Made by a program: the position numbers and the translations under genes. This document shows, piece after piece, positions 1 to 64,000 of a stretch of DNA of 64,000 nucleotides; positions within the stretch are counted from its first letter, which is position 1, and every line of letters begins with the position of its first letter. Below the pieces are notes generated by a model. That model was not told the origin of the DNA, did no database searches, and worked only from the letters and a program-made list of their open reading frames with translations. The stretch is from Candidatus Omnitrophota bacterium (GTDB taxonomy: Bacteria > Omnitrophota > Gorgyraeia > Gygaellales > Profunditerraquicolaceae): NCBI GenBank assembly GCA_963805065.1, contig CAWDSS010000010.1, forward strand, positions 856,359 through 920,358. Reading direction: 5' to 3'.

Positions 1-1
1 T

Positions 2-766
2 TTAAAAGGAAAGGCTGCAATAGTTACGGGTGCCAGCCGCGGGATAGGTAAGGCATTAGCTTCCACTGCAGCCAGCCTGGGCATTAATTTAGCCATTGCC
101 GCCCGTCAGGAAGGCCCGTTAAAAGAAACAGCCGAAGAAATCAGCAAAAAGTATAAAGTTGAAATTCTGCCGGTTCCCTGCGATGTGACAAAATTATCTG
201 ATTTGGAAAACCTGGTGAATAAAACTAAGGAAAAATTCGGCAAAGTTGATATCCTGATTAATAATGCCGGAGTTTCCAGCCAGTATCCTTTTGAAAAACA
301 GCCCTTTGAAGATTTTGAAAGCCTGGTGCACACCAATTATCTTGGTTATGTTCGCCTGATACGTCTGGTTATCAATGATATGATACAAAATAAATCCGGG
401 GCAATCATCAATATGGTGTCCGGTTCAACGCTTTGCGATCCGCTGCCCAGGAATTTTTTGGTATATAGTTCTCTTAAGGTAGGATTACGTGCTTTTTCCA
501 AAGGCTTATTCTGGGAGATGCGCGACCACGGAATAAAGATTACTTCCATTCTTCCCGGGGTCACGGACACAGATTTAACCGGAAAGTTAAAAGAAATAAC
601 CCAAGACACATCCCGGCTGATGACCACAGAGGCAATTGAAAACGCGCTGAGATTTGCTTTGACAGTCCCTGCGAATGTCTGTCCTCTTGAAATTTCAGTA
701 ATTAATCAACAGACTCCCTGGACAGCGCCGGTTATTCCTTATAAACAAGAGCACTTAAAGAAATAA
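2..766 (+). CDS. short-chain dehydrogenase/reductase (SDR), 5' end cut by window edge
   Basis: Frame from nt 2 reads LKGKAAIVTGASRGIGKA (TGxxxGIG Rossmann motif) and continues into the 185..766 ORF, which has NNAG and a YSSLK-type active-site region. Confidence 0.8.
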   Translation, partial: LKGKAAIVTGASRGIGKALASTAASLGINLAIAARQEGPLKETAEEISKKYKVEILPVPCDVTKLSDLENLVNKTKEKFGKVDILINNAGVSSQYPFEKQPFEDFESLVHTNYLGYVRLIRLVINDMIQNKSGAIINMVSGSTLCDPLPRNFLVYSSLKVGLRAFSKGLFWEMRDHGIKITSILPGVTDTDLTGKLKEITQDTSRLMTTEAIENALRFALTVPANVCPLEISVINQQTPWTAPVIPYKQEHLKK

Positions 767-780
767 GATAAGGAGGAAAT

Positions 781-1395
781 ATGAAAATAACTAGCCTAGT
801 CATGGTGTTAGCTGTCAGCTGTCAGCTGTCAGCTGTCAGCTGTTTTGCGCAAAGCCAGCCTCTTTTAATTGATGACTTTGAAGGAACTATTTCCGGAGGG
901 CCTGAAGGCACCGTGGATTTCGGTGCAGGAAATGGTTCATCGGTAGATGTAACAGCAGCAACAGATATTCAGCATTCCGGCAAGCAATCCATAAAAGTAA
1001 CATTTGATGCGGTCTCAGGCGGATATATATGGATTGCCCGTGGCTTTGGCTTGGATGCAAAAAACACCGCCTGGTTAATTAAACCAGAAAATATTCCCTG
1101 GAAAGACTATAGTGCAATATCCTTTTATATGTACGGGAACGATTCCAAAACGAAAGTCGCCTTTGACATTAAGGACAACGGAAATGAGATATGGCGTTAT
1201 GTTACAGAGGATAATTTTAAGGGCTGGAAGCAGATAGTTTGTCCGTTTAAAGATTTTGTTGTCCGTGATGACTGGCAGCCGGACAGCGCTGATAAAAATG
1301 CAGTATTAGATTTTCCTTTAAAAAGTTATCAATTTGAACCCAGGCCAGCAGCAAAAGGCACGCTTTACTTTGACCAGGTAGAATTAATAAAATGA
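781..1395 (+). CDS. secreted beta-sandwich protein (CIA30/CBM11-like carbohydrate-binding fold)
   Basis: SD AAGGAGG 6 nt upstream. N-terminal signal peptide ends CFA-Q. DDFEG...YFDQVEL pattern resembles CIA30/CBM-type domains. Confidence 0.5.
   Translation: MKITSLVMVLAVSCQLSAVSCFAQSQPLLIDDFEGTISGGPEGTVDFGAGNGSSVDVTAATDIQHSGKQSIKVTFDAVSGGYIWIARGFGLDAKNTAWLIKPENIPWKDYSAISFYMYGNDSKTKVAFDIKDNGNEIWRYVTEDNFKGWKQIVCPFKDFVVRDDWQPDSADKNAVLDFPLKSYQFEPRPAAKGTLYFDQVELIK
811..843 (+). repeat. (GCTGTCA)x4.7 perfect tandem heptamer array inside the signal-peptide coding region
   Basis: gctgtca repeated 4 times plus gctgt, read directly. Encodes AVSCQLSAVSC. Confidence 0.95.
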
Positions 1396-1793
1396 ATATG
1401 GAAAAAAACGACTCCAAGGACCTAAAAAAACGCTATCTTATCTGGTTGTATAAGACTGCCAAAGAAGCATGGGATAGAATCGAGCGTAAATTTACGCAGC
1501 TGGATATTGATAAACGCATGCTTAAAGAGCTGAAGAAGCTGGATAAGAACAGAAAATCCGCAAAGTTTATCGACGAGTTTGAGGCTTATATCAAAAGCAA
1601 GGAGATTGAAGGTCTGACCCTTAAATACGAGAATAACGATCTTAAGGCTGATTATAATTTCCTGGCCTTGAAATTAAAAGCCGTGGAAAAAGCAATACTT
1701 AAGGAATTCGGCAACAAGGGCCTGCAGGAGATAAAATCCCTGTATGAAAAAGAAATGGTTGAGCGTATCTTAAAAAGCACAGAGGTAAAATGA
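1392..1793 (+). CDS. hypothetical Lys/Glu-rich, probably coiled-coil protein
   Basis: ORF with ATGA overlaps to both neighbours (translational coupling). No recognisable motif. Confidence 0.5.
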   Translation: MNMEKNDSKDLKKRYLIWLYKTAKEAWDRIERKFTQLDIDKRMLKELKKLDKNRKSAKFIDEFEAYIKSKEIEGLTLKYENNDLKADYNFLALKLKAVEKAILKEFGNKGLQEIKSLYEKEMVERILKSTEVK

Positions 1794-2698
1794 TTATTGA
1801 CGCGCATAGCCATTGGCTGCCGCAGAAAATCATTAATAACGCCCATTTTTTCTCCCATGCCTGGGGAGATATCGAGACCCAGCTAAAAATGATGCATGAG
1901 GCAGGTATTGCAAAGGCGGTATTAAGTTATCCCACAACCGATGCCCATCTTAAACTTGGCAGCATAAGCGAAGTAGCGCAAATATTCAATGACAACATCG
2001 CAGGAATTATTAAGAAGTATCCGGATAAATTTATTGGCGCTGCGATACTACCCATAGATGACTCATCCGATATGCTGGATGAGATTAAAAGAACTACGCA
2101 GGAGTTGGGTTTTAAGGCAATTTCTTTAGCTAGCAGTTATAACGGAAGATATCTTGACGACAAAATGTTTCTGCCTGTGTATGACAAGGCAAGAAAAGAG
2201 AATATTCCGATTTTTGTGCATGCGCAGATAGTTAACCCCATAGGGTTTGAGCGGGTAAATGATCCCTTGCTTACTCCGGTAATCGAATATACCTTTGATA
2301 CTACGATTTGTATTGGGAAACTCCTCATGGCCGATATCTTGCGTGAATACAGGGAAGTTAAATTCATCTTCGCGCACTTTGGAGGAGCGATTGGTTTTCT
2401 GCAGCACCGTTTTGATGCCACTTATCAGATGTTAAGAGGGATAAATTTCGTAAAAGACCTACAAGCTGATCCTTCAGAGTATCTGAAGAATATTTATGTT
2501 GATACTGGTGGTGATAAGGTAAAAACAAATTTCCTTTTAGCCTTGGAATTATTAGGGCCAAAGCATGTATTGTGGGGCAGCGACTGGCCGGCGAAAAGAG
2601 ATATTACAGGCGCGATTCAGGCGGTTACAGATTTGGCTATTCCCCAGGAAGACAAAGAAGGCATTTTGGGAGGAAATTTAAACAGGATATTCAGCTAA
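1790..2698 (+). CDS. amidohydrolase-2 family metal-dependent hydrolase/decarboxylase
   Basis: N-terminal IDAHSHW metal-binding motif, internal HAxxG and WGSDWP-type motifs typical of PF04909-like TIM-barrel hydrolases. Confidence 0.65.
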   Translation: MIIDAHSHWLPQKIINNAHFFSHAWGDIETQLKMMHEAGIAKAVLSYPTTDAHLKLGSISEVAQIFNDNIAGIIKKYPDKFIGAAILPIDDSSDMLDEIKRTTQELGFKAISLASSYNGRYLDDKMFLPVYDKARKENIPIFVHAQIVNPIGFERVNDPLLTPVIEYTFDTTICIGKLLMADILREYREVKFIFAHFGGAIGFLQHRFDATYQMLRGINFVKDLQADPSEYLKNIYVDTGGDKVKTNFLLALELLGPKHVLWGSDWPAKRDITGAIQAVTDLAIPQEDKEGILGGNLNRIFS

Positions 2699-2710
2699 GG
2701 AGAAAATAAA

Positions 2711-3460
2711 ATGCAGATGAAAAAAGAAATTCACCTGACGGGAAAAGACTTAACTGAGATGGTGCAGCTAAGGCCGCAGGATGTGGGAAAATACGCAATA
2801 GTTCCCGGCCCAAAAGACAGGCTGGAGGTATTGATAAAAAAATTAGAAAATCCCGCAAGGAATTTTTCTTTTATGGAATATACCATGTATACAGGTAATC
2901 TTGATGGCATAAAAATCACTGCCATAAACGGGGGAAGGTTTTCTACAGACACCTCTATTACTGCAGAAGTTATGTGTAATGCAGGAATCCCCAATATTAT
3001 CCGCATTGGTACCTGTGGCGCGTTGGATGAAAATATAAAAGTCGGAGATTTGGTTGTCGTAGATAAAGTTATTCGTGGCGACGGAGTAACTCCTTATTAT
3101 GTAGATAAGAATTTTCAAACTGTTTCCGACAAGAAAATTAGCGACACCATGTATGAAGTTGCCAAGAGCCTGGGTTTGAATATTCATCGCGGGACAGTCT
3201 GGACAACCGATGCCTTGCTTCGTGAAACCAGAGACGTAGTAGAAGCCAAACGCAAAGAAGGTGCGATTGCAGTGGACATGGTTTCTTCAGCGATCTTAAC
3301 CATTGCGCAAGTTTATAAAATCAAAGCCGGCTCAATCCTCTCAGTCAGTGATAATGTAATAACCGGAGAAATGGGTTTTATGAACCCCGCGTATTACATG
3401 GCTGAATCAAACCTGATTAAAATAGCTTTGGAGACGGTAAAAAAATTAGAAGGCAAATAA
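2711..3460 (+). CDS. nucleoside phosphorylase (PNP/UDP-1 family; candidate 5'-deoxyadenosine/MTA phosphorylase)
   Basis: IRIGTCGAL and TTDA..RET motifs of the PNP_UDP_1 family. Sits directly upstream of the MtnA-like isomerase. Confidence 0.7.
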   Translation: MQMKKEIHLTGKDLTEMVQLRPQDVGKYAIVPGPKDRLEVLIKKLENPARNFSFMEYTMYTGNLDGIKITAINGGRFSTDTSITAEVMCNAGIPNIIRIGTCGALDENIKVGDLVVVDKVIRGDGVTPYYVDKNFQTVSDKKISDTMYEVAKSLGLNIHRGTVWTTDALLRETRDVVEAKRKEGAIAVDMVSSAILTIAQVYKIKAGSILSVSDNVITGEMGFMNPAYYMAESNLIKIALETVKKLEGK

Positions 3461-4374
3461 TGAAATTTTCACCACTCTTTTGGCCCATTCAATTAAAAGC
3501 CAATACCATCTACATACTTGATGAAACAGCCCTGCCGCAAAAGCTAAAACCTATAAAGGCGAAAAATTACCTGCAAGCCTGTAAGGCAATAAAACAGATG
3601 AAAACCCGCGCAGTAGGCCAGGTATTATTGGTAATGTATACATTTATTTTAGCCAATAGGGAGGGTGAGGATTTAAATAAAGTCGCCCGGGCAATTAATG
3701 CAGCCAGGCCGACTTTGTCTTTTAAATTTTTAACAGACATGGTTTTAGGCTGGGCTAAAAAAGGAGTCCCCTTAGAAAAAAGTATTCTGGGTTTCTTAGA
3801 AATGTTAAAACACAAGCGCATCCAGCAGGCAGAAGCCGTAGCTAAATTAATCAAGCATAAAGATGTAATACTTACGCATTGTAATGTCAGCGGGCTCATG
3901 CCTTTAATTGCTGAATTTTGTAAGAAACAGGGTAAGAGCGTAAGTTTTTTTGTTACGGAAACCAGGCCGTATTTACAAGGTTCCCGCTTAAGCGCCTGGG
4001 AATTAAACAGGGGAGGATTCGATGTGACCATAATTACCGATAATATGGCAGCTTGTGTTATGTCGCAAGGTAAAATCAATAAAGTTATCGTCGGCGCAGA
4101 CAATTTAGCCCAAAACGGGGATTTCGCCAATAAAATCGGCACTTATCAGATTGCGCTTTTGGCAAGACATTTTAAAATACCTTTTTATGTGCTCTGCCCG
4201 CCGGCTTCCAGTGCTAAGACAGGCAAAGATATTAAAATAGAAATCAGGCCTGACAAGGAATTATTGGAGTTTGCAGGAGTGCGTTTAGCGCCTGCCGGAG
4301 CAAAGGCGTATTACCCGGCTTTTGATGTAACGCCGGCAAGATTAGTTACTAAACATATTTATCTTGAGGTTTAA
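3460..4374 (+). CDS. mtnA: (methylthio/deoxy)ribose-1-phosphate isomerase, eIF-2B alpha/beta/delta family
   Basis: VGADNLAQNGDFANKIGTYQIALLARHFKIPFYV and PAFDVTPARLVT match the MtnA/eIF2B signature region. Confidence 0.75.
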   Translation: MKFSPLFWPIQLKANTIYILDETALPQKLKPIKAKNYLQACKAIKQMKTRAVGQVLLVMYTFILANREGEDLNKVARAINAARPTLSFKFLTDMVLGWAKKGVPLEKSILGFLEMLKHKRIQQAEAVAKLIKHKDVILTHCNVSGLMPLIAEFCKKQGKSVSFFVTETRPYLQGSRLSAWELNRGGFDVTIITDNMAACVMSQGKINKVIVGADNLAQNGDFANKIGTYQIALLARHFKIPFYVLCPPASSAKTGKDIKIEIRPDKELLEFAGVRLAPAGAKAYYPAFDVTPARLVTKHIYLEV

Positions 4375-4376
4375 AT

Positions 4377-5375
4377 ATGGCTGACCAGGAAAAAATTCTC
4401 AAAGACCAGATTATTAATGTGGGACGCAGGCTTTATGATACAGGCTTGGCAGTAGCCAGGTCAGGCAATATTAGCGCAAGGCTGGATAGTGATAATATTC
4501 TTATCACAGCCACAGGAACATTCCTGGGAGATTTAAAATACGAGGATATCGTAAAAGTAAATTTAGCCACCAATAAAGCAGAATTAGGTAAACCCAGTTC
4601 TGAATTGCCGTTACACGCCCTGATTTACAAAAACTTATCTGCCAAAACAATCATTCATTGCCATCCGCCTTTAATCAACGGGTATTTTGCGGTAAATTCT
4701 TCACTTAAGGCCCTGACTTTTGAAACAAAATTTTATTTAGGAGAAGTACCAGTAATAGAGCAGGATACTCCTACCGTAACCAAGCCGGAATTGGTAATCA
4801 GTGCTTTAAAAACCAATAACCTGGCAGTCTTAAAGAATCACGGAGCAGTTGCCATAGCAGATAAATTTGAAGAGGGATTAAGTTTAGTCGAGGCATTAGA
4901 AGAAGCAGTCAAGACTGCTGCAGTAGCAAGGTTATTTAAGAAAGAAATCCTTGATGATTTGGACAAAGCCCTGAAAGATAATCTTACTAAGGATGAAGTT
5001 GCATATCCTATGTTTTCTAAAGAACATATCCAGGCGATTGTAGATTTGGTAAACCAGGATGAACTTATTGCGCAAAAAGGAAAAGAGCTGGATTTGACCC
5101 TAAAGCTGGCAATTAAACTCGATGAAGAAAACAAGTCTTATAAATTTAATTTTGAAAAGGGTAGGATAGTAAAGCTTGAGCTTGATGATAACGCGCCTTT
5201 TGTAATTTCTGCTCCTAAAGCAGTATGGGAACAGGTATTCCTGGGGAAACTGGATTCTTTTGTAGCTGTAACCCAGGGCAAGATGAAATTGCAGGGCCAA
5301 TTAGGCCAGCTTTCCAAATGGTACGTGCCATTTACTCGGCTTTTTGAATTATTCAAACAGGTTAAATTCCGATGA
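4377..5375 (+). CDS. class II aldolase/adducin-family enzyme (MtnB/Ald2-like) fused to a C-terminal SCP2-like domain
   Basis: N-terminal SGNISAR...ITATG...ELPLHALIY...HCHPP class II aldolase motifs. C-terminal ~100 aa end in VTQGKMKLQGQLGQLSKW, which is SCP2-like. Confidence 0.65.
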   Translation: MADQEKILKDQIINVGRRLYDTGLAVARSGNISARLDSDNILITATGTFLGDLKYEDIVKVNLATNKAELGKPSSELPLHALIYKNLSAKTIIHCHPPLINGYFAVNSSLKALTFETKFYLGEVPVIEQDTPTVTKPELVISALKTNNLAVLKNHGAVAIADKFEEGLSLVEALEEAVKTAAVARLFKKEILDDLDKALKDNLTKDEVAYPMFSKEHIQAIVDLVNQDELIAQKGKELDLTLKLAIKLDEENKSYKFNFEKGRIVKLELDDNAPFVISAPKAVWEQVFLGKLDSFVAVTQGKMKLQGQLGQLSKWYVPFTRLFELFKQVKFR

Positions 5376-6814
5376 GACAGCATAGTAAAATAATTAATCC
5401 CTCCAATGGAGAAGTTATAACTGAAGTTGCACTTGCTTCCAGCCAGGACGTAGAAGAGGCAATCAGCATGGCTCGTGATGCCTTTGATAACGGCCCTTGG
5501 AGCCGTATTTCTCTGGATGAGCGCAAAAATTATCTTTTAAAGATTAACCAGGGCATACTTGAGAAAGCAGGAGAGCTGGCGCGCCTCGAAACTCTTAATA
5601 CCGGAAAACCCATTAAAGAATCTACTTTTATGGATATTCCCTCGGCGGCCAAAACTTTTGAAGTTATTGCCCATAACTTCCAGAAATATTTGGTCGAAGA
5701 AAATCCCGTATTGGAAGCTGAAGCCGAGGCTAAACTAATCAGAGAGCCAAGAGGGGTTGTGGTTTTGATAGTCCCCTGGAACTATCCTTTATTAATTGCC
5801 TGCTGGAAATTAGCCTCTAGCTTAGCTGCTGGTAATACGGTTATTCTAAAGCCTTCCAGCCTAACTCCCTTGACTGCGTTAGAATTGGCAAAGATTATTG
5901 ACGCAGCTGGTTTACCAAAGGGTGCGGTTAATGTAATTAACGGGAGCGGAGAAACAATAGGCAAGCAATTATGTTCTGACAAGCGCCTGGATTTGATTTC
6001 TTTTACCGGTAGCAATGCAGTCGGTAAAAAGATTATAGGCTATACCTGCGAGAACGTTAAAAAGCTGATTATGGAATTAGGCGGCAAGTCTGCTTCCATA
6101 GTCTTAAAAGATGCAGATTTAGAGCTGGCTGTAAATGGTTCTTTATGCTCGACATTCTTAAATCAGGGGCAGATGTGCACTGCCATGTCGCGCATTTTTA
6201 TAGAAGATAAGATTTATGATAATTTTGTTAATGATTTTGTGAAAAAAACAAAATCTATAAAGTTGGGGCAGAGTCAGGAGCACGAAACGCAGATGGGCCC
6301 GTTAATTTCCCAGGCCCAGCGTAACAAAGTAATGGCTTATGTCCAGCAAGCTAAAAAAGAGGGAGCGAAATTGTTATGTGGCGGCAAGATCCCCGATAAT
6401 AAAGAATTAAAAAACGGATTTTTCTTTGAACCGACTATTCTTGCAGGTGTTACTCCTGTAATGACTATTTTCAGGGAAGAAGTTTTTGGCCCGGTAGTTT
6501 GCCTGAATAAATTCTCCGGCATAGATGAAGCGCTAAATTTAGCTAATACCAGCGATTTTGCCTTGGCCTGCTCTATCTGGACAAAAAATGAAACTGAAAC
6601 CTTGAGCCTGGCAAAAAAAATCAATGCCGGGATAATCTGGATTAATACTTACGGGATGTTTTATGACCAAGCCCCTTATGGAGGGTTTAAGCAAAGCGGA
6701 TTCGGCAAAGAATTAGGCAAAGAAGGTTTTCTGGAATATACGCGCCTTAAAAATATAATAATAGATAAACTCAAGGATTCTAAGCCCCTGGTAAATTATT
6801 GGTACGGCTTCTAA
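5372..6814 (+). CDS. NAD(P)-dependent aldehyde dehydrogenase
   Basis: ELGGKSA and NQGQMCTA (catalytic Cys) motifs; 480 aa. Confidence 0.85.
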   Translation: MRQHSKIINPSNGEVITEVALASSQDVEEAISMARDAFDNGPWSRISLDERKNYLLKINQGILEKAGELARLETLNTGKPIKESTFMDIPSAAKTFEVIAHNFQKYLVEENPVLEAEAEAKLIREPRGVVVLIVPWNYPLLIACWKLASSLAAGNTVILKPSSLTPLTALELAKIIDAAGLPKGAVNVINGSGETIGKQLCSDKRLDLISFTGSNAVGKKIIGYTCENVKKLIMELGGKSASIVLKDADLELAVNGSLCSTFLNQGQMCTAMSRIFIEDKIYDNFVNDFVKKTKSIKLGQSQEHETQMGPLISQAQRNKVMAYVQQAKKEGAKLLCGGKIPDNKELKNGFFFEPTILAGVTPVMTIFREEVFGPVVCLNKFSGIDEALNLANTSDFALACSIWTKNETETLSLAKKINAGIIWINTYGMFYDQAPYGGFKQSGFGKELGKEGFLEYTRLKNIIIDKLKDSKPLVNYWYGF

Positions 6815-6818
6815 AAAT

Positions 6819-8324
6819 ATGAACGTTGCCAGCATTTTAGAGACAAAAGCAAAGGCACTCTCTGGTAAGCCCGCCATAATCTTTAAAGACCAGGCTATCA
6901 GCTTCGGGCAATTAAAAGAATATGCATTCAAGCTGGCAGACAGCCTTATAAAACTTGGGCTAAAAAAAGGCGATAAGGTAGCAATATACCTGCCCAATTG
7001 GCCGGAGTATATTTACAGCTATTTAGCTATCTGGTGCTGCGGTGCGACTGCAGTGCCGTTGGATTTCATGCTTACCGACGATGAATTAATGTCCTGTATT
7101 TCCCACTCCGAAGCAAAAATACTTATTGCAAAGCATAAAGCTACACTTTCCTTGCCAAAAATTAAACAAAATTGCCCTCATTTAGAAAAGATTATCTTAT
7201 GTCATGAAATTCAGGAAGGTTGCCAAAGTTTTGAGCAATTAATTGAAAAAGGGAACCCCAAAAATCCGGGAATTAAAATCCAGGATAAGGATTATGCGAT
7301 AATTTTCTACACCTCAGGCACTACTGGTAAGCCTAAGGGCGTACTTATTAACTATCTGCAATTAGATGCTCCGCCCAAGTCTATGGAGTTTTTTGTAGAC
7401 TTGAATTCCTCCGACATTACCTTATGCGCTTTGCCATTTTCTCATTTAGGCGGGCTTATTTACATTCAGAACTGTATTGCTTACGGCTTAACCATTGTTT
7501 TAATGGAACGTTTTATGCCTCTTGAATTCCTGAAAAACATTGAAACTTATAAAATAACCTGTTTCTGGATAGTCCCTTCCATGTATTATGCAGTTTTACA
7601 GTTAAAGGAGTTTGAAAGCTTTGATTTGTCGAGTTTGCGCTGGATTGTCACATTTGGAGCATCCAATTCTCCTGATGCCTTAAGAAGATTCCTGCAATTT
7701 TGCCCTAAGGCGCATCTTTTAAACGGCTGGGGCCTCACAGAGACTAATGCGCCCACCACGGTTTTACCTATGGGCTCAAAAAAAATAGAGAGCGTAGGCA
7801 GGCCTGCTCCCTGGATTGAGGTAAAGATATTTGACGATGCTGATAAAGAGGTAGTGAAAGGAAACATGGGAGAAGTGGTAGTAAAAAGCTGGGTGGTTAC
7901 CGATGGATATTACAAAGACACTGTATTAACTCAAGAGGTTTTGTGCAATGGCTATTTTCATACCGGAGATTTAGGCAGGTTTGACAGCGACGGCCATTTA
8001 TATATCGTGGGCAGGAAAAAAGAAATGATCAAGGTGGGTGGTGAAATTGTTTTTGAGCCGGAAGTAGAATCCGTAATCCATAAACATCCTGATGTCGCAG
8101 AAGTAGCTGTTGTGGGTGTGCCTGATAAATTAAGAGGAGAGGTGCCTAAGGCGTTTATAGTTTTTAAAGAAAATAAAAGTATCCCGGAAGAAGATTTACG
8201 TTTTTTCCTGCGCCAGCATTTAGCGCATTTTAAAATTCCCCATTATTTTGAGTTTAGAAGCTCACTCCCTAAGAACCGCATAGGCAAGATAGACAAAGAG
8301 TCCCTAAGGAGGGACACCCTGTAA
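6819..8324 (+). CDS. AMP-forming acyl-CoA synthetase/ligase
   Basis: YTSGTTGKPKGV (AMP-binding P-loop), TGD and GRKKEMIKVGG motifs. Confidence 0.85.
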   Translation: MNVASILETKAKALSGKPAIIFKDQAISFGQLKEYAFKLADSLIKLGLKKGDKVAIYLPNWPEYIYSYLAIWCCGATAVPLDFMLTDDELMSCISHSEAKILIAKHKATLSLPKIKQNCPHLEKIILCHEIQEGCQSFEQLIEKGNPKNPGIKIQDKDYAIIFYTSGTTGKPKGVLINYLQLDAPPKSMEFFVDLNSSDITLCALPFSHLGGLIYIQNCIAYGLTIVLMERFMPLEFLKNIETYKITCFWIVPSMYYAVLQLKEFESFDLSSLRWIVTFGASNSPDALRRFLQFCPKAHLLNGWGLTETNAPTTVLPMGSKKIESVGRPAPWIEVKIFDDADKEVVKGNMGEVVVKSWVVTDGYYKDTVLTQEVLCNGYFHTGDLGRFDSDGHLYIVGRKKEMIKVGGEIVFEPEVESVIHKHPDVAEVAVVGVPDKLRGEVPKAFIVFKENKSIPEEDLRFFLRQHLAHFKIPHYFEFRSSLPKNRIGKIDKESLRRDTL

Positions 8325-8367
8325 TTCAATCGAGGGACACCCTGTAATTCAAAGCTAAGGGTGTCCC
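8309..8367 (+). repeat. 21-nt direct duplication (GAGGGACACCCTGTAATTCAA x2, 23-nt period) followed by the complementary arm GGGTGTCCC
   Basis: Read directly. Copy 1 contains the acyl-CoA ligase stop codon. Either GGGACACCC copy can pair with GGGTGTCCC (8359..8367). Confidence 0.9.
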
Positions 8368-8381
8368 CATTTATCTTAAAA

Positions 8382-9407
8382 ATGCAAGATATCAAAGAAT
8401 TATCTTTAAAACAATTAGAGAATGTAATTAAGGACTGGGGAAAGCCTGCTTTCCATGCCAGGCAGATATTTGCCTGGATTTATAAAAAAGGCATACAGGA
8501 TTTTAACGAAATGAAAGACTTGCCTTTGGATTTACGAAAACAATTAAAAGATAAATTTAATTTATCTACCTTAAAGTTAATTGAATCCACGCGATCCAGG
8601 GATGGAACAGAAAAGCTGCTTTTGGAATTACCGGACAAAAACCTTATTGAAAGCGTGATTATCCCTGCCGAAGAGCGGGTAACTGGCTGCGTTTCTACTC
8701 AGGCAGGATGTAAATTTGGCTGTTTATTCTGCGCCAGCGGGTTGTCGGGTTTTAAAAGAAACCTGACTACGGCGGAGATAATTGAACAAGCCTTATATTT
8801 AAAGCATAAATCCGCAAATAAACTCACCCACCTGGTATTTATGGGCATGGGAGAGCCGTTGGATAATTACGACAATGTAATCCAGGCAATCCGCACTATA
8901 AATTCTCCCGAAGGCCTGCACATTGGAGCAAGGAGGATAACAGTTTCTACCTGCGGTGTTGTTGCGGGTATAAAAAGATTAGCGCAAGAAGGCCTACAGA
9001 TAGAGCTATCTGTTTCTTTGCATGCCGCAGACGATAAAACCAGGAATCAGATTATGCCGGTTAATAAAAAATATCCCCTTAAAGAACTGATATCAGCCTG
9101 CAGGCAATATTTTAAACAAACAAATCGCCAGGTCACTTTCGAGTACATTTTAATTAAGGGAGTAAATTCTGATTTGCAAAGCGCCAAAAATTTAAGTAAA
9201 ATATTAACAGGCTTGAATTGCAAAATAAACCTCATTCCTTCTAATGCTGTGCCTGAATGCAGGATTGAGCCGCCGAATAAAATGGATATATTGTTGTTTA
9301 AGGATTATCTTGTAAAGCAGAGAGTAAATGTTACTCTCAGGAAGCCGCGCGGCCAGGATATCGAAGCTGCCTGTGGGCAATTGAGGTTAAGATATGTGGA
9401 TAAATAG
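8382..9407 (+). CDS. rlmN: 23S rRNA/tRNA (adenine-C2)-methyltransferase RlmN (radical SAM)
   Basis: FHARQIFAWIY N-terminus, CxxxCxxC cluster (CKFGCLFC), GMGEPL and C-terminal ACGQL. ATG 8382 is preferred; a GTG at 8361 is the alternative start. Confidence 0.85.
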   Translation: MQDIKELSLKQLENVIKDWGKPAFHARQIFAWIYKKGIQDFNEMKDLPLDLRKQLKDKFNLSTLKLIESTRSRDGTEKLLLELPDKNLIESVIIPAEERVTGCVSTQAGCKFGCLFCASGLSGFKRNLTTAEIIEQALYLKHKSANKLTHLVFMGMGEPLDNYDNVIQAIRTINSPEGLHIGARRITVSTCGVVAGIKRLAQEGLQIELSVSLHAADDKTRNQIMPVNKKYPLKELISACRQYFKQTNRQVTFEYILIKGVNSDLQSAKNLSKILTGLNCKINLIPSNAVPECRIEPPNKMDILLFKDYLVKQRVNVTLRKPRGQDIEAACGQLRLRYVDK

Positions 9408-10056
9408 TCGTCAGCGGATAATAAAATCAGCCCTACTCTTGCCAATTCTATTTTCTCTGGTGATTGCCGGTTGCACTAAATACGAAATCAAGAATGTTGA
9501 TTCCCGCGGGAAAAACATCATTTGTTTCGGGGACAGCATTACTTTCGGTTACGGCGTAAATCCGGATGAGGATTATCCTACAAACTTAAGCAAGATGCTG
9601 GATATACCGGTAATCAACAGGGGAATTGACGGGAATACTTCTTCTGAAGCCCTCAGCCGCTTTGAGCATGACGTATTGGATGATAAACCGCTTTTGGTCA
9701 TTATCGAATTTTGCGGCAATGATTTCATAACCAAGATACCAGTGGAAACCTCGGTAAGCAACATCAGAAAAATGATTGAAGCAACCCAGGCAAAAGGCGC
9801 AATGACAGCGATTGTGGATGTGAGTGCAGGTTTTTTCCTGGCGAATTACCGGTCAGCATTCAAGAGCCTGGCGCAGGAAACAGGTTCCATATTTGTGCCT
9901 AGCGCTTTAAACGGGATAATCACCAATCCCAGCATGAAAAGCGACTTTTTACACCCCAATGCCACAGGATATAAAATCATCGCCTCGCGTGTTTACCGCG
10001 CAATCATCCCCTACCTTAATAAAAATACGATTTATAAAAGATTCGGCAAGCAGTAA
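9394..10056 (+). CDS. SGNH/GDSL-family lipoprotein esterase (TesA/arylesterase-like)
   Basis: Lipobox VIAGC, GDSIT block I, GxND block III and DxxHP block V. Confidence 0.75.
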   Translation: MWINSRQRIIKSALLLPILFSLVIAGCTKYEIKNVDSRGKNIICFGDSITFGYGVNPDEDYPTNLSKMLDIPVINRGIDGNTSSEALSRFEHDVLDDKPLLVIIEFCGNDFITKIPVETSVSNIRKMIEATQAKGAMTAIVDVSAGFFLANYRSAFKSLAQETGSIFVPSALNGIITNPSMKSDFLHPNATGYKIIASRVYRAIIPYLNKNTIYKRFGKQ

Positions 10057-10059
10057 GGT

Positions 10060-10145
10060 TGGTGCCGAAGAAGGGAGTTGAACCCTTACGAGCTTACGCT
10101 CATCGGTTTTTGAGACCGACATGTATGCCATTCCATCACTTCGGC
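10060..10145 (-). tRNA. tRNA-Leu(CAA), class II with long variable arm, CCA encoded
   Basis: The reverse complement folds as a cloverleaf: GCCGAAG acceptor, anticodon stem TCGGT/ACCGA, loop CTCAAAA, GGTTCAACTCC T-arm. Confidence 0.85.
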
Positions 10146-10154
10146 ATTATTCTG

Positions 10155-10183
10155 TTGACGCCAAACATTTTATATTCTAAAAT
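10155..10183 (+). promoter_or_regulatory. sigma70-type promoter TTGACG-17-TAAAAT, candidate for the tRNA-Ala leader transcript
   Basis: Hexamers and spacing read directly. Confidence 0.45.
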
Positions 10184-10195
10184 AGCAAAGGTCAA
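10167..10195 (-). promoter_or_regulatory. sigma70-type promoter TTGACC-17-TAAAAT for tRNA-Leu, overlapping the divergent + strand promoter
   Basis: Hexamers on the minus strand; the -10 ends about 20 nt before the tRNA-Leu 5' end. Confidence 0.45.
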
Positions 10196-10300
10196 TAGAT
10201 AAATAATTCAAGGTTCTGTGGAAATCGTTCACAGGACCGGAGGCACTTGGCCACATTGTCCAAGTGCCCAAAAGATTTTTTCATTAATGAAAAAACTTTT

Positions 10301-10376
10301 GGGGCTGTAGCTCAGCTGGGAGAGCACTTGCATGGCATGCAAGGGGTCAGGAGTTCAATCCTCCTCAGCTCCACCA
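10301..10376 (+). tRNA. tRNA-Ala(GGC), CCA encoded
   Basis: Aligns position by position with canonical tRNA-Ala. Has the G3:U70 identity pair, anticodon loop ATGGCAT and T-loop TTCAATC. Confidence 0.9.
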
Positions 10377-10385
10377 AAATTACAA

Positions 10386-10406
10386 GGACGCAGAGATGCG
10401 TCCTTT
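10386..10406 (+). terminator. weak stem-loop (GGACGCA/TGCGTCC) plus TTT after tRNA-Ala
   Basis: 7-bp stem, 4-nt loop, only 3 U residues. Contains the first in-frame ATG of the nfo ORF. Confidence 0.3.
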
Positions 10407-11256
10407 AAAACTCATGCTTTTAGGCGTCCATGTTTCCGGCGTAAGTAAAATTTACGAAGCGTTCAACCTCGCGGATTCCCTCGGTTGTAATACCATGCAG
10501 ATATTCTCGCGTAACCCCCAGAGATGGCGCGAGAAATTCTTAGAGCCCCAGGACGTAAAAGAATTCAGGAAAAGGCGCCAGAATTTTAAGATAAAACCGA
10601 TTTTCATTCACATACCTTATCTGATTAATCTGGCTTCTCCCAACCCCAAATTATACGAGGGTTCAATTGAGGCTTATAGCGAAGATATCCTGGAGGCAGG
10701 GGAATTAAAGGCCGACTATATTGTCACGCATATGGGTAGCCACAAGGAAACCTCGGAAGATGCCGGGCTAAAAAGATTAACCGATGCACTAAATATAATT
10801 TTGGAAGACACCAAAGATTGCGATGTCGGTATTTTATTGGAAAATACCGCCGGCTCCGGCTCATGGCTGGGTTATAAATTCGAACATCAAAAGCGCGCAA
10901 TCCAGGGTTTAAAACACAAGCAGCGCGTCGGTCTTTGCCTGGATACTGCACACGCGTATCTGGCAGGATATGATATTGCAACCAAGGTGGGCCTAGAAAG
11001 CTTATTAAGTGAAATAGACAAATCAGTAGGAATAAATTTAATCAAGCTTATTCATTTGAATGACGCAAGGGGAGAATTAGGCTCGCATCATGACAGGCAT
11101 GACCATATTGGCAAAGGCAACATCGGACTTGAGGGGATGGAAAGAATTATTAACCACCCGAAATTAAGGAACCTACCCTTTATATTAGAGACACCTAAAG
11201 ATAACGACAATGCGGATAAGATAAATTTAGCGGTTGTCAGGGGGTTAAGGAAGTAG
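10396..11256 (+). CDS. nfo: deoxyribonuclease IV (endonuclease IV, AP endonuclease family 2)
   Basis: GVHVS, HxxYLINLAS, THxGS, LENTAG and HLNDA motifs. The true start may be ATG 10414 (MLLGVHVS). Confidence 0.85.
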   Translation: MRPLKLMLLGVHVSGVSKIYEAFNLADSLGCNTMQIFSRNPQRWREKFLEPQDVKEFRKRRQNFKIKPIFIHIPYLINLASPNPKLYEGSIEAYSEDILEAGELKADYIVTHMGSHKETSEDAGLKRLTDALNIILEDTKDCDVGILLENTAGSGSWLGYKFEHQKRAIQGLKHKQRVGLCLDTAHAYLAGYDIATKVGLESLLSEIDKSVGINLIKLIHLNDARGELGSHHDRHDHIGKGNIGLEGMERIINHPKLRNLPFILETPKDNDNADKINLAVVRGLRK

Positions 11257-12349
11257 TATATGAGCTATCCATTTAAAGAAATCGAAGAAAAGTGGCAGGC
11301 ATATTGGGCAAAACAGGAAGCCTTTAGCGTAAGAGAAGACTCTGCCAGAAAGAAATTCTATCTTCTGGAAATGTTCCCCTATCCGTCGGGAAAAATTCAC
11401 ATGGGCCATGTGCGTAATTATACTATCGCAGATGTTGCAGCCAGATTTAAGATGATGCAGGGGTTTAATGTTCTGCATCCCATGGGTTTTGACGCATTTG
11501 GCCAGCCCGCAGAAAACGCCGCCATAAAAAATAAAACCAAGCCCGATATCTGGACGCATAAATGCATTAACTGGATGCAGCAGGAATTAAAGAAAATGGG
11601 GTTTTCCTATGATTGGGAAAGAGAAGTTTCTACTTGCGACAGCGATTATTATAAATGGAACCAGTGGATATTTTTAAAAATGTTTGAGCGGGGCCTGGCG
11701 TACAAAAAAGCCTCTTCAGTTAATTGGTGCCCTTCCTGCGAAACGACCTTAGCTAATGAAGAGGTAATTGATGGCGGCTGTTGGCGGTGCAAAACCAAGG
11801 TAGAGCAAAAGGATTTGGAACAATGGTATCTAAAGATTACTGAATATAAAGAGCGCTTGTTAGAAGATTTAAAACAACTTAAAGATTGGCCGGAGAAGGT
11901 ATTAGCAATGCAGACCAACTGGATCGGCAAAAGCCAGGGAGTCCAGATATTATTTTCGCCTGAAAGAGGCTAATGCCGTCATACCGGTTTTTACTACCCG
12001 GGTGGATACTATTTTTGGCGCAACTTATATTGTATTAGCTCCGGAGCATCCGTTAGTCAAAGAGATCATTAAAGATAAACCCCAGGAAAAAGAAGTATTA
12101 AAGTTTATCGATAAAGTTGCCAAAGAAAGCAAAGTTGTGCGCACGGCCTCGGATGTTAAAAAAGAGGGAGTTTTTACCGGCGGCTACGCAATAAATCCGG
12201 TTAATAATGAAGAAGTTCCTATCTGGGTTGCTGATTATGTATTAATGGAATATGGTACAGGCGCGATAATGGCTGTGCCCACGCATGACCAGCGGGATTT
12301 TCTGTTTGCCAAAGAACATAAACTGCCGATGCGTATTGTTATCCAGCCT

Positions 12350-12381
12350 CAGAACCCAGAACCCAGAACCCAGAACCCATT
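12350..12381 (+). repeat. (CAGAACC)x4 + CATT heptamer array, in-frame in leuS
   Basis: Read directly. Encodes [11 protein letters not shown]. Identical 32-mer at 27524..27555. Confidence 0.95.
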
Positions 12382-13179
12382 AACTGAAGCCTACGAAGGC
12401 GACGGCATTCAGGTTAATTCCGGACAATTCAACGGGCTTAACAATCAGCAAGCCAAGCTTAAAATTGCCGAATGGATGGAGAAAACCCATATTGGCAAAA
12501 TCCAAACTCATTGGCGTTTACGCGACTGGCTGATTTCCCGTCAGCGTTATTGGGGCACGCCTATCCCAATGATTTATTGTGCGAAATGCGGTATTGTGCC
12601 TGTGCCGTACAAAGACCTTCCGGTAGAATTACCCAAGGATGCCCCTTTTACAGGAGAAGGCGGCAGCCCATTAGCCAAGGTAAAGGAATTTGTTAATGTC
12701 AAATGCCCGAAATGTAATGGCCCAGCTCGCCGGGAAACCGATACCATGGCCACATTCTTTGATTCTTCCTGGTATTTCTTAAGATTTTGTTCTCCTAAGT
12801 TTAATTACGGGCCATTTGATCAAGGTAGCGCAAAATACTGGATGCCGGTTGATCAATATATTGGCGGTATTGAACATGCTATCCTGCATTTATTGTATTC
12901 ACGTTTTTTTACCAAATTTTTTAAAGACTTAGGGCTGATAGATTTTGATGAACCATTCAGGAAATTGTTAACGCAGGGCATGGTATTAAAAGACGGCGAA
13001 GTAATGTCTAAGTCACGCGGCAATATTGTTGACCCGGATTCCATTATTAAGAATTATGGCGCAGATACCTTAAGGTTATTTATTTTATTTGCCGCTCCTC
13101 CTGAAACTGAATTGGAGTGGGATGATCGTGGCATAGAGGGGGCTTTCAAATTCTTAAACCGGGTATGGCGCATTAAAGA

Positions 13180-13211
13180 AAGTCAAAACTTAAAAGCCAA
13201 AAGTCAAAACT
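13180..13211 (+). repeat. degenerate A-rich heptamer array (units TCAAAAC/TTAAAAG/CCAAAAG/TCAAAAC), in-frame in leuS
   Basis: AAGTCAAAACT recurs with a 21-nt period. About 25/30 nt identical to the lnt array at 27982. Confidence 0.8.
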
Positions 13212-13818
13212 CGAATGAAGACGGCTTAATTAAAACCAGAAAGAAAATGCATGAGACTATTAAAGAAGTCAGCGAAGATATAGAGAATTTTAAATTTAAT
13301 ACTGCTATAGCAAGCTTAATGGAATTAGTAAATACCATCTATCAGTTTGGGGCAGATGAGGAAATATTCTCCAAGTTAGTAATCATGCTTAGCCCCATCG
13401 TCCCGCATTTTGCCGAGGAATTATGGCAGAAGCTGGGTAACAAGGAAAGCATCATCCGGGCTCATTGGCCGCAATACGACCCCAAGATGTTGATTGAAGA
13501 AACAGTTACTATTGTAATCCAGATAAACGGCAAACTGCGCTCAAAAATTGATGTTCCCTCAGACATCTCCGAAGAAAAACTTAAGGAACTTGTGTTTGCC
13601 GATGAAAGATTACAGCCCTGGCTTCAGGGGAAACCCCTCAAAAATTTCATCGTAGTCCCCAAAAAACTGGTTAACATAGTAGTCTAAATCCTCTCCTTTG
13701 CCCGGATATTTGCATTTTCATCAGAGTTAGAAGTTTTTGTCCTGCTTAAGATTAATGCATTTTTGCTTAGCCTGCCTTTTGCGTATTTTAGCTTGTAAAA
13801 TTGAATCGGAGCGGGGGG

Positions 13819-13847
13819 TTGACAAAGCCCGCTAAATATGTTAAAGT
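13819..13847 (+). promoter_or_regulatory. sigma70-type promoter TTGACA-17-TAAAGT, 8 nt upstream of the bamD ATG (near-leaderless)
   Basis: Hexamers read directly. No SD between the -10 and the ATG at 13856. Confidence 0.5.
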
Positions 13848-13855
13848 AAGTCTCT

Positions 13856-14803
13856 ATGAAACGCACCCCCTCTATTATTTTAATATTATTTTTCTTTTTA
13901 CTTTCAACGGGTAACGTCTATTCTTATTGGATTTGGACGCCCAAGACAGGCAAATGGGTAAACCCTAAGTACATGGCTAAGCCCAATCCTAAGGAACAGT
14001 TTGAATACGCCAAGGGATTTTACGATGAAAAGAAATATGAAGATGCAAAGCGCGAATTCAAAAGGCTGCTTAAGACATATCCTAAATCTTTCGAGGCTTC
14101 GGAGGGCCAGTATTATCTGGGCCTAATTGATGAGGCACAGGGGAATTCATACGAAGCATTTAAGGCATTTCAGAAGGTTATTGATAAGTACCCTTTTTCC
14201 GAACGGATCCCCGAGGTAATTGAGCAGGAATACAAAATCGCAGAGTCGTTCATGTCCGGGGAAAAACATAAAACCCTAAGCGCAGTTTTAGGAAGCGAGA
14301 ATCCAGCCATAGAGATATTTAATAAGGTTATTGAGAATTCTACCTATGGCCCGTTTGCGCCTAAGGCCCAATATAAATTAGGGTTGGTTTTAAAAGGGCT
14401 CACCCGTTACTATGAAGCTGAGGAGGCGTTTAATAAAGTAATCACGAATTATCCTGACAGCGAGTGGGCAGAGGCATCGAGGTTTCAAATTGCCTTATGC
14501 CGCCAGGCGGTTTCCAAGGGACCGGATTATGACCAGGGCGCAGCGCAGGAGGCAAAACAGAAATTCGAGGAATTCGTAAAAGACCATCCCGAGGCAGCAC
14601 TTTCCAATGAGGCGGGCAAAAACATCAGCCAACTTAATGAAAAAGAAGCAGAAAGTAACTATAGCATCGGGATATTCTATGAAAAACAAAAGCTATATGA
14701 AAGCGCAAAAATTTATTATAATGACGTAGTGAACAATCATCCTGACACTCGTTGGGCAGCTAAGGCGATGGAGAGATTACAGATAATGGAGAAAAAGAAA
14801 TGA
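13856..14803 (+). CDS. bamD: outer membrane protein assembly factor BamD (TPR lipoprotein, YfiO family)
   Basis: Signal peptide, repeated TPR-like YxxAxxxF..YP blocks (FKRLLKTYPKS, FQKVIDKYP, FNKVITNYPDSEW, NDVVNNHPDTRW). Confidence 0.7.
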   Translation: MKRTPSIILILFFFLLSTGNVYSYWIWTPKTGKWVNPKYMAKPNPKEQFEYAKGFYDEKKYEDAKREFKRLLKTYPKSFEASEGQYYLGLIDEAQGNSYEAFKAFQKVIDKYPFSERIPEVIEQEYKIAESFMSGEKHKTLSAVLGSENPAIEIFNKVIENSTYGPFAPKAQYKLGLVLKGLTRYYEAEEAFNKVITNYPDSEWAEASRFQIALCRQAVSKGPDYDQGAAQEAKQKFEEFVKDHPEAALSNEAGKNISQLNEKEAESNYSIGIFYEKQKLYESAKIYYNDVVNNHPDTRWAAKAMERLQIMEKKK

Positions 14804-15366
14804 GAGATTTACGTTTAATGCTTAGAAGAATCATTATTTGCTTCTTTCTTGCGGTTTTTTGTTCTTTTAGCCTTGCTGCATGCGGTTACACTACCCGCTC
14901 TCTGATTACAAACCAATTCAAGACTATTTATGTGCAGCCTTTTGTTAATAAAGTTGACATTACCAATGAAGCTTATCAGGAAAACAGATACCGGATTTAT
15001 AGGCCTACGCTTGAATCCGACGTTACGCAGGCCGTGATAAACAGGTACCTGCTTGATGGAAACTTAAGGCCTGCTAAACAAGAAGACGCGGATCTGGTTT
15101 TAAAAGGAGAGCTTGTTGAGTTTCGCAGGGACCCTCTAAGTTATAGCGATAGTGATACGGTAACAGAGTACCGCTTGAATATCGTGGTTAATCTTACCCT
15201 TTTGGATAAAAAAGAAAATAAAACCCTTTGGAGCGAAAATAATTTTACAGGGGACACCACTTATTTTACTACCGGCGCCAACGCAAAAACAGAAGATACG
15301 GCTATAAATGACGCGCTCACTGATTTAGGCCGCAGAATTGTTGAACGGACAGTCGAGCAGTGGTAG
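14800..15366 (+). CDS. lptE: LPS-assembly lipoprotein LptE-like
   Basis: Lipobox LAACG, ~180 aa. Sits between leuS and holA, as in the conserved leuS-lptE-holA arrangement. Confidence 0.6.
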   Translation: MRDLRLMLRRIIICFFLAVFCSFSLAACGYTTRSLITNQFKTIYVQPFVNKVDITNEAYQENRYRIYRPTLESDVTQAVINRYLLDGNLRPAKQEDADLVLKGELVEFRRDPLSYSDSDTVTEYRLNIVVNLTLLDKKENKTLWSENNFTGDTTYFTTGANAKTEDTAINDALTDLGRRIVERTVEQW

Positions 15367-15371
15367 GCAAT

Positions 15372-16010
15372 ATGGTTTACTTGTTCATCGGAGATGACTC
15401 CCTTTCCAAGGATGTGCAGTTAAAGAGGATGAGGCAGGAATTCCTGGCAAGGGCAACCGAACAATTTAACCTCGATACATTATATGCCAAAGATTCAACC
15501 TTAAAGTCGCTGCAGGAAACATTATTGCGCCTTCCCGTAAATAACCCCAGAAGAATCGTAGTAATAAAAGATGCCCAAGATCTAAAGCAGGACACAAAAG
15601 ATTTCCTGCTTAAATACGTAAAGACTCCCCATAGGCAAATAATCCTTGTCTTAGATATAAACCGCATAGAAAAAAAAGATGAATTTATAAACCTGATATA
15701 CAAATTTACCAAGGTAGTGCGCTTTAGAGAAACAAGGCCGCTGGATGTTTTCGCCTTAAGCCGCCAGATACAATTAGGAAAGGCTGATTTGGCACTTCGG
15801 ATTTTAAACCAGATCCTAAGGGAAGGAGAGCGCCCCGAGAGGATTTTGGGCGGGTTAAGATATGCCTGGGAAAGAGACGTTACCTACCCCGTTGATATAA
15901 AAAGAAAATTAAAGCTATTGCTTAATTGTGACCTGGAAATAAAGACAGGAAAATTAAAGCCCGCCTTTGCCTTGGAGAAACTTGTGGTAAGCTTATGCGG
16001 ACTTGGTTAG
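15372..16010 (+). CDS. holA: DNA polymerase III delta subunit-like (short, ~212 aa)
   Basis: YLFIGDD N-terminus and clamp-loader delta-like layout; synteny after lptE. About 100 aa shorter than typical HolA. Confidence 0.55.
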   Translation: MVYLFIGDDSLSKDVQLKRMRQEFLARATEQFNLDTLYAKDSTLKSLQETLLRLPVNNPRRIVVIKDAQDLKQDTKDFLLKYVKTPHRQIILVLDINRIEKKDEFINLIYKFTKVVRFRETRPLDVFALSRQIQLGKADLALRILNQILREGERPERILGGLRYAWERDVTYPVDIKRKLKLLLNCDLEIKTGKLKPAFALEKLVVSLCGLG

Positions 16011-16256
16011 CCTTTTCATCAGCCGGGATTTCTTACGGTCTGATGTGCGGCTGTGTATAATATTTTTCTTGGCTGCCTTATCAAGCTGAGAAAATACCTT
16101 ACCCAAGAGCGTTTTGGCTTCGTTTGTGTTTTTTGCCGACAATAACGCCTGAAATTTCTTTATTGTCTTCTTAAGCTGCTGTTTTACTTTTAAATTGCGC
16201 AGGTGTTTTTTCTTGTCCGCGCGTTTCTTTTTTAGAGATGTCTTTCTTCTGGGCAT
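15993..16256 (-). CDS. rpsT: 30S ribosomal protein S20
   Basis: MPRRKTSLKKKRADKKKHLRN...IHSRTSDRKKSRL basic protein. SD GGAG 7 nt upstream of the ATG at 16256. Confidence 0.9.
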   Translation of the reverse strand: MPRRKTSLKKKRADKKKHLRNLKVKQQLKKTIKKFQALLSAKNTNEAKTLLGKVFSQLDKAAKKNIIHSRTSDRKKSRLMKRLTKSA

Positions 16257-16325
16257 CTTAAGCTCCTTTTTTAATTTGATAAAATATAGCATAATTAAAT
16301 AATTATGTCAACCCTCTAAAATCCT

Positions 16326-17888
16326 ATGATTCATCACTCTAACCGCCATATTGCTAAATCTGCTACCATAATAGGCTTTGCCACCTTATTATCCAGGATT
16401 CTGGGCTTTATACGCGATATAGTCATTGCCAGGTTATTCGGTGTTTATATCTATGCGCAGGCATTTGTAATTGCGTTTAGGATCCCCAATTTATTCCGTG
16501 ACATAGTCGGAGAGGGCGCAACTAATTCTGCACTTGTGCCTGTATTTAGCGAGTATACGGTTAAACATACCAAGATTGAATATTGGGAGCTGGTAAATAC
16601 TTTGCTAAACATGCTTTTGGTAATACTTATGTCGCTAGTGCTTTTAGGTATAATGTTTGCTCCCATAATTGTCAGGCTCATTGCCCCGGGGTTTGTAACT
16701 ACCCCGGAAAAACTGGAGACGACAATCAGGTTAACCCGCATCATATTCCCTTACATTTTATTAATCAGCCTGGCAGCCTACTCTATGGGCATACTGAATT
16801 CCCTGAAACATTTCGCCGTGCCTGCATTTGCGCCCTGTCTTTTGAATATATCGATGATTGTATTTGTACTTTTATACGGTGAGGGAATAAAAGGACTGGC
16901 TTTGGGAGTTTTAATCGGCGGATGTTTACAGTTGGCAGTTCAAATGCCGGTTCTTTACAAAAAAGGCTTCAGGCTAAGGCTATTCAGGCGTTTTAAACAC
17001 CCGGCAGTAAAAACCGTAGGCAAACTCATGTTCCCGCGCCTGATAAGCACCTCAATTTATCAACTAAATAATTTTGTAGATTCGATATTCGGCTCTCTTG
17101 CCTGGATTGTCGGAGAGGGAGGAGTGGCAGTTCTATATTTCTCTTATAGGTTAATTCAATTTCCCCTGGGAATTTTTAGCAATGCGCTTTCCCAGGCAAT
17201 ACTTCCCACGCTTTCCACGCAGGCATTGGATAATGCCCTGGATAAATTAAGGCATACGCTTTCCTGGGGGTTGCGCACGACTTTTTTTGTGATGCTGCCA
17301 GCCTCAATTGGATTTATGGTGTTGTCTAAGCCAATAGTATCAACTCTATTCCAGGGCGGAAGATTTGATGCGGACTCAGCGCAATTGACTGCCAATGCAT
17401 TATTATTCTATAGCATCGGCTTATGCGCTTACGGAGGCACAAAAATTCTGCAATCATGTTTTTTTAGCCTCAAGGATACGATTACTACCACAAAAGTTGC
17501 CGGGATAGCTTTAATTATGAACGTTATCTTAAATGCGTGTCTTATGTTTCCCATGAAAATAGGAGGGCTGGCGCTGGCAACATCTCTATCCGGGATAGCG
17601 TCGTATTTAATTTTGTTCAGGCTCCTAAAGAAAAAGCTGGGGGATTTTCATACAAAAGAAATCATCGCTTCATTTTTACGGATATTCGCGGCAAGCGTTT
17701 GCATGGGCTTTGTTTGTTACTTTGTCTGGCAAAACGGCGTCGCTAGCAATAAGTATGTGCAATTAGGAATTGAAGTTTTGGCGGGATCCCTTTCTTACAT
17801 AGCCTTTTGTTTTGTGTTTAGGGTAGAGGAAATGCATCAACTGCGCAAATGGCTGGCAGAGAGAAAAATCTATGACCGATATCGATAA
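16326..17888 (+). CDS. murJ: lipid II flippase MurJ (MviN)
   Basis: LSRILGFIRD, FRIPNLFRD..GEGA..SA.VP motifs; ~14 TM helices. Confidence 0.9.
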   Translation: MIHHSNRHIAKSATIIGFATLLSRILGFIRDIVIARLFGVYIYAQAFVIAFRIPNLFRDIVGEGATNSALVPVFSEYTVKHTKIEYWELVNTLLNMLLVILMSLVLLGIMFAPIIVRLIAPGFVTTPEKLETTIRLTRIIFPYILLISLAAYSMGILNSLKHFAVPAFAPCLLNISMIVFVLLYGEGIKGLALGVLIGGCLQLAVQMPVLYKKGFRLRLFRRFKHPAVKTVGKLMFPRLISTSIYQLNNFVDSIFGSLAWIVGEGGVAVLYFSYRLIQFPLGIFSNALSQAILPTLSTQALDNALDKLRHTLSWGLRTTFFVMLPASIGFMVLSKPIVSTLFQGGRFDADSAQLTANALLFYSIGLCAYGGTKILQSCFFSLKDTITTTKVAGIALIMNVILNACLMFPMKIGGLALATSLSGIASYLILFRLLKKKLGDFHTKEIIASFLRIFAASVCMGFVCYFVWQNGVASNKYVQLGIEVLAGSLSYIAFCFVFRVEEMHQLRKWLAERKIYDRYR

Positions 17889-19113
17889 GCTAAGAGAGAA
17901 GATTGCCAAGGCACCGGATGCTGCTGGAGTGTATCTGATGAAAGATGCTGCCGGGAAGATTATTTATATTGGTAAGGCAAAGTCTTTAAAGAAGCGGCTG
18001 ATGAGCTATATGGCAAGGGACTTGGCTGCCAAGACCATGATTATGATGTCTCATGTCAGGGATATTGAATTTAAGCTCACCCAGACGGAAAGCCTGGCGT
18101 TGTTGCTTGAGGCCAGCTTCATTCATCAGCTCGAACCGAAATACAACGTATCGCTTCGCGATGACAAGAGTTTCCCCATGGTCAAGATTACCAATGAAAA
18201 ATTCCCCGCAATATGCATAACCAGAAAAAAAGAAGCTGACGGTGCAAGGTATTTCGGGCCTTATACCAGTGCAGGCCTGCTTAAGGAAGCGTTAAAAATT
18301 ATCAGAAGGCATTTTCCCTACCGCTCTTGTAAGAAGCTCCCTAAACTTGCGTGCATGTATTATAGAATTGGCCTTTCTCCCGCACCATGTGTAGGTAAAA
18401 TAAGTAAAAAAGCCTATGCTAAAATCATAAATAATATCGCTTTGATTTTGGAAGGAAGGACCAATACCCTGATTAAAAAATTAGCAAAAGAAATGAATTC
18501 AAAATCCCGGCAGCTAAATTTTGAGCAAGCAGCAAACATCCGGGATCAGATAAACGCCTTAAGCGCAATAGGCTATAGCCAGGCAGGTTCAGGGAGCCTT
18601 GATGAAACAGAAGATTTAAGGAGGCTATTGAAATCAAATAAATCTCCCCAGCACATTGAAGCATTTGATATCTCGAATATTAAAGGGCAAGATGCTACTG
18701 GTTCCATGGTCAGTTTCTATAGAGGAATTCCTGACAAGAATAATTATCGCCGTTTTCGTATAAAGACAGTTTCGGGAGTTGATGATTATAAAATGCTGGG
18801 AGAGGTTGTACATCGTCGGTATTTTAGGCTTAAGCAAGAGAAGCTGCCTTTTCCGGATTTAATTCTCATCGATGGAGGCAGAGCGCATTTATTAACCGCC
18901 AAGAAACAACTGGATAATTTAGGGATAGAAATTCCCCTGGTTAGTATTGCTAAAGAGCAGGAACACATATATACTAAAGATAGTTTACGTCCGTTGAAAT
19001 TGAATACGGATACTCCCGCGTTAAACCTTATCCGTAGGGTCAGGGATGAGGCGCACAGATTCGCGGTTTCCTATCACCATATATTAAGAAGAAAGAGAAT
19101 AATTGGTAAATGA
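17872..19113 (+). CDS. uvrC: excinuclease ABC subunit C, short form lacking the C-terminal (HhH)2 domain
   Basis: GIY-YIG (GVYLMKD..IIYIGKAKSLKKR), UVR motif (FEQAANIRDQINAL), central endonuclease region. Only 413 aa. Confidence 0.75.
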   Translation: MTDIDKLREKIAKAPDAAGVYLMKDAAGKIIYIGKAKSLKKRLMSYMARDLAAKTMIMMSHVRDIEFKLTQTESLALLLEASFIHQLEPKYNVSLRDDKSFPMVKITNEKFPAICITRKKEADGARYFGPYTSAGLLKEALKIIRRHFPYRSCKKLPKLACMYYRIGLSPAPCVGKISKKAYAKIINNIALILEGRTNTLIKKLAKEMNSKSRQLNFEQAANIRDQINALSAIGYSQAGSGSLDETEDLRRLLKSNKSPQHIEAFDISNIKGQDATGSMVSFYRGIPDKNNYRRFRIKTVSGVDDYKMLGEVVHRRYFRLKQEKLPFPDLILIDGGRAHLLTAKKQLDNLGIEIPLVSIAKEQEHIYTKDSLRPLKLNTDTPALNLIRRVRDEAHRFAVSYHHILRRKRIIGK

Positions 19114-19388
19114 CTAATTTTGCAAAAGATGTTTATAGAGTAGTATTAAGCATCCCCTTGGGGCAGGTTAGAAGTTATAAGTGGGTGGCTGAAAAGTGCG
19201 GCAGGCCCAAAGCATTTCGCGCAGTAGGGACAATACTTAAGAACAATCCTTATCCTTTGATTATTCCCTGTCATCGCGTGGTAAAAAGCAATAATGATAC
19301 GGGATGTTATGTTTTCGGCGCGAAACAGAAAAAATTACTTTTGGATTTAGAGAAGGAGATGGCTTTGTGTCTAGCGAACAGAAAATAA
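19110..19388 (+). CDS. minimal O6-alkylguanine-DNA alkyltransferase domain protein (MGMT C-terminal domain only)
   Basis: IPCHRVV active-site motif with the Cys retained; 92 aa. ATGA overlap with uvrC. Confidence 0.7.
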   Translation: MTNFAKDVYRVVLSIPLGQVRSYKWVAEKCGRPKAFRAVGTILKNNPYPLIIPCHRVVKSNNDTGCYVFGAKQKKLLLDLEKEMALCLANRK

Positions 19389-20308
19389 GGGCAGGGCTTT
19401 TTTATCTAAGCGTATTGATTTTTTTTACGGGATTACCCCTTATTTTGTCCTTTGCCCTGGGTTACAGGTTTAATACCAAGACATTCAAATTTACCAAAGC
19501 CGGTTTAATCGCCATAAAGACCCAGCCCCCGGGAGCCAGTATCTATTTAGACGGAAAGTTATTAAGCGAAAAGACCCCCTCTACGATAAATGAACTTCTG
19601 CCCGGTAAATACAGCTTAAGGATTGAATTAGAGAATCATTATGCCTGGATTAGCGAAGTAAATGTGGAGGCCAAAAAGGTAACGCGGCTGGAAAAAATAA
19701 TACTTTTCCCGCTTAGGGGAAATGTCTCGCAGCTAAACAAAGAAAAAATTACTTCATTCTGGGTGGATAGCGATACACAAACGGTTTATTACCTCAATCA
19801 GGAAGAAAATATTATTTATAAATCTGATTCTAACGGGGATAATTTTAAGGAGATTGGCTTATTGCCTGATATGCAACCGGTAAAAAAATGTAAAGTATCC
19901 CCTGACAAACAAAAATTGCTGTTTTTTAATCCCCATCAGTTAGCAGTAGTAAATTTAAAATTGCAGGCTGATTTGATTGAACCGGATTCGGCTATTATGC
20001 AGGATTATCCCAACCGTAAGATTACAGATGTATTCTGGCATTCTGATAGCTACCATCTCATTCTGGTCACGGAAAAAAATATCGAGGGAGTGGAGGCCAG
20101 CCCCAACGCGACACCCGTGAACCTCCTAAATTTAAATAAAAGGAATATCGTTTCTTTTTACGACGACAAGAAAGACACGCTTTATTTTATAGATTCCCAG
20201 AAGGCAGAAGACGCAAGGTTCTATGATAACGTGTATCAATTGGAGCTCGGCACCAAATTCCTGACTTTTAAGGAAATGATGAAGCCCAGGACAAATGAAA
20301 CAAAGTAA
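19367..20308 (+). CDS. membrane-anchored PEGA-domain protein
   Basis: GTG start with SD GAAGGAG. One TM helix, then a PEGA-like motif PPGASIYLDGK...TP...L.PGKY.L. Confidence 0.6.
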   Translation: MSSEQKIRAGLFYLSVLIFFTGLPLILSFALGYRFNTKTFKFTKAGLIAIKTQPPGASIYLDGKLLSEKTPSTINELLPGKYSLRIELENHYAWISEVNVEAKKVTRLEKIILFPLRGNVSQLNKEKITSFWVDSDTQTVYYLNQEENIIYKSDSNGDNFKEIGLLPDMQPVKKCKVSPDKQKLLFFNPHQLAVVNLKLQADLIEPDSAIMQDYPNRKITDVFWHSDSYHLILVTEKNIEGVEASPNATPVNLLNLNKRNIVSFYDDKKDTLYFIDSQKAEDARFYDNVYQLELGTKFLTFKEMMKPRTNETK

Positions 20309-21797
20309 AGGCATCTCTAAATTAAAAAGATCGCTGGAAATTATACCCGGGAGTGTTTCTTGGGGGATAATCGTTTTTTTTATATTACTGGCGATATTTA
20401 ATCCGGTAATCTGCGCGATACTGATTATTATTTTTGATTTCTACTGGATTATCCGCACAGTTTATCTAACCACCCTTTTAGTTTTAGCGCATAGAAAACT
20501 TTCCCAACAAAAAGACAGGAATTGGTTAGAGGCATGTAATGCCCAAAGCAAGAACAGGGATTACCACGATCTCTTGCACCTGGTTATATTCCCCGTATAT
20601 AAAGAAGGCCCGGAAGTGCTGCGCCCGTCATTGGAGGCTTTAAAGTCCAGCCATTATCCAAAAGAGAGGATAATCATAGTCTTGGCATTAGAAGAACGTA
20701 ACCCTAAGGCCTACGACAATGCCAGGATTCTTGAGTCGGAGTTTAAAACACACTTCTTTGATTTTTTGTCGACTTTTCATCCTGACGGCATACCCGGAGA
20801 GCAGCGCACTAAAGGGGCTAACGCAACCTGGGCGGCAAAACAAGCCAAAGAATATTTTGATGCCAAAGGCATTGCCTATAAAGATGTAATTGTTTCATGT
20901 TTTGATGCCGATACCTGCGTGGATAAAGGATATTTCGGATGCCTTACATATCATTTCCTCACTCAACCTAAGCCGCATCAGGCAAGTTACCAGCCAATGC
21001 CCGTTTACAACAATAATATCTGGCAGGCGCCTTCTTTTGCCAGGCTTGTGGAAATAAGCGCATCATTCTGCCAGCTGATTGAAAGCATGCGGCTGGAAAA
21101 ATTCGTTACCTTCTCCAGCCACAGCATGAGTTTTAAGACTTTAGTAGATATCGGCTATTGGCCTGTGGATATGGTCTCGGATGATTCAGTAATATACTGG
21201 AAGGCGTTCCTGTTTTTTAACGGAGATTACAGGGTCGTTCCTTTGTATATTACGGTATCTATGGATGTGGCATACTCCAGCAATTTATTCAAAACTATCC
21301 GTTTACAATATAAACAGAAGAGAAGATGGGCATGGGGAGTAGAGAATTTCCCCTTTGTCTTTTTGGGGTTTTTAAACAAAAAGCACATTCCCCTGTTCAC
21401 CAAAATAAGAAGAACATTCCATCTATTGGAAAGCCACATAACCTGGGCAGTATGGGCGATTATTCTTGTTTTGATTGGGCCGTTGCCGGTCCTGCTGGGA
21501 GGGGCATTCTTTAGCCAAATGGCCATAGGTTACAATTTACCCAAAATTACGGGGTTACTGCTAAACTTTACTTTAGTTACGAGCCTGGCATGGATAATTT
21601 TAAGCAGGACAATTTTGCCTCCGCGGCCAAAGGGGATAAGCTGGATGAAAAATGTGGTAATGATTTTAGAGTGGATTACCGTTCCTTTCATCATATTAGT
21701 CCTGGGGTCTACCCCTGCATTAGATGCACAGACCAGGCTCATGTTAGGCAAATATATGGAATTTAATCCTACTGAAAAAATAAAGAAAGTGGTATAA
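20295..21797 (+). CDS. integral-membrane family 2 glycosyltransferase (processive synthase-like)
   Basis: FDADT (DxD), QxxRW-type QKRRWAWG motif, flanking TM helices. Confidence 0.65.
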   Translation: MKQSKGISKLKRSLEIIPGSVSWGIIVFFILLAIFNPVICAILIIIFDFYWIIRTVYLTTLLVLAHRKLSQQKDRNWLEACNAQSKNRDYHDLLHLVIFPVYKEGPEVLRPSLEALKSSHYPKERIIIVLALEERNPKAYDNARILESEFKTHFFDFLSTFHPDGIPGEQRTKGANATWAAKQAKEYFDAKGIAYKDVIVSCFDADTCVDKGYFGCLTYHFLTQPKPHQASYQPMPVYNNNIWQAPSFARLVEISASFCQLIESMRLEKFVTFSSHSMSFKTLVDIGYWPVDMVSDDSVIYWKAFLFFNGDYRVVPLYITVSMDVAYSSNLFKTIRLQYKQKRRWAWGVENFPFVFLGFLNKKHIPLFTKIRRTFHLLESHITWAVWAIILVLIGPLPVLLGGAFFSQMAIGYNLPKITGLLLNFTLVTSLAWIILSRTILPPRPKGISWMKNVVMILEWITVPFIILVLGSTPALDAQTRLMLGKYMEFNPTEKIKKVV

Positions 21798-21822
21798 TAT
21801 TTGATATTTCAAAGGAGAAAAA

Positions 21823-22899
21823 ATGAGTATGACCATAAAAGAACTCATGAAGCTGATGGTTACGCGTAACGGCTCGGATTTGTTTTATCGCGCCGGAGGC
21901 AAGCCGCGTTTAAGGGTAGATGAAAAGGTGGTTGTTGTAGACGATGATGTATTAAGCGTGGATGACGTGACAAAGGCAACAGAAGAATTAACCACCCCTT
22001 CGCAAAAAGAGGCATTTCAAAGGACACGGGATATAGACTTCGCCATATACCTAAAAGAACTGGACAGGAGATTCCGTGTAAATATTTTTATGCAAAGGAA
22101 TTGGCCGTCGCTGGTTATCAGAAACTTAAACAGTAAAGTCCAGACCTTTGAAGAATTGGATTTACCGGTGGAGGTACTCCAGAAACTCTGCATGGAAAAA
22201 AGAGGCCTGGTTCTTTTGACCGGGACAATGGGCAGCGGTAAATCCACAACCCTCGCCAGCATGATAGAATATATTAATGTTAACAGTAATAAGCACATCT
22301 TAACTATTGAAGAGCCGATAGAGTTTACATTCAAAGATAAAAATTCTATCATTAACCAAAGAGAGCTTGGCCTTGATGTTTCTTCTTACGCGGTTGCGCT
22401 GCACGCCTTTACGCTGCAAAGTCCCGATGTCATGTATATAAGTAACATAAGGGACCTTGAGACAATGTCAGCGGCTATTACGGCTGCAGAAACCGGGGTC
22501 TTGGTTTTAAGCACCCTGCATACTATTAATGCCAGTAAGAGCGTTGAAAGGATAATTAATTTTTTCCCGCCCCATCAGCATCCGGAGGTTAGGAATCAGT
22601 TGTCTAGTTTGCTAAAAGGGGTAATATCGTTACGCCTCATCCCGCGTAAGGACGGAACCGGCCGCATTCCCGCTTACGAAGTTATGTTACTTACTCCTAC
22701 CATAAGCCGCCTGATCAGGGAAGGCAAGGGCTGGGAGATACCGGAATTTATCGAAGAAGGCGCAATATTCGGGATGCAATCATTTAACCAGTCTTTTGTA
22801 AAATTAGTCAAAGACGGTAAAATCACGGAAGAAGAAGCCACGAGATTCGCAGATAGCCGGGAAGAGTTTTCCCTGGCATTAAAAGGCATTAAGAAATAA
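21823..22899 (+). CDS. pilT: type IV pilus retraction ATPase PilT
   Basis: Walker A GTMGSGKSTT, IEEPIEF, SPDVM..SNIRD and STLHT motifs. Confidence 0.85.
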   Translation: MSMTIKELMKLMVTRNGSDLFYRAGGKPRLRVDEKVVVVDDDVLSVDDVTKATEELTTPSQKEAFQRTRDIDFAIYLKELDRRFRVNIFMQRNWPSLVIRNLNSKVQTFEELDLPVEVLQKLCMEKRGLVLLTGTMGSGKSTTLASMIEYINVNSNKHILTIEEPIEFTFKDKNSIINQRELGLDVSSYAVALHAFTLQSPDVMYISNIRDLETMSAAITAAETGVLVLSTLHTINASKSVERIINFFPPHQHPEVRNQLSSLLKGVISLRLIPRKDGTGRIPAYEVMLLTPTISRLIREGKGWEIPEFIEEGAIFGMQSFNQSFVKLVKDGKITEEEATRFADSREEFSLALKGIKK

Positions 22900-22910
22900 G
22901 CGAGGGCACA

Positions 22911-24012
22911 ATGTTAGAAGAAATAAAATCTAAACTGTCTGTTATCCAAAACAAGCTCCTACAACTAAGAGGTTATCTTTGACATAGATAACAAAAGCAG
23001 GCTCATAAATGAATTATCATTACAGATGTCCGTCCCGGGCTTCTGGGATGATGCAGCAAATTCAACGAAAGTAGTAAAGCAGCTAAAAAATTTAAAATCC
23101 TCTGTTGAGCCCTGGCAGATCATCTTTAAAAAACTTCAGGAACTGCAGGAGCTTATCCATATCCTTAAACCCCAGGACCAGGAATTCATTGCTGATCTGG
23201 AACGTAACACTAATATTCTTTTAAAAGAGATAGATCAGCTGGAATTTAGTACCCTGCTGGGAGGAGAACTTGATAGAAACAGCGCAATCTTAAGCATTAA
23301 TGCAGGCGCTGGCGGCACTGAATCCTGTGATTGGGTAGGCATGTTGTTGCGAATGTATACCCGCTTTGCAGAAAGGCATGGCTATGACGTAAAAACCATA
23401 GACTTTCTGCTTGGAGAAGAAGCCGGGATAAAAAACGTTACGGTTTTAATGGAAGGAGAATTTGCTTACGGCTATTTAAAGGCAGAACGAGGCGTACACA
23501 GGCTTGTACGCATATCTCCTTTTGATGCCAATAAGCGCAGGCATACTTCTTTTGCTTCGGTGGATGTGATCCCGGAAATCGAAGAAGACATAGATATAAA
23601 ATTAGAAGAAAAGGATTTACGCATTGAAGTCTACCGCTCAAAGGGAGCCGGGGGCCAAAGCGTTAATACTACGGATTCAGCGGTAAGGATTACGCATCTG
23701 CCTTCGGGCCTGGTCGCGCAGTGCCAGAATGAACGATCGCAACATCAAAATAAACAGACCGCCTTAAAAATATTAAAAGCCCGCATCTATGAGCTTAAAA
23801 GGGAGAAAAAAGAAAAGGAGCTGTTGAAACAATATGGCGCGCAAAAGAAGAAAATTGAATGGGGCAGCCAAATACGTTCTTATGTAATGCATCCTTACAA
23901 TATGGTAAAGGACCACCGCACGGATTTTGAAACCGGGGATGTGTCAAAAATTATGGACGGCGGGCTTGATGACTTTATCGAGGCATATTTAAAAAGCCAA
24001 CAGCAAAAATAA
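22911..24012 (+). CDS. prfB: peptide chain release factor 2, requires programmed +1 frameshift at 22977..22983
   Basis: The 23-codon ORF0 (MLEEIKSKLSVIQNKLLQLRGYL) ends in CTT TGA C. The +1 frame continues DIDNKSRL... into the 23026..24012 ORF, which carries SPF and GGQ motifs. Confidence 0.9.
22977..22983 (+). promoter_or_regulatory. RF2 autoregulatory +1 frameshift site CTT TGA C with upstream SD-like AGAGG
   Basis: Same slippery CUU-UGA-C heptanucleotide as the classical prfB site. Confidence 0.85.
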
Positions 24013-24013
24013 A

Positions 24014-26935
24014 ATGTTAAAATTAATCAGAAAAACAATCCTGGAAAACAAGCAGAAGCGTATCAGGCCAGGTTCCCCGGAGTAAATATTACTTTGCATC
24101 CGGAAATGCCCAATCCTTCCCTGAACAAGATGATAGAATTAAGCCGGATTGTGAATGCCATAAACGTGCTGGAACCTAAAATCAGCGCTCTTTCCGATGC
24201 CGAGCTTAAGGCTAAAACAGCCGGATTTAAAGAACATTGCCTAAAGAGGTCCCGGGAATACGAGCAGGAATTGCAGGAATTGGCAGAGTCGATGATGGCA
24301 GTGGCGATTCCTGAAGAGAAAGAGAAATTAAAGAAAAAAGTCAGGGATGTACGCAATAAAATCTTTGAGGAAATATTACCGGAAGCATTCGCGGTTGTAA
24401 GAGAAGCCTCCAGGCGCACAATTGGTCTTAGGCATTTTGATGTGCAGATGCTGGAGGGGTAGTCTTGCATGAGGGCAGGATTGCGGAGATGGCTACCGGT
24501 GAAGGAAAAACTTTGGTGGCAACTTTGCCTGCCTACCTTAATGCATTATTGGGGCAAGGTGTACATGTAGTTACAGTAAATGATTATCTTGCCCGGCGCG
24601 ACCGCGAGTGGATGGGCCCGATTTATGAATTTTTAGGGCTTTCGGTAGGGGTAATACAGCATGAAATGTCCGATGAGGAGAGAAAAATTGCCTATGCCTG
24701 CGATATAACCTACGGGACAAACAATGAATTCGGTTTTGATTATCTGCGCGACAATATGAAATACGGTTTGAATGATTTGGTGCAGAGGCCTTTCTATTAT
24801 GCAATCGTGGACGAAGTAGATTCCATACTTATTGATGAAGCGCGCACGCCGCTAATCATTTCAGGCCCCGCAGAGGAATCTACGGAAAAATATTACACCG
24901 CCAAGAAAATAGCAGACCAGCTAAGAGGAAGGCGGGTTACTGAAAGAGATCAAATCGATGCCAAATACAAGGGAGAAGATTTATCTAAGGGTTTTGATTA
25001 TCTTGCGGATGAGAAGGCCCAGACAGTAGCTTTAACTGAAGAGGGAGAAATAAAAGCAGCTAAGCTTTGGGGCGTAGAAAGTCTGCATCAGCTAGAGACC
25101 ATAGAATATCGTCACCATACTATCCAGGCCTTACGCGCAAAAGAATTTTTTGAACGGGATGTTGATTATGTGGTTAAAGATGGAGAGGTAATTATAGTCG
25201 ATGAATTTACCGGCCGCATGATGCCCGGAAGGCGCTGGTCAGACGGGTTGCATCAGGCAGTGGAGTCAAAAGAAGGCTTAAAAATCGAACGCGAAAATCA
25301 GACCTTAGCTACTATTACCTTCCAGAATTATTTCCGCATGTATGAAAAATTGGCAGGCATGACCGGAACTGCATTTACCGAGGCAAATGAATTTGAAAGC
25401 ATATACCAGCTGGATGTCGTGGTAGTGCCTACCAATAGGCCCTTAATACGTAACAATTAGCCCGGACAGGGTTTATAAAACAGAGAAGGAAAAATTTAAC
25501 GCTGTAGTAGAAGAAATTGCCGAACATTATAACAATGGAAAGCCCGTCTTAGTCGGTACCATTACTATTGATAAATCAGAGCGGCTTTCCGAAATGTTAA
25601 AAAGGCGCGGGATTACCGCATCAGGTGCTTAATGCCAAGTATCACGAGATGGAAGCGCAAATCGTTGCGCAGGCCGGCAGGTACAAAGCAGTAACTATTG
25701 CCACCAATATGGCAGGCCGCGGAACGGATATTTTATTAGGCGGCAACCCCGAATTCATTGCTAAAAACGTGATTAAACAAAAACTAAAACCAGAAGATCC
25801 TATTTATCAGGAGGAGTATAAAAAACTGCTGGATAAATACAAAAGAGAAACAGAAGAAGAACATAAAAAGGTTGTGGAGTTGGGAGGCTTGCATGTTTTG
25901 GGTACAGAACGTCATGAGGCCCGGCGTATTGATAATCAGCTACGCGGCCGGTCAGGCAGGCAGGGTGATCCTGGGTCATCCAGATTTTATGTAGCATTGG
26001 GAGATGATTTAATGCGTTTGTTTGGTTCTGACAGGCTGATCGGCATAATGGATAAGCTGGGATTAGAGGAAGGCCAGGTTATAGAGCATCCGTGGGTGGC
26101 GCGTTCCATAGAAATGGCGCAGAGGCGCGTAGAACAGCATAATTTTGAAATCAGAAAACAACTCCTGGAGTATGACAACGTTATGAATAAGCAGCGGGAA
26201 ATTATTTATGGCCAGCGTAGACAAACCCTGGAAGGGATTTCTTTAAAGGAAGAAGTAGAAGGGATAATTGAGAGGCTCATTGAAGACACCGTAGCAATTC
26301 ACATTCCAGATAACCAGGAGCCTGATGTGGCGGGTTTAGTAAGTATTATGAATTTGAAATTCGGCCTCGGGTTAGAAGTCCCCAAGATAGAAAATTTAAA
26401 CAAGGCCGATTTGAAAGATAAATTATCAGAAGATACGGTTAGCGCATATAACGAGAAAGAGAAGACAATCGGGACAGATTTGATGCGGCATCTTGAGCGC
26501 ATGGTATTTTTGCAGATTATTGACAGCAAATGGAAGGACCACCTTTATGCAATGGATAGCCTAAAAGAAGGGATAGGTCTACGCGCTTATGGGCAACGCG
26601 ATCCCTTGGTAGAATATAAACGTGAGGCATTTGAAATGTTCAGTCAGATGATTGCTTCTATAGAAGATGAGGCAGTGGAAGCGATATTTAAATTGCAGCC
26701 TCCCAAACAGGAAATATTCCGCGGCGTATTTAGCAGAGCTTCTCAGGAATTAATTCATCCCGAGGCAGTTAAATTCCAGAGGCCGCAAAACGAACCGGAA
26801 GAAATAACTGAAAGCCGGTTGCAGCCACAGTCAGCGCCTGCCTCTATCCCCCAACAATCCCATCCGAAGGTAGGAAGAAACGATCCTTGCCCCTGCGGCT
26901 CAGGCAAAAAATACAAAAAATGCTGCGGAAGATAA
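24014..26935 (+). pseudogene. secA: preprotein translocase ATPase SecA, split into four frames by single-base indels and with an anomalous 5' end
   Basis: Fragments 24094..24462, 24465..25460, ~25458..25632 and 25625..26935 together read as a complete SecA ([20 protein letters not shown] Walker A, C-terminal [14 protein letters not shown] zinc motif). Confidence 0.9.
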
Positions 26936-28434
26936 AACCATTAAAGTTTTGCATATTATCGGCGATCATCCTGGCTTTGCCATATGCGAACGCAAAGTTA
27001 TGGATTTTTGCCTGGTTTGGTTTCCTGCCTTTATTGGCTGCTCTTGCGGGTAAATCTAAACCTAAGGCATTCTTATTATCTTATCTTACGGGAATTATTT
27101 TCTGGACGCTGGTTATTTACTGGTTAGTGCATGTTACATTGCCAGGCACAATTATTCTCATTTTATATTTGGCATTATATTTTGGGATATTTGGCGTTTT
27201 AGTTACGAGCATCGAGCATCGAGCATCGAGCATCCTATTTTTGATTCCAGCCATATGGGTTTTGCTGGAATACGCGCGTTCACATCTATTGACGGGTTTT
27301 CCCTGGGCGCTTTTAGCTTATTCCCAGTATGAGAATTTGCCCATTATACAGATCGCAGATATAACGGGAGCGTGGGGAGTGTCGTTTGTGGTGATGTTAG
27401 TAAATACAACCGTTTATGGGGTTCTAGGTTCTAGGTTCTCGGTTCTAGGAAAAATCAAGAAATGCATACCTGTTTTATTATGTATTATTGTTGTACTTGG
27501 TTATGGATATTATAAGCTTTTGCCAGAACCCAGAACCCAGAACCCAGAACCCATTCGTATATCCGTCATTCAAGGAAACATCCCCCAGGAATTAAAATGG
27601 GACTCTTCCGCCAGGCAATATATTTTAAGCCAATACGCAAGATTAACAAGACAGGCAGCCAAAGACCATCCCGGCCTGATTATTTGGCCGGAAGCAGCCA
27701 GCCCCGGGTTATTAGGAGAAGATGATGCAGTTTTTGAAGAAATTGATTCTTTGGCAAGGAATGTCAAGGTGCCGTTACTCGTCGGAACAGTAGCCAAAGA
27801 CGGCAAGGAATATTTTAACAGCGCCATATTGATTAATCCAAGCGGTGAAATTGCCGCCCGTTACAATAAATTACACCTTGTCCCCTTCGGAGAATACATA
27901 CCTTTAAAGAAATACCTTCCGTTTCTGGAGACTATAGTTCCAATAGGAGATATCACAAGGGGTAAGGAATATACAATATTCCAAAACTTAAAACCTAAAA
28001 CGCAAAACGCGGAAAAATTTGCGGTTTTAATTTGCTTTGAAGATTTATTCCCTGAGCTTTCACGTAAGTTTATTCAGGGGGGGGCTCAATTTTTAGTTAA
28101 TATAACTAATGATGCATGGTATAAGGAAACCTCAGCACCTTATCAACATTTACAGGCATCGGTATTCAGGGCTGTGGAAAATCGCGTATTCTTAGTGCGC
28201 GCTGCCAATACAGGCATTTCCGGGTTTATTGCGCCTAGCGGAAGAATCGTATCTATTGTGCACGGCAAAAGGGACAGAGAAATATTTACCGATGGATACG
28301 AAACCCTGGAGATTCCGCTTCCTATTCCTAAGTCAAGCCCAACTTTTTATAACCGCTGTGGTGATTATTTTGTGTTGATTTGCTTTTTTACTTTTACCTT
28401 TTTGCTTTTACCTTTTAACTTTTTAAAAGATTAA
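26920..28434 (+). CDS. lnt: apolipoprotein N-acyltransferase
   Basis: Multi-TM N-terminal half plus CN-hydrolase domain (WPE, LICFE catalytic Cys, NITNDAW). Confidence 0.85.
27207..27234 (+). repeat. (GAGCATC)x4 perfect heptamer array, in-frame in lnt
   Basis: Read directly. Encodes SIEHRASSI. Confidence 0.95.
27420..27449 (+). repeat. (GGTTCTA)x4 heptamer array (third unit GGTTCTC), in-frame in lnt
   Basis: Read directly. GGTTCTN is the reverse complement of NAGAACC. Encodes [10 protein letters not shown]. Confidence 0.95.
27524..27555 (+). repeat. (CAGAACC)x4 + CATT heptamer array, in-frame in lnt
   Basis: Identical 32-mer to leuS 12350..12381. Encodes [10 protein letters not shown]. Confidence 0.95.
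27982..28016 (+). repeat. degenerate A-rich heptamer array (CAAAACT TAAAACC TAAAACG CAAAACG CGGAAAA), in-frame in lnt
   Basis: Read directly. Homologous to leuS 13180..13211. Encodes [12 protein letters not shown]. Confidence 0.8.
28383..28425 (+). repeat. degenerate T-rich heptamer array (CTTTTAC CTTTTTG CTTTTAC CTTTTAA CTTTTTA) at the lnt 3' end
   Basis: Read directly. Its reverse complement is NNAAAAG, the same family as the A-rich arrays. Encodes [12 protein letters not shown]. Confidence 0.8.
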
Positions 28435-28438
28435 TAAT

Positions 28439-29581
28439 ATGTTAAATATTATCCTATTAGGTATTACGAGCCTTTTGACGGACATATCCAGTGAAATGGT
28501 TTATCCGATATTGCCGATTTTTTTAGTTACTACGCTCGGCGCTGGTCCTGCTATCTTAGGGTTAATTGAGGGGATTGCGGAAAGCCTGGCGAGCCTGCTT
28601 AAAGTATTTTCCGGATATTTTTCTGACCTCACAAGAAAAAGAAAGCCTTTTACCATATTGGGTTATGCCAGTTCCGGAGTGGGTAAATTTTTTCTCTATA
28701 TCGCCAGCAGCTGGTTATATGTATTAATCGGCAGGGTGATTGACCGTTTTGGAAAAGGCGTACGCACCGCTCCCAGGGATGCGATTATTGCGGATAGCGC
28801 TAAAGAGGGGAAAAGAGGGGCTGCATTTGGTTTGCATAGGGCAATGGATACTTTGGGAGCGATTATCGGAGTCTTACTGGCATATTTTTTAGTCACTGGC
28901 TTCAAAGGCTCTTTAAGGGTTGTATTCTTGTTTTCTCTTATCCCTGCGTTTTTCGGGGTCTTGTTCCTGTTCCTGGTCAAAGAGAAAAAGAAAGAGCAAA
29001 CACAAAGCAGTAAAAGATTAGAGTTCAAATGGAGCGCTTTAGATAAGAGGCTGAGGCTCTTTCTTATATTTACATTTATATTTACACTGGGGAATTCCTC
29101 TAATTTATTCCTGCTGTTACGCGCAAAAAACCTGGGAGGCTCAGTTGGCTTGGTAATCCTGATGTATCTTGCTTATAACATTACATATTTTTTATCTTCT
29201 TATCCTGCAGCTTACCTTTCCGATAAAATCGGCAGGAAGAAACTGCTTGTGTCAGGCTATTTTTTCTATGGATTAGTTTATTTAGGATTCGCGGTTAGTC
29301 ATTCCTTAACTATGCTGTGGTTGTTGTTTGCGGTTTATGGTTTGTACATTGGTTTTACCGAAGGCGTAGAAAAGGCGCTGGTGGCAGATATCGCTCCGCA
29401 AAACTTGCGTGCCACAGCCATGGGCCTGCATGCAACATTGGTGGGTATTGGTTTATTGCCGGCTTCTTTGTTCGCAGGTCTGCTCTGGAAATTTCTGGGT
29501 GCTTCTACTCCCTTTTATTTTGGCGGGGTTATGGGTGTTGTGGCAAGCGTGGGATTCTGGTTTGTATTAAAGGGTATCTAA
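28439..29581 (+). CDS. MFS transporter
   Basis: 12 predicted TM helices, DRFGKG-type loop motif between TM2 and TM3. Confidence 0.75.
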   Translation: MLNIILLGITSLLTDISSEMVYPILPIFLVTTLGAGPAILGLIEGIAESLASLLKVFSGYFSDLTRKRKPFTILGYASSGVGKFFLYIASSWLYVLIGRVIDRFGKGVRTAPRDAIIADSAKEGKRGAAFGLHRAMDTLGAIIGVLLAYFLVTGFKGSLRVVFLFSLIPAFFGVLFLFLVKEKKKEQTQSSKRLEFKWSALDKRLRLFLIFTFIFTLGNSSNLFLLLRAKNLGGSVGLVILMYLAYNITYFLSSYPAAYLSDKIGRKKLLVSGYFFYGLVYLGFAVSHSLTMLWLLFAVYGLYIGFTEGVEKALVADIAPQNLRATAMGLHATLVGIGLLPASLFAGLLWKFLGASTPFYFGGVMGVVASVGFWFVLKGI

Positions 29582-30459
29582 TCTTCTCCCCGGGGTTCCA
29601 TGTGCACCACCACATCAGTCACTTCAGGAAGGCTGGTTTTAATTGCTTCTTCAATAGCAGAGCTTATTTTATGCGCTTCAGACATATGCATACTCGCGCT
29701 TACCTGGACGTGTAAATCTATGTGGACATCATCAGGCCTTCCGCGCGACCTTATCTTATGGCAGGCCTTGACTCCCTTTACCGTTAAAACGATATCCCTG
29801 ATTTTCTGGTCATCGAGTATGGCTGCGGTATCGCAGAGGACTCTTGAGCCCTCCCTGATTATATCGTAACCCGCATGTGCAACAAAAAACGAAATTATAA
29901 TCGTTACAATCGGGTCTAAGATTGGGAAACCTAATTTTATAGCAATAAGGGCGATTATAACGGACACGGAAGTAAATAAATCAGCCTTAGTGTGCATGGC
30001 GTCAGAAATCAATATGTCGCTTTTTAAGGCCTTGCCAATTTGTACCTCGTATCTCATAACCCAAAGATTAATTGCCATGGTAATAGTCATGATAAGGAAG
30101 CTTCTGATATCAACCTGGGGAATGGTTGGGGCGTATAAATGTGCGACACCTTCTTTTGCCAGGTTAAAGGCAACAATAAAAAGCAGGGCAGCGATTATTA
30201 GCGAGAACAATGTCTCATATTTCCTGTGGCCGTAGGGATGGTCTTTATCCGAGGGTTGACATGCAAAGCGTATGCCGATTATGCCTATGATATTAGACGC
30301 TCCGTCAGCCAGGGAGTGGAATCCGTCAGCAGTCATGCTTTCGCATTTGCTAAAGAGGCCGTAAATTATCTTGGCCAGAGAAACAGACCAGTTCAGCACC
30401 AGGACTATAATCAGGATACGCCGGATTTTAGCGTAATGTTCCTGCACTAAGGTATTCAT
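29578..30459 (-). CDS. cation diffusion facilitator (CDF) family metal efflux transporter
   Basis: ADGFHSLADG and HxxxD (MHTKADL) TM metal-site motifs; C-terminal cytoplasmic domain. Start at MNTLVQ (30459) is preferred because of the promoter geometry. Confidence 0.8.
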   Translation of the reverse strand: MNTLVQEHYAKIRRILIIVLVLNWSVSLAKIIYGLFSKCESMTADGFHSLADGASNIIGIIGIRFACQPSDKDHPYGHRKYETLFSLIIAALLFIVAFNLAKEGVAHLYAPTIPQVDIRSFLIMTITMAINLWVMRYEVQIGKALKSDILISDAMHTKADLFTSVSVIIALIAIKLGFPILDPIVTIIISFFVAHAGYDIIREGSRVLCDTAAILDDQKIRDIVLTVKGVKACHKIRSRGRPDDVHIDLHVQVSASMHMSEAHKISSAIEEAIKTSLPEVTDVVVHMEPRGED

Positions 30460-30466
30460 AGGACAA

Positions 30467-30494
30467 ATTATATAGTATTTTCCCGGCATTTCAA
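30467..30494 (-). promoter_or_regulatory. sigma70-type promoter TTGAAA-16-TATAAT placed 7 nt before the CDF ATG (leaderless mRNA predicted)
   Basis: Hexamers read on the minus strand. No SD. Confidence 0.5.
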
Positions 30495-30545
30495 ATGAAA
30501 GTTTATGTATTGAGGTATTAAAATTATATGATAAAATAAGGAACT

Positions 30546-31928
30546 ATGCGCAAAATAATAATATTAAATTTGGCAATTTTAATAATCCTCGCTGCCATTC
30601 ATTGTTACGCCCAGGAATTGAAGGAAATTGAGCCGTTCAATAAAAATGACCGGGTTCTAATTTTAGCCCCGCACCCGGACGATGAGGCTATTGCCTGCGC
30701 AGGCGTTATTCAAGATGCAATTGCCGCAGGCGCCCATGTCCACATCGCTTTCCTGACAAACGGCGACCATAATGAAATCGCATTTATTGTTTTTGAAAAG
30801 AGGTTTACTCTAAGACAAGGCGAATTCATTCATATGGGTAAAGTGAGAAGGGTAGAATCAATAGAGGCGATGAAGCTGTTAGGATTGCATGAAAACGATC
30901 TGACCTTCCTGGGTTATCCTGATTTCGGGACGTTTGCGATTCTTTGCAACCACTGGCAAAATAGCCCGCCTTATAAGAGTATGATGACAAGGATTTCTGC
31001 CGTTCCTTACAAGGAAGACCTTTCCTTCGGTGCTGCCTACAAGGGAGAAAATATTCTTAAAGACATTGAGAGCGTGCTCTTGGATTATAAACCAAACAAA
31101 ATTTTTGTATCGCACCCCGCAGATGCAAATGTGGACCATCGGGCATTATATTTGTTTTTGCAGATTGCCCTGAGGGACTTAGATAGGCAACTGCCACAAC
31201 CCAAAATATACCCTTATCTTGTACATTGCCTGGGTTGGCCCTTGCCGCGCCACTATCATCCCCAGTTAAGCCTCCAGCCGCCCACCAGCTTTACGGACAA
31301 ACAGATCAATTGGTTAAAATTAGACTTAACTCCCGAACAAGTAAATAAAAAATACCAGGCTATTCTTTGTTATAAAAGCCAGACAGAGTCAAGCGCCTTT
31401 TATTTATTAGCATTTGCGCGTAAAGACGAGTTATTCGGAGACTATCCCGATATTGAACTTAACAAACAGGTTTCTGTAAGGGAGAAAGGGGTGTCGTTCT
31501 TCGGATTTTCAGATATGTACATGGATTCTGATACTGGGGTGCTGGGGGGTTTGGAGGGTATTGAAGATAAGGGCCGGGTTGATTATGCTGCAGTGGATAA
31601 TTATATTTTGATACGCATAAAGAAATCCAAAGAATTCACCCGTTTTTTTAATTTTCAGCTATATATCTTCGGCTATAATGGCAAGCAGCCGTTCTCATCA
31701 ATGCCCAAAATACGCCTGTTAGCCGAAAACCGCAAATTCCAGGTTTTTGATGGCAAAGAAATTATTAAACCGCAAGGTGTATCGATGGATATAAATTCTA
31801 ATGAATTGGTTTTAAAAATACCTCTTAGCGTGTTGGGAAATCCCAATTTCATTTTGACTTCCATAAAAAGTTACGGAGGAAAGCAACCCTTTGATTCAAG
31901 CGCCTTTAGAAAGATTTATTTAAAATGA
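30546..31928 (+). CDS. secreted PIG-L/LmbE-family deacetylase with extra C-terminal domain
   Basis: Signal peptide, then LILAPHPDDEAIACAG and a HxDH motif. Confidence 0.75.
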   Translation: MRKIIILNLAILIILAAIHCYAQELKEIEPFNKNDRVLILAPHPDDEAIACAGVIQDAIAAGAHVHIAFLTNGDHNEIAFIVFEKRFTLRQGEFIHMGKVRRVESIEAMKLLGLHENDLTFLGYPDFGTFAILCNHWQNSPPYKSMMTRISAVPYKEDLSFGAAYKGENILKDIESVLLDYKPNKIFVSHPADANVDHRALYLFLQIALRDLDRQLPQPKIYPYLVHCLGWPLPRHYHPQLSLQPPTSFTDKQINWLKLDLTPEQVNKKYQAILCYKSQTESSAFYLLAFARKDELFGDYPDIELNKQVSVREKGVSFFGFSDMYMDSDTGVLGGLEGIEDKGRVDYAAVDNYILIRIKKSKEFTRFFNFQLYIFGYNGKQPFSSMPKIRLLAENRKFQVFDGKEIIKPQGVSMDINSNELVLKIPLSVLGNPNFILTSIKSYGGKQPFDSSAFRKIYLK

Positions 31929-31942
31929 TCGAGGGAGGAGAA

Positions 31943-32440
31943 ATGTTAAACCTGGAATTAATCAAGATAAACAAGCCCGATGACGTAAATTTGATTTTAG
32001 GCCAAAGCCACTTTATAAAAACGGTAGAAGATTTGTATGAGGTTTTAGTAAATTGCGTCCCGGGCATAAAATTCGGCTTGGCATTTGTAGAATCCTCCGG
32101 AGCCTGCAAAATAAGAGCAGAAGGAAATGATCCTGAATTAAAGCAGCTGGCAAGTGATAATGCCTTAAAGATTGGCGCAGGGCATAGTTTTCTTGTTTTT
32201 ATGAGGGAGGCATATCCTATAAACGTACTGAATGCGATTAAAAATATACCGGAGGTCTGTACGATATATTGCGCTTCTGCAAACCCGGTTCAGGTTATTG
32301 TGGCGCAAGACCAAGATCAAGGCCGCGGCATTTTAGGGGTTATTGACGGACAAAAGCCCAAAGGTATGGAAACAGAAGCTGATATTGCCTGGCGCAAAGA
32401 ATTCCTGCGTAAAATCGGCTATAAGCTAAGCGAGCACTAA
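31943..32440 (+). CDS. adenosine-specific kinase-like protein (PF04008-type)
   Basis: GQSHFIKTVEDL, VPGIKFGLAF.ESSG, GAGHSF, PINVLN and CASANP blocks recalled from that family. SD GGAGGAG. Confidence 0.55.
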   Translation: MLNLELIKINKPDDVNLILGQSHFIKTVEDLYEVLVNCVPGIKFGLAFVESSGACKIRAEGNDPELKQLASDNALKIGAGHSFLVFMREAYPINVLNAIKNIPEVCTIYCASANPVQVIVAQDQDQGRGILGVIDGQKPKGMETEADIAWRKEFLRKIGYKLSEH

Positions 32441-32479
32441 ACTTACGGAGTGCACTAATCACGACGTAAGTTTAGTGCT
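32432..32479 (+). other. perfect 16-bp-arm hairpin (GAGCACTAAACTTACG/CGTAAGTTTAGTGCTC) overlapping the stop codon
   Basis: Read directly. The loop carries a second GCACTAA copy. No U-tract follows. Confidence 0.85.
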
Positions 32480-32535
32480 CATTGAATTGTCCTTGAATTT
32501 TTGCACCCTTTTGTTATAATTCATTTACTCTTACC

Positions 32536-33468
32536 ATGGATTCCAAGAAAATACGTAAAAGTTTGGGCCGTTTCGCCGGTTGGGTTGCCTTAATTTTATG
32601 CTCTTTGATAATAAAGGTTCTCCCTGAGCGCTATATCTACAGGTTTGCCCGGCAGGTGGCTAATTTGGCCTACCGCTTTGTTAAAAAACAGAAGAAAATT
32701 GCCTTAGAAAGTTTAAATATTGCTTTTGGTAAACAGAAATCGCAGCAGGAAATAGAACAAATTGCCAAAGATTGCTTTACTTATATGGCAAAGTCAGCTT
32801 TCGAACTCCTGTTCCTTATAGACAGGCCTAAATTATTAAATGCAAACGTTGGCATAGAAGGTAAGGAGCATTTAGACAACGCATTATCCAAAGGCAAAGG
32901 AGTAATTTTGGTCAGCGCGCATTTTGGGAATTTTCCCTTGCTTATGTCGCGTTTAGGTATCGCGGGTTATAAAATCTCTGGTATTATGAGACCCATGCGA
33001 GATGATCGAGCGGAAAAATTCTTTATGAAAAAGCGCACAAAAGTAAATATAAAAATAATATACAGCCAGCCACGCAATACCTGCGTTATGAACACTATAA
33101 AGGCATTGCGCGATAACGGTTTGGTTTTTATACCTCTGGATCAGAATTTCGGTACAGGAGGAGTTTTCGTAGATTTTTTCGGCAGCAAAGCTGCCACAGC
33201 AACAGGGCCGGTGGTCCTTGCCAAGCGTTCAGGTGCGGTGCTCTTACCTTGTTTTATAGTCAGACAAATTGACGATCGCCACAAGATTATTTTTGAGCCG
33301 GAGCTGGATTTGATAGAGGCGCAGGACCCGCAGGAATTTATTCTTTTGAATATACAAAGGCTGACTAATATAATTGAGACCTATATCCGTAAGTACCCTG
33401 CGGAATGGGGATGGATTCATAGAAGATGGAAAAGTAAAATGAAGCCCGAACTTACGGAACGCAAGTGA
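32536..33468 (+). CDS. lipid A biosynthesis (lauroyl/KDO-dependent) acyltransferase, LpxL/HtrB family
   Basis: N-terminal TM anchor, SAHFGNF (HX4D-like region), YP.EW.W.HRRWK C-terminus typical of the family. Confidence 0.7.
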   Translation: MDSKKIRKSLGRFAGWVALILCSLIIKVLPERYIYRFARQVANLAYRFVKKQKKIALESLNIAFGKQKSQQEIEQIAKDCFTYMAKSAFELLFLIDRPKLLNANVGIEGKEHLDNALSKGKGVILVSAHFGNFPLLMSRLGIAGYKISGIMRPMRDDRAEKFFMKKRTKVNIKIIYSQPRNTCVMNTIKALRDNGLVFIPLDQNFGTGGVFVDFFGSKAATATGPVVLAKRSGAVLLPCFIVRQIDDRHKIIFEPELDLIEAQDPQEFILLNIQRLTNIIETYIRKYPAEWGWIHRRWKSKMKPELTERK

Positions 33469-33494
33469 ACGTAGTTAAAAAGGAGGTGTTTAAA

Positions 33495-33710
33495 ATGGCG
33501 GAAGAACTTAAGAAAGAAGAGAAGAAGTGTTGTGAACCAGGCAAAGCAACGTCAACTATCTTAAAAGTTCTTTTAGGCATCGTGTTTCTGGCGCTGGGTG
33601 TGACAGCTATATTAAAATGGTGGCCAAACCTTTGGTTGATTATAACAGGATGCATTGGTCCCTTCCTTATCCTGGCTGGTATAATTACGCTGGCGATCGC
33701 TAAGGAATAG
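33495..33710 (+). CDS. small two-TM membrane protein
   Basis: SD AGGAGGTG. Charged N-terminus with a CC pair, then two hydrophobic helices. Confidence 0.5.
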   Translation: MAEELKKEEKKCCEPGKATSTILKVLLGIVFLALGVTAILKWWPNLWLIITGCIGPFLILAGIITLAIAKE

Positions 33711-33730
33711 TTTTTCGCACAAAAATTTAA

Positions 33731-33779
33731 GGGTTAATAGAGGCTCCAGGGCCTCTATTAACCCCTGCTTTTCGTTTTT
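33731..33779 (+). terminator. Rho-independent terminator
   Basis: 14-bp stem GGGTTAATAGAGGC/GCCTCTATTAACCC followed by a T-rich tract. Confidence 0.75.
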
Positions 33780-33815
33780 ATCATATAAATATTATTGAGT
33801 TGCGAAGGAGATTAT

Positions 33816-34382
33816 ATGGAAGCGATACTGCATAAAGAAATAATTTTAAATAAGACAATCTGCAGGCTATTTTGCCTAATGACCTTTGTTTTGCTTACTG
33901 CATTGGGAGCTTTTGTGCGCATACCTTTACCGTTTACGCCAGTGCCTATAACCCTGCAGACATTCTTTGTCCTTTTGTCAGGCGCGCTATTGGGGAGTAA
34001 CCTGGCAACACTCTCACAATTGAGTTATATGGCAATAGGCCTAGCAGGCGCTCCTGTATTTACGCAAGCAGGAAGCGGATTATCTTACCTTCTGGGGCCG
34101 ACCGGCGGATATCTTTTCGGATTCTTGCTGGTCTCTTTTTGGCTGGGCAGGTTTATAAAATACGGCAGAGGGAATTTGATTCTTATCTTTGCTATTGTTT
34201 ACGCAGCAGATTTTCTACTATTATTGTGCGGTGTCATTTGGCTTAAATTTATTTTGGGGTACTCTTTTAGACAGGCATTCTTTCTGGGGTTAGTCCCTTT
34301 TATCCCCGGCGATTGCTTAAAGGCAACTGCTGCGGCAATAATTTACCTAAGGATTAGCGAGCGCATAAAGCAGGTGCTGTAA
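33816..34382 (+). CDS. bioY: biotin transporter BioY (ECF S component)
   Basis: RIPLPFTPVPITLQTFFVLLSG.LLG and GGYL.GF motifs. Confidence 0.85.
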   Translation: MEAILHKEIILNKTICRLFCLMTFVLLTALGAFVRIPLPFTPVPITLQTFFVLLSGALLGSNLATLSQLSYMAIGLAGAPVFTQAGSGLSYLLGPTGGYLFGFLLVSFWLGRFIKYGRGNLILIFAIVYAADFLLLLCGVIWLKFILGYSFRQAFFLGLVPFIPGDCLKATAAAIIYLRISERIKQVL

Positions 34383-34400
34383 GTTAAAACAGGTATGACC

Positions 34401-34429
34401 TTGACAAAAGGTTTAAATTATGATAGATT
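34401..34429 (+). promoter_or_regulatory. sigma70-type promoter TTGACA-17-TAGATT with TG extended -10
   Basis: Read directly. Confidence 0.45.
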
Positions 34430-34466
34430 ATTTTGCAATTGTCCCACAAAAAATCGGAGGTGCCAT

Positions 34467-35060
34467 ATGAAGGTAAGAACAGCTTTGCTGATGATGGTGT
34501 CAGCCGCATTAATTTTCGTAATCTCTAAGACAGTATTCAGCCAGGATACAACACCCACAGAAACCGCGCAACCGGCAGAAAATACGCAGGAAGTTGTCCA
34601 GGGCGGAGCAGTGCCTGCAGAAACCGCAAAGCCTGAACCAGAGACACAGTGGGTTTGGGGAGAAGTGGTTAACGTTGACGCCCAAAATAAAACAATTTCT
34701 GTAAAATACCTTGATTACGAATCAGACCAGGAAAAGGAGATGACTGTGGGTGCCGATGATAAGACTACCTTTGAAAATGCCGCCTCCTTAGACGAATTAA
34801 AAGCCAAAGATACAGTAAGCATAGATTATATAACCCAAGACGGCAAAAATATTGCCAAGAATATAAGTGTTGAAAAACCAGAGGCTCAGCCGGTTGCTCC
34901 TCAGACACAAACCGAGACATCAGTTCCTGCTATGCCTCAAGCCTCGGCTCCAGCTACACCAGCTGCGGCTCAAACTGAAACCAAACCCGAAGAGGCTGCA
35001 ACTACTACACAGGCCCCGGCGGCAGAGCAGCCTTCGGCTCAAGCACCCTCCGGAAATTAG
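34467..35060 (+). CDS. secreted protein with Pro/Ala/Gln/Thr-rich low-complexity tail
   Basis: SD GGAGGTG, signal peptide, no recognisable domain. Confidence 0.5.
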   Translation: MKVRTALLMMVSAALIFVISKTVFSQDTTPTETAQPAENTQEVVQGGAVPAETAKPEPETQWVWGEVVNVDAQNKTISVKYLDYESDQEKEMTVGADDKTTFENAASLDELKAKDTVSIDYITQDGKNIAKNISVEKPEAQPVAPQTQTETSVPAMPQASAPATPAAAQTETKPEEAATTTQAPAAEQPSAQAPSGN

Positions 35061-35085
35061 ACGCCAAAAGATATTAAATTTTAGA

Positions 35086-35121
35086 ATAAGGCAGGGAATT
35101 ACTCCCTGCCTTATATTTTTT
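35086..35121 (+). terminator. Rho-independent terminator
   Basis: 12-bp stem ATAAGGCAGGGA/TCCCTGCCTTAT followed by ATTTTTT. Confidence 0.8.
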
Positions 35122-35123
35122 AG

Positions 35124-35762
35124 ATGACAAACATAAAACTCGTTATCTTTGATTTAGACGGCACTTTAGTGGACGCATACCCTGCAATTTCCCAAAGCGT
35201 AAACCATACCCTGCAAAAATTAAATTATCCCAGACGCGATGCCTTAACCATAAAAAGAGCTGTTGGCTGGGGAGATGTCAGTCTCCTTAAGCCTTTTGTA
35301 AAGCCGAAAGACTTAAAACATGCGGTTAGGATTTATCGTCACCACCACAAAACAGCTTTGGTCAGATATTCAAGGCTCCTGCCCCATGTAAAAAATATAT
35401 TAAATTACCTGCGAAAAAAAGGTTATAAGTTGGCAGTCGCCAGCAACCGGCCGACTAAATTTTCTCTGATTTTAATCAGGCACTTAGGGATAAAGAAATA
35501 CTTTGATTATTTACTCTGCTCAGATAAACTTAAGCACGCAAAGCCTAATCCTTTAATCCTTAATAAGATTAGACAAAAGCTGAAAGTTTCAGCACTCGAG
35601 AGCCTGTATGTGGGCGATATGGTTATAGATGCCCTGGCAGGCAAGCGCGCAAAAATAAAAACAATCATTGTAACTACCGGTTCAAGCACAAAACAGGAAA
35701 TTAAGAAAGCCAGGCCTTTTCGCATCATTACTGGAATCAAAGAGTTGCTTAAGGCGCTTTAA
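35124..35762 (+). CDS. HAD-superfamily hydrolase (phosphoglycolate phosphatase-like)
   Basis: FDLDGTLVD motif I, SN motif II, GD..D motif IV. Confidence 0.75.
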   Translation: MTNIKLVIFDLDGTLVDAYPAISQSVNHTLQKLNYPRRDALTIKRAVGWGDVSLLKPFVKPKDLKHAVRIYRHHHKTALVRYSRLLPHVKNILNYLRKKGYKLAVASNRPTKFSLILIRHLGIKKYFDYLLCSDKLKHAKPNPLILNKIRQKLKVSALESLYVGDMVIDALAGKRAKIKTIIVTTGSSTKQEIKKARPFRIITGIKELLKAL

Positions 35763-35776
35763 GTGTTTGTTTTGCC

Positions 35777-35805
35777 TTGACAGTAGTTATGTTTGGGGAT
35801 ATATT
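35777..35805 (+). promoter_or_regulatory. sigma70-type promoter TTGACA-17-TATATT
   Basis: Read directly. Confidence 0.5.
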
Positions 35806-35830
35806 AAGATCAAATCATTGCGGAGTCAGA

Positions 35831-36397
35831 ATGAAAAGGACAGCATTTTATTTAGCGGCTTTATGTTTAGTTTTTACGTTTACAGCAGCCTTAGCAACTC
35901 CCGCTGCTGTTACAAAACCAAAAGTAGTCTTGTTGATCTCGGAACAAAACATCGAGGGGCCGCAAAGGTCATGGTGGGCAAGTGAGATAGACTTATCTAC
36001 GACAGAAGCCGCCGTAGCCAATATACTTATTGATTCGGGTTTTGAGGTCCTTGAGCCGTCAGTCCTAAGCAAGGTTATAAAGCAGGATAAGGCATTCCGT
36101 GTGATTGCTCCCTCTGAAGCCAGCTCAATAAAGTTAGGTAATTTATCAAAGGCTGATTACGTAGTATTAGGTAAAGCCATTGCCTCTGCCGGAGGTAAGG
36201 TTCCGCAATCCAATATGGTTTCCTGTTTTGCCAATATTACGGCAAAGGTTATACGCGTAACAGACGGTAAGGTAATTGCTTATCTTGATGCTGCGGGAAG
36301 TTCTGCGCATTTAGATGTGATAACCGGCGGCAGGGAAGCCCTGAATAATGCCGGCCAGGATCTGGCCATAAAAATAATAAACGCTTTGAATAAATAG
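35831..36397 (+). CDS. secreted hypothetical protein, partner of the CsgG-like lipoprotein
   Basis: Signal peptide. Alpha/beta pattern resembling the next gene (ADYVVLGKA.., ..KVIRV.DGKVIA). Confidence 0.45.
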   Translation: MKRTAFYLAALCLVFTFTAALATPAAVTKPKVVLLISEQNIEGPQRSWWASEIDLSTTEAAVANILIDSGFEVLEPSVLSKVIKQDKAFRVIAPSEASSIKLGNLSKADYVVLGKAIASAGGKVPQSNMVSCFANITAKVIRVTDGKVIAYLDAAGSSAHLDVITGGREALNNAGQDLAIKIINALNK

Positions 36398-36410
36398 GGA
36401 GGAAAGAGTG

Positions 36411-37151
36411 ATGAGAAAAAAGTTACTGCTTGCAGGGTGCATTTTTTTAGCCGTTACTTTTGCAGGCTGTGCTTCACTAATGCAGCCTAGCGCCCAGGTA
36501 GATAATTATGCGGGTGCCGCGCCGTTACCTCCTTATTCAGGCCCCAGGGCAAGGATAGCAGTGGCGGATTTTGATGTTAAAGCAGCAAAGGCAGGAGGAG
36601 AGATAGGCACAGGGCTACGAGAGATGTTGGTTACTGCACTGATTAACAGCAGCAGATTCAGCGTGGTTGAACGCCAGGCGCTGAATGCGGTTATGCAGGA
36701 ACAAGAATTAGGAGCTTCGGGTGCGGCGCAGCCAGGTGCTGGCGGAGCGCAGAGAGGCAAAATTAAAACAGCAGATCTGATTATTACTGCTGCTGTGACA
36801 GAATTTGAACCTGAGGCCTCAGGAGGCAGGGCAGGTATAGGCGGCGGAGGAGGAGTTGGCAGCGGAGTATTGGGTGCATTATTGGGAGCCTCCTTAAATA
36901 AAGCTCACATGGCTTTAGACATACGCATTATAGACGCCTCTACTTCTGAAGTTTTGGCAGCTACTCGCGTGCAGGGTCAGGCGTCTGATGTTTCCGGAGG
37001 TGCTTTAGGAGGATTTTTCGGCAATTGGGCATTGGGAGCAGGGCTTTACGGTTATGCAAATACACCTATGGAAAAGGCAATTCGTATTTGTATAATTGAA
37101 GGAGTACGCTATATTTCACAGACTATACCGGCAAATTATTTTAAGTACTAA
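36411..37151 (+). CDS. CsgG-family lipoprotein (curli-type secretion channel family)
   Basis: Lipobox FAGC, RIAVADFD, LREMLVTALINSSRFSVVERQ, ADLIITAAVTEFE, LDIRIIDASTSEVL. Confidence 0.7.
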   Translation: MRKKLLLAGCIFLAVTFAGCASLMQPSAQVDNYAGAAPLPPYSGPRARIAVADFDVKAAKAGGEIGTGLREMLVTALINSSRFSVVERQALNAVMQEQELGASGAAQPGAGGAQRGKIKTADLIITAAVTEFEPEASGGRAGIGGGGGVGSGVLGALLGASLNKAHMALDIRIIDASTSEVLAATRVQGQASDVSGGALGGFFGNWALGAGLYGYANTPMEKAIRICIIEGVRYISQTIPANYFKY

Positions 37152-37160
37152 GTGAAGCAG

Positions 37161-37219
37161 GCTCGGGATTCCCGCTTATGCGGGATTTCGCTAGATAAGA
37201 GCGTAAGGTGCTCAAAATT
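37161..37219 (+). repeat. ~60-nt conserved intergenic element, copy A (hairpin CGGGATTCCCGC-TTAT-GCGGGATTTCG plus promoter-like TAGATA-16-AAAATT)
   Basis: About 53/59 nt identical to 54462..54521. Confidence 0.9.
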
Positions 37220-37245
37220 AGCCTGAAGTAAGAAAGGGCAAATTA

Positions 37246-37326
37246 ATGGGAAAAAGAAAGAGAAGAGGCAAGCTGAACTGGCGCTCTAAGAAAGCCAATA
37301 AGGGAAGAAGGCCTTGTCTGGGGTAA
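37246..37326 (+). CDS. 26-aa highly basic micro-protein MGKRKRRGKLNWRSKKANKGRRPCLG (possible bTHX-like ribosomal peptide)
   Basis: ATG..TAA ORF below the track cutoff, directly downstream of the promoter-like element. MGK..RRGK.xWR...RP resembles Thx as I recall it. Confidence 0.3.
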   Translation: MGKRKRRGKLNWRSKKANKGRRPCLG

Positions 37327-37380
37327 ATTCGCGCATATAACTTATGTCGTACTTCGTACTCCATAAGTTATGCGCTGATT
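37327..37380 (+). repeat. bulged hairpin family member H1 (ATTC-GCGC-A[TA]TAAC...GTTAT-GCGC-TGATT)
   Basis: 5+9 bp stem with a 2-nt bulge. The loop is the tandem heptamer TCGTACT TCGTACT. Confidence 0.85.
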
Positions 37381-37384
37381 GTAG

Positions 37385-37442
37385 ATACCCTCCGTTATGC
37401 ACTTCGCAGATTTCTTTGAAATCTGCTCGTAACGTCGGGTAT
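37385..37442 (+). repeat. long imperfect hairpin H2 with inner GCAGATTTC-TTT-GAAATCTGC stem, preceded by GTAG
   Basis: Outer ATACCC/GGGTAT and CGTTATG/CGTAACG pairings read directly. Confidence 0.8.
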
Positions 37443-37444
37443 TA

Positions 37445-37495
37445 ATTCGGCCAAATAATTTACGTTCACTTCGTTCCGTAAATTATGGCCTCATT
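37445..37495 (+). repeat. bulged hairpin family member H3 (ATTC-GGCC-A[AA]TAAT...ATTAT-GGCC-TCATT), abutting the SD of the next gene
   Basis: Same architecture as H1 and 54519..54570, with compensatory base-pair changes. Confidence 0.85.
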
Positions 37496-37509
37496 AAAAG
37501 GAGGTGGGT

Positions 37510-37764
37510 ATGCAGGAAACAGAGATAGGTACAATTACTCACTATTACGGCCACTTAAGCGTGGGTATAATCGAACTCTCAGGAGCACTCAAGGTAAACG
37601 AAGCCATACATATTAAGGGCCACTCCTCTGATTTTTCTCAACAGATAGACTCAATGCAGGTTGAGCATGCAAGCGTCTCTGAGGCAAAGGCAGGAGATGT
37701 TATCGGTGTAAAGCTGACTCAAAAGGCGCATCCTCACGATAAAGTCTATAAAGTTATCCCATAG
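37510..37764 (+). CDS. small EF-Tu domain-2-like beta-barrel protein
   Basis: SD AGGAGGTG. IGTITHYY..L.VGIIEL...L.V...IHI.G pattern resembling stand-alone GTP_EFTU_D2-like proteins. Confidence 0.45.
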   Translation: MQETEIGTITHYYGHLSVGIIELSGALKVNEAIHIKGHSSDFSQQIDSMQVEHASVSEAKAGDVIGVKLTQKAHPHDKVYKVIP

Positions 37765-37837
37765 CATGTTTTTTATGTTCCTGTCTAACGGATTCCGGTA
37801 AGCATACTTGCCCTAGTTTTTCCTACATCTTATACCA

Positions 37838-38833
37838 ATGAAAGCTATTTGTTTAATATCCGGCGGGCTGGATAGTATTCTAGCTGCCCGCTTGATTAAA
37901 GAGCAGGGAATTGAAGTTGTGCCTACCAGCTTTTTTATACCCTTTCTTAACCGAAGCAGCCCTGATAACTCCAAAGACAAAACTTCCCTGGTGAGGGAAG
38001 CGCTGGGTGAGGAATTACGGGTAATTGATATAAGCAATGAATTCTTAAAGATGCTGGAAAATCCGGTTTATGGTTTCGGCTCTAATATGAATCCCTGCAT
38101 AGATTGTAAGATCCTCATGTTCAGCCGAGCCAGGCAATTGATGCAGGAATCCCATGCGCAGTTTATCGTCACCGGTGAAGTCCTGGGCCAGCGGCCCATG
38201 TCTCAACATAGGCAGGCATTGCAACTTATTGAAAAGAAATCCGGGTTAGAAGGATATCTTTTAAGGCCATTGTCGGCAAAAAATCTTTCAGAGACAGTGC
38301 CGGAAAAAAACGGCTGGGTTAGGCGCAGCGAATTAATGAATTTTAGCGGGCGTTCGCGCAAACCGCAGATTGAACTCGCCAGGATATTTAAAATTACGGG
38401 TTATCCTAACCCGGCAGGAGGTTGTTTATTGACGGATCCCGGCTATGCCAGTCGTCTTAAAGACTTAATCAATCACAAGGAGTTGAATCTAAAGAATACG
38501 CAGTTATTAAAATTAGGAAGGCATTTTAGATTCTCAGAAGATGCAAAATTAATAGTAGGCAGGGATGAAGGAGAAAACAGGCAACTATTAAAGCTTGCCG
38601 AAAATGAAGACTATTTGTTTATGCCGCAAGACTCAGCAGGCCCAACATGCCTTGGTATCGGTGTTTTAAATGATGAATTAATCAGGTTGTCTTGTGCCTT
38701 AACCTGCCGTTATTGCGACCGTGATGGTAAGGCAAAAGTAAGCATTGCCTACCGAAAAATGCAGGATAAAGAAAAACGCATTTTAGAAATCGAGCCAATG
38801 CAAGAAACCGAAATTGTAAAATACAGAATATGA
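37838..38833 (+). CDS. PP-loop ATP pyrophosphatase, ThiI/MnmA-like tRNA sulfurtransferase family
   Basis: SGGLDS PP-loop at the N-terminus, NPCIDCK Cys pair, TGEVLGQRPMSQ. Confidence 0.55.
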   Translation: MKAICLISGGLDSILAARLIKEQGIEVVPTSFFIPFLNRSSPDNSKDKTSLVREALGEELRVIDISNEFLKMLENPVYGFGSNMNPCIDCKILMFSRARQLMQESHAQFIVTGEVLGQRPMSQHRQALQLIEKKSGLEGYLLRPLSAKNLSETVPEKNGWVRRSELMNFSGRSRKPQIELARIFKITGYPNPAGGCLLTDPGYASRLKDLINHKELNLKNTQLLKLGRHFRFSEDAKLIVGRDEGENRQLLKLAENEDYLFMPQDSAGPTCLGIGVLNDELIRLSCALTCRYCDRDGKAKVSIAYRKMQDKEKRILEIEPMQETEIVKYRI

Positions 38834-38911
38834 ACCCCGCACCTTCTAAAAATTCAGTAGTTTATAAAGTAACAGGTGCAGGGTTTAGGAATAGTAAAGA
38901 AGGTGCGGGGT
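38834..38911 (+). promoter_or_regulatory. long-range 14-nt inverted repeat (ACCCCGCACCTTCT...AGAAGGTGCGGGGT) sequestering the amrS SD and start, with an internal decoy arm
   Basis: Arms at 38834..38847 and 38898..38911. Decoy ACAGGTGCAGGGT at 38872..38884 matches 10/13. Confidence 0.5.
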
Positions 38912-39917
38912 GAAAGAAGCGTTACTTTTTGAAAAGCTGGAAAATAATATTGTCCGCTGTTATTTGTGTTCCCATTATTGCAAGATTTCCGAAGGTGATT
39001 TCGGGTTTTGTCAGGTAAGGCAGAACACCGCAGGTACTCTTTATTCGCACTCCTATGGAAAGGTTGTTGCAGCGCACGTCGACCCCATAGAAAAGAAACC
39101 GCTCTATCATTTTCTGCCTGGTTCATCAAGTTTTTCTATTGCTTGCGCCGGATGCAATTTCCGTTGCGGTTTTTGCCAGAATTGGGAGATTTCTCAAGTA
39201 TCATCAAAAGAGGGGACTAACTTAGAAGAACAGGAATTTCCTCCTGCAAGAATAATAACACAGGCCTTGGATAATAATTGTAAAAGCATATCTTATACTT
39301 ATACTGAACCGACCATATTCTTTGAATATGCCCTGGAAACCGCAAAATTAGCCAAAGAAAAGGGATTGTATAATAATTTCGTCACTAACGGCTTTATGAC
39401 CAAAGAGTGCCTGGAAATGATAAAACCATATTTAGATGCTGCTAATGTGGACCTGAAATTTTTCCGCGAGGAGTCCTACCGTAAAATTTGCGCAGGGTCG
39501 CTTACGCCAGTGTTAAATTCCATTAGGTTAATGAAAGAATTTGGCATCTGGGTTGAAATAACTACTTTAATTGTACCGGGCGAGAACGATTCCGAAGAGG
39601 AGTTAAGCGATATTGCTAAATTCATTGCCGGGTTAGATTACAATATCCCCTGGCATGTTTCTCGCTTCCATCCCGACTTCAAATTTACAAACCGGTTTGC
39701 CACAACTGTTGAGACCTTAAAAAAAGCAGAAAAGATCGGGAGAATTTGCGGGCTTAGGTATGTTTATGCAGGCAATGTCACAGGTTTTGGCAATGATACT
39801 TACTGCCATAGCTGCAATCGGCTGTTAATTAAAAGGGAAATTTTTGATTGTTTAGAGTATAATATAAAAAAAGGTAAGTGCCCTTCTTGTAATGCAGTGA
39901 TCCCCGGGGTATTTTGA
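38910..39917 (+). CDS. amrS: AmmeMemoRadiSam-system radical SAM enzyme (AmrS-like)
   Basis: N-terminal CxxCxxxC...C (VRCYLCSHYCKI..G..GFCQVR), radical SAM CNFRCGFCQNWEIS, C-terminal CxxC...CPxC. Confidence 0.75.
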   Translation: MKEALLFEKLENNIVRCYLCSHYCKISEGDFGFCQVRQNTAGTLYSHSYGKVVAAHVDPIEKKPLYHFLPGSSSFSIACAGCNFRCGFCQNWEISQVSSKEGTNLEEQEFPPARIITQALDNNCKSISYTYTEPTIFFEYALETAKLAKEKGLYNNFVTNGFMTKECLEMIKPYLDAANVDLKFFREESYRKICAGSLTPVLNSIRLMKEFGIWVEITTLIVPGENDSEEELSDIAKFIAGLDYNIPWHVSRFHPDFKFTNRFATTVETLKKAEKIGRICGLRYVYAGNVTGFGNDTYCHSCNRLLIKREIFDCLEYNIKKGKCPSCNAVIPGVF

Positions 39918-39920
39918 AGG

Positions 39921-40421
39921 ATGAAATTTAAATATCAGTCTGTTGCGCCTTTGGAAATAGCCATCGTAACAGTCTTTTTGACGGCTGCGTTAATTTTTAT
40001 TCTTTCCCATGTTTCCCAAAGAAACACCTTTGTAGATATCCTAACCCAGGACTTTTACCCCGAGATAAGCGATACGGTTAAGCAATGGAAAAATGGCGCT
40101 GACCTAGTTATTGTCGGAAAACTATTGAACAGGCACGATGAGGTTGAAGGAGGGGTTCTGGAGAAATATACTGGTTTAGTTTTTTTTGAGATTGCCGTAG
40201 AAAAAGTCGAGCGGGGTGAGTATCCTTACGAAGAAATCGAGGTTTGTGTTGGCATGTATTCGAACGTAATACCGTTGTTTGATTACCCGCCGTTTGTGAA
40301 GAAAAATTACCGGCAGGGAGACCATATTAGGGTTTACGTATATTATGATCATCCTAAAAATGCATATTATACACCGGGAGGCCTCTTAACAATTGAGCCG
40401 GTGAGTGAGACTGATGAATAA
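39921..40421 (+). CDS. hypothetical membrane-anchored protein
   Basis: One N-terminal TM helix, no recognisable motif. Confidence 0.45.
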   Translation: MKFKYQSVAPLEIAIVTVFLTAALIFILSHVSQRNTFVDILTQDFYPEISDTVKQWKNGADLVIVGKLLNRHDEVEGGVLEKYTGLVFFEIAVEKVERGEYPYEEIEVCVGMYSNVIPLFDYPPFVKKNYRQGDHIRVYVYYDHPKNAYYTPGGLLTIEPVSETDE

Positions 40422-41013
40422 TCGTAAAACCAAGAAAGCCCTTTTGGTAGTGGATGCGCAGAATGATTTTTGCCCTGGTGGGGCATTGGGTGTGCCTGAA
40501 GGCGATAAAATTATCCCCAGGATAAATAAATATGTCTCGATATTCACAAAAAACAAATTGCCCATTTTTTTCACCCGTGACTGGCATCCGGTAAAAACCC
40601 GCCATTTTAAAGACTTTGGAGGCATCTGGCCTGTCCACTGTATTCAGAATACTTACGGGGCAAAATTCCATCCTAAATTGAAACTGCCGAAAGATGCAAT
40701 ACTCTTGTATAAGGGGATGGATCCCAAAAAGGATGCATATTCTGCTTTTCAGGCTGAGGATGTAAGCGGTACTGCCTTGCCCGTTTTACTAAAAAAAATG
40801 GGGATAAACCAACTTTACATAGCGGGTTTAGCCACAGATTATTGCGTGAGGTTTTCTAGCCGCGATGCGCTAAAGCAGGGATTCAAAGTAAAAATATTGG
40901 TAGACGCCATAAAAGGCGTAAATCTAAAGCCCAATGATTCAGAAAATGCAATCAAGGAAATGGTAAAAGCCGGAGCAAAAATCATAACCTTAAAAGACGT
41001 GCAGCGCCAGTGA
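40405..41013 (+). CDS. pncA: nicotinamidase/pyrazinamidase (isochorismatase family)
   Basis: LLVVDAQNDFCPGGAL, DWHP, YIAGLATDYCV (catalytic Cys). Confidence 0.85.
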   Translation: MRLMNNRKTKKALLVVDAQNDFCPGGALGVPEGDKIIPRINKYVSIFTKNKLPIFFTRDWHPVKTRHFKDFGGIWPVHCIQNTYGAKFHPKLKLPKDAILLYKGMDPKKDAYSAFQAEDVSGTALPVLLKKMGINQLYIAGLATDYCVRFSSRDALKQGFKVKILVDAIKGVNLKPNDSENAIKEMVKAGAKIITLKDVQRQ

Positions 41014-41031
41014 GGGCGCCTCGTTACATTG

Positions 41032-41682
41032 ATGGAAGAAATAATCATACGTCGCTACAAGGATCAGGACCGCTCCTTCATCAGAAATATTGCCTGGGAT
41101 ACTGCTTTTATCGGCGACTCGGCAAGTATATTCTTTAGCAGTAAAGATATTTTAGCCGATTTTCTGACCTCGTATTTTACCGATTACGAACCTGAATCCT
41201 GTTTTGTTGCTGAACACGGCGGTAAGGTTGTGGGTTATTTGATAGGCGCAAAAAGCGTGCGTAAATTGAATAGAATATTCCAGCTTAAGATATTATTGCG
41301 CTTATTAGGGCGATTCATTTTTAAAGGCGTTTTGTTTAAGAAAAAAGACACAGTGTTCATACTCAATTGTCTTATGAGTCTCTTACGGCAGGAATTTAAA
41401 ATGCCTGATTTCTTAAACGATTACCCGGCGACACTGCACATTAACCTTGATAAGGATTGGCGTAATTTACATGCAGGCTCAAGATTGATATCCGCGTATC
41501 TGGATTATTTGACAGAAGAACAAATAAAGGGAGTGCATCTTGCCACCATGTCTAGTAACGCGGCAGAATTCTTTAAAAAACAGGGTTTTGTCTTACTATA
41601 TGAGGGAAAGCGTTCTTATTACAGGTATCTTTTACACAAGGATATACCTATATATATACTAGGTAAGAAATTGCTATTCTAA
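41032..41682 (+). CDS. GNAT-family N-acetyltransferase
   Basis: GKVVGYL..., HINL...R..G.G..L and FFKKQGF blocks. Confidence 0.6.
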   Translation: MEEIIIRRYKDQDRSFIRNIAWDTAFIGDSASIFFSSKDILADFLTSYFTDYEPESCFVAEHGGKVVGYLIGAKSVRKLNRIFQLKILLRLLGRFIFKGVLFKKKDTVFILNCLMSLLRQEFKMPDFLNDYPATLHINLDKDWRNLHAGSRLISAYLDYLTEEQIKGVHLATMSSNAAEFFKKQGFVLLYEGKRSYYRYLLHKDIPIYILGKKLLF

Positions 41683-41769
41683 GGCTTAAACTTGCACTGC
41701 CAGAAGAGGTTAGGCAAATAGGCAAAAAAATCCTTGTTTTTTGCGTAATTTTTGGCACAATATAACCTT

Positions 41770-42444
41770 ATGGGACAAACAGTTAATGCGGCAAAAAACG
41801 GTAAACGTGTAGTCTTTTTTGACTTTGATAACACAATCTCTACTTTCGATGTCTTTGACGATATGCTGGTTAATTTCTCGCGGAATGACACCTGGAAAAA
41901 GCTGGAAGACAAGTGGAGAAAAGGCTTGATTGGCTCAAGAGAGTGTCTGGAAGGCCAGCTAAAGACCATAAACGTAAGCAGGAAGGTTTTTGATCAATAC
42001 CTCTCTAGGATAAAACTGGACCCTTATTTCGAAAGGCTAATAAAGTTATTTAAGGCAAAAAAAGTCAAGACCGTTATTCTAAGCGACAATTTTGATTATA
42101 TCTTAAACCGTGTATTAAGATATAACGGGTTTAAGAAGCTAAAGGTTTATTGTAATAAGCTAAAATTCAAAAACGATTCGATTACTTACGATTTTCCTTT
42201 TGAGCACAGGAACTGTAAGATCTGCGCTCATTGTAAGACGAAAAATCTCTTGGCAAACAGGAAAGCAGGCTCTATAATGTTCTATATCGGAGATGGGCAT
42301 TCTGATATTTGCCCGGCTGGTCACTGCGACATCATCTTTGCTAAGGAAAGGCTGCTTAGTCATTATAAAGGCAAAAAAACGCCTTGTTTTGCCTATCATA
42401 ACTTAAAAGACGTATATAAGTATTTTAAAAGGAGTTTAGCATGA
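41770..42444 (+). CDS. HAD-IB phosphatase, MtnX-like (2-hydroxy-3-keto-5-methylthiopentenyl-1-phosphate phosphatase family)
   Basis: FFDFDNTIS motif I, SDNFD, Cys cluster CKICAHCK, YIGDGHSD, resembling B. subtilis MtnX as recalled. Confidence 0.55.
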   Translation: MGQTVNAAKNGKRVVFFDFDNTISTFDVFDDMLVNFSRNDTWKKLEDKWRKGLIGSRECLEGQLKTINVSRKVFDQYLSRIKLDPYFERLIKLFKAKKVKTVILSDNFDYILNRVLRYNGFKKLKVYCNKLKFKNDSITYDFPFEHRNCKICAHCKTKNLLANRKAGSIMFYIGDGHSDICPAGHCDIIFAKERLLSHYKGKKTPCFAYHNLKDVYKYFKRSLA

Positions 42445-43874
42445 ACGGCAAGCAGGAAAATACAAAGCAATCCGCCAACCAATTAAATTCAGTGAGCGAA
42501 ACTGCGGTTGATGAGCTCCTGGAATTGGAAGCAAAACATTGCTCTTGGGGGGATACCGTCCATTATGCGGATAAGCTTAACATATTCAAAAGGGCAGAAG
42601 GCAGTTACTTGTATGACACAGAGGGAACCGAGTATTTGGATTTGCAGATGTGGTATTCTGCGGCAAGTTTTGGATATAAAAATAAACGGCTTAATGCAGC
42701 TCTGAAGAAACAAATTGATACCCTGCCGCAATTAGCCTGTCAGTATCTGCATGAAGAGAAAATCAGGTTAGCTGCAAAATTAGCCCAGAGAAACGAGATG
42801 ACCTTTGAAGAGAAAGGCAGGGTGCATTTCAATGTCGGAGGCTCAACAGCCGTTGAAGATTCCCTGAAACTGGTGAGAAATCATTCAGGTAGGAGCCTGG
42901 TGTTTGCTTTTATGGGCGGCTACCACGGCAGGACACTTGCTGCCTCTGCGATTACCTCGAGTTTCCGTTACAGGGAACGCTTTGGCCATTTCGGAGACAG
43001 GGCTTTATTTGTACCCTTTCCTTATTGTTTCAGGTGCCCTTATGACAAAAAAAGAGATTTCTGCGATTTTTATTGCCTTAAGCAATTTGAGAAGTTATTC
43101 GAGACAGAATATCATTCAGTCTTGAATAAGAAAACTAACAAATGTGAATTCTCAGCTTTTTACGTTGAGGCAGTGCAGGGGACAGGCGGCTATATAACTG
43201 CGCCTCAGGAGTATTTTAGCGGGCTTAAAGATATTCTGGATAGATACGACATATTGCTGATAGACGATGAAATTCAAATGGGGTTCTTTAGGACAGGTAA
43301 ATTCTGGGCAATAGAGCATTTTAATGTCACTCCTGATATAATCGTTTTCGGAAAGTCGCTGACTAACGGGCTTAATCCGTTATCCGGCGTCTGGGCAAAA
43401 GAAAAACTCATATCACCGCAAGTTTTCCCTCCTGGTTCCACTCACTCTACGTTTTCGGCAAATCCCTTGGGCACTGCAGTGGGCCTAGAAGTAATGAAAT
43501 TAATTGAAGAGTCAAGTTTTGCCACGGAAGTTCCCAAAAAAGGCCAATATTTTATTTCACGCCTGAAGAAGCTTCAAAAGAAGTATCCCCAGATAGGAGA
43601 TGTTGATGGTTTGGGTCTGGCGATAAGGGTAGAAATGTGCGGGAAAGACGGATTTACCCCAGACAGGAAATTGACTGATGCAATAGCGGAACTGGGCTTA
43701 AGCGGTAAACTTTGCGCCGGCGGTAAAAAACGCGGCCTTATCCTGGATGTGGGCGGATATTACAAGAATGTTTTTACCCTGGCGCCCTCTTTCTATATTA
43801 CGGAAAAAGAGATTAATCTGGGAATTGACCTTTTTGAAGAAGCGCTTGCAAAGGCATTAAAGAAATCTTCTTAA
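42441..43874 (+). CDS. class III pyridoxal-phosphate aminotransferase
   Basis: GGSTAVE, LLIDDEIQMGF.RTGK and FGKSLTNG (Schiff-base Lys region). Confidence 0.8.
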   Translation: MNGKQENTKQSANQLNSVSETAVDELLELEAKHCSWGDTVHYADKLNIFKRAEGSYLYDTEGTEYLDLQMWYSAASFGYKNKRLNAALKKQIDTLPQLACQYLHEEKIRLAAKLAQRNEMTFEEKGRVHFNVGGSTAVEDSLKLVRNHSGRSLVFAFMGGYHGRTLAASAITSSFRYRERFGHFGDRALFVPFPYCFRCPYDKKRDFCDFYCLKQFEKLFETEYHSVLNKKTNKCEFSAFYVEAVQGTGGYITAPQEYFSGLKDILDRYDILLIDDEIQMGFFRTGKFWAIEHFNVTPDIIVFGKSLTNGLNPLSGVWAKEKLISPQVFPPGSTHSTFSANPLGTAVGLEVMKLIEESSFATEVPKKGQYFISRLKKLQKKYPQIGDVDGLGLAIRVEMCGKDGFTPDRKLTDAIAELGLSGKLCAGGKKRGLILDVGGYYKNVFTLAPSFYITEKEINLGIDLFEEALAKALKKSS

Positions 43875-43905
43875 GCAGCCTGCCCTTATTTCTTCTTCTG
43901 CTTGC

Positions 43906-44835
43906 ATGCTGAATAAATCAATACGCATATTAAATTTTGATGACAGCATTACAAAACAGAAGAATCTGGTCTCGCAATACCAAACCGAAATCATTGATTT
44001 TAAAGATTTAGGCCCAAATGCTAGGCACTGGATGAATAATAAAACTGGCCAGCTCATCCAGGAGAGGTTAAGCAATACAAGCCGCAGTAGCGTTACTTTT
44101 TTGGGTTCAGGAGATTTCCACCACTTAAGCCATATACTTATCGGGGAATTCCAGAAGCCAATATGTCTGATTGTTTTTGATTCCCATCCCGATTGGGACA
44201 TCCTGCCTCCGCGTTTAGGGTGCGGTTCATGGGTTACGCGGGCCTTAAAAACTAACAGAATCTTAAAATGCATTTTGCTGGGAATTTCCTCTGATGATAT
44301 TTCCACTTGGAGTATCCAAAGCGGTAATCTTGCTTCTCTAGGGCAAAGCAGGGTCGAAATATATCCCTATCAGCACAAGCCCACCCTGGTTTTTTTTAAG
44401 AGGGTGCCAGAAAATCCGTCCATTAAACAAGAAAAAGGCTTATTTTTTAGTAAGGTTTATTGGGACGAGCTGAAGAATAAAGAATTGTCAGAGTTTCTCT
44501 TGTCTTTATTGAAACGTATGCCCTCTAAGCAAGTATATATTTCAATAGACAAAGACTGCCTGAAGAAAGAATACGCCTTAACCAATTGGGAAGAAGGCAG
44601 GTTATCCCTGGAAGAGCTTATATTTATGCTAAAGATTATAAAAGAAAATATGGACATAGTTGGAATGGATGTAGCGGGGGATTATTCCAGGGTTTGCGTA
44701 GCAGGCAGTATCAAACACATCATTTCAAAAATTGACCATCCTGTCCGGGTAGAAGCCTCTAGGCACTCTGTCTCCTCAATAGATTCTCTAAATCAACAGA
44801 CAAACCTTAAAATCTTGAAGTCCCTGGGCATATAA
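43906..44835 (+). CDS. arginase/agmatinase/formiminoglutamase-fold ureohydrolase family protein
   Basis: GSGDFHHLS, VFDSHPD and SIDKDCL metal-ligand-like motifs. Confidence 0.55.
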   Translation: MLNKSIRILNFDDSITKQKNLVSQYQTEIIDFKDLGPNARHWMNNKTGQLIQERLSNTSRSSVTFLGSGDFHHLSHILIGEFQKPICLIVFDSHPDWDILPPRLGCGSWVTRALKTNRILKCILLGISSDDISTWSIQSGNLASLGQSRVEIYPYQHKPTLVFFKRVPENPSIKQEKGLFFSKVYWDELKNKELSEFLLSLLKRMPSKQVYISIDKDCLKKEYALTNWEEGRLSLEELIFMLKIIKENMDIVGMDVAGDYSRVCVAGSIKHIISKIDHPVRVEASRHSVSSIDSLNQQTNLKILKSLGI

Positions 44836-44842
44836 TTCTTAA

Positions 44843-45709
44843 TTACTTATGGCTTTCGAAGAAGGAAATGGCTTTTTCTGCAACCTTATCCCTTTCCTGG
44901 TCTGCGGTAATAATATGGTAGGAGTCTTCAAAGAAGATAATTTGTTTATCTTTTGAAGAGATATTGCGGTAAATATAATAGGAATTCTTTGGGCTGGTGA
45001 CGTCGTCATTTTTTGCCTGAAGCAATTGTATGGGCAACTCAATCTTATCAAGAATAGACATGACGTATTTTGCCAGCAGGTAGTTTTGATACATGCATGA
45101 TACGGGAATTACGGGATAGCCGTAAAGATGGACTTTGCTGTAATCATCAATCTTAGAATCTTTATAATAAGATTCTATCCTCGAACGCAATTTCTCATTT
45201 TTAATCCCGTAGGGGTATTCTTCCTTAAAATAAAAATAATATTTCAGGGGTGTTTTGTATACGATAGGCAGCAAGATTCTTAGCTTAGGCGTTCCCCATC
45301 CGTCAAAAAACAGGGTGGGAGAGAAGCAGTTTAGTGCTTTAACTTTCTTAGGGAACTCATAGGCCAGCAGTATCCCCAGCAATGCCCCGAAAGACAGGCC
45401 TGCAACGAATATATTTCTATAATGCGGTTCGTATTCCAGGAATGCCTTTTTTATGGAGTTGTACAATTCCTGCCAACTTTTTCTTTTGAGGACAGAAATA
45501 GATTTATTATGGCCTTCCATGAGCGGTGCGGCAACAGCAAAGCCTTTGTTATTCAGGCGCTGCGCAAGAGAGCCCATTTCTTTGGCAGTGCCAGTGAGGC
45601 CATGGATAAGAAAACAGAGGTTATCATTGTCTCCCTGCAGAAAAAAACTTGAGTTGGGTATATCCTGTATATCCCTGCGGTCTTCTTTTAGCGAAAAAAT
45701 AATCGACAT
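44843..45709 (-). CDS. alpha/beta-hydrolase (esterase/lipase)
   Basis: LIHGLTG oxyanion region, nucleophile elbow GLSFG, C-terminal SYH. Confidence 0.7.
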   Translation of the reverse strand: MSIIFSLKEDRRDIQDIPNSSFFLQGDNDNLCFLIHGLTGTAKEMGSLAQRLNNKGFAVAAPLMEGHNKSISVLKRKSWQELYNSIKKAFLEYEPHYRNIFVAGLSFGALLGILLAYEFPKKVKALNCFSPTLFFDGWGTPKLRILLPIVYKTPLKYYFYFKEEYPYGIKNEKLRSRIESYYKDSKIDDYSKVHLYGYPVIPVSCMYQNYLLAKYVMSILDKIELPIQLLQAKNDDVTSPKNSYYIYRNISSKDKQIIFFEDSYHIITADQERDKVAEKAISFFESHK

Positions 45710-45716
45710 GTTATTT

Positions 45717-46928
45717 CTATAGTTGTTTTACGGTATTAATTAGCAACTTTGTGTCATCCGGTTTTAAAAATGAGCTTGTACTTAATGTTATATGCCTTTT
45801 GGCAATATTTCTGGCATTGGGGCAGGGGGTATCCTCTATTATGTCTTTTAGATAGTCATAATCCGTAATTGCAGCAGCGTAAATCTGAGACCCCCCCAGG
45901 CCTAAACTCATTAGCTTTTTTATTGCTGTCTCTTGCTTTAGCGGTTCGTCAAAAATCAAAGTAACATACGGGTAAGTAGCCCTGGTATTTTCTTCTTGGG
46001 AAATAATTTTTAACGTTTTAAGATTCCTTAACCCATCCATATAAATGCCTGCTTTAATTCTTTGGTTTTCTATCTCGTTATCAAGACGGCTAAAACATGC
46101 ATGCCCTACAGATTTTCTGATTCCAGAGACCTCATGCGTAGGAAAATCAATGCTGAAATATTCCGCCATTGCCCTGAAGTGCCGGCCTTGTGATTCCCAG
46201 AATATTTGCGGCAGCCTCCAGACAAACCAGAAAAGCTGCGGCCTGTAAAAAATCCAATACCCGAATAATTCCAATATCTTTAAGCCTTCTTGAAGATAGG
46301 CGTTCTTAACAATCCTTTTGATTGCCGATTCGATTATAGTTGAGTACTGCCCATTGGTGGTAGCTATAACCCCCCCTTCATAAATAGTTAAACCTTTGCC
46401 GCGGCAGAGACTAAAAAAAGAGAATTCGCCCAGAGTGCCAACCAATTTATTTTTGTATAATGCTCCCAGCGATTGTGCACAATCTTCAATTATAAATATT
46501 TTGTACCTTTGCGCTGTTTCTTTTATGGCGTCAAAATCTATAGGTAAGCCTGCCAAATGAACTGCCACTATTGCCAGCACATCTTTGTTTTCAAAACATA
46601 TCTTATCTAATTGTTCTTTGTCAAAGCTAAAGTTAGCATTGTTTATGTCGCATACAGCCACTTTGAACCCCGCTCGCTTTATGGCTAATGGAATGAGGGG
46701 GCAAACAAATGAGGGGATAATTACGGTTCTTTTGGATGACAGTTCTTTTAACCCCTCCAGAATAATATAAAAAGCAGCTGTGCCTGAATAGGTAATTTTT
46801 GCATAAGCGATATTCAGATAAAGTTTAAAGTCTTCTTCCAGGCAATTCTGCTTGGAGGAGGCAGCAAAAAAATCTCTTAAGATTAAGGGGAAGCCTGCAG
46901 TAGGCGGGATTTCCCTGAAAATGCTCAT
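45717..46928 (-). CDS. DegT/DnrJ/EryC1/StrS-family PLP aminotransferase (ArnB-like)
   Basis: Family-typical IIEDCAQSLGA, FSFF..K.LT..EGG pattern. Confidence 0.75.
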   Translation of the reverse strand: MSIFREIPPTAGFPLILRDFFAASSKQNCLEEDFKLYLNIAYAKITYSGTAAFYIILEGLKELSSKRTVIIPSFVCPLIPLAIKRAGFKVAVCDINNANFSFDKEQLDKICFENKDVLAIVAVHLAGLPIDFDAIKETAQRYKIFIIEDCAQSLGALYKNKLVGTLGEFSFFSLCRGKGLTIYEGGVIATTNGQYSTIIESAIKRIVKNAYLQEGLKILELFGYWIFYRPQLFWFVWRLPQIFWESQGRHFRAMAEYFSIDFPTHEVSGIRKSVGHACFSRLDNEIENQRIKAGIYMDGLRNLKTLKIISQEENTRATYPYVTLIFDEPLKQETAIKKLMSLGLGGSQIYAAAITDYDYLKDIIEDTPCPNARNIAKRHITLSTSSFLKPDDTKLLINTVKQL

Positions 46929-47000
46929 ATTTTCCTTTAAGGTTTCATCTATTCTATGTTAAAATACTTCGAAATGCAAGTTACTTATTAACAAAGCCCC

Positions 47001-48125
47001 ATGGAAAATATTACCTCTAAAATTGTAGATTCCATCACAAAAATAAATGAAGAAGACTGGGACTCGGTTTTCGGCAAGCTTCCCGAGGGTTACAGTTTCT
47101 ATAAGACGCTGGAAGAATCCCGGTTGAAAGAATTCAGTTTTTATTACGCCATATTATACCATGATAATAAGATTATAGGTATTGTGCCTTTATTTATCGC
47201 TGCCTTTGACGTGAATATCGTAGCGGATGGAGTTATAGAGAAAATTATAAATTCCGTACGCAAAATTTTTCCGAGGTTTATGATTTTAAGGACATTGTTC
47301 TGCGGATCGCCATTCGGAGAAAACGGGCGTCTGGGAATTATGCAGCCAATAGCGGATAAAGACGCTGTCCTCGATGAATTAGTAAAGGCATTGGACGTAT
47401 TTTGCAGGCAAAAGCGCATACCGCTAGTAATCTTCAAGGACTTTTTAAAGCAGGATACGGTTTTTTTAGATGGGCTAACAGAAAAAAATTTTTTTAAAAC
47501 AGAAAGTTTTCCCGGAGTAGCAGTGGAATTGAATTACGATTCTTTTGAAAAGTATTTAGGCAGCTTAGGGCATTCAACCAGGAAGAGTTTACGTAAAAAA
47601 TTACGGCAGGCTTATTCATCAGCCGATATCTCGGTGAAAGTCGTAGAGCATATAGACAATTTAGTAGATGATATACTTAGGCTTTACGAAAATACCTATT
47701 ATAGCGGTTCTACAAAATTTGAGAAGCTGACAAAAGAATTCTTCTTAAGCATAAGCACGAATCTTTCCCCGCACGTCCGATTTTTTCTTTATTATGTAAA
47801 TGGCAAACTCGGGGCATTCAACCTCTGTTTTAATTATAAAGATTTATTCATTGATAAATTCATAGGCTTTGATTATGATATATCCAACAGGTATAACTTA
47901 TATTTTGTGAGCTGGTGCTTTAATATAGAGTGGTGTTTAAAGAACTCGATACGCCTATATCAGTCCGGGCAAACCGATTATCAACCGAAATTAAGATTAG
48001 GCGGCAGTCTAATACCCTTATTTGCATATTTAAAACACAAAAACCCCCTGATGAATTCCCTACTTAAATTGCTTGCCAAAATCATTGTACCGGCAAGCTA
48101 CGATACAGGTAAAAGTGCTCTATAA
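47001..48125 (+). CDS. FemAB/BioF2-like GNAT-fold acyltransferase
   Basis: ~370 aa with the two-lobed layout and RKSLRK..-type linker seen in Acetyltransf_6-like proteins. Motif-level only. Confidence 0.4.
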   Translation: MENITSKIVDSITKINEEDWDSVFGKLPEGYSFYKTLEESRLKEFSFYYAILYHDNKIIGIVPLFIAAFDVNIVADGVIEKIINSVRKIFPRFMILRTLFCGSPFGENGRLGIMQPIADKDAVLDELVKALDVFCRQKRIPLVIFKDFLKQDTVFLDGLTEKNFFKTESFPGVAVELNYDSFEKYLGSLGHSTRKSLRKKLRQAYSSADISVKVVEHIDNLVDDILRLYENTYYSGSTKFEKLTKEFFLSISTNLSPHVRFFLYYVNGKLGAFNLCFNYKDLFIDKFIGFDYDISNRYNLYFVSWCFNIEWCLKNSIRLYQSGQTDYQPKLRLGGSLIPLFAYLKHKNPLMNSLLKLLAKIIVPASYDTGKSAL

Positions 48126-48126
48126 A

Positions 48127-48549
48127 ATGTTAAACAAAAAACTCACCCTTAAAATATTATTGTTTCTGATATTTTCCGATATATTAGAAACCCTGACTCA
48201 AGTTTGTTTTAAAAAAAGCGTCTTGACTCAGAGTGTATTTTCACCTACGGGTATCTCGGATATTTTCGTATTTCTTAAAGGAGTATTTTCTTCCCCGTTT
48301 TTGTGGCTGGGGCTTTTTTCGGTTATCCTGACATTTATTATTTGGTCGGCAGTACTTTCTAAAATCGATTTAAGCGTGGCTGTGCCAATAGCAAGTTTTA
48401 GCTATATACTTGTGCCGCTAAGCTCGATTATCTTACTGCACGAAAAAATAAGCCTTGCAAGGTGGGTGGGTATTTTATTCATACTAGCCGGGGTAATACT
48501 TGTCTCCTTAAGCACTAAAGAAAACAAGGGAGCTATTAATGGAAGCTAG
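48127..48549 (+). CDS. small 4-TM EamA/DMT half-transporter (ArnE/ArnF-like), subunit 1
   Basis: ~140 aa, four TM helices, overlaps the next gene by 11 nt. Confidence 0.55.
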   Translation: MLNKKLTLKILLFLIFSDILETLTQVCFKKSVLTQSVFSPTGISDIFVFLKGVFSSPFLWLGLFSVILTFIIWSAVLSKIDLSVAVPIASFSYILVPLSSIILLHEKISLARWVGILFILAGVILVSLSTKENKGAINGS

Positions 48550-48919
48550 TTTAATATTCATTCTATTCTTGATAGTACTGACCAGCATTTGCGATACCAT
48601 AAACCAGCTGCTTTTAAAATCCACGATAAACTCGCTTGATACCCTCACAGGGGAATTTTTTAACTTACTGCGGTTTATCTTTAAGCTTATTATCTCACCT
48701 CGGGTATGGATAGGATTTTTATTCTCCGTTTTATCTTTATGTATCTGGCTTTTTGTATTATCGAAAGCAGATCTGAATTTTGCCTTTTCTGCCGATAGCA
48801 TGCATTATATATTTATTGCCCTTGCTTCCAGATTCCTGTTAAAAGAAAAGATAGGTTTTAACAGGTTGCTGGGCACGATTTGTATTATAGCAGGAATTGT
48901 ATTGGTTAGTTTAAATTAG
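48539..48919 (+). CDS. small 4-TM EamA/DMT half-transporter (ArnE/ArnF-like), subunit 2
   Basis: 126 aa, four TM helices, paired with the previous gene. Confidence 0.55.
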   Translation: MEASLIFILFLIVLTSICDTINQLLLKSTINSLDTLTGEFFNLLRFIFKLIISPRVWIGFLFSVLSLCIWLFVLSKADLNFAFSADSMHYIFIALASRFLLKEKIGFNRLLGTICIIAGIVLVSLN

Positions 48920-48984
48920 AATTCAAAGATTACCCCGCCAAGCACAAAATAGCTGTTTATCCCGGTTTCAAGGGAAAATTTTTC

Positions 48985-49014
48985 TTGACAAATGATACCA
49001 ATATGGTATCATTT
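48985..49014 (+). promoter_or_regulatory. promoter TTGACA-16-TATCAT overlapped by a perfect 11-bp-arm palindrome AAATGATACCA-ATA-TGGTATCATTT (operator candidate)
   Basis: Read directly. Lies upstream of the Rrf2 regulator gene. Confidence 0.6.
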
Positions 49015-49030
49015 TCTAAAAGGAGGCAAG

Positions 49031-49108
49031 ATGCATGTAACTATTAAATACATGTTGCGGCCTGTAGCACACTGCAAAGAAGGCTGCTCAGCTTTGTCCC
49101 GGGCATGA
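49031..49108 (+). CDS. 25-aa micro-ORF MHVTIKYMLRPVAHCKEGCSALSRA
   Basis: Strong SD AAGGAGG 5 nt upstream. Lies between the operator and the Rrf2 gene. Below the track cutoff. Confidence 0.3.
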   Translation: MHVTIKYMLRPVAHCKEGCSALSRA

Positions 49109-49159
49109 CAATAAACTGCCTCTTACCTATATGTTAAATACATCCAATCAGGAGAAAGA

Positions 49160-49558
49160 ATGAAGTTAATTACCAGAGATACTGATTATGCGTTAAGAGC
49201 GCTAAGTTTCATGGCTAAAAAAGGCAAAGGGATAGTCGCGGTTTCGGAATTAGCGGAGAAGTTAAATATGCCCCGTCCTTTTTTAAGAAAGATACTCCAG
49301 GCATTAAACAAGGAGGGTGTTCTTAAATCGTATAAAGGTCCGGGAGGAGGATTCGCGCTGGCTAAGCCGGCAAAAAGCATTTTTTTAGTGGATTTAATGC
49401 GGCAGTTCCAGGGGCCGCTACGGTTAAACGAGTGTCTTTTTAAAAAGATAACCTGCCCTGACAGAAAAACCTGTGCCCTGCGGAAAAAAATAAGCAATAT
49501 AGAAAAACACATGATTTCGCAATTAAAATCAATCACAATCGCTTCACTGTTAAAATAA
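49160..49558 (+). CDS. Rrf2-family transcriptional regulator
   Basis: MKLITRDTDYALRAL..., winged-helix LRKILQ.L...G.L.S..G..GGF.LA, C-terminal Cys residues. Confidence 0.85.
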   Translation: MKLITRDTDYALRALSFMAKKGKGIVAVSELAEKLNMPRPFLRKILQALNKEGVLKSYKGPGGGFALAKPAKSIFLVDLMRQFQGPLRLNECLFKKITCPDRKTCALRKKISNIEKHMISQLKSITIASLLK

Positions 49559-49601
49559 GGATAATTATGGCAATTATCGGCATAAAGCAAGAAAGGGTAA
49601 A

Positions 49602-49820
49602 ATGAATTTTAAATGCCCCGGGCAAGACTCAAGAAACATAAAAGCTGAATCTCTGGTTTGTCCTGGTTGCGGCTATAAATTGGAGATTTTTTCCGACGAG
49701 GTGAAAATTACCTGCCCAAAATGCAAAAGCCTGGCTTGCAGGGAGAGGTTGCCTTCTTGTGCGGATTGGTGCAAATTTGCCAGGGAATGTATTGGTGGAA
49801 TAACCGCAAAAAGAAACTGA
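49602..49820 (+). CDS. Cys-rich zinc-ribbon protein
   Basis: CPG...CPGCG...CPKC plus a C-terminal CxxWCxxxxxC. Confidence 0.5.
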   Translation: MNFKCPGQDSRNIKAESLVCPGCGYKLEIFSDEVKITCPKCKSLACRERLPSCADWCKFARECIGGITAKRN

Positions 49821-49865
49821 CTTTTGCTTGCTGCGGTGTTATAATAATTCCCCAGAGGTTAAGAG

Positions 49866-50618
49866 ATGAAAAAACCAAACCAGAAGTTACCTGTCACAAA
49901 CAGAATATTGCTTGTAGACGACGATTCGGTATTTAGAAGTGAATTTAAAGAGTGTTTCCAGGACTACGGAATAGCGGAAGCCTCAAATGGAGAGGAAGCG
50001 CTAAAGATACTAAAAAAACCCCATGAAATAGACCTGGTTGTTTTAGATGTCAGGATGTCAGGGATGAATGGTATTGAGGTGTTGGAAAAAATCAAAAAGA
50101 TGTTTCCCGAAATGCGCATTTTTATTTTAACCGGTTACGGGTCAAAAGACGTTGCAGTTGAGGCCTTGCGGGGTAAGGCCGATGACTATATAGAGAAGCC
50201 TTTGGATATTGATAAGGCAAAAGAGCTTATCGAGAATACACTGGCAATCGGCGGTAAAGACTCCCTTGGGGAATTATCAACCCAGGATTTAAAAGGTAAA
50301 ATTGAACATGTAAGAGAATTCTTGCGCAGAAATTGTTTTAAAAAGGTGGGATTGAAGGACGCGGCGGCAGCTGTGTGTTTAAGCCCCAAATATTTAAGCC
50401 GGGTCTTCAAAGAATATTCCAAACAGGGGTTTAACGAATTTAAACTAGGCTTAAAAATAGAACAGGCAAAGAGCCTTCTAAGAAAAACCAGCCTTAACAT
50501 TGACCAGATTTCCTACAAACTGGCATACCAGAATTCCGAGTCATTTATAAGGCAGTTTAAGAAATTCACCAAACGCACCCCTACGCAGTTTCGCAGAAAA
50601 TACTCAAAAACAAGATAA
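49866..50618 (+). CDS. response regulator with AraC-type HTH output domain
   Basis: Receiver LLVDDD...DLVVLDVRMSGMNG. C-terminal AraC HTH (LSPKYLSRVFK...SESFIRQFKKFT..TP.QFR). Confidence 0.85.
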   Translation: MKKPNQKLPVTNRILLVDDDSVFRSEFKECFQDYGIAEASNGEEALKILKKPHEIDLVVLDVRMSGMNGIEVLEKIKKMFPEMRIFILTGYGSKDVAVEALRGKADDYIEKPLDIDKAKELIENTLAIGGKDSLGELSTQDLKGKIEHVREFLRRNCFKKVGLKDAAAAVCLSPKYLSRVFKEYSKQGFNEFKLGLKIEQAKSLLRKTSLNIDQISYKLAYQNSESFIRQFKKFTKRTPTQFRRKYSKTR

Positions 50619-50645
50619 CAGGCTAATTTTTAAGAAAACAGGTAA

Positions 50646-51896
50646 ATGAATAAAAGGATACCGCTAATTGACTCGAATATTTTTTTTGTATCAATTGTCG
50701 GTATTTTTATTATTTCCATGGCCTTTGTTGCCTGCGCCAGGGACGGCCGGGACCTAAGAGTGGGTTTATTTGGCGTAGAGCAGGTATTGCAAAAAAAATC
50801 TCCTTACGATAATCCTACTGACCCTGCGAGAACGATATTCAGGTATGCCCCGGGGATAACCATATTGCAATACCCATTCTTGCTTAAAGCTAAACTCATT
50901 GCACCGTTTGAATTTAGCGACATAATCCCTTCCATACTTCTCTGGTATTTAATAAAGATGATTCTTTTATTCTTAACTTGTGTGATATTGCTTAAGCTTA
51001 TCCCTTCTATATCCAGGCAGGAGAGTTGGTATAATTTAAAACTAAGTATTCTATTGGCTATACCTTTAATAGGCTATGAATTATCAAACAGCCAGAATAA
51101 ATTACCGGCATTGTTTTTTGTTCTAGCTTCTCTGTATTTCTTTGAAAAAGACAGGCTGTTTGTTTCAGGGATACTGTTTAATATTGCCTTAACAATTTAT
51201 ATACCGTTGGTAATTTTTATAATATACTTTTTTTTAAAGAATAAGAAATTTATTTTTAGCTTCATTGTTTCTGCTTTAATAGTGTTTATTGTCGTTCCTT
51301 CTTTGATATTCGGTTTAAATTTTAATACCTTTCTATTAAAAGAATGGTTCCTGCGCACGCTTAAACCGTTTATGTTTACAAACTCCTACTCTACCTACAT
51401 TGATTTAAGGGGTAGCAGCCAATCAATCTCCAGCGCCATAGGCAGGATTTTTGTTATTGGTAAAGCGGGAAATTTTAGATATTTCATTGCTCCTGCCCAC
51501 ATACATCTAATCGTTAAGGCATTTTATGCCTTAGTCGTTTCATTCTCTCTCTTGGCAGTATGGAAACAATCCCAGACTTTTTCAAAAGGCCTGGCATATT
51601 CAATTCTATTAATATTAGCTTTGATATTGCCGCAGTACTGCATTTACTACAGTTGGGCATGGACCTTCGTTTTTTATTTCTCAATATTTAACTACGTAAG
51701 TTTCCCCGGTATTCCGCAAAAAGAAAAGAAGGTGCTTTTATCCCTGGCATTTCTTTTATTCCTGTCAATCTGCCTCATAGGTTTCGATTCCTTAAAGCAC
51801 CTCTCGGTTATTTTTTGGATGACTATTCTGTTATGGTCCGCAATAACCGCATCCCTAATTTCTTCCAAAAGTAGCTTAGTAGAAAAAGGTCAATAA
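50646..51896 (+). CDS. polytopic membrane protein (possible GT-C/DUF2029-like glycosyltransferase)
   Basis: Over 10 TM helices. No soluble domain and no firm motif. Confidence 0.35.
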   Translation: MNKRIPLIDSNIFFVSIVGIFIISMAFVACARDGRDLRVGLFGVEQVLQKKSPYDNPTDPARTIFRYAPGITILQYPFLLKAKLIAPFEFSDIIPSILLWYLIKMILLFLTCVILLKLIPSISRQESWYNLKLSILLAIPLIGYELSNSQNKLPALFFVLASLYFFEKDRLFVSGILFNIALTIYIPLVIFIIYFFLKNKKFIFSFIVSALIVFIVVPSLIFGLNFNTFLLKEWFLRTLKPFMFTNSYSTYIDLRGSSQSISSAIGRIFVIGKAGNFRYFIAPAHIHLIVKAFYALVVSFSLLAVWKQSQTFSKGLAYSILLILALILPQYCIYYSWAWTFVFYFSIFNYVSFPGIPQKEKKVLLSLAFLLFLSICLIGFDSLKHLSVIFWMTILLWSAITASLISSKSSLVEKGQ

Positions 51897-51997
51897 AAGG
51901 GAGAATCGGGCAATTTACTTAATTTTCTCGCCTGCTATTATTAATTAGTATATTACTACTATTATCTTTAAGGATGGGATGGGCCAAATAAAAAATA

Positions 51998-52372
51998 ATG
52001 CTAACTAAGAAAATCATGATTGTAGATGATGATAGGGTATTTGCTGATGAGGTTAGAGAATTATTAATCTCAAGCGGATACGAGACAAGCGTTGTCAACG
52101 ATAGCAGGCAGGCATTCGATGCCGCACGCATTTTCAAGCCGGATACTATAGTGCTTGATATAAAAATGGACGGGTTGGATGGTTTTCGGGTGTTGGAGAG
52201 ATTAAAGAGCCTTCCGGAAACAGAAAATATCCCTGTAATCGTAATGACGGGTTATTTTACACAAGAGGAACATTCCCGGCTAATGAGTTTGTGTGGCATG
52301 GATGCGTTCCTTATAAAGCCTTTCAATGCACTGGATTTGATTTCCAGAATCGAATTCCCTCCCCATGATTAA
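51998..52372 (+). CDS. stand-alone CheY-like receiver protein
   Basis: IMIVDDD, DTIVLDIKMDGLDG, PVIVMTG, KP. Confidence 0.85.
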   Translation: MLTKKIMIVDDDRVFADEVRELLISSGYETSVVNDSRQAFDAARIFKPDTIVLDIKMDGLDGFRVLERLKSLPETENIPVIVMTGYFTQEEHSRLMSLCGMDAFLIKPFNALDLISRIEFPPHD

Positions 52373-52406
52373 AATACAGGTAGAAAAAAGTCAATAAAAT
52401 GACGAA

Positions 52407-52423
52407 TTAAGTAATTTACTTAA
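52407..52423 (+). promoter_or_regulatory. perfect 17-bp palindrome TTAAGTAA-T-TTACTTAA upstream of the P-type ATPase
   Basis: Read directly. Half-site AATTTACTTAA also occurs at 51912..51922. Confidence 0.5.
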
Positions 52424-52455
52424 CGTTATTTTGCTGTAACATATTCTTAATTAAC

Positions 52456-54426
52456 ATGAAAGAAACAAATACCTGTCATTACTGCCATATGGTAGAGGAT
52501 TTTAAGAAGAGATTCTGGGTCTGTCTTGTCTTGACTATCCCTGTCCTAATTCTTTCACCCATGATTCAGGAATTCTTGCGCATCGGTTCATTATTGAGAT
52601 TCAGGGGGGATATGTATGTACTCTTTATCCTCTCCTCAATTATATTCTTTTACGGCGGCGTTCCGTTCTTTAAGGGACTTGCGGGAGAGCTGAAAGATAA
52701 ACAGCCGGGTATGATGACTTTAATTGCACTGGCTATAATCTTAGCTTACTTCTATAGCACAGCCGTCGTGTTTGGCCTGGGTGGAAAAATATTCTTTTGG
52801 GAACTGGTAACGCTTATAGATATTATGCTCTTAGGCCATTGGATAGAAATGAACTCTGTAATGGGCGCAGAAGGCGCATTGGAAGACTTAGCCAATCTGC
52901 TTCCTGCGCAGGCGCACAGGGTAGGCCCGGATGGCAGCATAAAAGATACTCCACTTGAGGAGCTAAATCCCCATGATATTGTTCTTATTAAGCCGGGAGA
53001 AAAAATACCTGCGGATGGGGTGGTGATTAAGGGTGAAACATCGGTGAATGAAGCAATGCTTACAGGCGAATCCCTTCCTGTATTAAAGAAAATAGGAAAC
53101 CAGGTAATAGGCGGTTCCATTAATTCAGAAGGCTCCATTACTGTAAAGATCAATAAGACAAAGCAGGACTTATTTATTTCCCGGGTTATCGAATTGGTCA
53201 GTGAGGCAAAGCAAAGTAAATCACACACGCAGGATTTAGCTAACCGTGCGGCTTTATGGCTTACAGTTGTTGCCCTTGTTGCCGGAGCGATTACGCTTTT
53301 TATGTGGCTACTGCCGATGAACAAGGATTTTGCTTTTGCCTTGGAAAGGGCAGTAACTGTGATGGTAATTACCTGCCCTCATGCCTTGGGGTTGGCAATA
53401 CCGTTAGTAGTCGCCGTCTCTACAGCCATTGCTGCAAAGAACGGGTTGTTAATTAGAAACCGGGTTGCTTTTGAAAAAGCCAGGAATATTCAGGCAGTCA
53501 TCTTCGATAAAACAGGCACCCTTACCGAAGGCAAATTCGCAGTAACCAGCGTAATTCCTTTGTCAAAAGACACAGATGAAAACGAGATCCTGAAATTAGC
53601 AGCTTCTCTGGAATCGTATTCTGAACATTCTATCGCGAAAGCAATAGTATCTTCTTCTAAGGAAATTATACCTGTGGATGGTTTTAGGGCCATTCCGGGC
53701 GAGGGAATAGAAGGGCGCATTTACGGTCGGCAAGCCAAGGTTGTTAGCCGCAGCTATTTAAACCAGAAAAATATTTCAGTCAGCGAAGATTTAGCCAAGA
53801 AAATATCTTCTCAAGGCAATACATCTGTTTTCCTGCTTCTGGACGGCGAGCCCAAAGGCGCTATTACTCTATCCGACATCATCAGGCCGGAGTCGCAAAA
53901 AGCAATCACGCTGCTTAAGAAGATGGGGATTAAATGCATGATGCTTACGGGAGACAATAAACAGGTTGCAATGCAGGTTGCTTCTCAACTTGGATTGGAT
54001 GAATATTTTGCAGAGGTATTGCCCGGGGAAAAGGTAGCAAAAATTAAGCAAGTCCAGCAAAGAGGCTTGGTTGTGGCGATGGTGGGAGACGGCATAAATG
54101 ATGCGCCTGCGTTAGCCCAGGCTGATGTGGGAATTGCCATCGGCGCAGGGACTGACGTGGCTGTTAATACAGCTGATATAATTCTTGTAAAGAATAATCC
54201 GCTGGACGCAGTTAAGATAATCGGGCTTGCGAAAGCCACTTACCGAAAGATGGTGGAAAATCTATTATGGGCAACCGGCTACAATGCATTCGCTATCCCG
54301 CTTGCAGCAGGCGTGCTTTATAAGCCGGGAATAATTTTAAGCCCTGCCCTGGGAGCATTATTAATGTCTTTAAGCACCATAATTGTTGCCATAAACGCTA
54401 GATTCTTGCGGTTATCCCTCGCGTAA
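52456..54426 (+). CDS. heavy-metal P1B-type ATPase, CPH (CopB/P1B-3-like) subtype, no HMA domain
   Basis: TGES, CPH in TM4 (ITCPHALGLA), DKTGTLT, GDGINDAP, MSLST in the last TM. N-terminal CHYCH. Confidence 0.85.
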   Translation: MKETNTCHYCHMVEDFKKRFWVCLVLTIPVLILSPMIQEFLRIGSLLRFRGDMYVLFILSSIIFFYGGVPFFKGLAGELKDKQPGMMTLIALAIILAYFYSTAVVFGLGGKIFFWELVTLIDIMLLGHWIEMNSVMGAEGALEDLANLLPAQAHRVGPDGSIKDTPLEELNPHDIVLIKPGEKIPADGVVIKGETSVNEAMLTGESLPVLKKIGNQVIGGSINSEGSITVKINKTKQDLFISRVIELVSEAKQSKSHTQDLANRAALWLTVVALVAGAITLFMWLLPMNKDFAFALERAVTVMVITCPHALGLAIPLVVAVSTAIAAKNGLLIRNRVAFEKARNIQAVIFDKTGTLTEGKFAVTSVIPLSKDTDENEILKLAASLESYSEHSIAKAIVSSSKEIIPVDGFRAIPGEGIEGRIYGRQAKVVSRSYLNQKNISVSEDLAKKISSQGNTSVFLLLDGEPKGAITLSDIIRPESQKAITLLKKMGIKCMMLTGDNKQVAMQVASQLGLDEYFAEVLPGEKVAKIKQVQQRGLVVAMVGDGINDAPALAQADVGIAIGAGTDVAVNTADIILVKNNPLDAVKIIGLAKATYRKMVENLLWATGYNAFAIPLAAGVLYKPGIILSPALGALLMSLSTIIVAINARFLRLSLA

Positions 54427-54429
54427 TCA

Positions 54430-54458
54430 TCCCGAAAATCTCTTTGAGATTTCCGGGA
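54430..54458 (+). repeat. hairpin TCCCGAAAATCTC-TTTG-AGATTTCCGGGA directly after the ATPase stop
   Basis: Same CTTTGA loop as the inner H2 hairpin (37406..37426), with a different covarying stem. Confidence 0.8.
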
Positions 54459-54461
54459 TAC

Positions 54462-54521
54462 GCTCGGGATTCCCGCTTACGCGGGATTTCGCTAGACAAA
54501 AGCTTGAGGTGCTCAATAATT
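54462..54521 (+). repeat. ~60-nt conserved intergenic element, copy B (hairpin plus promoter-like TAGACA-16-AATAAT)
   Basis: About 53/59 nt identical to 37161..37219. Confidence 0.9.
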
Positions 54522-54570
54522 CGCGCAAATAACCCAGCACATAAATTATGTGCTGGGTTATGCGCTCATT
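54519..54570 (+). repeat. bulged hairpin family member (ATTC-GCGC-A[AA]TAAC CCAGCACAT...ATGTGCTGG GTTAT-GCGC-TCATT), abutting an SD
   Basis: Same conserved base and 2-nt bulge as 37327..37380 and 37445..37495; the upper stem is unrelated. Confidence 0.85.
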
Positions 54571-54586
54571 TAAGGAGGTGATATTG

Positions 54587-54649
54587 ATGAGTTGCGGAAG
54601 TTGCGGGCCGAAGAAGCCAAAGAAAAAAGCCAAGAAGAAAAAGAAATAA
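54587..54649 (+). CDS. 20-aa micro-protein MSCGSCGPKKPKKKAKKKKK
   Basis: Near-perfect SD AAGGAGGTG 7 nt upstream. Flanked by hairpins on both sides. Below the track cutoff. Confidence 0.4.
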   Translation: MSCGSCGPKKPKKKAKKKKK

Positions 54650-54659
54650 ATTCTTATAA

Positions 54660-54690
54660 GGCAGATACAGCTTTATTAGCTGTATCTGCC
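54660..54690 (+). other. perfect 12-bp stem hairpin GGCAGATACAGC/GCTGTATCTGCC after the micro-ORF
   Basis: Read directly. No U-tract. Confidence 0.8.
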
Positions 54691-54708
54691 TGTATACTGG
54701 AGGCATGA

Positions 54709-55158
54709 ATGGTAAAGTTTTCCCAAGAACTGAAAGATTTCTTAAAAAAATATTTGGCAATTGTGGCGACCGCAGACAAGAAAGGTATGCCCAATGCAGT
54801 GCCAAAAGGCGATGTGGCAATTTTAGATGATCGGCATATAATTTTCGCGGACTTATACAGTCATCAAACCAAAGATAACCTGAAGAACAACCCCAATATC
54901 GCTATTACAGTATTAAATCCCGCAGGCTATAAAGGTTATCAACTTAAGGGGATCGCAGAAATTATTGAACGAGGTCCTGCTTATGAAAAATTAGCTCTTC
55001 AGGCAAAAGACGCAGGCCAATTGAATCATCCGGATGCTAAATACGCGGTAAAAATCAAAGTGAATAAAATAATAGACATAGGCTATGGAGAAACCGGAGA
55101 TAAGGAAATAGGCAATATCAGCCAGAAAAAGCAAAAGGGAGAAAACTATGCAAGCTAA
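54709..55158 (+). CDS. pyridoxamine 5'-phosphate oxidase-family FMN-binding protein
   Basis: Split-barrel pattern (ATADKKGMPNAVPKG...I.FADL...T..NL..NP.IAITV). Confidence 0.65.
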   Translation: MVKFSQELKDFLKKYLAIVATADKKGMPNAVPKGDVAILDDRHIIFADLYSHQTKDNLKNNPNIAITVLNPAGYKGYQLKGIAEIIERGPAYEKLALQAKDAGQLNHPDAKYAVKIKVNKIIDIGYGETGDKEIGNISQKKQKGENYAS

Positions 55159-55333
55159 AGTTGATGCTGACATCTGTATCGGTTGTACTTTGTGTACGCA
55201 AACCTGCCCCGAAGTTTATAAAATGCAGGAAGACAAGGCAGAGGTGTATGTGGAAAAAGTGCCAAAGGAAGTTGAGGATACCTGCAAACAGGCTGCAGAA
55301 GAATGCCCTGTAAATGCAATAACTTTAGCGTAG
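55148..55333 (+). CDS. small ferredoxin (single [4Fe-4S]/[3Fe-4S] type)
   Basis: CIGCTLCTQTCP ... CP motif; 61 aa. Confidence 0.8.
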   Translation: MQAKVDADICIGCTLCTQTCPEVYKMQEDKAEVYVEKVPKEVEDTCKQAAEECPVNAITLA

Positions 55334-55374
55334 TAAGCTCGCGTTAATTTTTTGCTACAAAAAGAGGAGGTAAT

Positions 55375-55770
55375 ATGGCAGAACTAAAAGAGTTATTTCA
55401 AAGCGCAGACTGGAAAACAGAAAAACACGTGCCGGTAATTGAAGGCCCTGACAAAGCCAAAAAGACAGAGATGCTTAAAATTACGGTAAGTGTAGGCAAA
55501 GAAATCCCCCATCCCAATACTACCGAGCATCATATCCGCTGGATTACGGTTTATTTTCAACCCAATGCGGAAAAGTTTCCTTATGAAATAGGCAGGTTTG
55601 AGTTTAACAGCCACGGAGAATCTCTGCAAGGCCCTAATACCAGTACGGTATATAGCCATCCGGAGGTTATTTGCAGTTTTAAAACTGAAAAACCAGGTAT
55701 GATTCTTGCAAGCTCCTACTGTAATATACACGGGCTTTGGCAGAATGCAAAAAAATTGGAAGTCGCTTAA
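55375..55770 (+). CDS. superoxide reductase (1Fe-SOR/neelaredoxin type)
   Basis: EKHVPVIE, HPNTTEHHIRWI and C.IHGLW ligand motifs. No desulforedoxin domain. Confidence 0.85.
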   Translation: MAELKELFQSADWKTEKHVPVIEGPDKAKKTEMLKITVSVGKEIPHPNTTEHHIRWITVYFQPNAEKFPYEIGRFEFNSHGESLQGPNTSTVYSHPEVICSFKTEKPGMILASSYCNIHGLWQNAKKLEVA

Positions 55771-55789
55771 TTCTATAAGGAGGAAATAT

Positions 55790-56161
55790 ATGATTAAACG
55801 TTTGGCTGTATTATGTATTATTTTGTCAATATTACCTTTGCTTTCTGGTTGCTGGTTCTTAGTGGGAGGAGCAGCTGGATATGAATTGACGTCTGATAGC
55901 GCAATAGGCCATTATGATACATCTTACAGTAGAGCTTATAAAGCCGGCCTGGATGTATTGCGGGCTCAAGGAAACACCAGTATGGAAGATGAAACAGGCG
56001 GATGGGTTAAAGCCAGTATTAACAATTATGACGTGGCTGTGCATATAGAGCAGCTGACGCAGCGAACCGTAAAAGTTACTGTATCGGCAAGAAAATATGC
56101 CTTGCCTAAATCCCAATTCGCCCGCGATATCCTGCTCAAAATAGCTAATAAGTTGAAATAA
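55790..56161 (+). CDS. small lipoprotein (DUF3568-like)
   Basis: SD AAGGAGG, lipobox LLSGC. Confidence 0.55.
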   Translation: MIKRLAVLCIILSILPLLSGCWFLVGGAAGYELTSDSAIGHYDTSYSRAYKAGLDVLRAQGNTSMEDETGGWVKASINNYDVAVHIEQLTQRTVKVTVSARKYALPKSQFARDILLKIANKLK

Positions 56162-56176
56162 AAAGGTAATAGCGCA

Positions 56177-57889
56177 ATGGACAAGGATCTTGTTATAAGA
56201 ATTTGTGGAGAAGCCGGCCAGGGAATGCAGACCATAGGCATAGCCCTGGCCAAGCTTTTTAAAAAGGCAGGGTTGAATATTTATTCCCACCAGGATGTCA
56301 TGTCCAGGATACGCGGAGGCAATAATTTTACGCAAATACGAATCTCTAGAATCCCTGTTTTTTCACCGCGTGCTAAAGTAGACCTAATAGTGGCCCTGGA
56401 TAAACTCAGCGTGTCTTTGCATCGTCACAATCTGAATAAAAAAGGAATTTTAATTTTGGACAGGCAGAAATGCGGCATTACCGAACAAGATAAATACTTC
56501 TTTGATGCGCCTATGTATGACTTGGCAAAAAGGATAGGGGGAAGTGAATTATTCGTTAACTCGGTAGCCTTTGGGCTCCTGGCGGCAATTACCGCAATAG
56601 ATTTTCAATATGTGCAAGCTGTGTTAAAAGATATATTTCAAGACAAAGCTGAAGAAATAATTCGTAAGAATATTGAAACGGCTAATTCTGGATTTACTTT
56701 TGCAAAAAAAAATTTTAAACAAGAATTTTTTAGCATGGACACGCGCAGTGAAAAACAAGGCCTTCTCATGAACGGCAATGATGCAGTTGCCCTGGGAGCG
56801 ATAAGGGCGGGTTGTAAATTTTACTCTGCTTACCCTATGTCGCCCTCTACGAGCATTATGAATACCCTGGCTCATTTCGCCAAAGATTTTAATATAGTCG
56901 TTGAACAGGCAGAAGATGAAATTGCCGCCATAAATATGGTAATCGGAGCATCTTTCGTAGGTGCACGCTCCATGTGCTCTACCTCGGGTGGCGGATTTGC
57001 TTTGATGGTAGAAGGAGTAAGCCTTGCGGCTATGACTGAAACCCCCATTGTTGTAGTAGATGCGCAACGGCCTGCGCCTGCCACGGGTTTTCCTACCCGC
57101 ACAGAACAAGCAGACCTGGATTATCTTATTCACGCCGGGCACGGAGAATTTGCTCGCGCTGTTTTTGCTCCCGGCACAGTGGAACAGGCATTTTATTTGA
57201 CAGTCAGGGCATTTAATCTAGCGGAAAAATACCAGATTCCGGTTTTTATTATGACTGACCAGCATCTTGCAGAATCCTACCGTAATATAAATTTATTTGA
57301 TTTGGATAAAGCTAAAGTCAAACGCTTTATCATAAGCAAAGAAGACTCCCCAAAAATATCAAATTACAAAAGATACCAGCTTAGTCCATCCGGAATATCT
57401 CCGCGGGCAGTGCCTTCCTGGATTAATGATGTAATTTACGCTGATAGCGACGAACATACGGAAGAAGGCCATATTACCGAAGATGCCCAAATCAGGGTAA
57501 AAATGGTTGAGAAAAGATTTTACAAAAAAATGATTGGCCTATCCAGGGAATTAGTCAGGCCGCAGGCGCATAATATATCGGCAGCTAAAGTTATTCTGCT
57601 TGGCTTCGGTTCTACGTACGGTGTTTTAAAAGAAACCTGTAAATCGCTAAGCAACAGAAAAATAGGCTTTATTCATTTATCTCAGGTATGGCCTTTTCCC
57701 TCGCGCGATACGATTAGATTATTAAAGGCTGCAAAAAAGATTATTACAGTGGAAAATAACGCAGGGGCTCAACTTGCCAGGTTGCTTCGCCGGGAAACCG
57801 GTATTACTGTGAAAAATTCCATATTAAAGTTTGATGGCAGGCCTTTTGATTTAGATTTCTTAAGAGATAGAGTCGTAAAGGAGCTATAG
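56177..57889 (+). CDS. korA: 2-oxoacid:ferredoxin oxidoreductase, fused gamma-alpha subunit
   Basis: N-terminal gamma-type GEAGQGMQT, then alpha-type YPMSPST...AEDEIAA... Confidence 0.8.
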   Translation: MDKDLVIRICGEAGQGMQTIGIALAKLFKKAGLNIYSHQDVMSRIRGGNNFTQIRISRIPVFSPRAKVDLIVALDKLSVSLHRHNLNKKGILILDRQKCGITEQDKYFFDAPMYDLAKRIGGSELFVNSVAFGLLAAITAIDFQYVQAVLKDIFQDKAEEIIRKNIETANSGFTFAKKNFKQEFFSMDTRSEKQGLLMNGNDAVALGAIRAGCKFYSAYPMSPSTSIMNTLAHFAKDFNIVVEQAEDEIAAINMVIGASFVGARSMCSTSGGGFALMVEGVSLAAMTETPIVVVDAQRPAPATGFPTRTEQADLDYLIHAGHGEFARAVFAPGTVEQAFYLTVRAFNLAEKYQIPVFIMTDQHLAESYRNINLFDLDKAKVKRFIISKEDSPKISNYKRYQLSPSGISPRAVPSWINDVIYADSDEHTEEGHITEDAQIRVKMVEKRFYKKMIGLSRELVRPQAHNISAAKVILLGFGSTYGVLKETCKSLSNRKIGFIHLSQVWPFPSRDTIRLLKAAKKIITVENNAGAQLARLLRRETGITVKNSILKFDGRPFDLDFLRDRVVKEL

Positions 57890-57890
57890 C

Positions 57891-58751
57891 ATGACAGAAA
57901 TAAAAGATTTCCTAAGCCTTGATGAAAATGCCTGGTGCCCTGGTTGCGGAGATTTTGGAATATTGAATGCAGTAAAAAAAGCGCTTGTGAAGCTGGGGAA
58001 ACCTCCCAAGGATATTTTAATTGCTTCAGGCATAGGCCAGGCAGCCAAGCTCCCGCATTATATTAAGTGCAATTGTTTTAATGGCCTTCATGGAAGGGCC
58101 TTGCCTCCTGCAGCAGGTGCAAAAATCGCAAACCGCGAACTTACTGTGCTGGTTACTACCGGTGACGGAGATTGCTACGGAGAGGGCGGAAATCATCTGA
58201 TTCATAATATAAGAAGAAACCTGGATATAACCGTAATCGTGCACGATAATCAGATTTACGGCCTTACCAAGGGACAGGCTTCACCGACAACAGACGAGGG
58301 ATATGTTACTAAAGTCCAGGCCGCAGGCGTTATTTTAGAGCCGATACATCCATTACAAATGGTTATTGCCTTAGGCGCGGGATTCGTTGCCAGAGGGTAT
58401 TCTGCGGATTCAGAGCATTTGTCCTGGCTTATCCTTGAGGGAATAAATCATCAAGGATTTGCCCTCATTGATGTATTACAGCCTTGCGTTTCATTTAATA
58501 AAAAGAATACCTATGAGTGGTATGCACAGAGGATATACAAAGTTAATGAAGATAATTCCTACAATCCACAGGATCGGCTTAAGGCATTCCAAAAGGCAGG
58601 CGAATGGGGCGATAAAATACCCATAGGCATAATTTACAAAGCCGAGAAACCGACTTATGAAGAGAAAAGCGGGATTAATAAAAAATCACCGCTTAGCGAT
58701 GAAGATATATCCGATATAGACATAACCGGCGCACTTAAGGAATTCTTATAA
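57891..58751 (+). CDS. korB: 2-oxoacid:ferredoxin oxidoreductase, beta (TPP-binding) subunit
   Basis: WCPGCGDFG and GDGD...GGNH motifs. Confidence 0.85.
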   Translation: MTEIKDFLSLDENAWCPGCGDFGILNAVKKALVKLGKPPKDILIASGIGQAAKLPHYIKCNCFNGLHGRALPPAAGAKIANRELTVLVTTGDGDCYGEGGNHLIHNIRRNLDITVIVHDNQIYGLTKGQASPTTDEGYVTKVQAAGVILEPIHPLQMVIALGAGFVARGYSADSEHLSWLILEGINHQGFALIDVLQPCVSFNKKNTYEWYAQRIYKVNEDNSYNPQDRLKAFQKAGEWGDKIPIGIIYKAEKPTYEEKSGINKKSPLSDEDISDIDITGALKEFL

Positions 58752-58774
58752 TAGGAATTATTCTGGCAGTTATG

Positions 58775-58783
58775 TGTTATAAT
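58775..58783 (+). promoter_or_regulatory. extended -10 promoter element TGTTATAAT upstream of rubredoxin
   Basis: Read directly. No good -35. Confidence 0.35.
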
Positions 58784-58823
58784 AGCTAAAAACTTAAGAG
58801 CAATTTTAAAAAGGAGAAACAGT

Positions 58824-58985
58824 ATGGACAAATACAGATGCACGGTTTGCGGATACATATACGACCCGGCAATCGGAGATTCTACCCAAAGCATTACTCC
58901 AGGTACGCCTTTTGAAAAACTTCCTGACAGCTGGGTATGCCCTGAATGCGGAGTGCCAAAAGATATGTTTGAGAAAATAAGTTAG
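58824..58985 (+). CDS. rubredoxin (53 aa; missed by the >=60-aa ORF track)
   Basis: [15 protein letters not shown]...[21 protein letters not shown], a canonical CxxCG...CPxCG rubredoxin. SD AAGGAG. Confidence 0.9.
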
Positions 58986-58995
58986 GAGGCATAAA

Positions 58996-59853
58996 ATGAA
59001 GCCTAACATAACGTTTAAGGGCAACCCTGTGACTTTAGTGGGCAGACAGATAAAAACCGAAATGCCTGCCCCGGATTTTCGCGTGGTAACAGGCGATCTT
59101 AAAGAAGTCGGCCTCGCTGATTTTAGCGGGAAAATTAAAGTTATCAGCGTATTCCTTTCCATTGATACCCCGGTGTGCGATCTGCAAGTTAAGGAGTTTA
59201 ATAAAAGAGCAGTAGGTTTTTCCTCCGATATCGTTATTTTAGGCGTGAGCAAGGATTTACCTTTTGCACAAAAAAGATTTTGTCAGGCAAACGAAATTAA
59301 AAATGTAATCACTCTTTCTGACTACAAGTTCTCTTCCTTTGGAATAAATTATGGCCTGCTGGTTAAAGAATTGAATCTCCTGGCGCGGGCGGTAATTATT
59401 CTGGATAAAAAGGATATCGTAAGGTATGTGCAAATTGTCCCGGAGTTGAGTAGTGCGCCGGATTATGAAGATGTTTTGAAAAGCCTGTTTGAAATTGCAA
59501 AAAATCCCGAACTATCTGTAAAAAAAGAATTACCTGAAAAATGCAAGCCCTGCGAAGAAGGCACTCTACCTTTGCCTAAGGATAAAATAGAAAAGCTGCT
59601 GGCTAAATACCGCGGATGGCAGCTAGTAGAGGGAAAAAAGCTGGTAAAGGATTTCCAATTCAAGGATTTTGTTGAGGCAAAGTATTTTTTAGACCTCATT
59701 GCCGTAATTGCCGAAGAACAGGGTCACCATCCGAACCTGTCTTTAGCATATAATAAATTGAAAGTCACGCTTACTACGCATGCTGCCGGAGGCTTGACTG
59801 AGAATGATTTTGTCATGGCAAAGATCATTGATGAAATAGGAGGAGAGGTATGA
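58996..59853 (+). CDS. tpx: thiol peroxidase (Tpx) fused to a pterin-4a-carbinolamine dehydratase (PCD/DCoH) domain
   Basis: N-terminal Tpx (FLSIDTPVCDLQ peroxidatic Cys, RFCQAN resolving Cys). C-terminal W....K.L...F.F.DF..A..F...IA..AE...HHP....YN.L...L.TH PCD signature. Confidence 0.75.
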   Translation: MKPNITFKGNPVTLVGRQIKTEMPAPDFRVVTGDLKEVGLADFSGKIKVISVFLSIDTPVCDLQVKEFNKRAVGFSSDIVILGVSKDLPFAQKRFCQANEIKNVITLSDYKFSSFGINYGLLVKELNLLARAVIILDKKDIVRYVQIVPELSSAPDYEDVLKSLFEIAKNPELSVKKELPEKCKPCEEGTLPLPKDKIEKLLAKYRGWQLVEGKKLVKDFQFKDFVEAKYFLDLIAVIAEEQGHHPNLSLAYNKLKVTLTTHAAGGLTENDFVMAKIIDEIGGEV

Positions 59854-60350
59854 AAAGGGCGGCTGTATTAGTGGAAGATTATTACCAGGTTTTAGAAGTC
59901 TGGTATCCGTATCTTAGGCTGCGTGAAGAGGGAATAGAGACAATATTGGTAGGAACCGGAAAAAAAGAATACAAGAGCAAAGAAGGGTATCCCGCAGCAG
60001 AAGAATTATCTATAAAAAAAGCCAAGGCAGAAGATTTTGATGTAGTAGTAATACCCGGTGGTTATGCCCCGGATTTATTAAGGAGGCATGAGGAAATCAA
60101 TAATTTTGTCAAAGATATGTATAACCAGGGAAAAATCGTTGCCTGCATATGCCATGGCGGTTGGGTATTAGTTTCTGCGGGTATTTTAAAGGGGAAAAAA
60201 GTTACCGGGTTTTCGGCTATAAAAGACGACCTGATTAATGCAGGGGCGCAATTTCTGGATAAAGAAGTTGTGGCCGATGGCAATTTGATTACTTCACGTA
60301 ACCCCTATGATTTACCAGCGTTCTGCAAAGAAATAATTAAAAAGCTCTAG
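59850..60350 (+). CDS. DJ-1/PfpI-family protein
   Basis: VVIPGG and nucleophile elbow ACICHGGWVL. Confidence 0.8.
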   Translation: MKRAAVLVEDYYQVLEVWYPYLRLREEGIETILVGTGKKEYKSKEGYPAAEELSIKKAKAEDFDVVVIPGGYAPDLLRRHEEINNFVKDMYNQGKIVACICHGGWVLVSAGILKGKKVTGFSAIKDDLINAGAQFLDKEVVADGNLITSRNPYDLPAFCKEIIKKL

Positions 60351-60358
60351 AGATTACC

Positions 60359-61063
60359 ATGACCAAAGAATTGAATCTTAAAATTAAGGAAGTGATTAAA
60401 AGGAATTATAACGTAATGAGTATCCGTCTGGCTATTGACACAGAACCTGATTTTACTGCGGGGCAATTCTTGAACGCCTGCTTTGTGGGAGAAAAGCAAT
60501 GCCGGAGGTATTTATCAATATCCAGTTCACCTACTGAAAAGGGCTACATCGAATTTACAAAAAAACTTACAGGAAGCGATTTTTCCAAAATGATAGAATC
60601 AGCCAAGCCAGGCGACCCTATTAAGGTAGAGTATCCGTTTGGTAAATTTACACTCGGCGACCCTAAAGAAAAGATCGCTTTTTTATCCGGCGGTATTGGT
60701 ATCACTCCCATAAGAAGTATTTGTAAATTCGTGGTTGATAAAAACCTGGGTACGGACATGGTTTTGGTTTATGCAAACAGGTCAATAAAAGACATTGTCT
60801 TCCGGGAAGATTTTGACCAGATGCAAAAACAATACTCAAAATTAAAAGTGGCGCACGTGCTCTGTGAACCAGAACCCGGATTCAAGTGTACCGTAGGCCT
60901 GATAAATGCCCAGGTTATCAAAACCCAGGTAGAGGACTACTCAGAAAGAAAATTCTATATTTGCGGTCCTCCACCTATGGTAGAAGCAATGTGCAAAATA
61001 TTAAGCGATGAATTGAAGTTATCCCAGGAAAATATAATTACCGAACAGTTCCAAGGCTATTAA
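60359..61063 (+). CDS. FNR-like FAD/NAD(P)-binding oxidoreductase
   Basis: RRYLSISS (RxYS FAD motif), LSGGIGITP NAD(P) motif, C-terminal YICGPPPM. Confidence 0.75.
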   Translation: MTKELNLKIKEVIKRNYNVMSIRLAIDTEPDFTAGQFLNACFVGEKQCRRYLSISSSPTEKGYIEFTKKLTGSDFSKMIESAKPGDPIKVEYPFGKFTLGDPKEKIAFLSGGIGITPIRSICKFVVDKNLGTDMVLVYANRSIKDIVFREDFDQMQKQYSKLKVAHVLCEPEPGFKCTVGLINAQVIKTQVEDYSERKFYICGPPPMVEAMCKILSDELKLSQENIITEQFQGY

Positions 61064-61075
61064 AAAGGAGAACCC

Positions 61076-62272
61076 ATGTCAAATTTGAAAATACTGCCTG
61101 ATATTTATTCAGTAGGCGTTATTGACTGGAACGTGCGAACGTTTCACGGCCATACTTATAGTACAAACAGGGGTTCTACTTATAATGCCTATTTGATTAT
61201 GGATGAAAAAATCGCACTAATAGATACGGTATTAGGGTCTTTCTCAAAAGAGCTGATAGAAAATATAAAAGAAATAGTTCCTGTAGAAAAAATAGATTAC
61301 ATTATTGCTAATCACGTAGAGACAGACCATTCCGGGGCACTGCCTGAGTTGATGAAGCTTTGCCCCCGGGCAAAAATATTCTGCACGCAGAAATGTAAGG
61401 AAGGCTTATTCAAAAATTATTATGGCAACTGGGATTTTCAGGTTGTAAAAACTAATGATTCACTTAAACTTGGCAAAAAGACCTTAACTTTTCTTGAGGC
61501 CCCCATGATTCACTGGCCGGACAGTATGTTCACATACTGCCCTGAGGAGCAGCTTCTTTTGCCTAATGATGCCTTCGGCCAGCATTATGCAACCAGCGAA
61601 AGATTTGATGACCAGGTCAGTGATTGTGAGCTGATGGATGAAGCGGCAAAATACTACGGGAATATACTTTGGCCGCTAAGTGCGATTATCTTAAGAAAGA
61701 TAGAAGAAATCCAGAAAATGAATTTAGCCATAAAAATGATTGCGCCCAGCCACGGTATTATCTGGCGCAAAGACCCGGCAAAAATTATCAAGGCTTATAC
61801 TTCGTGGGCAAAAAATGAGACTAAACCAAAAGTCGTGGTTATGTATGAAACCATGTGGGGCGCTACAGAAAAAATGGCAAGAAAAATTGTCGAGGGCTTA
61901 ACCGATACCGGCGTAAGCGTAAAACTCTATGATGTCCCTACAACCGACCGCTCCGAAATGATAAAAGAGATGCTGGATGCAAAGGGGTTTATCTTCGGTT
62001 CTTCTACGCACGACAATGATATGCTGCCTAATATGGCAGGATTCCTGGAATTTGTAAAAGGCCTATTGCCTAGGGAGAGGATTGCTGCAGCGTTTGGTTC
62101 CTGCGGCTGGGCAGGAGGGGCACTCAAGGAAATGGAGGACGTGCTTAAACAGTCAGGTATAGAAATTGTTCAGCAGCAACTATCAGTAAAATACATGCCA
62201 GACGATAACGAAGCAAAAGCCTGTTATATTTTTGGCAAGGAATTTGCCGCAAAAGTCAAGGGAGGTAAATAA
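61076..62272 (+). CDS. flavodiiron protein (FprA/ROO-type O2/NO reductase)
   Basis: Metallo-beta-lactamase HVETDHSG di-iron motif plus a C-terminal flavodoxin domain (VVVMYETMWGATEKMA). Confidence 0.85.
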   Translation: MSNLKILPDIYSVGVIDWNVRTFHGHTYSTNRGSTYNAYLIMDEKIALIDTVLGSFSKELIENIKEIVPVEKIDYIIANHVETDHSGALPELMKLCPRAKIFCTQKCKEGLFKNYYGNWDFQVVKTNDSLKLGKKTLTFLEAPMIHWPDSMFTYCPEEQLLLPNDAFGQHYATSERFDDQVSDCELMDEAAKYYGNILWPLSAIILRKIEEIQKMNLAIKMIAPSHGIIWRKDPAKIIKAYTSWAKNETKPKVVVMYETMWGATEKMARKIVEGLTDTGVSVKLYDVPTTDRSEMIKEMLDAKGFIFGSSTHDNDMLPNMAGFLEFVKGLLPRERIAAAFGSCGWAGGALKEMEDVLKQSGIEIVQQQLSVKYMPDDNEAKACYIFGKEFAAKVKGGK

Positions 62273-62451
62273 TGGTACCGGTAGAGGCCTTAAAATTGGC
62301 ATTAGTAAAGGAGCAAAACTCAATAGCTTTATACCAGAAACTTAACCTTGAGCATCCGGGATTAAAAGATTTATTCGAATTCCTGATTAACGAAGAAGAA
62401 AAACACAAAAAATTAATTGAGAAAAGAATCCAGGAAGCAACCAAGTTTTAA
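62272..62451 (+). CDS. 59-aa ferritin-like/rubrerythrin half-domain protein (missed by the ORF track)
   Basis: TAATG overlap with fprA. A..E..S...Y......L..LF..L..EE..H motif like the 63232 protein. Confidence 0.55.
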   Translation: MVPVEALKLALVKEQNSIALYQKLNLEHPGLKDLFEFLINEEEKHKKLIEKRIQEATKF

Positions 62452-62589
62452 ATAAGTTTTTTGTTGCAAAGTGGAGCCCGCCTGGGCGTTAACTCGGGGT
62501 TCCTAAGGGCGGAATACTCAAGCGGTCACAATCCATCCGCGCTCTAAAGGGCGCGGTTTTAGGCCGCGGAGTATAAAGGGAGATAAGTA

Positions 62590-62748
62590 ATGGTAAAGAA
62601 AATTATCAAAAAAACCGCCAAGTCTAAAAGGGGCAGCCGCTATGCCTGCAGCGTTTGCGGCCTGTCAATTACCGTGGATAATATTTGCGGTTGTGTGGAT
62701 GCCCGTGATATAATCTGCTGCGGTAAAGCCATGAAGCCTAAAAAATAA
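62590..62748 (+). CDS. 52-aa desulforedoxin-like Cys-rich protein with basic N-terminus (missed by the ORF track)
   Basis: YACSVCG...ICCGKAM matches the CxxC...CC-G-x-x-M desulforedoxin pattern. SD AAGGGAG. Confidence 0.55.
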   Translation: MVKKIIKKTAKSKRGSRYACSVCGLSITVDNICGCVDARDIICCGKAMKPKK

Positions 62749-62757
62749 CCTTTCTGT

Positions 62758-63219
62758 ATGAAGAGCCTGAATGACGAGATAATCAATTTTTTTCATAACC
62801 AGGGCTGCGTTATCGTTTCAACCATAGATAGATCCGGCCTGGTGCACAATTCCTGCAAAGGCATAGTCAAGATGACCCGTAGCGGCAAGATTTATTTGCT
62901 CGATCTTTATAAAGCCAGGACCTACGCAAATCTAAAATATAACCCCTCACTTAGCATTACCGCAATTGATGAACACAGGTTTATGGGGTTTTGCCTGAAA
63001 GGAAAAGTTAAATCCATACCGAAAGCAAAACTTCATCCGGAAATTATCAAGGCCTGGGAAGACAGGATTACCAGTAGGCTTACCCGCAGGCTCCTCAAGA
63101 ACATCAGGGATGAAAAAGGCCATCCCCGGCACCCGGAAATCCTCCTGCCAAAGCCGCAGTATTTGATAATTATGCAAGTCCAAGAAATAATCGATTTAAC
63201 GCCGCAGCAACTTAAATAA
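62758..63219 (+). CDS. pyridoxamine 5'-phosphate oxidase-related FMN-binding protein
   Basis: Split-barrel pattern similar to 54709..55158 (CVIVSTIDRSGLVHNSCKG...NLKYNPSLSITA). Confidence 0.6.
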   Translation: MKSLNDEIINFFHNQGCVIVSTIDRSGLVHNSCKGIVKMTRSGKIYLLDLYKARTYANLKYNPSLSITAIDEHRFMGFCLKGKVKSIPKAKLHPEIIKAWEDRITSRLTRRLLKNIRDEKGHPRHPEILLPKPQYLIIMQVQEIIDLTPQQLK

Positions 63220-63231
63220 GAAAGGACGGAT

Positions 63232-63711
63232 ATGGGAAATATATTTTCCGGCAGCGAAGTAGTAGAAATTGGCATCCAAATTGAAAAAAACGGCAGGGAT
63301 TTTTACAATGCCCTGGCAAAAAAATCAAAAGATGCTTTAGCCGCAGGAATTTTTAAATATTTAGCTGGCGAGGAAGAAAAACACATTAAGGCCTTCCAGA
63401 ATATATTAGAGAAGACGGAACTTTACGAACCCTTAGGCCTGGATGCGGACCAGTATTATGCCTATATGAAGGCATTGGCCGGTGAATATATATTTACGCA
63501 GGAAAATAAAGGCAAAGCCGCAGCCAAGCAAGCAAAAACAGATAAGCAAGCTATAATTATGGGCATCGGATTTGAAAAAGACTCCATTGTATTTTATACA
63601 GTAATTAAAAAAGTCATCCCTGTCTTTGACCAGAAGATAGTTGACGAGTTAATTTTACAGGAACACAATCACTTAAGGCAACTGCTCGAATTAGAGAAAC
63701 AGATACAATAA
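63232..63711 (+). CDS. rubrerythrin/ferritin-like di-iron protein (no rubredoxin domain)
   Basis: Two E...EExH helix pairs (IEKNGRDFY...GEEEKH; GFEKDSIVFY...QEHNH). Confidence 0.7.
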   Translation: MGNIFSGSEVVEIGIQIEKNGRDFYNALAKKSKDALAAGIFKYLAGEEEKHIKAFQNILEKTELYEPLGLDADQYYAYMKALAGEYIFTQENKGKAAAKQAKTDKQAIIMGIGFEKDSIVFYTVIKKVIPVFDQKIVDELILQEHNHLRQLLELEKQIQ

Positions 63712-63724
63712 CAGTGAGGCGCAG

Positions 63725-63961
63725 ATGGAAAAAAGCGTGAAAGTATACAGCACTCCTACTTGCCCTTGGTGTATCAGAACAAAGCAGTTCTTAAAGGAAA
63801 ATAACATCGCCTTTGACGATGTGGATGTTGGCGCTGATCAGGCAGCTGCAGAAGAGATGATCCAAAAGTCAGGCCAGATGGGTGTGCCTGTTTTGGACAT
63901 TGACGGCGAAATCATCGTAGGGTTTGACAAAGAAAGAATCAAATCCTTATTAGGGCTATAA
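63725..63961 (+). CDS. glutaredoxin-like protein (NrdH/YruB type)
   Basis: CPWC active site, GVPV..I.G..I.GF. Confidence 0.85.
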   Translation: MEKSVKVYSTPTCPWCIRTKQFLKENNIAFDDVDVGADQAAAEEMIQKSGQMGVPVLDIDGEIIVGFDKERIKSLLGL

Positions 63962-64000
63962 ATGTATGATTTGATAGTTATAGGAGCAGGACCCGCAGGG
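63962..64000 (+). CDS. FAD-dependent pyridine nucleotide-disulfide oxidoreductase (thioredoxin reductase-like), 3' end beyond the window
   Basis: MYDLIVIGAGPAG dinucleotide-binding start immediately after the glutaredoxin gene. Only 13 codons are visible. Confidence 0.6.
   Translation, partial: MYDLIVIGAGPAG

Follow-up and report, generated by a model that had tools for sequence, protein, structure and literature searches.

A heptanucleotide tandem array in the putative signal-peptide region of a CBM11-like protein from Omnitrophota, and its relatives in other genes

Does a perfect heptanucleotide array in the 5′ part of a gene for a predicted secreted protein act as an ON/OFF switch by slipped-strand mispairing, or is it one member of a wider class of coding repeats that has no such function? 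The question is raised by a 64,000-nt stretch of Omnitrophota DNA, here called the window, in which an array of this kind encodes part of the putative signal peptide of a carbohydrate-binding protein and similar arrays lie in genes for LeuRS and Lnt.

The CBM11 gene and its array

The ORF that carries the array starts with ATG and encodes the protein MKITSLVMVLAVSCQLSAVSCFAQSQ. The coordinates of this and all other features are collected in the table. The protein belongs to the CBM_11 family, which it matches with an E-value of 8.2e-24 and a score of 85 bits against a cut-off of 27, over profile positions 14–180 of 182. Its homologues (738 were found) are assigned to Omnitrophota/Omnitrophica wherever a source names them, and most are 200–205 aa long. 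By inspection, the N-terminus has the features of a Sec-type signal peptide: K2, a hydrophobic stretch at residues 3–21, and a C-F-A↓Q motif that aligns with the conserved xFA↓Q of the orthologues, in which (F/A/S)-A-Q/E precedes the mature domain. As judged from this alignment, cleavage by SPase I at the conserved xFA↓Q is likely. A PROSITE-style lipobox, SAVS↓C21, is present as well; since a lipobox-like pattern is found in just 45 of 118 orthologues, the cysteine is not conserved. The array codes for residues A11–C21 (AVSCQLSAVSC) of the putative signal peptide and so supplies its hydrophobic core, as the first-pass annotation of this DNA had proposed.

Period-7 identity (s[i]=s[i+7]) is unbroken over the 34 nt of positions 810..843, which amount to 4.86 units of AGCTGTC. 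This is the same array that had been described as GCTGTCA ×4.7 at 811..843, with small corrections to its extent. Tandem Repeats Finder (TRF) reports 5.4 copies with 96% matches and starts at 806, because the leading unit, TGTTAGC, differs at one base. The expected number of such arrays in the window by chance is ~1e-11, according to our own arithmetic (a per-base match of ~0.26, raised to the power of 27 for 27 consecutive matches, times 64,000 positions). All seven trinucleotides of the GCTGTCA unit (GCT, CTG, TGT, GTC, TCA, CAG and AGC) are sense codons, in agreement with the earlier claim that it contains no stop in any forward frame. As single-stranded DNA the array forms a hairpin (-10.7 kcal/mol, z=-3.2) because the palindrome CAGCTG is present in each unit. 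The hairpin is not a property of the whole class: of the arrays folded, GCTGTCA folds, CGAGCAT does so weakly and CAGAACC arrays do not. The RNA fold of 765..875 is unexceptional (z=-1.34, not significant), and mRNA structure as a regulator of CBM11 was rejected on this ground.

The architecture is that of a contingency locus in that the unit, whose length is not divisible by 3, lies in the 5′ part of the ORF and sets the reading frame by its number. Simulated alleles that gained or lost one or two units encoded peptides of 25–33 aa, which ended at nearby stops, whereas loss or gain of three units gave proteins of 197 and 211 aa, respectively, with the remaining sequence unchanged. Both predictions made for the reading frame, truncation by a one-unit change and mere resizing of the signal peptide by a three-unit change, are thus borne out.

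The gene had also been described as the first of a tightly coupled operon. The coupling downstream is indeed tight, with ATGA overlaps at 1392 and 1790 and, after the 133-aa ORF, genes for amidohydrolase_2, PNP_UDP_1, IF-2B/MtnA-like, aldolase_II, Aldedh and AMP-binding proteins that overlap or are separated by gaps of at most 12 nt. CBM11 does not come first, however: a same-strand SDR gene ends shortly before it (at 766), so that its position is in the middle of the operon. In the syntenic locus L001, the CBM11 orthologue is preceded by the gene order ACP-cyclase-cyclase-SDR.

Features of the CBM11 locus and heptamer arrays in the window
Feature	Position	Strand	Remarks
SDR gene upstream of CBM11	185..766	+	5′ end cut by window start; ends 14 nt before CBM11 start
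Shine-Dalgarno AGGAGG	771..776	+	4 nt before ATG; read from sequence
Gene for 204-aa predicted secreted CBM_11-like carbohydrate-binding protein	781..1395	+	Pfam PF03425, residues 29–203
Putative signal-peptide coding part	781..849	+	M1–A23, MKITSLVMVLAVSCQLSAVSCFA; from translation
Heptanucleotide tandem array	806..843	+	Perfect in 810..843; imperfect leading unit TGTTAGC, 806..812
133-aa ORF downstream	1392..1793	+	Its ATG overlaps the CBM11 stop (ATGA)
CAGAACC ×4.29	12350..12379	+	In frame in LeuRS; LeuRS array hotspot recurring across the phylum
Decayed array	13181..13210	+	Second LeuRS hotspot; peptide SQNLKAKSQN
CGAGCAT ×4.14	27206..27234	+	In frame in Lnt (SIEHRASSI), Lnt hotspot 1
GGTTCTA ×4.3, one mismatch	27420..27449	+	Lnt hotspot 2
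CCAGAAC ×4.43	27523..27553	+	Lnt hotspot 3
Imperfect period-7 array, 81–91% matches	27982..28010	+	Lnt hotspot 4
Imperfect period-7/14 array TTTTACC/TTTTACT	28385..28423	+	Lnt C-terminus

Heptamer arrays in the window and across Omnitrophota

When periods of 5–15 nt were searched in the window, perfect arrays of at least three copies were found only at period 7, where there are four; with mismatches allowed, there are five at period 7 and none at any other period. An excess of period 7, of the sort that marks genome-wide heptanucleotide arrays (LSSR, STRR), is therefore visible within 64 kb. These arrays have 4.1–4.9 copies, are all in frame and are confined to CBM11, LeuRS and Lnt; lying inside ORFs without exception, they do not share the intergenic predominance of STRR, GGGNATC and TAACTGA repeats. 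The arrays in LeuRS (12350..12379) and Lnt (27206..27553) place the CBM11 array in a class that also occupies essential genes, as had been claimed. Units recur among sites: CAGAACC is found at both 12350 and 27523, its near-complement at 27420, and TCAGCTG, a phase of the CBM11 unit, in Lnt of another genome (L093). The LeuRS array at 12350 and the array at Lnt hotspot 3 are identical over 32 nt (CAGAACC ×4 + CATT). The single mismatch in the 27420 array (TCG, 27439..27441) takes the very place of the in-frame TAG that an unbroken array would contain.

The same class is seen in homologues. Exact 7-aa periodic runs occur in 85 of 120 Lnt homologues, which together contain 179 such runs, compared with 0–36 at each other period from 3 to 12 aa, and the runs cluster at about five recurrent positions. 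LeuRS behaves like Lnt, with two hotspots, and its segment lengths include 42, 49 and 56 aa, that is, steps of three heptamers. Heptamer arrays were confirmed at the DNA level in L084, L087 and L093. In Lnt of L093 (P0178) the array consists of 4.7 copies of TCAGCTG, which is GCTGTCA in another phase, and encodes SAVSCQLSAVS; the same peptide is present in P0190. Lnt hotspots 1 and 4, which lie ~780 nt apart, bear one and the same unit within a genome, and the units differ among genomes (DNA sequences of L093 and L084; peptide sequences of P0165, P0178, P0187, P0191 and P0204). The unit families QNPEPRT, TIDHRPS, NPKSEIR and IQHPASS are common to LeuRS and Lnt.

Local slippage alone does not explain how distant sites come to have one unit in common, as is the case for LeuRS and the third Lnt hotspot within the window, and for the first and fourth Lnt hotspots of L093, L084 and a number of proteins.

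The distribution of the class is uneven. No heptamer arrays were detected in the 784 kb of other CBM11 neighbourhoods scanned, nor in L082 and L085, which rules them out as a general trait of Omnitrophota DNA; one intergenic array was found, in L087. Insertion of 21 nt relative to orthologues does not describe the coding arrays in general. Lnt array sites have approximately equal lengths in all orthologues, the array-type signal peptide of CBM11 is 3 aa longer, and at the array site of LeuRS the close relative L085 has 23 aa more; length quantisation is seen only in the family-wide classes of LeuRS. A literature search found no paper on tandem repeats in Omnitrophota.

Descent of the CBM11 array and instability of its relatives

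In a protein search and cluster look-up, the exact CBM11 protein formed a one-member cluster from a single contig, with the next relative 83% identical; scans of genomes and metagenomes returned no relative closer than 79%, and a contig look-up with the exact protein had nothing on record. Truncated products at ~100% identity were absent among the homologues found by protein search. In five orthologues (P0001, P0002, P0241, P0013 and P0025) the signal peptide is of the array type, with identical length and the retained peptide AVSCQLS(A/V)(V/L)S; in the remaining 116 of 121 the signal peptide is unrelated and shorter by 3 aa. A crude neighbour-joining tree of the mature domain separates P0013 and P0025 from the window protein, which makes monophyly of the array-bearing orthologues doubtful; the whole signal peptide is nonetheless homologous among them, P0013 and P0025 included.

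The length of the array is the same in four lineages, and its DNA-level decay was assessed in two relatives, L085 and L001. Their orthologous arrays have the same 33-nt length with 8 and 7 mismatches, respectively, mostly synonymous in L001. The changes unique to each lineage, 6 and 5 of 33 nt, are in line with the rate over the gene as a whole, and the protein is intact. For the window, two changes would be expected in 33 nt, so that the perfect copy fits simple retention (P(0)=0.13); the idea that recent homogenisation is needed to account for it was rejected on the same count. Related lineages thus show a tract that is constant in length and decayed in L085 and L001, rather than one that is kept perfect and varies in length. 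A constant unit number, and orthologues that encode the same peptide without nucleotide periodicity, had been named beforehand as evidence against a switch, and part of that evidence has now been found.

Arrays of this class do change in other Omnitrophota. Fifteen contigs of another species, 99.7–100% identical and with 0–23 SNPs each relative to the reference, contain just two indels, both of which are whole-unit changes in arrays: a loss of 8 nt from a 4.6-copy octamer array in 5 contigs, and a loss of 7 nt from a heptamer array of ~4 copies in 1 contig, where it splits Lnt. Arrays of 3.9–4.6 units therefore slip in nature. The CBM11 tract, although short at 4.9 units in comparison with neuO, is of similar size to these arrays, which change by one unit. 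L094 and L095 (97.5% identity) differ over 5.95 kb by a single indel of 21 nt (3 units), which is located at an array site, and LeuRS hotspots are wholly replaced within clusters of at least 90% identity. L082 and L083 are identical in sequence and contain no arrays. The candidate ON/OFF switch proposed for this locus therefore stands in part, on its architecture and on the slippage of similar arrays in another Omnitrophota species; the short tract, its constant length, the decay and the mid-operon position speak against it.

Explanations for the array and comparison with known systems

We consider it reasonably probable that the CBM11 array is an inherited, slippage-prone coding microsatellite that selection keeps in frame, one from which OFF alleles may arise but which is no demonstrated switch. 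The array would derive from an ancestor common to at least four Omnitrophota lineages and would now serve as the h/c-region of a putative Sec-type signal peptide, as one member of a class of 7-nt arrays that, in some lineages of the phylum, may arise and change by strand slippage. Arrays inside genes would be held at approximately 4–5 units because the frame survives only three-unit changes (21 nt, 7 aa). Extrapolation from other species and other units suggests that the CBM11 array slips at a rate similar to that of the other arrays. Gain or loss of one or two units would then create OFF alleles (25–33 aa), which would probably be polar on the next ORF downstream, as this is coupled by translation; after changes of three units the alleles would stay viable, with the signal peptide shortened or lengthened. 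Such variants appear to result incidentally from a mutational tendency of the whole lineage rather than from a dedicated, selected switch. Several observations weigh against this explanation: the identical length in four lineages, which means that the array could be effectively stable, the units that distant sites have in common, and the secreted nature of the product, of a kind often found under real contingency loci, which lends a dedicated switch some probability.

That slipped-strand mispairing at a selected tract toggles the secreted CBM11 protein, and possibly the downstream operon through coupling or polarity, nevertheless seems to us unlikely. The architecture resembles that of known translational switches such as the heptanucleotide in the 5′ coding sequence of neuO (PMC13001214), the product is predicted to be extracytoplasmic, similar-sized arrays change by single units in a related species, the unit hairpin could stabilise slipped intermediates, and the tract in the window is perfect while those of L085 and L001 are decayed. 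This perfection is statistically ordinary, however (P=0.13), and the tract has only 4.9 units, is constant in length over four lineages, has decayed at a neutral rate in two of them with the gene kept, and lies in a mid-operon gene, and no ON/OFF polymorphism was seen; moreover, arrays of the same type are present in LeuRS and Lnt, genes for which a switching purpose is out of the question. Even less probable is active writing or copying, in which a sequence-specific process (template switching, ectopic gene conversion between arrays or a dedicated enzyme) would place blocks of ~4–5 units from a few heptamer families at permissive sites, with the CBM11 array as one such insertion. The 32 nt shared by the LeuRS and Lnt arrays, which include the phase and 2 flanking bases, would be explained in this way, as would the unit that Lnt hotspots 1 and 4 share within but not between genomes, the unit families that recur over genes and genomes (TCAGCTG in CBM11 and Lnt; four peptides in LeuRS and Lnt) and the stop-avoiding mismatch in the 27420 array. 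Yet the arrays keep to a small number of recurrent hotspots in one set of genes throughout the phylum, with none in the 784 kb and only CBM11, LeuRS and Lnt affected in the window, a concentration that fits inheritance with concerted evolution better than ongoing insertion; some recurrence is expected in any case, given the restricted set of stop-free units that encode tolerable peptides in three frames, and no candidate enzyme was identified.

Selection at the level of protein or RNA, such that the AVSCQLS peptide is needed or an mRNA hairpin tunes translation and DNA slippage is irrelevant, has very little probability in our estimation. The peptide is kept in five orthologues and the array can self-pair, but 116 of 121 orthologues do with unrelated, shorter signal peptides, the perfect identity extends to all synonymous positions, and the RNA fold is unexceptional, with other arrays of the class showing no comparable fold. 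An artefact of assembly or sequencing is hardly credible at all: the assembly does show apparent short-homopolymer frameshifts, three in SecA and one in LeuRS, but independent assemblies (L001, Logan; L085, JGI) carry a decayed array of equal length at the same codons, every array is in frame, and the class is also found in Illumina/MEGAHIT contigs. A broader possibility, to which we give about the same modest weight as to the dedicated switch, is that some Omnitrophota lineages harbour an undescribed system of dispersed coding heptamer arrays with few unit families, fixed hotspots and either dedicated copying and homogenising or population-level heterogeneity, in which the CBM11 array would be a frameshift fuse. 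The hotspots of such a system would belong to conserved proteins, most of them essential (Lnt, LeuRS, a release factor, the SecA/Lnt junction), and now and then to others such as CBM11; ~4–5 units would be kept, homogenised or copied between sites, with fast whole-unit change. Frameshifted alleles of essential genes would be assembled from natural populations, and the fuse would act on the secreted protein and its operon.

Among known phase-variable loci, the opa genes of Neisseria, in which Stern and co-workers are said to have described a coding repeat, (CTCTT)n, in the signal-peptide region in 1986, resemble the CBM11 locus in that the hydrophobic core of an exported protein's leader peptide is specified by the repeat and in that the unit length is not divisible by 3, so that frame determines expression (as predicted for CBM11). 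They differ in having a pentamer, longer tracts, a multigene family, a host-adapted pathogen as the bearer and documented phase variation, whereas the CBM11 array is known from sequence alone. In neuO, the O-acetyltransferase gene of the CUS-3 prophage in E. coli K1, (AAGACTC)n lies in the 5′ coding region, and repeat numbers that are multiples of 3 turn the gene ON; 3–53 units occur, 20 being the commonest, 66% of 64 genomes are OFF, and switching has been measured (PMC13001214). The CBM11 gene likewise has a 7-nt unit at the 5′ end of the ORF, is full-length in one of three unit-number classes and would change in frame by 7-aa blocks. In contrast to neuO, for which ON and OFF alleles are both common, it has 4.9 units, is known from one contig and shares its array type with housekeeping genes. 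Were it a true switch, SSR phase variation would have one of its rare examples outside pathogens, in a candidate phylum that is free-living or episymbiotic, and the targets would be a secreted protein that binds glycans and the metabolic operon coupled to it.

More valuable than this single locus is the wider observation of in-frame hotspot arrays in Lnt and LeuRS, with unit sharing, 7-aa length steps and natural frameshift alleles. It provides a tractable natural system in which to study two long-standing problems: the cause of the excess of 7-nt repeats in certain bacteria, and the way in which arrays with one unit spread to dispersed sites. In practical terms, such arrays will yield apparent pseudogenes and hypervariable loops in the annotation of metagenome-assembled genomes. 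An excess of heptamers among long simple sequence repeats (LSSR) of bacterial genomes was reported by Mrazek et al. (2007), as cited in PMC4692102 and PMC4679880. These sources describe a marked preference for about four units in the GGGNATC repeats of Xanthomonas and Nostoc and propose, for these, LSSR and cyanobacterial STRR, that polymerase slippage is favoured by a contact length of 7 nt. The window shares with these repeats a genome-specific period-7 excess and the use of one unit over many loci; according to those sources, they are mainly intergenic and under-represented in coding regions, whereas the window arrays are all genic, in frame and at hotspots that are homologous phylum-wide.

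Direct repeats with the unit TAACTGA, known from marine Beggiatoaceae, cyanobacteria and Bacteroidetes, are also comparable; according to PMC4679880 they are scattered over a genome in sets of 2–6 copies and are common to distant lineages, by a mechanism that is not known. These too are short sets of heptamers with units common to distant lineages. As described there, they mostly lie just upstream of start codons, the forward unit has stops in all frames, and a regulatory RNA-binding role has been proposed; the window arrays, by contrast, are inside ORFs. In the reverse orientation the unit, TCAGTTA, is stop-free and is found in some ORFs (PMC4679880). It differs from TCAGCTG at 2 of 7 positions, a similarity that could be due to chance (~0.2 by our own estimate, over all phases and strands).

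The CBM11 gene, its heptamer array and its operon

The sequence at 806..843 reads TGTTAGC, then (TGTCAGC)4, then TGT, and across 810..843 (34 nt, 4.86 units) s[i]=s[i+7] at every position. TRF reports 806..843 with 5.4 copies and 96% matches; by our own arithmetic, about 1e-11 runs of 27 consecutive self-matches would be expected in 64 kb. Residues A11-C21 of the CBM11 protein are encoded by this array, and the N-terminus of the protein (MKITSLVMVLAVSCQLSAVSCFAQSQ) resembles a Sec signal peptide. The period-7 run that the first-pass annotation had placed within this ORF and its putative signal peptide is thus present, and the reasoning on reading frame also proved correct in rebuilt alleles. 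Gain or loss of one or two units truncates the protein (peptides of 25, 26, 32 and 33 aa for -2, -1, +1 and +2 units, with stops nearby) and changes of three units keep the frame, the -3 allele giving MKITSLVMVLAVSCFAQSQ... (197 aa) and the +3 allele 211 aa. The unit itself is stop-free in every forward phase.

Contrary to the earlier claim, the CBM11 gene does not open its operon: an SDR gene on the same strand stops 14 nt upstream, and the order in the syntenic locus L001 of another genome is ACP, cyclase, cyclase-like, SDR, CBM11, small ORF and amidohydrolase. The tight coupling described for the operon is seen 3' of CBM11, in ATGA overlaps at 1392 and 1790; downstream lie genes for amidohydrolase_2, PNP_UDP_1, an IF-2B/MtnA-like protein, aldolase_II, aldehyde dehydrogenase and an AMP-binding enzyme. 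Because this coupling is tight, an early stop at codon 25-33 could exert polarity on the ORF downstream of CBM11. A perfect 23-nt direct repeat, x1.9 (GAGGGACACCCTGTAATTCAATC, 8309..8352), covers the last bases of the AMP-binding gene and the short interval ahead of rlmN.

Arrays of the same class in LeuRS and Lnt

Among periods 5 to 15, period 7 alone forms perfect arrays of at least three copies in the window. Its four perfect arrays have 4.1-4.9 copies; by TRF, two of the imperfect heptamer arrays in Lnt have about 4.1-4.3 and the C-terminal one 5.6. All of them, perfect and imperfect, are in frame, and the GGTTCTA array departs from its unit precisely where perfection would create an in-frame TAG. 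Array-type 7-aa periodic peptides were confined to CBM11, LeuRS (two sites) and Lnt among the 65 long ORFs of the window that were checked, so the earlier view that the CBM11 array belongs to a class seated in essential genes is borne out. No period-7 arrays were found in 784 kb flanking CBM11 orthologues in other genomes, and 42 kb from the closest relative (L082, L085) likewise had none, which rules out such arrays as a general property of Omnitrophota DNA.

Coordinates of the CBM11 gene and of repeat features in the window and in related contigs
Feature	Location	Gene	Details
CBM11 gene	781..1395 (+)	CBM11	ATG start; AGGAGG at 771..776; 204-aa protein; full-length Pfam CBM_11 match, E=8e-24
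Perfect array	12350..12379	LeuRS	CAGAACC x4.29
Perfect array	27206..27234	Lnt	CGAGCAT x4.14
Perfect array	27523..27553	Lnt	CCAGAAC x4.43
Imperfect array	27420..27449	Lnt	GGTTCTA
Imperfect array	27982..28010	Lnt	
Imperfect array	28385..28423	Lnt	C-terminal
Octamer array	L087 9819..9855 and homologous positions in L086, L088-L092	SecA-stop/Lnt-start junction	CCGTTTGC; 4.6- and 3.6-copy alleles
Split-Lnt allele	L086 9424..10805 vs L087 10001..11389	Lnt	CTACCTA array

At the array sites of the window's Lnt, the nearest homologues show other 7-aa periodic peptides of about equal length in the alignment. Exact 7-aa periodic runs are present in 85 of 120 Lnt homologues; there are 179 of them in all, versus 0-36 for each of the other periods between 3 and 12 aa. 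The runs cluster at about five recurrent positions; two sites examined in the alignment with E. coli Lnt are gapped and poorly conserved and lie between conserved blocks. At the DNA level, Lnt heptamer arrays of 3.6-6.4 copies are found in loci L084, L087 and L093 of other genomes, L087 additionally having one octamer array and one intergenic array. In LeuRS, one hotspot follows HDQRDF..RIVI and a second lies near residue 645, and hotspot segment lengths include 42, 49 and 56 aa, i.e. three-heptamer steps. The release-factor gene in L087, from another species, has at its C-terminal end a 6.4-copy heptamer array (6552..6596, with the two sub-blocks (AGAAACC)3 and (AGTAACC)3.4), the unit being one mismatch from the window's CAGAACC.

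LeuRS (11260..13687) is split in the assembly between frame 1 (11260..11973) and frame 2 (from ~11942); one surplus T at the junction (11950..11956, tta-tttt-cgc) gives an apparent +1 frameshift, and the deposited gene call of the source genome is likewise a fragment (P0288, 561 aa). SecA (24076..26935) lies in four frame pieces, 24076-24459 (frame 1), 24453-25457 (frame 3), 25465-25614 (frame 1) and 25610-26929 (frame 2), with junctions near short G/C/A runs. These breaks suggest either that a long-read assembly left indel errors in the consensus at homopolymers or that essential genes have truly become pseudogenes. They leave the array result unaffected, because the array is in frame and corroborated by independent assemblies.

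Slippage and unit sharing in other genomes

One species is represented by seven contigs, each from a different sample (L086-L092). They are 99.74-99.86% identical over 12-13 kb, with 36 listed substitution sites and only two indels among them. Five contigs have lost one unit of the 4.6-copy octamer array at the Lnt N-terminus. The long allele uses an upstream ATG (MLRKI...); in the short allele the Lnt body is in frame with SecA and might start at a TTG within the array, so that repeat number would switch the start codon. The other indel, in L086 only, is the loss of one CTACCTA unit (-7 nt) from the array at Lnt hotspot 4, which splits Lnt into 328 + 132 aa; Lnt is intact in the 14 other contigs of the species. 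Eight further contigs show no additional indel, in a set biased to in-frame alleles because it was retrieved by exact in-frame protein. In a second species, L094 and L095 (97.5% identical, 5.95 kb) differ by a single 21-nt, three-unit indel in a decayed TCAGTTG array, and the LeuRS hotspot can differ entirely inside clusters at least 90% identical. Since the sole indels among near-identical contigs are whole-unit array changes, arrays sized like that of CBM11 are the dominant indel sites in these other genomes, and both frameshift and in-frame alleles occur. The intergenic regions of L086-L092 also contain inverted repeats (e.g. L087 ~600..800 and ~4250..4330) with several occurrences of the core CATAACTTATG/CATAAGTTATG; these elements are unrelated to the heptamer arrays.

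The same unit families turn up in different genes and in different genomes. The peptide SAVSCQLSAVS is also found in two Lnt homologues, P0178 and P0190; in L093, the locus of P0178, it is encoded by TCAGCTG x4.7, with the unit, frame and copy number of the CBM11 array. Within the window, 12350..12381 in LeuRS and 27524..27555 at Lnt hotspot 3 are identical over 32 nt (CAGAACC x4 + CATT); the two genes are unrelated and lie 15 kb from each other. At this LeuRS site L085, from the closest relative, has a non-repetitive segment 23 aa longer. Lnt hotspots 1 and 4, about 780 nt apart, often have one common unit per genome, and the units vary between genomes (P0165, P0178, P0187, P0191, P0204; DNA loci L084 and L093, the latter with CAAGTAC x5.0 and x4.9), which suggests conversion or copying between arrays. 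Local slippage alone does not account for this sharing of units between sites.

Age of the CBM11 array and comparison with known switches

An array-type signal peptide is present in 5 of 121 CBM11 orthologues (P0001, P0002, P0241, P0013 and P0025), all five of equal length and also sharing the non-repeat part; the remaining orthologues have unrelated signal peptides, 3 aa shorter. The array-bearing proteins do not all group in a rough NJ tree built on the mature domain. Another orthologue, P0044, has QTQTQTQTQ, of period 2 aa, after the signal-peptide cleavage region.

No strain-level relative was found in any collection searched, and orthologous DNA was compared from two relatives. L085 (closest known genome, ~83% protein identity) reads GCTGTCA GTTGTTT AATGTTA GCTGTAA GCTGC, with 8 mismatches, and L001 (72% identity) GCTGTTA GCTGCCA ATTGTCA GCTCTCA GCGCT, with 7, five of them synonymous. 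The comparison with related genomes, proposed earlier as a check, partly went against the switch reading: the length is kept, which could mean stability, and nucleotide periodicity has decayed in both. Because both have a decayed array of equal length in the orthologous gene, the array is older than the splits from L085 and L001, and its length has been kept since. Within the 33 nt the two relatives have 6 and 5 lineage-unique changes; in the mature part the figures are 11% and 16% of sites, so decay has run at about the gene-wide rate. The window is the shortest branch (6.1% unique changes); with an expectation of just 2 changes over 33 nt, P(0)=0.13, its perfect array needs no special maintenance.

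CTCTT repeats lie in the leader peptide of Neisseria opa, and are one of the two closest functional analogues of the CBM11 array. The other is the neuO heptanucleotide switch, with 3-53 units and ON at unit numbers divisible by 3 (PMC13001214), beside which 4.9 units is short. The architecture described in the first-pass annotation and the plausibility of switching both hold, giving it partial support, with the switch function itself a candidate. Slippage here would be expected to yield both OFF alleles and viable alleles that differ in length by 7 aa, outcomes demonstrated in sister arrays of other genomes. There is no sign that selection keeps the array as a switch, since identical arrays lie in LeuRS and Lnt, orthologues decay freely, length is conserved and the tract is short compared with neuO. 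On the best-supported reading, 806..843 is an inherited coding microsatellite, prone to slippage, that belongs to a lineage-wide class and is held at 4.9 units by selection on frame.

The closest structural class, as described in PMC4692102 and PMC4679880, comprises STRR, GGGNATC and TAACTGA arrays and the long SSRs, rich in heptamers, that Mrazek et al. 2007 noted. According to these accounts, they share period 7 and one unit dispersed over many loci, and Xanthomonas and Nostoc arrays likewise prefer about four units; they are mainly intergenic, whereas the window's arrays are coding and in frame. No description of coding, in-frame arrays at phylum-conserved hotspots of essential genes was found in the literature searched.

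Follow-up and report, generated by a model that had tools for sequence, protein, structure and literature searches.

The tandem heptanucleotide arrays in leuS and lnt of an Omnitrophota bacterium belong to a known bacterial class of 7-base microsatellites, here occupying loops of housekeeping proteins. Eight such arrays lie in the window, by which we mean the whole 64,000-nt stretch of DNA that was analysed. All eight are in ORFs and in frame, an observation that discriminates only weakly against the intergenic members of the class because the window is almost entirely coding. Five of the arrays are in lnt, two in leuS and one in a third gene, and lnt and leuS have one 32-nt array sequence in common.

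A shared array in two reading frames

The 32-mer CAGAACCCAGAACCCAGAACCCAGAACCCATT is present at 12350-12381 in leuS and at 27524-27555 in lnt, identical letter for letter. No other match exists in the window, even at up to three mismatches, and none arose in 100 shuffles. In the ORF that begins at 12002, position 12350 is the first base of a codon; in the ORF that begins at 26887, position 27524 is the second. The two (CAGAACC)4 copies are one DNA sequence read in two frames, and they encode different peptides. As both in-frame translations confirm, the unit CAGAACC contains no stop codon in any of the three forward frames. The original prediction had reported the same 32 nt in different codon phases of the two genes and a unit free of stops in all forward frames, and the coordinates, phases and translations obtained here agree with it throughout.

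On the forward strand, the leuS site-1 array (12350..12381) consists of (CAGAACC)x4.3 followed by TT and falls in frame within a variable editing-domain loop. The lnt site-3 array (27523..27555, forward strand) consists of (CCAGAAC)x4.4 followed by TT and lies at the start of the periplasmic nitrilase domain. The two 32-nt arrays agree in start phase, in end phase and in the 2 nt beyond the array.

A second, A-rich array follows downstream in each gene, as had been predicted. The leuS site-2 array (13179..13211, forward strand) is a run of degenerate YAAAASN heptamers (CAAAACT, TAAAAGC, CAAAAGT and CAAAACT) encoding SQNLKAKSQN, in the segment that links the catalytic domain to the anticodon-binding domain; by Pfam limits it falls between tRNA-synt_1, which ends at residue 373, and Anticodon_1, which begins at residue 414. 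Its counterpart, the lnt site-4 array (27982..28010, forward strand), is made of degenerate YAAAACN heptamers encoding QNLKPKTQN in a loop of the nitrilase domain. The segments 13184-13210 (CAAAACTTAAAAGCCAAAAGTCAAAAC) and 27982-28008 (CAAAACTTAAAACCTAAAACGCAAAAC) are identical at 23 of 27 nt, and within the window their common degenerate pattern matches those two places only. The two array types follow one another in the same order and orientation in leuS and in lnt, as had also been pointed out. We judge this uninformative, since with just two arrays per gene to compare, both bound to the coding strand, a shared arrangement carries no weight.

Host genes and soundness of the assembly

The assignment of the host genes in the original prediction is borne out by domain content and structural matches. 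leuS (11260..13687, forward strand) encodes a protein with Pfam domains for editing and anticodon binding that matches PDB 1H3N (E = 1.8e-168), and lnt (apolipoprotein N-acyltransferase; 26887..28434, forward strand), the gene with five arrays, encodes LNT_N and CN_hydrolase domains and matches PDB 5VRG (E = 7e-45).

A 1-nt indel near 11947-11955 divides leuS in this assembly into two parts, 11260-11973 and 12002-13687. One frameshift in leuS and three in secA suggest indel errors, which might in turn suggest that the arrays themselves are a product of assembly or sequencing, such as the chimeric or mis-assembled consensus for which the original prediction had allowed. The probability of such an artefact is close to nil. 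None of the frameshifts is at an array, the arrays are in frame, and homologous arrays occur in many genomes that were assembled independently. Moreover, both arrays are confirmed by two short, independent Logan contigs from another run, ERR10755942. One of them, L208, shows 5 substitutions relative to the window over 6452 nt and therefore represents a separate strain or dataset. L208 and the other contig, L001, both start exactly inside the (GAACCCA)4 array, which is explained by the behaviour of a k-mer graph at the shared 32-mer; such shared 32-mers break short-read assemblies within genes. Array slippage as the cause of the leuS and secA frameshifts was considered and rejected, as these sit in short homopolymer or AT runs. 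A look-up in public assemblies gave no match to the truncated ORF for the N-terminal part of LeuS.

Further arrays and the predominance of period seven

The remaining arrays of the window, all on the forward strand, are built from other units or from other members of the same unit family. At lnt site 1 (27206..27234), (CGAGCAT)x4.1 encodes SIEHRASSI in a loop between transmembrane helices; the unit recurs at lnt site 4 of one orthologous locus (L084), and the peptide is also found in two Lnt orthologues (P0009 and P0012). At lnt site 2 (27420..27449), the array (GGTTCTA)x4.3 is nearly the reverse complement of CAGAACC. The lnt C-terminal array (28386..28423) is an imperfect (TTTTACC)x5.6 in the last transmembrane segment. 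Outside leuS and lnt, (TGTCAGC)x5.4 at 806..843 encodes LAVSCQLSAVSCF in the N-terminal part of a protein with a CBM_11 domain (ORF 781-1395), and its unit, written as AGCTGTC, recurs at lnt site 2 of the orthologue P0058.

The window arrays have 4.1-4.4 copies of the unit, apart from two with 5.4-5.6 (TRF and exact-run scans). In a wider set of 42 arrays, lengths range from 24 to 39 nt with a median of 31 nt, except for one array of 51 nt. Unrelated units (AGCTGTC, CGAGCAT and YARAACN, plus TTTTACC) coexist within 64 kb, and single families are spread over several arrays: CAGAACC is found in leuS and lnt, TAGAACC in inverted form in lnt, and YAAAACN in leuS and lnt. The YARAACN family accounts for five of the eight window arrays.

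The period of seven is nearly exclusive. Exact tandem arrays of at least three copies number four at period 7 in the window and zero at periods 5, 6 and 8-15. Across 425 kb of Omnitrophota loci, period 7 yielded 5, 6 and 1 runs of three, four and five copies, respectively, and other periods yielded none. Similarly, TRF reported 19 period-7 arrays in 404 kb, against 3 for all other periods combined. A peptide decoder, which calls an array when at least 9 of 10 residues are explained by a tandem heptamer read in three frames and which made no detections on shuffled window ORFs, placed the density in Omnitrophota at 4.2 arrays per 100 kb; this figure alone is usable from a comparison among phyla that took in metagenome loci picked for the repeat (L166-L205). 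An Rfam scan of the window identified two tRNAs only, with no RNA family matching the arrays, and neither conserved flanks nor target duplications were seen around the window arrays.

Orthologous loops carry other heptamers

Comparison with about 120 Lnt and 17 LeuS sequences from Omnitrophota indicates that the loops, rather than the units, are shared. The DNA of two Lnt orthologues (L084 and L085) has heptamer arrays with other units at all four of the window lnt sites, and LeuS orthologues likewise carry other heptamer units at site 1 (L002, L010 and L015) and other heptamer arrays at site 2 (L015 and L006). In 85 of 121 Lnt orthologues, at least one peptide decodes as a tandem heptamer, and within the lnt loops residue identity is 0.14-0.25 at lag 7 compared with 0.03-0.13 at other lags. 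The peptides at each site differ between orthologues, and the DNA of each peptide is itself periodic at 7 nt. The original prediction had reasoned that orthologues conserving the same peptides with unrelated codon usage would speak for protein-level selection only; the orthologues show differing peptides and heptameric DNA.

Individual sites record both turnover and decay. At lnt site 3, one base of the unit differs in every copy between the window (GAACCCA) and L085 (GCACCCA), a pattern of concerted evolution. A decayed orthologous copy of the lnt site-4 array is present in L082, a relative with 71% identity.

Alignments to Escherichia coli Lnt and Thermus thermophilus LeuRS place the arrays in variable loops of about native length. 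The leuS site-1 loop has 13 residues, compared with 12 in bacteria without the array, and a net insertion of seven residues at this site is accordingly rejected. Native length had been proposed for both leuS arrays, which holds for site 1; the site-2 segment is about 9 residues longer than in the nearest relatives, though similar in length to that of other bacteria. Among orthologues, Lnt site-1 loops measure 14, 21 or 28 residues and site-4 loops 8-9, 15, 22-23 or 29-30 residues. Loop lengths step by 7 residues, which equals 21 nt or three units. Two strains that group together at 90% identity (P0124 and P0129) are 7 residues apart in length, the result of an exact 21-nt indel at the array. 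At lnt site 3, 20 of 21 orthologues have 16-17 residues although their units vary widely. Variation among relatives keeps the frame, and on/off frame switching of genes with arrays was not observed.

Unit sharing within a genome

Two arrays are more likely to have a unit in common, in the same or the inverse orientation, when they belong to one gene or locus than when they come from different genomes. In protein-level tests that treat orthologues as unrelated and ignore kinship, identical units were found in 4.7% of different-site pairs within one protein, compared with 0.42% between proteins, and the excess within proteins persisted when up to one mismatch was allowed (Fisher p = 3.6e-4). Site-matched permutations under the same treatment gave 0 of 5000 for direct sharing between sites 1 and 4 (p < 0.0002) and p = 0.002 for inverted sharing between sites 2 and 3. 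At the nucleotide level, 15 of 43 within-locus pairs agreed with at most one mismatch, against 45 of 818 pairs between loci (p = 2.6e-8). With a GC-matched control (26 of 161) the difference is still seen (p = 0.0098), with the odds ratio falling to 2.8.

Origin of the arrays

We consider it probable that the arrays are heptanucleotide microsatellites of the STRR/LSSR(5-11) class, shaped by slippage that is filtered to three-unit steps and by exchange between arrays, in loops that are constrained in length and free in sequence. Replication slippage in a 7-nt register would create the arrays and homogenize their copies, and coding DNA would keep its frame solely through three-unit changes. An array would then consist of one basal unit plus three (about 4.3 units, roughly 30 nt or 10 residues) or plus six. 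Short-patch templated exchange may carry a unit to other arrays of the same genome, by ectopic gene conversion or by template switching, the latter including quasi-palindrome correction for inverted pairs. For the leuS (CAGAACC)4 array, the likeliest origin is copying, either from the lnt-type array or from another member of the family, since the lnt unit is similar to those of its orthologues. The agreement of the leuS and lnt arrays in their start and end phases and in the two bases that follow also points to copying. Selection would act as a filter. Units would have to be free of stops, and orientations would be sorted such that A/C-rich strands encode hydrophilic loops and G/T-rich strands lie beside membrane helices or in a signal peptide. 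A dedicated function of the arrays would not be required.

Several observations bear against the simplest form of this explanation. Stepwise growth from one to four units would put essential genes out of frame on the way, and no intermediates of two or three units were seen; either several units would have to be added per event or ready-made arrays would have to be copied in. The four-unit preference is also reported for intergenic arrays of Xanthomonas and Geobacter, where there is no reading frame, and frame filtering is therefore not the whole explanation. The near-constant length and diverse units of lnt site 3 call for length-neutral homogenization in place of expansion and contraction. 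Nor does the explanation account for a period of seven.

Some of these difficulties would be removed by a dedicated, active templated process of array writing or short-patch copying (by a reverse transcriptase, or an integrase-like or repair-associated enzyme) that replaces some 30 nt in place by about four copies of a heptamer specific to the genome, with survivors in the tolerant loops of essential genes. If it were true, the four-unit size, the missing two- and three-unit intermediates, the loops of native length and the coincident boundaries of the array shared by leuS and lnt would all be explained. We regard it as unlikely, although several observations can be read in its favour: the stereotyped size of about 4-5 units (41 of 42 arrays measure 24-39 nt) lacks the geometric tail of two and three copies that stepwise growth predicts, a preference for four units is reported in the intergenic DNA of other bacteria and phyla as well, leuS site 1 and lnt sites 1 and 3 show no net change in length, the shared array has identical boundaries and 2 nt in common beyond them, one family supplies five of the eight window arrays, and units are shared within genomes in both orientations. 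Against a single template stand the at least three unrelated units within 64 kb (AGCTGTC, CGAGCAT and YARAACN, plus TTTTACC). Orthologous arrays are also retained and erode through point mutations, as lnt site 4 shows in the window and in L082, and 21-nt indels arise inside existing arrays. No candidate enzyme was identified, and around the arrays neither conserved flanks nor duplicated targets are seen.

Somewhat less likely again are functional cis-elements in DNA or RNA, whether binding sites for a regulator or structural signals. The lnt site-2 and site-3 arrays, which are inverted relative to each other around a segment encoding a transmembrane helix, are predicted to form a hairpin with a long interrupted helix, and its minimum free energy of -48.1 kcal/mol compares with -33.1 +/- 3.7 kcal/mol for shuffles (z = -4.1). 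Consistent with such a role, units at these two sites show greater complementarity inside one protein than across proteins (p = 0.002), one unit recurs in unrelated genes, and earlier authors annotated similar arrays as regulatory, namely the four-heptamer elements of Geobacter and the TAACTGA repeats of Beggiatoaceae. However, quasi-palindrome template switching would also yield nearby inverted complementarity without any function. Units vary across orthologues at one site and across the arrays of one genome, so that no recognition sequence is conserved; many arrays are degenerate, and their positions follow the tolerance of protein loops rather than features of the transcript. Selection on the encoded peptides, for example for flexible linkers rich in Pro, Glu, Thr and Gln, with the DNA periodicity as a by-product, is very improbable. 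Loop length is conserved, and the arrays encode hydrophilic peptides of a linker type in soluble loops and hydrophobic ones beside membrane segments, as such selection would have it. Yet the same DNA encodes different peptides in the frames of leuS and lnt, unrelated peptides of orthologues at one site are each perfectly fitted by a 7-nt period, which codon-level selection cannot yield, and the units are identical in nucleotides without synonymous variation. Slippage with exchange remains the explanation that we prefer. Among the three options of the original prediction, a microsatellite spreading in linker codons and gene conversion between arrays gain from the loop positions, the 7-residue steps and the unit sharing. 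The third, a recognition signal, finds little support, because units differ between orthologues and between window arrays and many arrays are decaying.

Relation to known heptamer repeats

A report of 2007, to which PMC4679880 and PMC4692102 refer, had already described heptamers as over-represented among long simple sequence repeats of bacteria. They are the most abundant class of these repeats, and their abundance has been attributed to slippage of the polymerase in a 7-nt register (PMC4679880, citing Mrazek 2007). A preference for four units is described in Xanthomonas and Nostoc (PMC4692102) and in Geobacter (PMC2700814). Like the repeats termed STRR in cyanobacteria and, for units of 5-11 nt, LSSR(5-11) in surveys of bacteria at large, the arrays reported here are tandem heptamers in several unit families per genome, dispersed over multiple loci. 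STRR and the GGGNATC arrays of Xanthomonas and Nostoc are mainly intergenic and under-represented in coding regions (PMC4692102), whereas the eight window arrays are all in ORFs, and the host is a member of the Omnitrophota. The copy-number variation between relatives that marks the STRR class is found in the orthologues, as the 21-nt indel within a 90% cluster and the 7-residue length classes.

The original prediction implied that heptamer arrays in housekeeping ORFs were new, a claim that does not stand given a precedent in Geobacter metallireducens. As described by Aklujkar et al. 2009 (PMC2700814), that genome has 49 elements of four GGGACCG repeats (Gmet_H401-H449), which their authors took for putative regulatory RNA elements. 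Some 17-20 are listed inside genes such as cobS, cbiD, cobQ, sucB and lpdA or in a Ddl-FtsQ linker, often several per gene (PMC2700814, Table S4). The resemblance extends to about four tandem heptamers per array, to dispersed and near-identical arrays, and to their placement in housekeeping enzymes and linkers with several in one gene. Geobacter has one dominant, G+C-rich family (GGGACCG/GGACCGG) in 49 copies, and the window has several A/C-rich families with 2-3 copies each within 64 kb. Occupancy of the same loops in orthologues, 7-residue steps and co-evolution of units are found here; the description of the Geobacter elements on which we draw (PMC2700814) makes no mention of them. A literature search for heptamer arrays in Omnitrophota found no report, and a search on in-frame heptamers returned mostly unrelated 'STRR' matches.

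Two other kinds of repeat invite comparison. The TAACTGA direct repeats of Beggiatoaceae and cyanobacteria occur genome-wide in 2-6 copies, and the mechanism of their spread is not known (MacGregor 2015, PMC4679880). Most lie just upstream of start codons, where a translational role has been proposed, and the few in ORFs take peripheral positions in the protein (PMC4679880). TAACTGA has stops in all forward frames, in contrast to the stop-free arrays here, which are internal to conserved proteins. The arrays also resemble phase-variable contingency loci of Haemophilus and Neisseria in being non-triplet repeats inside a coding region that are presumably prone to slippage. In contingency loci, frame shifts switch dispensable and usually surface-related genes, whereas here the genes are the essential leuS and lnt, the arrays are in mid-gene loops, and the 7-residue steps preserve the frame. 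A frame-breaking repeat can be carried safely in essential genes because three-unit changes alone survive, and such arrays would provide a steady supply of 7-residue indels and turnover of loop sequence.

These comparisons lead to wider questions of why the period is seven, why there are often four units, and how one unit reaches many loci. The Lnt and LeuS loops of Omnitrophota form a natural data set for them, with hundreds of orthologues and array positions that are fixed and alignable, in which gain, loss, 21-nt steps, concerted unit change and exchange between arrays can be counted. Beyond the loci analysed here, a metagenome scan, which had no baseline and so shows the unit to be widespread rather than enriched, detected (CAGAACC)4 in more than 120 contigs with a G+C content of 0.38-0.69, some of them resembling eukaryotic telomeres (AAACCCT arrays).

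Identical and related heptamer arrays in leuS and lnt

The 32-mer CAGAACCCAGAACCCAGAACCCAGAACCCATT is present at positions 12350-12381 and 27524-27555 of the window and nowhere else in it, even with up to three mismatches allowed, and no match was found in 100 shuffles of the window. The first copy is in leuS, within a C-terminal ORF that has Pfam domains for editing, catalysis and anticodon binding (E = 1.8e-168 against T. thermophilus LeuRS 1H3N) and the second within lnt (LNT_N and CN_hydrolase domains; E = 7e-45 against E. coli Lnt 5VRG), in a different codon phase, so that the encoded peptides differ. A second, A-rich pair of arrays at 13184-13210 and 27982-28008 is identical at 23 of 27 positions, and the pattern common to the two occurs nowhere else in the window. 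The original prediction of one identical array in two genes, read in different codon phases and accompanied by an A-rich array in each, is correct, and the pattern is highly non-random.

Among periods of 5-15, exact tandem arrays of at least three copies in the window have period 7 only (n = 4); one of them is TGTCAGC x5.4 at 806, in the N-terminal region of a CBM_11 protein. Imperfect arrays found by TRF comprise GGTTCTA x4.3 at 27420 in lnt, 74 nt upstream of the CAGAACC copy and nearly its reverse complement, degenerate heptamers at 13179 (leuS) and 27982 (lnt), and TTTTACC x5.6 at 28386 (lnt). Five heptamer arrays reside in lnt by itself. All eight window arrays lie inside ORFs and in frame, and five belong to the family YARAACN; G/T-rich orientations adjoin membrane helices or fall within a signal peptide, and those rich in A/C occupy hydrophilic loops.

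A 1-nt indel near 11950 (window 11940-11975), within 'gatattatttt', divides leuS in two in this assembly, and secA comprises four frame segments (frames 1, 3, 1, 2) with shifts at about 24455, 25460 and 25612 that adjoin short runs, for example GGGG and CCC. The frameshifts of both genes, all in short runs and none at an array, are probably consensus indel errors, or may reflect real pseudogenisation or recoding; the truncated LeuS ORF has no record in the public assemblies queried. A 32-mer common to two loci should interrupt a k-mer assembly. Two Logan contigs of run ERR10755942 begin exactly inside the (GAACCCA)4 array: L001, starting in lnt, is 100% identical to the window across 2065 nt, and L208, starting in leuS, has five substitutions across 6452 nt. 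Both arrays are thus independently supported, which effectively excludes an assembly artefact.

Other units at the same loops in orthologs

The window derives from a Candidatus Omnitrophota bacterium, and its closest available relatives have LeuS and Lnt proteins 77% and 71% identical to its own. In an Lnt alignment with 13 orthologs, each array site corresponds to a variable loop, and the ortholog loops also have a 7-residue period, with sequences unlike those of the window. The DNA of three orthologs bears out this periodicity at the nucleotide level: contig L084 carries GGTCATR, CCACCAC x4 and (ATTCTCG)x4 followed by (AGCATCS)x4; L085 carries GAACTCC, GGTTAGC, GCACCCA and CAAATCN x9; and L082 retains a decayed copy of the array at lnt site 4 (27982). 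At lnt site 3 (27523), the window has the unit GAACCCA where L085 has GCACCCA; the same one-base difference runs through all copies, a case of concerted evolution. Other heptamer arrays also occupy LeuS site 1, the editing-domain loop (L002, L010 and L015), and site 2, the linker to the anticodon-binding domain (L015 and L006).

A peptide decoder, which accepts a 10-residue stretch if at least nine residues fit a tandem heptamer read in three frames, detected 175 arrays in 85 of 121 Lnt orthologs, concentrated at five sites, and none in shuffled window ORFs. Residue identity within Lnt loops is 0.14-0.25 at lag 7 and 0.03-0.13 at other lags. Because orthologs carry different sequences at the same loops, peptide-level selection is effectively excluded as the origin of the arrays.

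The densest cluster seen is on a 4.5-kb contig labelled Nitrospinota (L015:1204-2671), with about five arrays (CGAATCC, AAGACAG, CAGAAGC, AAGATGC, TTCTTAC) in and just after a leuS whose product is 56% identical to the window LeuS; two lie at the LeuS sites of the window. The same loops, often within arrays, also hold small in-frame G+C-rich palindromic inserts (L004:3185-3255 at LeuS site 1; L209:1575-1650 and L210:1575-1625 at lnt site 4). One example, CCTGCCTGCCCGGCAGGCAGG, encodes P-A-C-P-A-G-R-Q-A, and such peptides, with the variants LPDRQAG and PCLAGRQA, occur in Lnt orthologs P0018, P0051, P0070, P0077 and P0030. L209 and L210, from strains of one 90%-identity cluster, have unlike palindromes at the same place. 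Judged by sequence, these inserts resemble very small hairpin elements of a second class, for which these loops would be landing sites.

Loop length and array size

Lnt loop lengths of orthologs fall into classes 7 residues apart: the site 1 loop (27206) measures 14, 21 or 28 aa (21 aa in 60 of 93), and the site 4 loop 8-9, 15 (the most frequent class), 22-23 or 29-30 aa. In a pair of strains from one 90%-identity cluster, an N-terminal array is longer in one than in the other by exactly 7 residues; the underlying DNA, nearly identical apart from this, shows an indel of exactly 21 nt. Across 81 loci, 41 of 42 arrays measure 24-39 nt and one 51 nt (median 31 nt). Exact period-7 runs of 2, 3, 4 and 5 copies in 425 kb of Omnitrophota DNA number 46, 5, 6 and 1, a series that lacks a smooth decay, and other periods gave no array of at least three copies there. 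The array-bearing loops are of about native length relative to E. coli Lnt and T. thermophilus LeuRS, as had been predicted for the variable leuS segments; arrays have therefore replaced loop sequence over time and were not simple additions.

Unit sharing between arrays

Identical units at different sites make up 4.7% of pairs within one Lnt protein versus 0.42% between proteins, and 9.5% versus 3.2% with at most one mismatch (p = 3.6e-4). In site-matched permutations, the value observed for direct sharing between sites 1 and 4 was reached in 0 of 5000 (p < 0.0002); sites 2 and 3 share inverted units (p = 0.002), and the N-terminal site and site 2 direct ones (p = 0.05). At the nucleotide level (at most one mismatch, either strand), 15/43 within-locus pairs share a unit versus 45/818 between loci (p = 2.6e-8) or 26/161 in a G+C-matched control (p = 0.0098), and the result holds with the window removed (12/33). 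Desulfobacterota and a Dialister genome are among the within-locus cases, so such sharing is not limited to Omnitrophota, and the leuS/lnt identity is thus one instance of a general tendency. The leuS and lnt arrays coincide in their phase at both start and end and in two extra bases, which would favour copying over independent growth, with lnt or another family member the likelier source since the lnt unit resembles those of orthologs.

The GGTTCTA and CCAGAAC arrays of lnt (27405-27570) constitute an imperfect inverted repeat, made up of four blocks of 6 bp, that encloses 74 nt encoding a transmembrane helix. Its predicted RNA hairpin is a long interrupted helix (MFE -48.1 kcal/mol versus -33.1 +/- 3.7 for shuffles, z = -4.1), and site-2 and site-3 units of other Lnt orthologs also tend to be mutual reverse complements. 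The predicted hairpin could be a signal; template switching within quasi-palindromes would equally produce it.

Arrays of 4-5.6 copies are common around leuS in Desulfobacterota, Syntrophorhabdus and Dialister (L026, L034, L036, L062, L078), often as same-unit pairs in opposite orientation, such as AATGCAA and ATTTTGC 20 nt apart (L062) or TCTATCA and TAGATGA 2.9 kb apart (L078). The unit GAACTCC recurs in L085, L026, L027 and L034. Metagenome matches to (CAGAACC)4 (L086-L205) span more than 120 contigs whose G+C ranges from 0.38 to 0.69. Several of these matches fall within long ORFs or immediately precede start codons (for example in L163 and L140), some are in eukaryote telomere-like AAACCCT contexts, and many are at contig ends, consistent with assembly breaks at the repeat.

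Origin of the arrays

Among the long simple repeats of bacteria, heptamers are the most abundant, and a proposed cause is slippage in a 7-nt register (Mrazek 2007, summarised in PMC4679880). In Xanthomonas and Nostoc, GGGNATC arrays have a preference for four units and lie mainly between genes (PMC4692102). The closest precedent for in-gene four-heptamer arrays is Geobacter metallireducens, with 49 elements of four GGGACCG repeats each, about 17-20 of them within genes, including cobS, cbiD (2), cobQ (3), sucB (3), lpdA and a Ddl-FtsQ linker (PMC2700814, Table S4). Contrary to the earlier supposition, shared arrays in housekeeping ORFs are therefore not unprecedented, given those in sucB, lpdA and cobQ. 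Our literature search returned no report of heptamer arrays in Omnitrophota, and the parts of the heptamer-repeat literature examined do not describe occupancy of homologous sites, length steps of 7 residues or unit co-evolution.

The most likely account, which we favour with some confidence, is a heptanucleotide microsatellite shaped by slippage, a three-unit coding filter and exchange between arrays. Arrays would grow and be homogenised by slippage, coding DNA would filter them to three-unit changes, short-patch conversion or template switching would exchange sequence between them, and they would persist in loops whose length, but not sequence, is constrained. Two earlier ideas gain support here: a spreading microsatellite tolerated in linker codons, from the in-frame arrays in variable ortholog loops, and gene conversion between arrays, from the excess of unit sharing within proteins and loci. 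An active, templated process that writes or copies arrays seems unlikely, and a cis-regulatory or structural role slightly more so. Both retain some room because the microsatellite account leaves period 7 unaccounted for, the four-unit preference extends to intergenic DNA elsewhere, growth from one to four units would pass through lethal frameshift intermediates, and the units at lnt site 3 turn over without length change. The Lnt and LeuS arrays of Omnitrophota offer a clean comparative system for heptamer-array evolution.

Other features of the window

A perfect 23-nt tandem duplication, GAGGGACACCCTGTAATTCAATC x1.9, at 8309-8352 covers the end of the ORF at 6819-8324 and adjacent intergenic DNA; the following GGGTGTCCCC can pair with GGGACACCC of the repeat, so that the segment resembles a terminator. 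Just upstream of the leuS region lie tRNA-Leu(CAA) (10060-10145, minus strand) and tRNA-Ala(GGC) (10301-10376, plus strand). Nearly all long ORFs are on the plus strand and cumulative GC skew rises steadily, which places the window within one replichore with strongly co-oriented genes.

Follow-up and report, generated by a model that had tools for sequence, protein, structure and literature searches.

Heptanucleotide repeat arrays at recurrent loop sites of the lnt gene in a sub-lineage of Omnitrophota

The lnt gene is a hotspot of tandem heptanucleotide arrays, and this hotspot is clade-wide within a sub-lineage of Omnitrophota. The arrays lie in intact reading frames, recur at the same loop-coding positions with units that differ from genome to genome, and are related to each other within a genome in direct or inverted orientation depending on the site. 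The data come from a 64,000-nucleotide stretch of a Candidatus Omnitrophota bacterium (contig CAWDSS010000010.1), which is called the window here, and from 80 related loci; window and relatives together comprise 1.30 Mb. We consider the arrays to be in-frame heptanucleotide microsatellites that are homogenised by slippage and short-patch template switching, and not a designed regulatory element, a reading in which our confidence is about even.

Results

Heptamer arrays in the lnt gene of the window

The product of lnt in the window matches E. coli Lnt (5vrg) with E = 8e-45. Its start is probably the ATG at 26920; the ORF finder lists a TTG at 26887, and the MLRK start is conserved in relatives. 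The 5′ end of the gene overlaps the end of secA, the stop codon of which is at 26935. The first-pass annotation, a reading of the bare sequence, had described five heptamer arrays in lnt. These arrays are real: three are perfect or near-perfect and two are degenerate, and all of them lie in one intact ORF (Table 1). Perfect arrays of at least 2.5 units number five at period 7 in the window and none at periods 6 and 8–15, and this enrichment at period 7 only indicates that the arrays are not due to chance. An assembly artefact, which had been named as one way in which the annotation could fail, is unlikely because equivalent arrays are present in dozens of assemblies that were obtained independently and by more than one assembler, and the ORF is always intact.

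Table 1. Positions in the window of lnt, its arrays and the arrays found elsewhere
Feature	Position	Strand	Description	Source
lnt (apolipoprotein N-acyltransferase) ORF	26920..28434	+	515 aa; LNT_N 3.3e-38, CN_hydrolase 1.3e-32	Pfam
Array p1	27206..27234	+	(CGAGCAT)4.1, 100% matches; encodes 10 residues	Tandem Repeats Finder
Array p2	27420..27449	+	(GGTTCTA)4.3, 30 nt, one mismatch (C at 27440)	Tandem Repeats Finder
p2–p3 spacer	27450..27522	+	about 73 nt; loop of predicted hairpin	RNA fold
Array p3	27523..27553	+	(CCAGAAC)4.4, 100% matches; encodes 10 residues	Tandem Repeats Finder
Array p4	27982..28010	+	degenerate A-rich heptamers AAAACTT AAAACCT AAAACGC AAAACGC, 81–91% matches	Tandem Repeats Finder
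Array p5	28383..28426	+	degenerate T-rich; period 7 at 81% matches, period 14 at 88%	Tandem Repeats Finder
leuS array	12350..12379	+	(CAGAACC)4.3, surface loop; encodes 10 residues	Tandem Repeats Finder
Signal-peptide array	806..843	+	(TGTCAGC)5.4; encodes the hydrophobic core of a signal peptide (CBM_11-domain protein, ORF 781..1395)	

In the AF2 model, p1 covers the end of helix 85–109 and the loop at residues 110–115 between two membrane helices, and this loop is 2 residues shorter than that of E. coli Lnt, i.e. of about equal length. Array p2 is placed in the loop at residues 181–188. Array p3 encodes the segment that connects the membrane helix with the first beta-strand of the CN-hydrolase domain (residues 212–222, with pLDDT below 50 at 213–219); the p3 loop is as long as that of E. 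coli Lnt, and its unit belongs to a lineage, A-N-N-A-C-C-C/T, that is common to relatives. As had been proposed from the sequence, p2 and p3 bracket a spacer that encodes the transmembrane helix preceding the CN-hydrolase domain. This is helix 189–211 of the AF2 model, the final membrane-spanning segment ahead of the periplasmic CN-hydrolase domain, and it aligns with the helix of E. coli Lnt that precedes the nitrilase domain. Array p4 lies in a loop of the CN-hydrolase domain (residues 367–376 of the model). Its pattern, AAAACNNAAAACNNAAAAC, occurs only there in the window, against a chance expectation of 0.03 matches, and p4 in L081, the closest relative, is nearly identical (27 of 33 nt). 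The final membrane helix ends within the stretch encoded by array p5, which also comprises the C-terminal tail; no counterpart of p5 was found in relatives, which carry a basic tail there. The A-rich and T-rich arrays had been taken for a second inverted pair. A match between them exists (16 of 21 positions, shuffle p = 0.014, in low-complexity sequence), but it is weak and does not recur in other genomes.

The single mismatch of p2 averts an in-frame stop codon, as the annotation had claimed. With A at 27440 the lnt frame would read TTC TAG, and the real codon is TCG (Ser). The would-be TAG of p2 is patched as TCG in the window, as CAG in L002 and as TGG in L083 and L005. One would-be TAG with differing patches across lineages bears out the suggestion that arrays arise at the DNA level and are later shaped by selection for an open frame, and we propose that C is present at 27440 because selection acts on stop codons.

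Inverted relation of p2 and p3 and the predicted mRNA stem

Six of the seven positions of the p2 unit agree with the reverse complement of the p3 unit. Over the best 21 nt, 19 positions match, a value reached by none of 500 shuffles. The inverted repeat noticed in the first-pass annotation is above chance, and it recurs in several relatives with other units. The two arrays were also thought to form a long stem in the mRNA. Such a stem is predicted in the window (29 pairs, −50.9 kcal/mol, z about −3.5 to −3.6), with mismatches that are A-C and not G-U, but it is not conserved across the 80 genomes. Over these genomes, the mean folding z of the p2–p3 segment is −0.72, compared with −0.75 for a control segment; strong folding occurs only in array-bearing genomes, and genomes without arrays have a z of −0.46. 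No structure conservation above background was found among the orthologs of the 80 genomes. Fixed-register pairing of at least 70% is kept in only four other genomes, mostly via an invariant GG/CC core. Pairing of p2 with p3 is higher within a genome than with other genomes (0.430 vs 0.398, p = 2e-4), with few independent double changes and the same invariant core. An Rfam search found no family at threshold; the best hit was WsnRNA46, with 39.7 bits against a gathering score of 65.3, and the rest were generic hairpins. In our reading, p2 copies the p3 unit in inverted orientation and the hairpin follows from this; it may or may not have a role in the mRNA.

Array sites in related genomes

In the comparison set, 29 of the 35 strong heptamer arrays are inside lnt, which makes up 9.4% of the sequence (binomial p about 1e-24). 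The 35 strong arrays at period 7 compare with 0–3 at the other periods among 5–11 over the same 1.30 Mb. Every strong array lies in a stop-free frame of 190 codons or more and has about 4–5 units. Within lnt, arrays recur at six alignment positions, N and p1–p4 among them, which are all loop sites (inter-helix and inter-strand loops), and the units at these sites are genome-specific. Site p1 is a hotspot, with periodicity of at least 15 of 21 in 20 of 80 genomes. The lnt ORF is intact in all 80 relatives. Only some lineages have arrays: they are present in about half of the Lnt tree, often at 4–5 sites per gene, and absent from the other half, although loop lengths are equal. Loops with and without arrays are equal in length at p1, at p3 and in leuS, and arrays are accompanied by a gain in length at the N-terminus (9–14 codons) and partly at p2 (3 aa) and p4 (6 aa).

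Relatives with the same peptides and no nucleotide periodicity, a pattern named by the first-pass annotation as contrary to its reading, were not seen; the peptides of relatives differ, and many have a periodicity of their own. No strain-level array polymorphism was observed: the LeuRS and CBM_11 clusters contain the query only, and the Lnt cluster adds two unrelated 50-residue entries. The two contigs that carry P0001, from independent samples of the closest species, are identical in DNA. A replication landmark behind the clustering was ruled out: GC skew is uniformly positive, and therefore no origin or terminus accounts for it.

Arrays outside lnt and shared blocks

The arrays of the window outside lnt are in leuS and in a signal peptide, and in relatives the LptE signal peptide is a further array site. 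The leuS array and p3 of lnt, 15 kb apart, have 32 identical nt, (CAGAACC)4CATT; unit, phase and 3′ flank (CATT) are alike, and the two genes read this shared DNA in different codon phases. In leuS relatives that are 72–79% identical, the loop is of equal length, non-periodic and free of arrays. The array loop of the window LeuRS is 3 aa longer than the loop of T. thermophilus LeuRS. The leuS gene is split in two ORFs; an array-induced frameshift was ruled out as the cause, and the split is a 1-nt indel at a T-run, unrelated to the arrays.

Blocks are also shared in other genomes. In L061 one unit is present at both lnt-N and lptE, 10 kb apart. The block (TATCCGC)4TAAA is found at p1 of L024 and at p4 of L055, with identical unit, phase and flank at different positions of lnt. 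Units that recur across genomes include ACTGGCG (three times), ACCTACT (three times) and ATCCGCT (twice). A GC palindrome of 20–21 nt, CCTGCCTGCCGGCAGGCAGG, is dispersed in relatives, often inside arrays, and is an insert of exactly 21 nt in both p1 and p4 of L026. Within the window, which represents 64 kb of a 1.19-Mb genome, the units differ by site (CGAGCAT, CCAGAAC, TGTCAGC and AAAACNN). A metagenome scan for (CAGAACC)3 gave at least 120 matches, mostly in unrelated high-GC contigs with 3–11 copies, and none in lnt or leuS among the matches listed. The unit is therefore not lineage-specific. A lipoprotein theme (Lnt, LptE and the signal peptide) was dropped as an explanation, since LeuRS is a cytosolic enzyme and a canonical lipobox is absent from the signal peptide of the CBM_11 protein.

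Relatedness and homogenisation of units

Periodicity at p1, p2 and p3 is 21, 19 and 21 of 21 in the window, whereas the same codons of L081 carry decayed versions of the three window units, with values of 9, 14 and 11. Among relatives, units drift stepwise (CGAGCAT, CGACTAT, CGACTTA, CAACTTA). Units within an array are homogenised: variants common to two units are 6–12 times more frequent than independent mutation predicts, and mostly the two units are adjacent (AABB 29, ABBA 8, ABAB 2), the AABB test being partly biased by the detection criterion, so that only the excess over matched singleton classes was used.

A comparison of hotspot duplex energies within and between genomes was dropped, with within exceeding between for every pair, and it was replaced by orientation-specific probes because genome GC content confounds the energies. 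With these probes, the p1, p3 and p4 units of one genome are related in direct orientation, and N and p2 are their reverse complement. As reverse complements, p3 and p2 match at 13.5 of 21 positions in their own genome and at 10.4 with other genomes, and p1 and N at 11.9 and 9.9. In direct orientation, the values are 13.1 and 10.2 for p3 and p1, and 12.6 and 10.1 for p4 and p1 (p = 2e-4 in each of these comparisons). The opposite orientations of the p3–p2, p3–p1, p1–N and p4–p1 probes were not significant.

Discussion

In the reading that we favour, DNA-level copying in one Omnitrophota sub-lineage would repeatedly turn a few permissive stretches that code for loops into tandem arrays of a 7-nt unit with about four copies, i.e. 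about 30 nt or 10 codons. The targets would be the six lnt sites and the LptE signal peptide, and in the window genome also the leuS loop and a second signal peptide. The most likely process would be replication slippage between neighbouring units together with short-patch template switching between nearby arrays, including strand-switching between inverted arrays (quasi-palindrome correction). Selection would be limited to frame, stop codons and loop length. As 7 and 3 have no common factor, an array encodes one cyclic 7-residue peptide in any frame. A gain or loss of one or two units shifts the frame, so that copy number would be locked by selection and the sequence homogenised. An excess of heptamer simple sequence repeats (SSRs) in bacteria, with polymerase slippage as its explanation, has been described before (PMC4692102, citing Mrazek 2007). 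For the arrays of lnt, the data show that they exist, how they are distributed, in which orientations they are related, that they are homogenised and that stop codons are patched; from this we infer both the enzymology of slippage and template switching and the absence of a function.

Some of the data do not fit simple slippage. In-frame expansion predicts an addition of 7 residues, yet the p1, p3 and leuS loops are unchanged in length. An array that grows from one copy to four would be out of frame on the way, and this should be lethal in lnt or leuS. Nor is it clear from the tolerance of loops why lnt and lptE should be targeted, as hundreds of other loops and signal peptides in the flanks are untouched. 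The 32 nt shared by leuS and lnt are too far apart for ordinary fork-local template switching, and the block common to L024 p1 and L055 p4 looks more like a discrete copied block. A doubtful possibility that we nevertheless put forward is an undescribed templated DNA "overwriting" activity in this sub-lineage, which would act on both strands and might be driven by an enzyme and linked to the GC palindrome. It would turn about 30 nt of permissive coding loops into four genome-specific heptamers without a change in length, hit lnt, lptE and, here, leuS repeatedly, and keep inverted and direct copies in step.

The arrays might instead be very small copied or mobile blocks of about 30 nt, written or pasted by dedicated lineage-specific machinery; stop-free arrays, being open in every frame, would survive in genes. 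Analogues would be the STRR heptamers and the 21–27-nt small dispersed repeats of heterocystous cyanobacteria, or the in-frame palindromic elements of Rickettsia. We judge this unlikely. The block common to leuS and p3 in different codon phases, with array-free leuS relatives, would be expected of such machinery, and so would the single unit at two loci of L061, the identical unit, phase and flank at different lnt positions and the limited unit repertoire across genomes. The net insertions at the N-terminus, the palindrome inside arrays and the restriction of arrays to a sub-lineage with several sites per genome also agree with it. However, the units are unlike between the sites of one genome, p1, p3 and leuS have no gain in length, and the graded series of units at the same p1 and p3 codons indicates descent in situ and not repeated insertion. 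No candidate enzyme was identified in the window and the related loci, and the presence of (CAGAACC)n in many unrelated high-GC metagenome contigs argues against a lineage-specific element. Selection for hairpins seems to us improbable. It would keep the complementarity of p2 with p3 and of N with p1, since stems in mRNA or single-stranded DNA that bracket membrane-helix segments would modulate translation pausing, membrane targeting or mRNA stability. The strong predicted stem and the excess of own-genome over other-genome pairing are consistent with such selection, complementarity is found with different units in the window, L002, L005, L039, L055, L083, L026 and L030, and nearest-neighbour pairs of opposite orientation flank membrane segments. 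The stop-prone units of p2 would make sense only as complements of p3, and stop-containing units make up 8 of 24 at N and p2 compared with 7 of 50 at p1, p3 and p4 (p = 0.07). But the segment is no more structured than the control, and still less so in array-free genomes; the GG/CC core dominates the few genomes that keep most pairs, with few independent compensatory changes, and no Rfam family reached threshold. One A-to-G change per unit would perfect the A-C stem and also remove the stop problem, yet it is not fixed, and the equal direct relatedness of p1, p3 and p4 is explained by no hairpin.

Two further explanations are already disfavoured. A phase-variable contingency locus, in which changes in the number of heptamer units switch lnt on and off by frameshift, is very improbable here. 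Each added copy shifts the frame by +1, and in the literature phase variation of Haemophilus is driven by heptanucleotide SSRs. Against this, all 80 lnt genes are single intact ORFs, array lengths are quantised at about 4–5 units and not widely spread, and the affected genes (lnt, leuS, lptE) are housekeeping genes; the arrays are short, making slippage rare, and the closest species is identical in two independent samples. Hardly any weight can be given to the idea that selection on the protein favours repeated 7-residue peptides in the loops of Lnt and that the periodicity of the DNA follows from it. Arrays do coincide with loops, and the p3 peptides have a P-x-T-x-x-P flavour, but this explanation is disfavoured because the units are nucleotide-identical even at synonymous positions. 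The peptides also vary freely between genomes, one DNA stretch is read in different codon phases in leuS and lnt, stop-prone arrays require patches, and half of the clade has non-periodic loops of equal length.

What is new in these data is the position of heptamer arrays inside essential genes, whereas nearly all cases described earlier are intergenic. Over-representation of heptamers in bacteria has been known since 2007 (Mrazek 2007, via PMC4692102) and is not known to have a tested explanation. Within coding sequence, three constraints (frame, stop codons and loop length) form a natural filter through which the mutational process behind the arrays becomes visible. Textbook slippage hardly yields a locked copy number, direct and inverted co-evolution together with homogenisation, and the rewriting of loops at constant length. 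Should a specific activity cause this, bacteria would have a new route to diversify the loops and signal peptides of their proteins. In practice, the arrays look like insertions or low-complexity artefacts when Lnt, LptE and LeuRS of uncultivated phyla are aligned, and scans for RNA structure will flag the strong mRNA hairpins that they create, which are probably incidental.

The closest known kinds of repeat are bacterial heptamer SSRs, namely cyanobacterial STRR, GGGAATC of Xanthomonas and TAACTGA of Beggiatoaceae, which are mostly intergenic. The STRR of cyanobacteria were reportedly described by Mazel in 1990 as short tandemly repeated repetitive sequences. Heptamer repeats of Xanthomonas (GGGAATC) and Nostoc (GGGGAYT) are treated in PMC4692102. 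The Omnitrophota arrays resemble these repeats in their head-to-tail 7-nt tandem units, with period 7 specifically over-represented, and in occasional inverted pairs. Unit families common to several sites per genome may be a further likeness, as with leuS and p3 of the window or lnt-N and lptE of L061. In both cases locations are conserved and the sequence is very variable between close relatives, and polymerase slippage is the proposed origin of the earlier repeats (PMC4692102). Unlike the heptamer SSRs and STRR, the great majority of which lie between genes and differ in copy number, often with many copies, the Omnitrophota arrays seen are all in intact ORFs with about 4 copies, and lnt, where arrays recur at six sites, is a hotspot by a factor of roughly 50. 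Their units are diverse, with no single G-rich consensus, and the phylum is a different one. TAACTGA direct heptamer repeats are found in Beggiatoaceae, Cyanobacteria and Bacteroidetes (MacGregor 2015, PMC4679880). They are likewise heptamer direct repeats (2–6 copies) at many sites per genome, with a patchy phylogeny and an unexplained mechanism (PMC4679880). However, they consist of one fixed unit a few nt upstream of start codons, where binding of a post-transcriptional regulator has been suggested, whereas the Omnitrophota arrays are in coding loops and have many units.

The palindromic elements of Rickettsia (RPEs), as Ogata is said to have reported in 2000, are in-frame selfish repeats of 100–150 nt that have a conserved consensus and add length. 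The small dispersed repeats of Nostoc, attributed to Elhai (2008), are reportedly 21–27 nt long and often embedded in tandem heptamer repeats. As in these systems, very short repeats are tolerated in essential genes of Omnitrophota at surface or loop positions with the frame intact, and the 20–21-nt GC palindrome inside arrays of relatives is similar to the Nostoc repeats. In contrast to RPEs, p1, p3 and leuS show no gain in length, and the arrays have no single consensus. In quasi-palindrome template-switch mutagenesis, known from E. coli genetics, imperfect inverted repeats gain complementarity by short templated patches, and in the concerted evolution of tandem repeats, variants spread between adjacent units at constant length. 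By analogy, a quasi-palindrome or template-switch mechanism may act on the lnt arrays. A classical quasi-palindrome consists of one short hairpin, the arms of which are only a few nt apart, and is seen as an individual mutation, whereas the partners in lnt are four-unit arrays about 75–100 nt apart, and their relation is long-lived.

Results

The lnt gene, which codes for apolipoprotein N-acyltransferase, carries five heptamer arrays in the window (p1–p5; see the table), and both Tandem Repeats Finder and direct reading confirmed this claim of the first-pass annotation. In the 64-kb window, period 7 gives five perfect arrays of 2.5 units or more, two of them outside lnt (806–843 and 12350–12379), and periods 6 and 8–15 give none. 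The single deviation in p2 is the proposed stop-avoiding change: A at 27440 would give an in-frame TAG, and the actual codon is TCG. The inverted relation proposed for p2 and p3 also held, since p2 matches the reverse complement of p3 at 19/21 positions and 0/500 shuffles did as well. The second inverted pair, proposed for the A-rich and T-rich arrays, is weak (16/21, p = 0.014). The start of lnt is most likely ATG 26920, overlapping the final codons of secA (stop at 26935); the MLRK start is kept in relatives, and public protein collections hold a longer version from TTG 26887. At the other end, p5 also codes for part of the last Lnt membrane helix, and the tail encoded in 28383–28431 reads …FNFLKD, where the Lnt of relatives has a lysine/arginine-rich cytoplasmic tail instead.

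Coordinates of lnt, the heptamer arrays and the palindrome copies (window positions, or positions in the loci of related genomes, L numbers)
Feature	Locus	Position	Strand	Remark
lnt ORF	window	26887/26920..28434	+	Pfam LNT_N and CN_hydrolase; E. coli Lnt structures, E = 8e-45
p1 (CGAGCAT)4.1	window	27206-27234	+	perfect
p2 (GGTTCTA)4.3	window	27420-27449	+	one deviation, C at 27440
p3 (CCAGAAC)4.4	window	27523-27553	+	perfect
p4, A-rich	window	27982-28010	+	degenerate
p5, T-rich	window	28383-28426	+	degenerate
(TGTCAGC)5	window	806-843		signal peptide of CBM_11 protein
(CAGAACC)4.3	window	12350-12379		in leuS
lptE array	L006	259-289		
lptE array	L030	197-226		
lptE arrays	L061	14-83		two adjacent arrays
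GC palindrome	L026	4400, 7064, 10064, 10413, 11234, 11688, 12324		
GC palindrome	L060	10295		
GC palindrome	L066	10613		
GC palindrome	L044	9764		
GC palindrome	L006	10571, 11162		
GC palindrome	L015	6658		
GC palindrome	L003	10669		
GC palindrome	L030	17924		
GC palindrome	L042	11301		

The best Lnt relatives all belong to Candidatus Omnitrophota (49–71% identity). The window belongs to a 1.19-Mb contig, of which these 64 kb were covered, and relatives were covered with flanks of up to 10 kb; lnt from 79 related genome loci was aligned with that of the window, giving 80 genomes. When a strong array was defined by at least 19/21 self-matches, with low-complexity sequence excluded, 1.30 Mb contained 35 strong arrays of period 7, 3 of period 8 and none of periods 5, 6, 9, 10 or 11. 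Inside lnt, which makes up 9.4% of this sequence, lie 29 of the 35 (binomial p ~1e-24). This enrichment is not an ascertainment effect, because the loci were retrieved via conserved Lnt peptides and the arrays played no part. At least one strong lnt array is present in 28/80 genomes. On the Lnt distance tree, arrays are concentrated in about half, often at 4–5 positions per gene, and the other half is essentially without them. The alignment has six recurrent positions: N (N-terminal, ahead of the first helix), p1–p4 and p5 (at the C-terminus). A limited set of units recurs across genomes; the same unit, identical also in phase and flank, can occupy one lnt position in one genome and another position in another. 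In the protein alignment, many relatives have 7-residue-periodic peptides at the same places with differing sequences (TIDYRLSTID, TYNLRLTTYN, RPKTYDLRP, EIRNPESEIRN).

The AlphaFold model of Lnt has a mean pLDDT of only 65.7, and its secondary structure alone was used. In this model p1–p4 code for loops between structural elements (residues 110–115, 181–188, 212–222 and 367–376 of the 515-aa ORF) and the p2–p3 spacer for helix 189–211. The model and the E. coli Lnt alignment agree with the earlier reading of the spacer as a membrane helix ahead of the CN-hydrolase domain. Compared with E. coli Lnt, the loop is shorter by 2 residues at p1, unchanged in length at p3, and longer by 9 residues at p2 and by 4 at p4. 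Among the 80 genomes, a strong array makes no difference to loop length at p1 and p3 (median 19 with one versus 19–20 residues without). At p2 and p4, loops that carry arrays have about 3 and 6 additional residues, respectively, and N-terminal arrays amount to net insertions of 9–14 codons.

Each strong array supplied its consensus unit as a probe, and the probe was matched to the remaining hotspot regions in both orientations, in its own genome and in the other 79. Own-genome matches exceeded those in other genomes for p3 to p2 in reverse complement (13.5/21 versus 10.4/21), p3 to p1 direct (13.1/21 versus 10.2/21), p1 to N in reverse complement (11.9/21 versus 9.9/21), p4 to p1 direct (12.6/21 versus 10.1/21) and N to p2 direct (12.6/21 versus 10.3/21), with p values of 2e-4 to 8e-4 that stem from about 10–20 phylogenetically non-independent array-bearing genomes. 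For 7/15 p3-to-p2 probes the own genome ranked within the top 3 of 80. None of the opposite orientations was significant, and p5 was related to no other hotspot region. A first duplex-energy test was spoiled by a GC-content confound, which is excluded for the probes because the relatedness is orientation-specific. The arrays of one gene therefore fall into two orientation classes, {p1, p3, p4} and {N, p2}, whose units agree at 5–6 of 7 positions, most clearly in L026, L030, L039, L055, L002 and the window.

In L081, the closest relative (71% identical), decayed but recognisable forms of the window's p1–p3 units occupy the same codons, with periodicities of 9, 14 and 11 of 21, compared with 21, 19 and 21 of 21 in the window. 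Since synonymous sites are saturated at this divergence, 29–31 deviation-free nucleotides indicate recent re-homogenisation. Among relatives the p1 unit changes stepwise (CGAGCAT, CGACTAT, CGACTTA, CAACTTA), and the p3 units form the series A-N-N-A-C-C-C/T. In four-unit arrays, a variant found in two units mostly sits in neighbouring ones (AABB 29, ABBA 8, ABAB 2). Detection itself is biased towards AABB, so only the 6–12-fold excess over matched singleton classes is relied on; independent mutation predicts far fewer. The would-be TAG in p2 has been repaired in a different way in different lineages: the window has TCG, L002 has CAG, and L083 and L005 have TGG, with an additional TGA-to-TTA patch in L005. 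These different repairs support the earlier proposal that a repeat at the DNA level was edited by selection. Stop-containing units make up 8/24 in the inverted class {N, p2} versus 7/50 in {p1, p3, p4} (p = 0.07; random expectation 26%).

The leuS array and lnt p3 have 32 nt in common, (CAGAACC)4CATT, and read them in different codon phases. LeuRS relatives with 72–79% identity have an equally long, non-periodic loop at this site, which argues that the leuS array is recent and that the loop was overwritten without length change. This loop is 3 residues longer in the window than in T. thermophilus. A weak A-rich array in a variable leuS loop (13185–13212; AAAACTT AAAAGCC AAAAGTC AAAACTC, 16/21) resembles lnt p4, so that a p3-type unit is followed by a p4-type unit, as in lnt. 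The leuS gene is split into ORFs 11260..11973 and 12002..13687 by a 1-nt frame change in a T-rich run at 11940–11975 (…CAG ATA TTA TTT TCG…). The cause is probably an indel in the assembly and not a genuine split; the frame change is unrelated to the heptamer arrays. Elsewhere in the window, a 23-nt stretch, GAGGGACACCCTGTAATTCAATC, is perfectly duplicated in tandem (1.9 copies, 8309–8352) at the boundary of ORFs 6819..8324 and 8361..9407, and an imperfect 22-nt tandem repeat lies at 41882–41923.

The LptE signal peptide is a second recurrent hotspot. All three non-lnt arrays of relatives (L006, L030, L061) are located there, just before the lipobox cysteine. Strong arrays occur in 3/9 LptE signal peptides with different units each time, and in L061 the unit CAGGTCT is common to the lptE and lnt-N arrays. 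The LptE ortholog of the window (14800..15366) has no heptamer array.

A GC-rich palindrome of 20–21 nt, CCTGCCTGCCGGCAGGCAGG, is dispersed in several Omnitrophota genomes and gives the in-frame peptide motif …LAGRQA…. About 12 of 27 clear copies are in lnt, often inside heptamer arrays; lnt of the window has none. The palindrome inserts in p1 and p4 of L026 are exactly 21 nt, equal to 3 units or 7 codons, and intergenic L026 copies are flanked by A-rich heptamers resembling the p4 units of the window.

Discussion

Our data are best explained by in-frame heptanucleotide microsatellites that evolve in concert. Each array would be homogenised by slippage or conversion between neighbouring units, and nearby arrays would be connected by short-patch template switching in either orientation, a mechanism that we infer; only reading frame, stops and loop length would be under selection. 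Since 7 and 3 are coprime, an array gives one cyclic heptapeptide whichever frame is read, and gaining or losing one or two units shifts the frame. Together these properties account for the tolerance of arrays in loops and for a copy number locked near four. Phase variation is less likely, since all lnt ORFs are intact in the 80 genomes, and so is selection on the peptide, since the periodic peptides differ among relatives. Mobile or enzyme-written arrays are an unlikely but live alternative, sustained by four features for which the microsatellite account does not provide: the rewriting without length gain, the origin of four copies via frameshifted intermediates, the strong bias towards lnt and lptE, and the identical blocks 15 kb apart.

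A selected hairpin is a still more doubtful explanation. Folding 27400–27580 as RNA paired p2 with p3 (-50.9 kcal/mol, z = -3.6), as the first-pass annotation had supposed, and as a predicted fold the stem is real. Over the 80 genomes, structure in the p2–p3 segment is not above that of a control segment (mean z -0.72 versus -0.75); only array-bearing genomes stand out (-1.39 versus -0.46 for the rest). When the 29 pairs of the window were projected via the codon alignment, at least 70% were kept only in L002, L005, L039 and L055. Own-genome pairing slightly exceeded cross-genome pairing (0.430 versus 0.398, p = 2e-4). Projected pairing is mostly an invariant GG/CC core with few independent double changes. 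The mismatches in the window stem are A-C, and one transition per unit, which would perfect the stem and abolish the stop, is not fixed. Control-level folding, poor pair retention and these unfixed mismatches argue against a conserved function. The better explanation is that p2 is an inverted p3 copy and the stem its by-product, though the stem may have a function in array-bearing lineages. An Rfam search of 27399–27572 on both strands gave no hit above threshold, and the weaker ones were to generic models of long hairpins (WsnRNA46 of Wolbachia, with 39.7 bits where the gathering score is 65.3, and several precursors of plant miRNAs). With relaxed thresholds, an automated RNA scan would flag this locus wrongly.

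The STRR of cyanobacteria are a heptamer repeat family, and Rickettsia has in-frame selfish repeats. In Nostoc, dispersed repeats of 21–27 nt are reportedly associated with heptamer arrays. The literature search revealed no earlier account of heptamer arrays for Omnitrophota or for lnt. PMC4692102, citing Mrazek 2007, states that heptamer SSRs are over-represented in bacteria and proposes polymerase slippage, and it describes the families GGGAATC in Xanthomonas and GGGGAYT in Nostoc; PMC4679880 describes TAACTGA repeats in Beggiatoaceae, Cyanobacteria and Bacteroidetes. From these published families, and from the lack of a description in Omnitrophota or lnt, we judge that the arrays are of a known type in an unusual place. 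STRR and the Xanthomonas, Nostoc and TAACTGA repeats are mainly intergenic and variable in copy number, whereas the Omnitrophota arrays combine the same repeat type with an unusual place and unusual dynamics.
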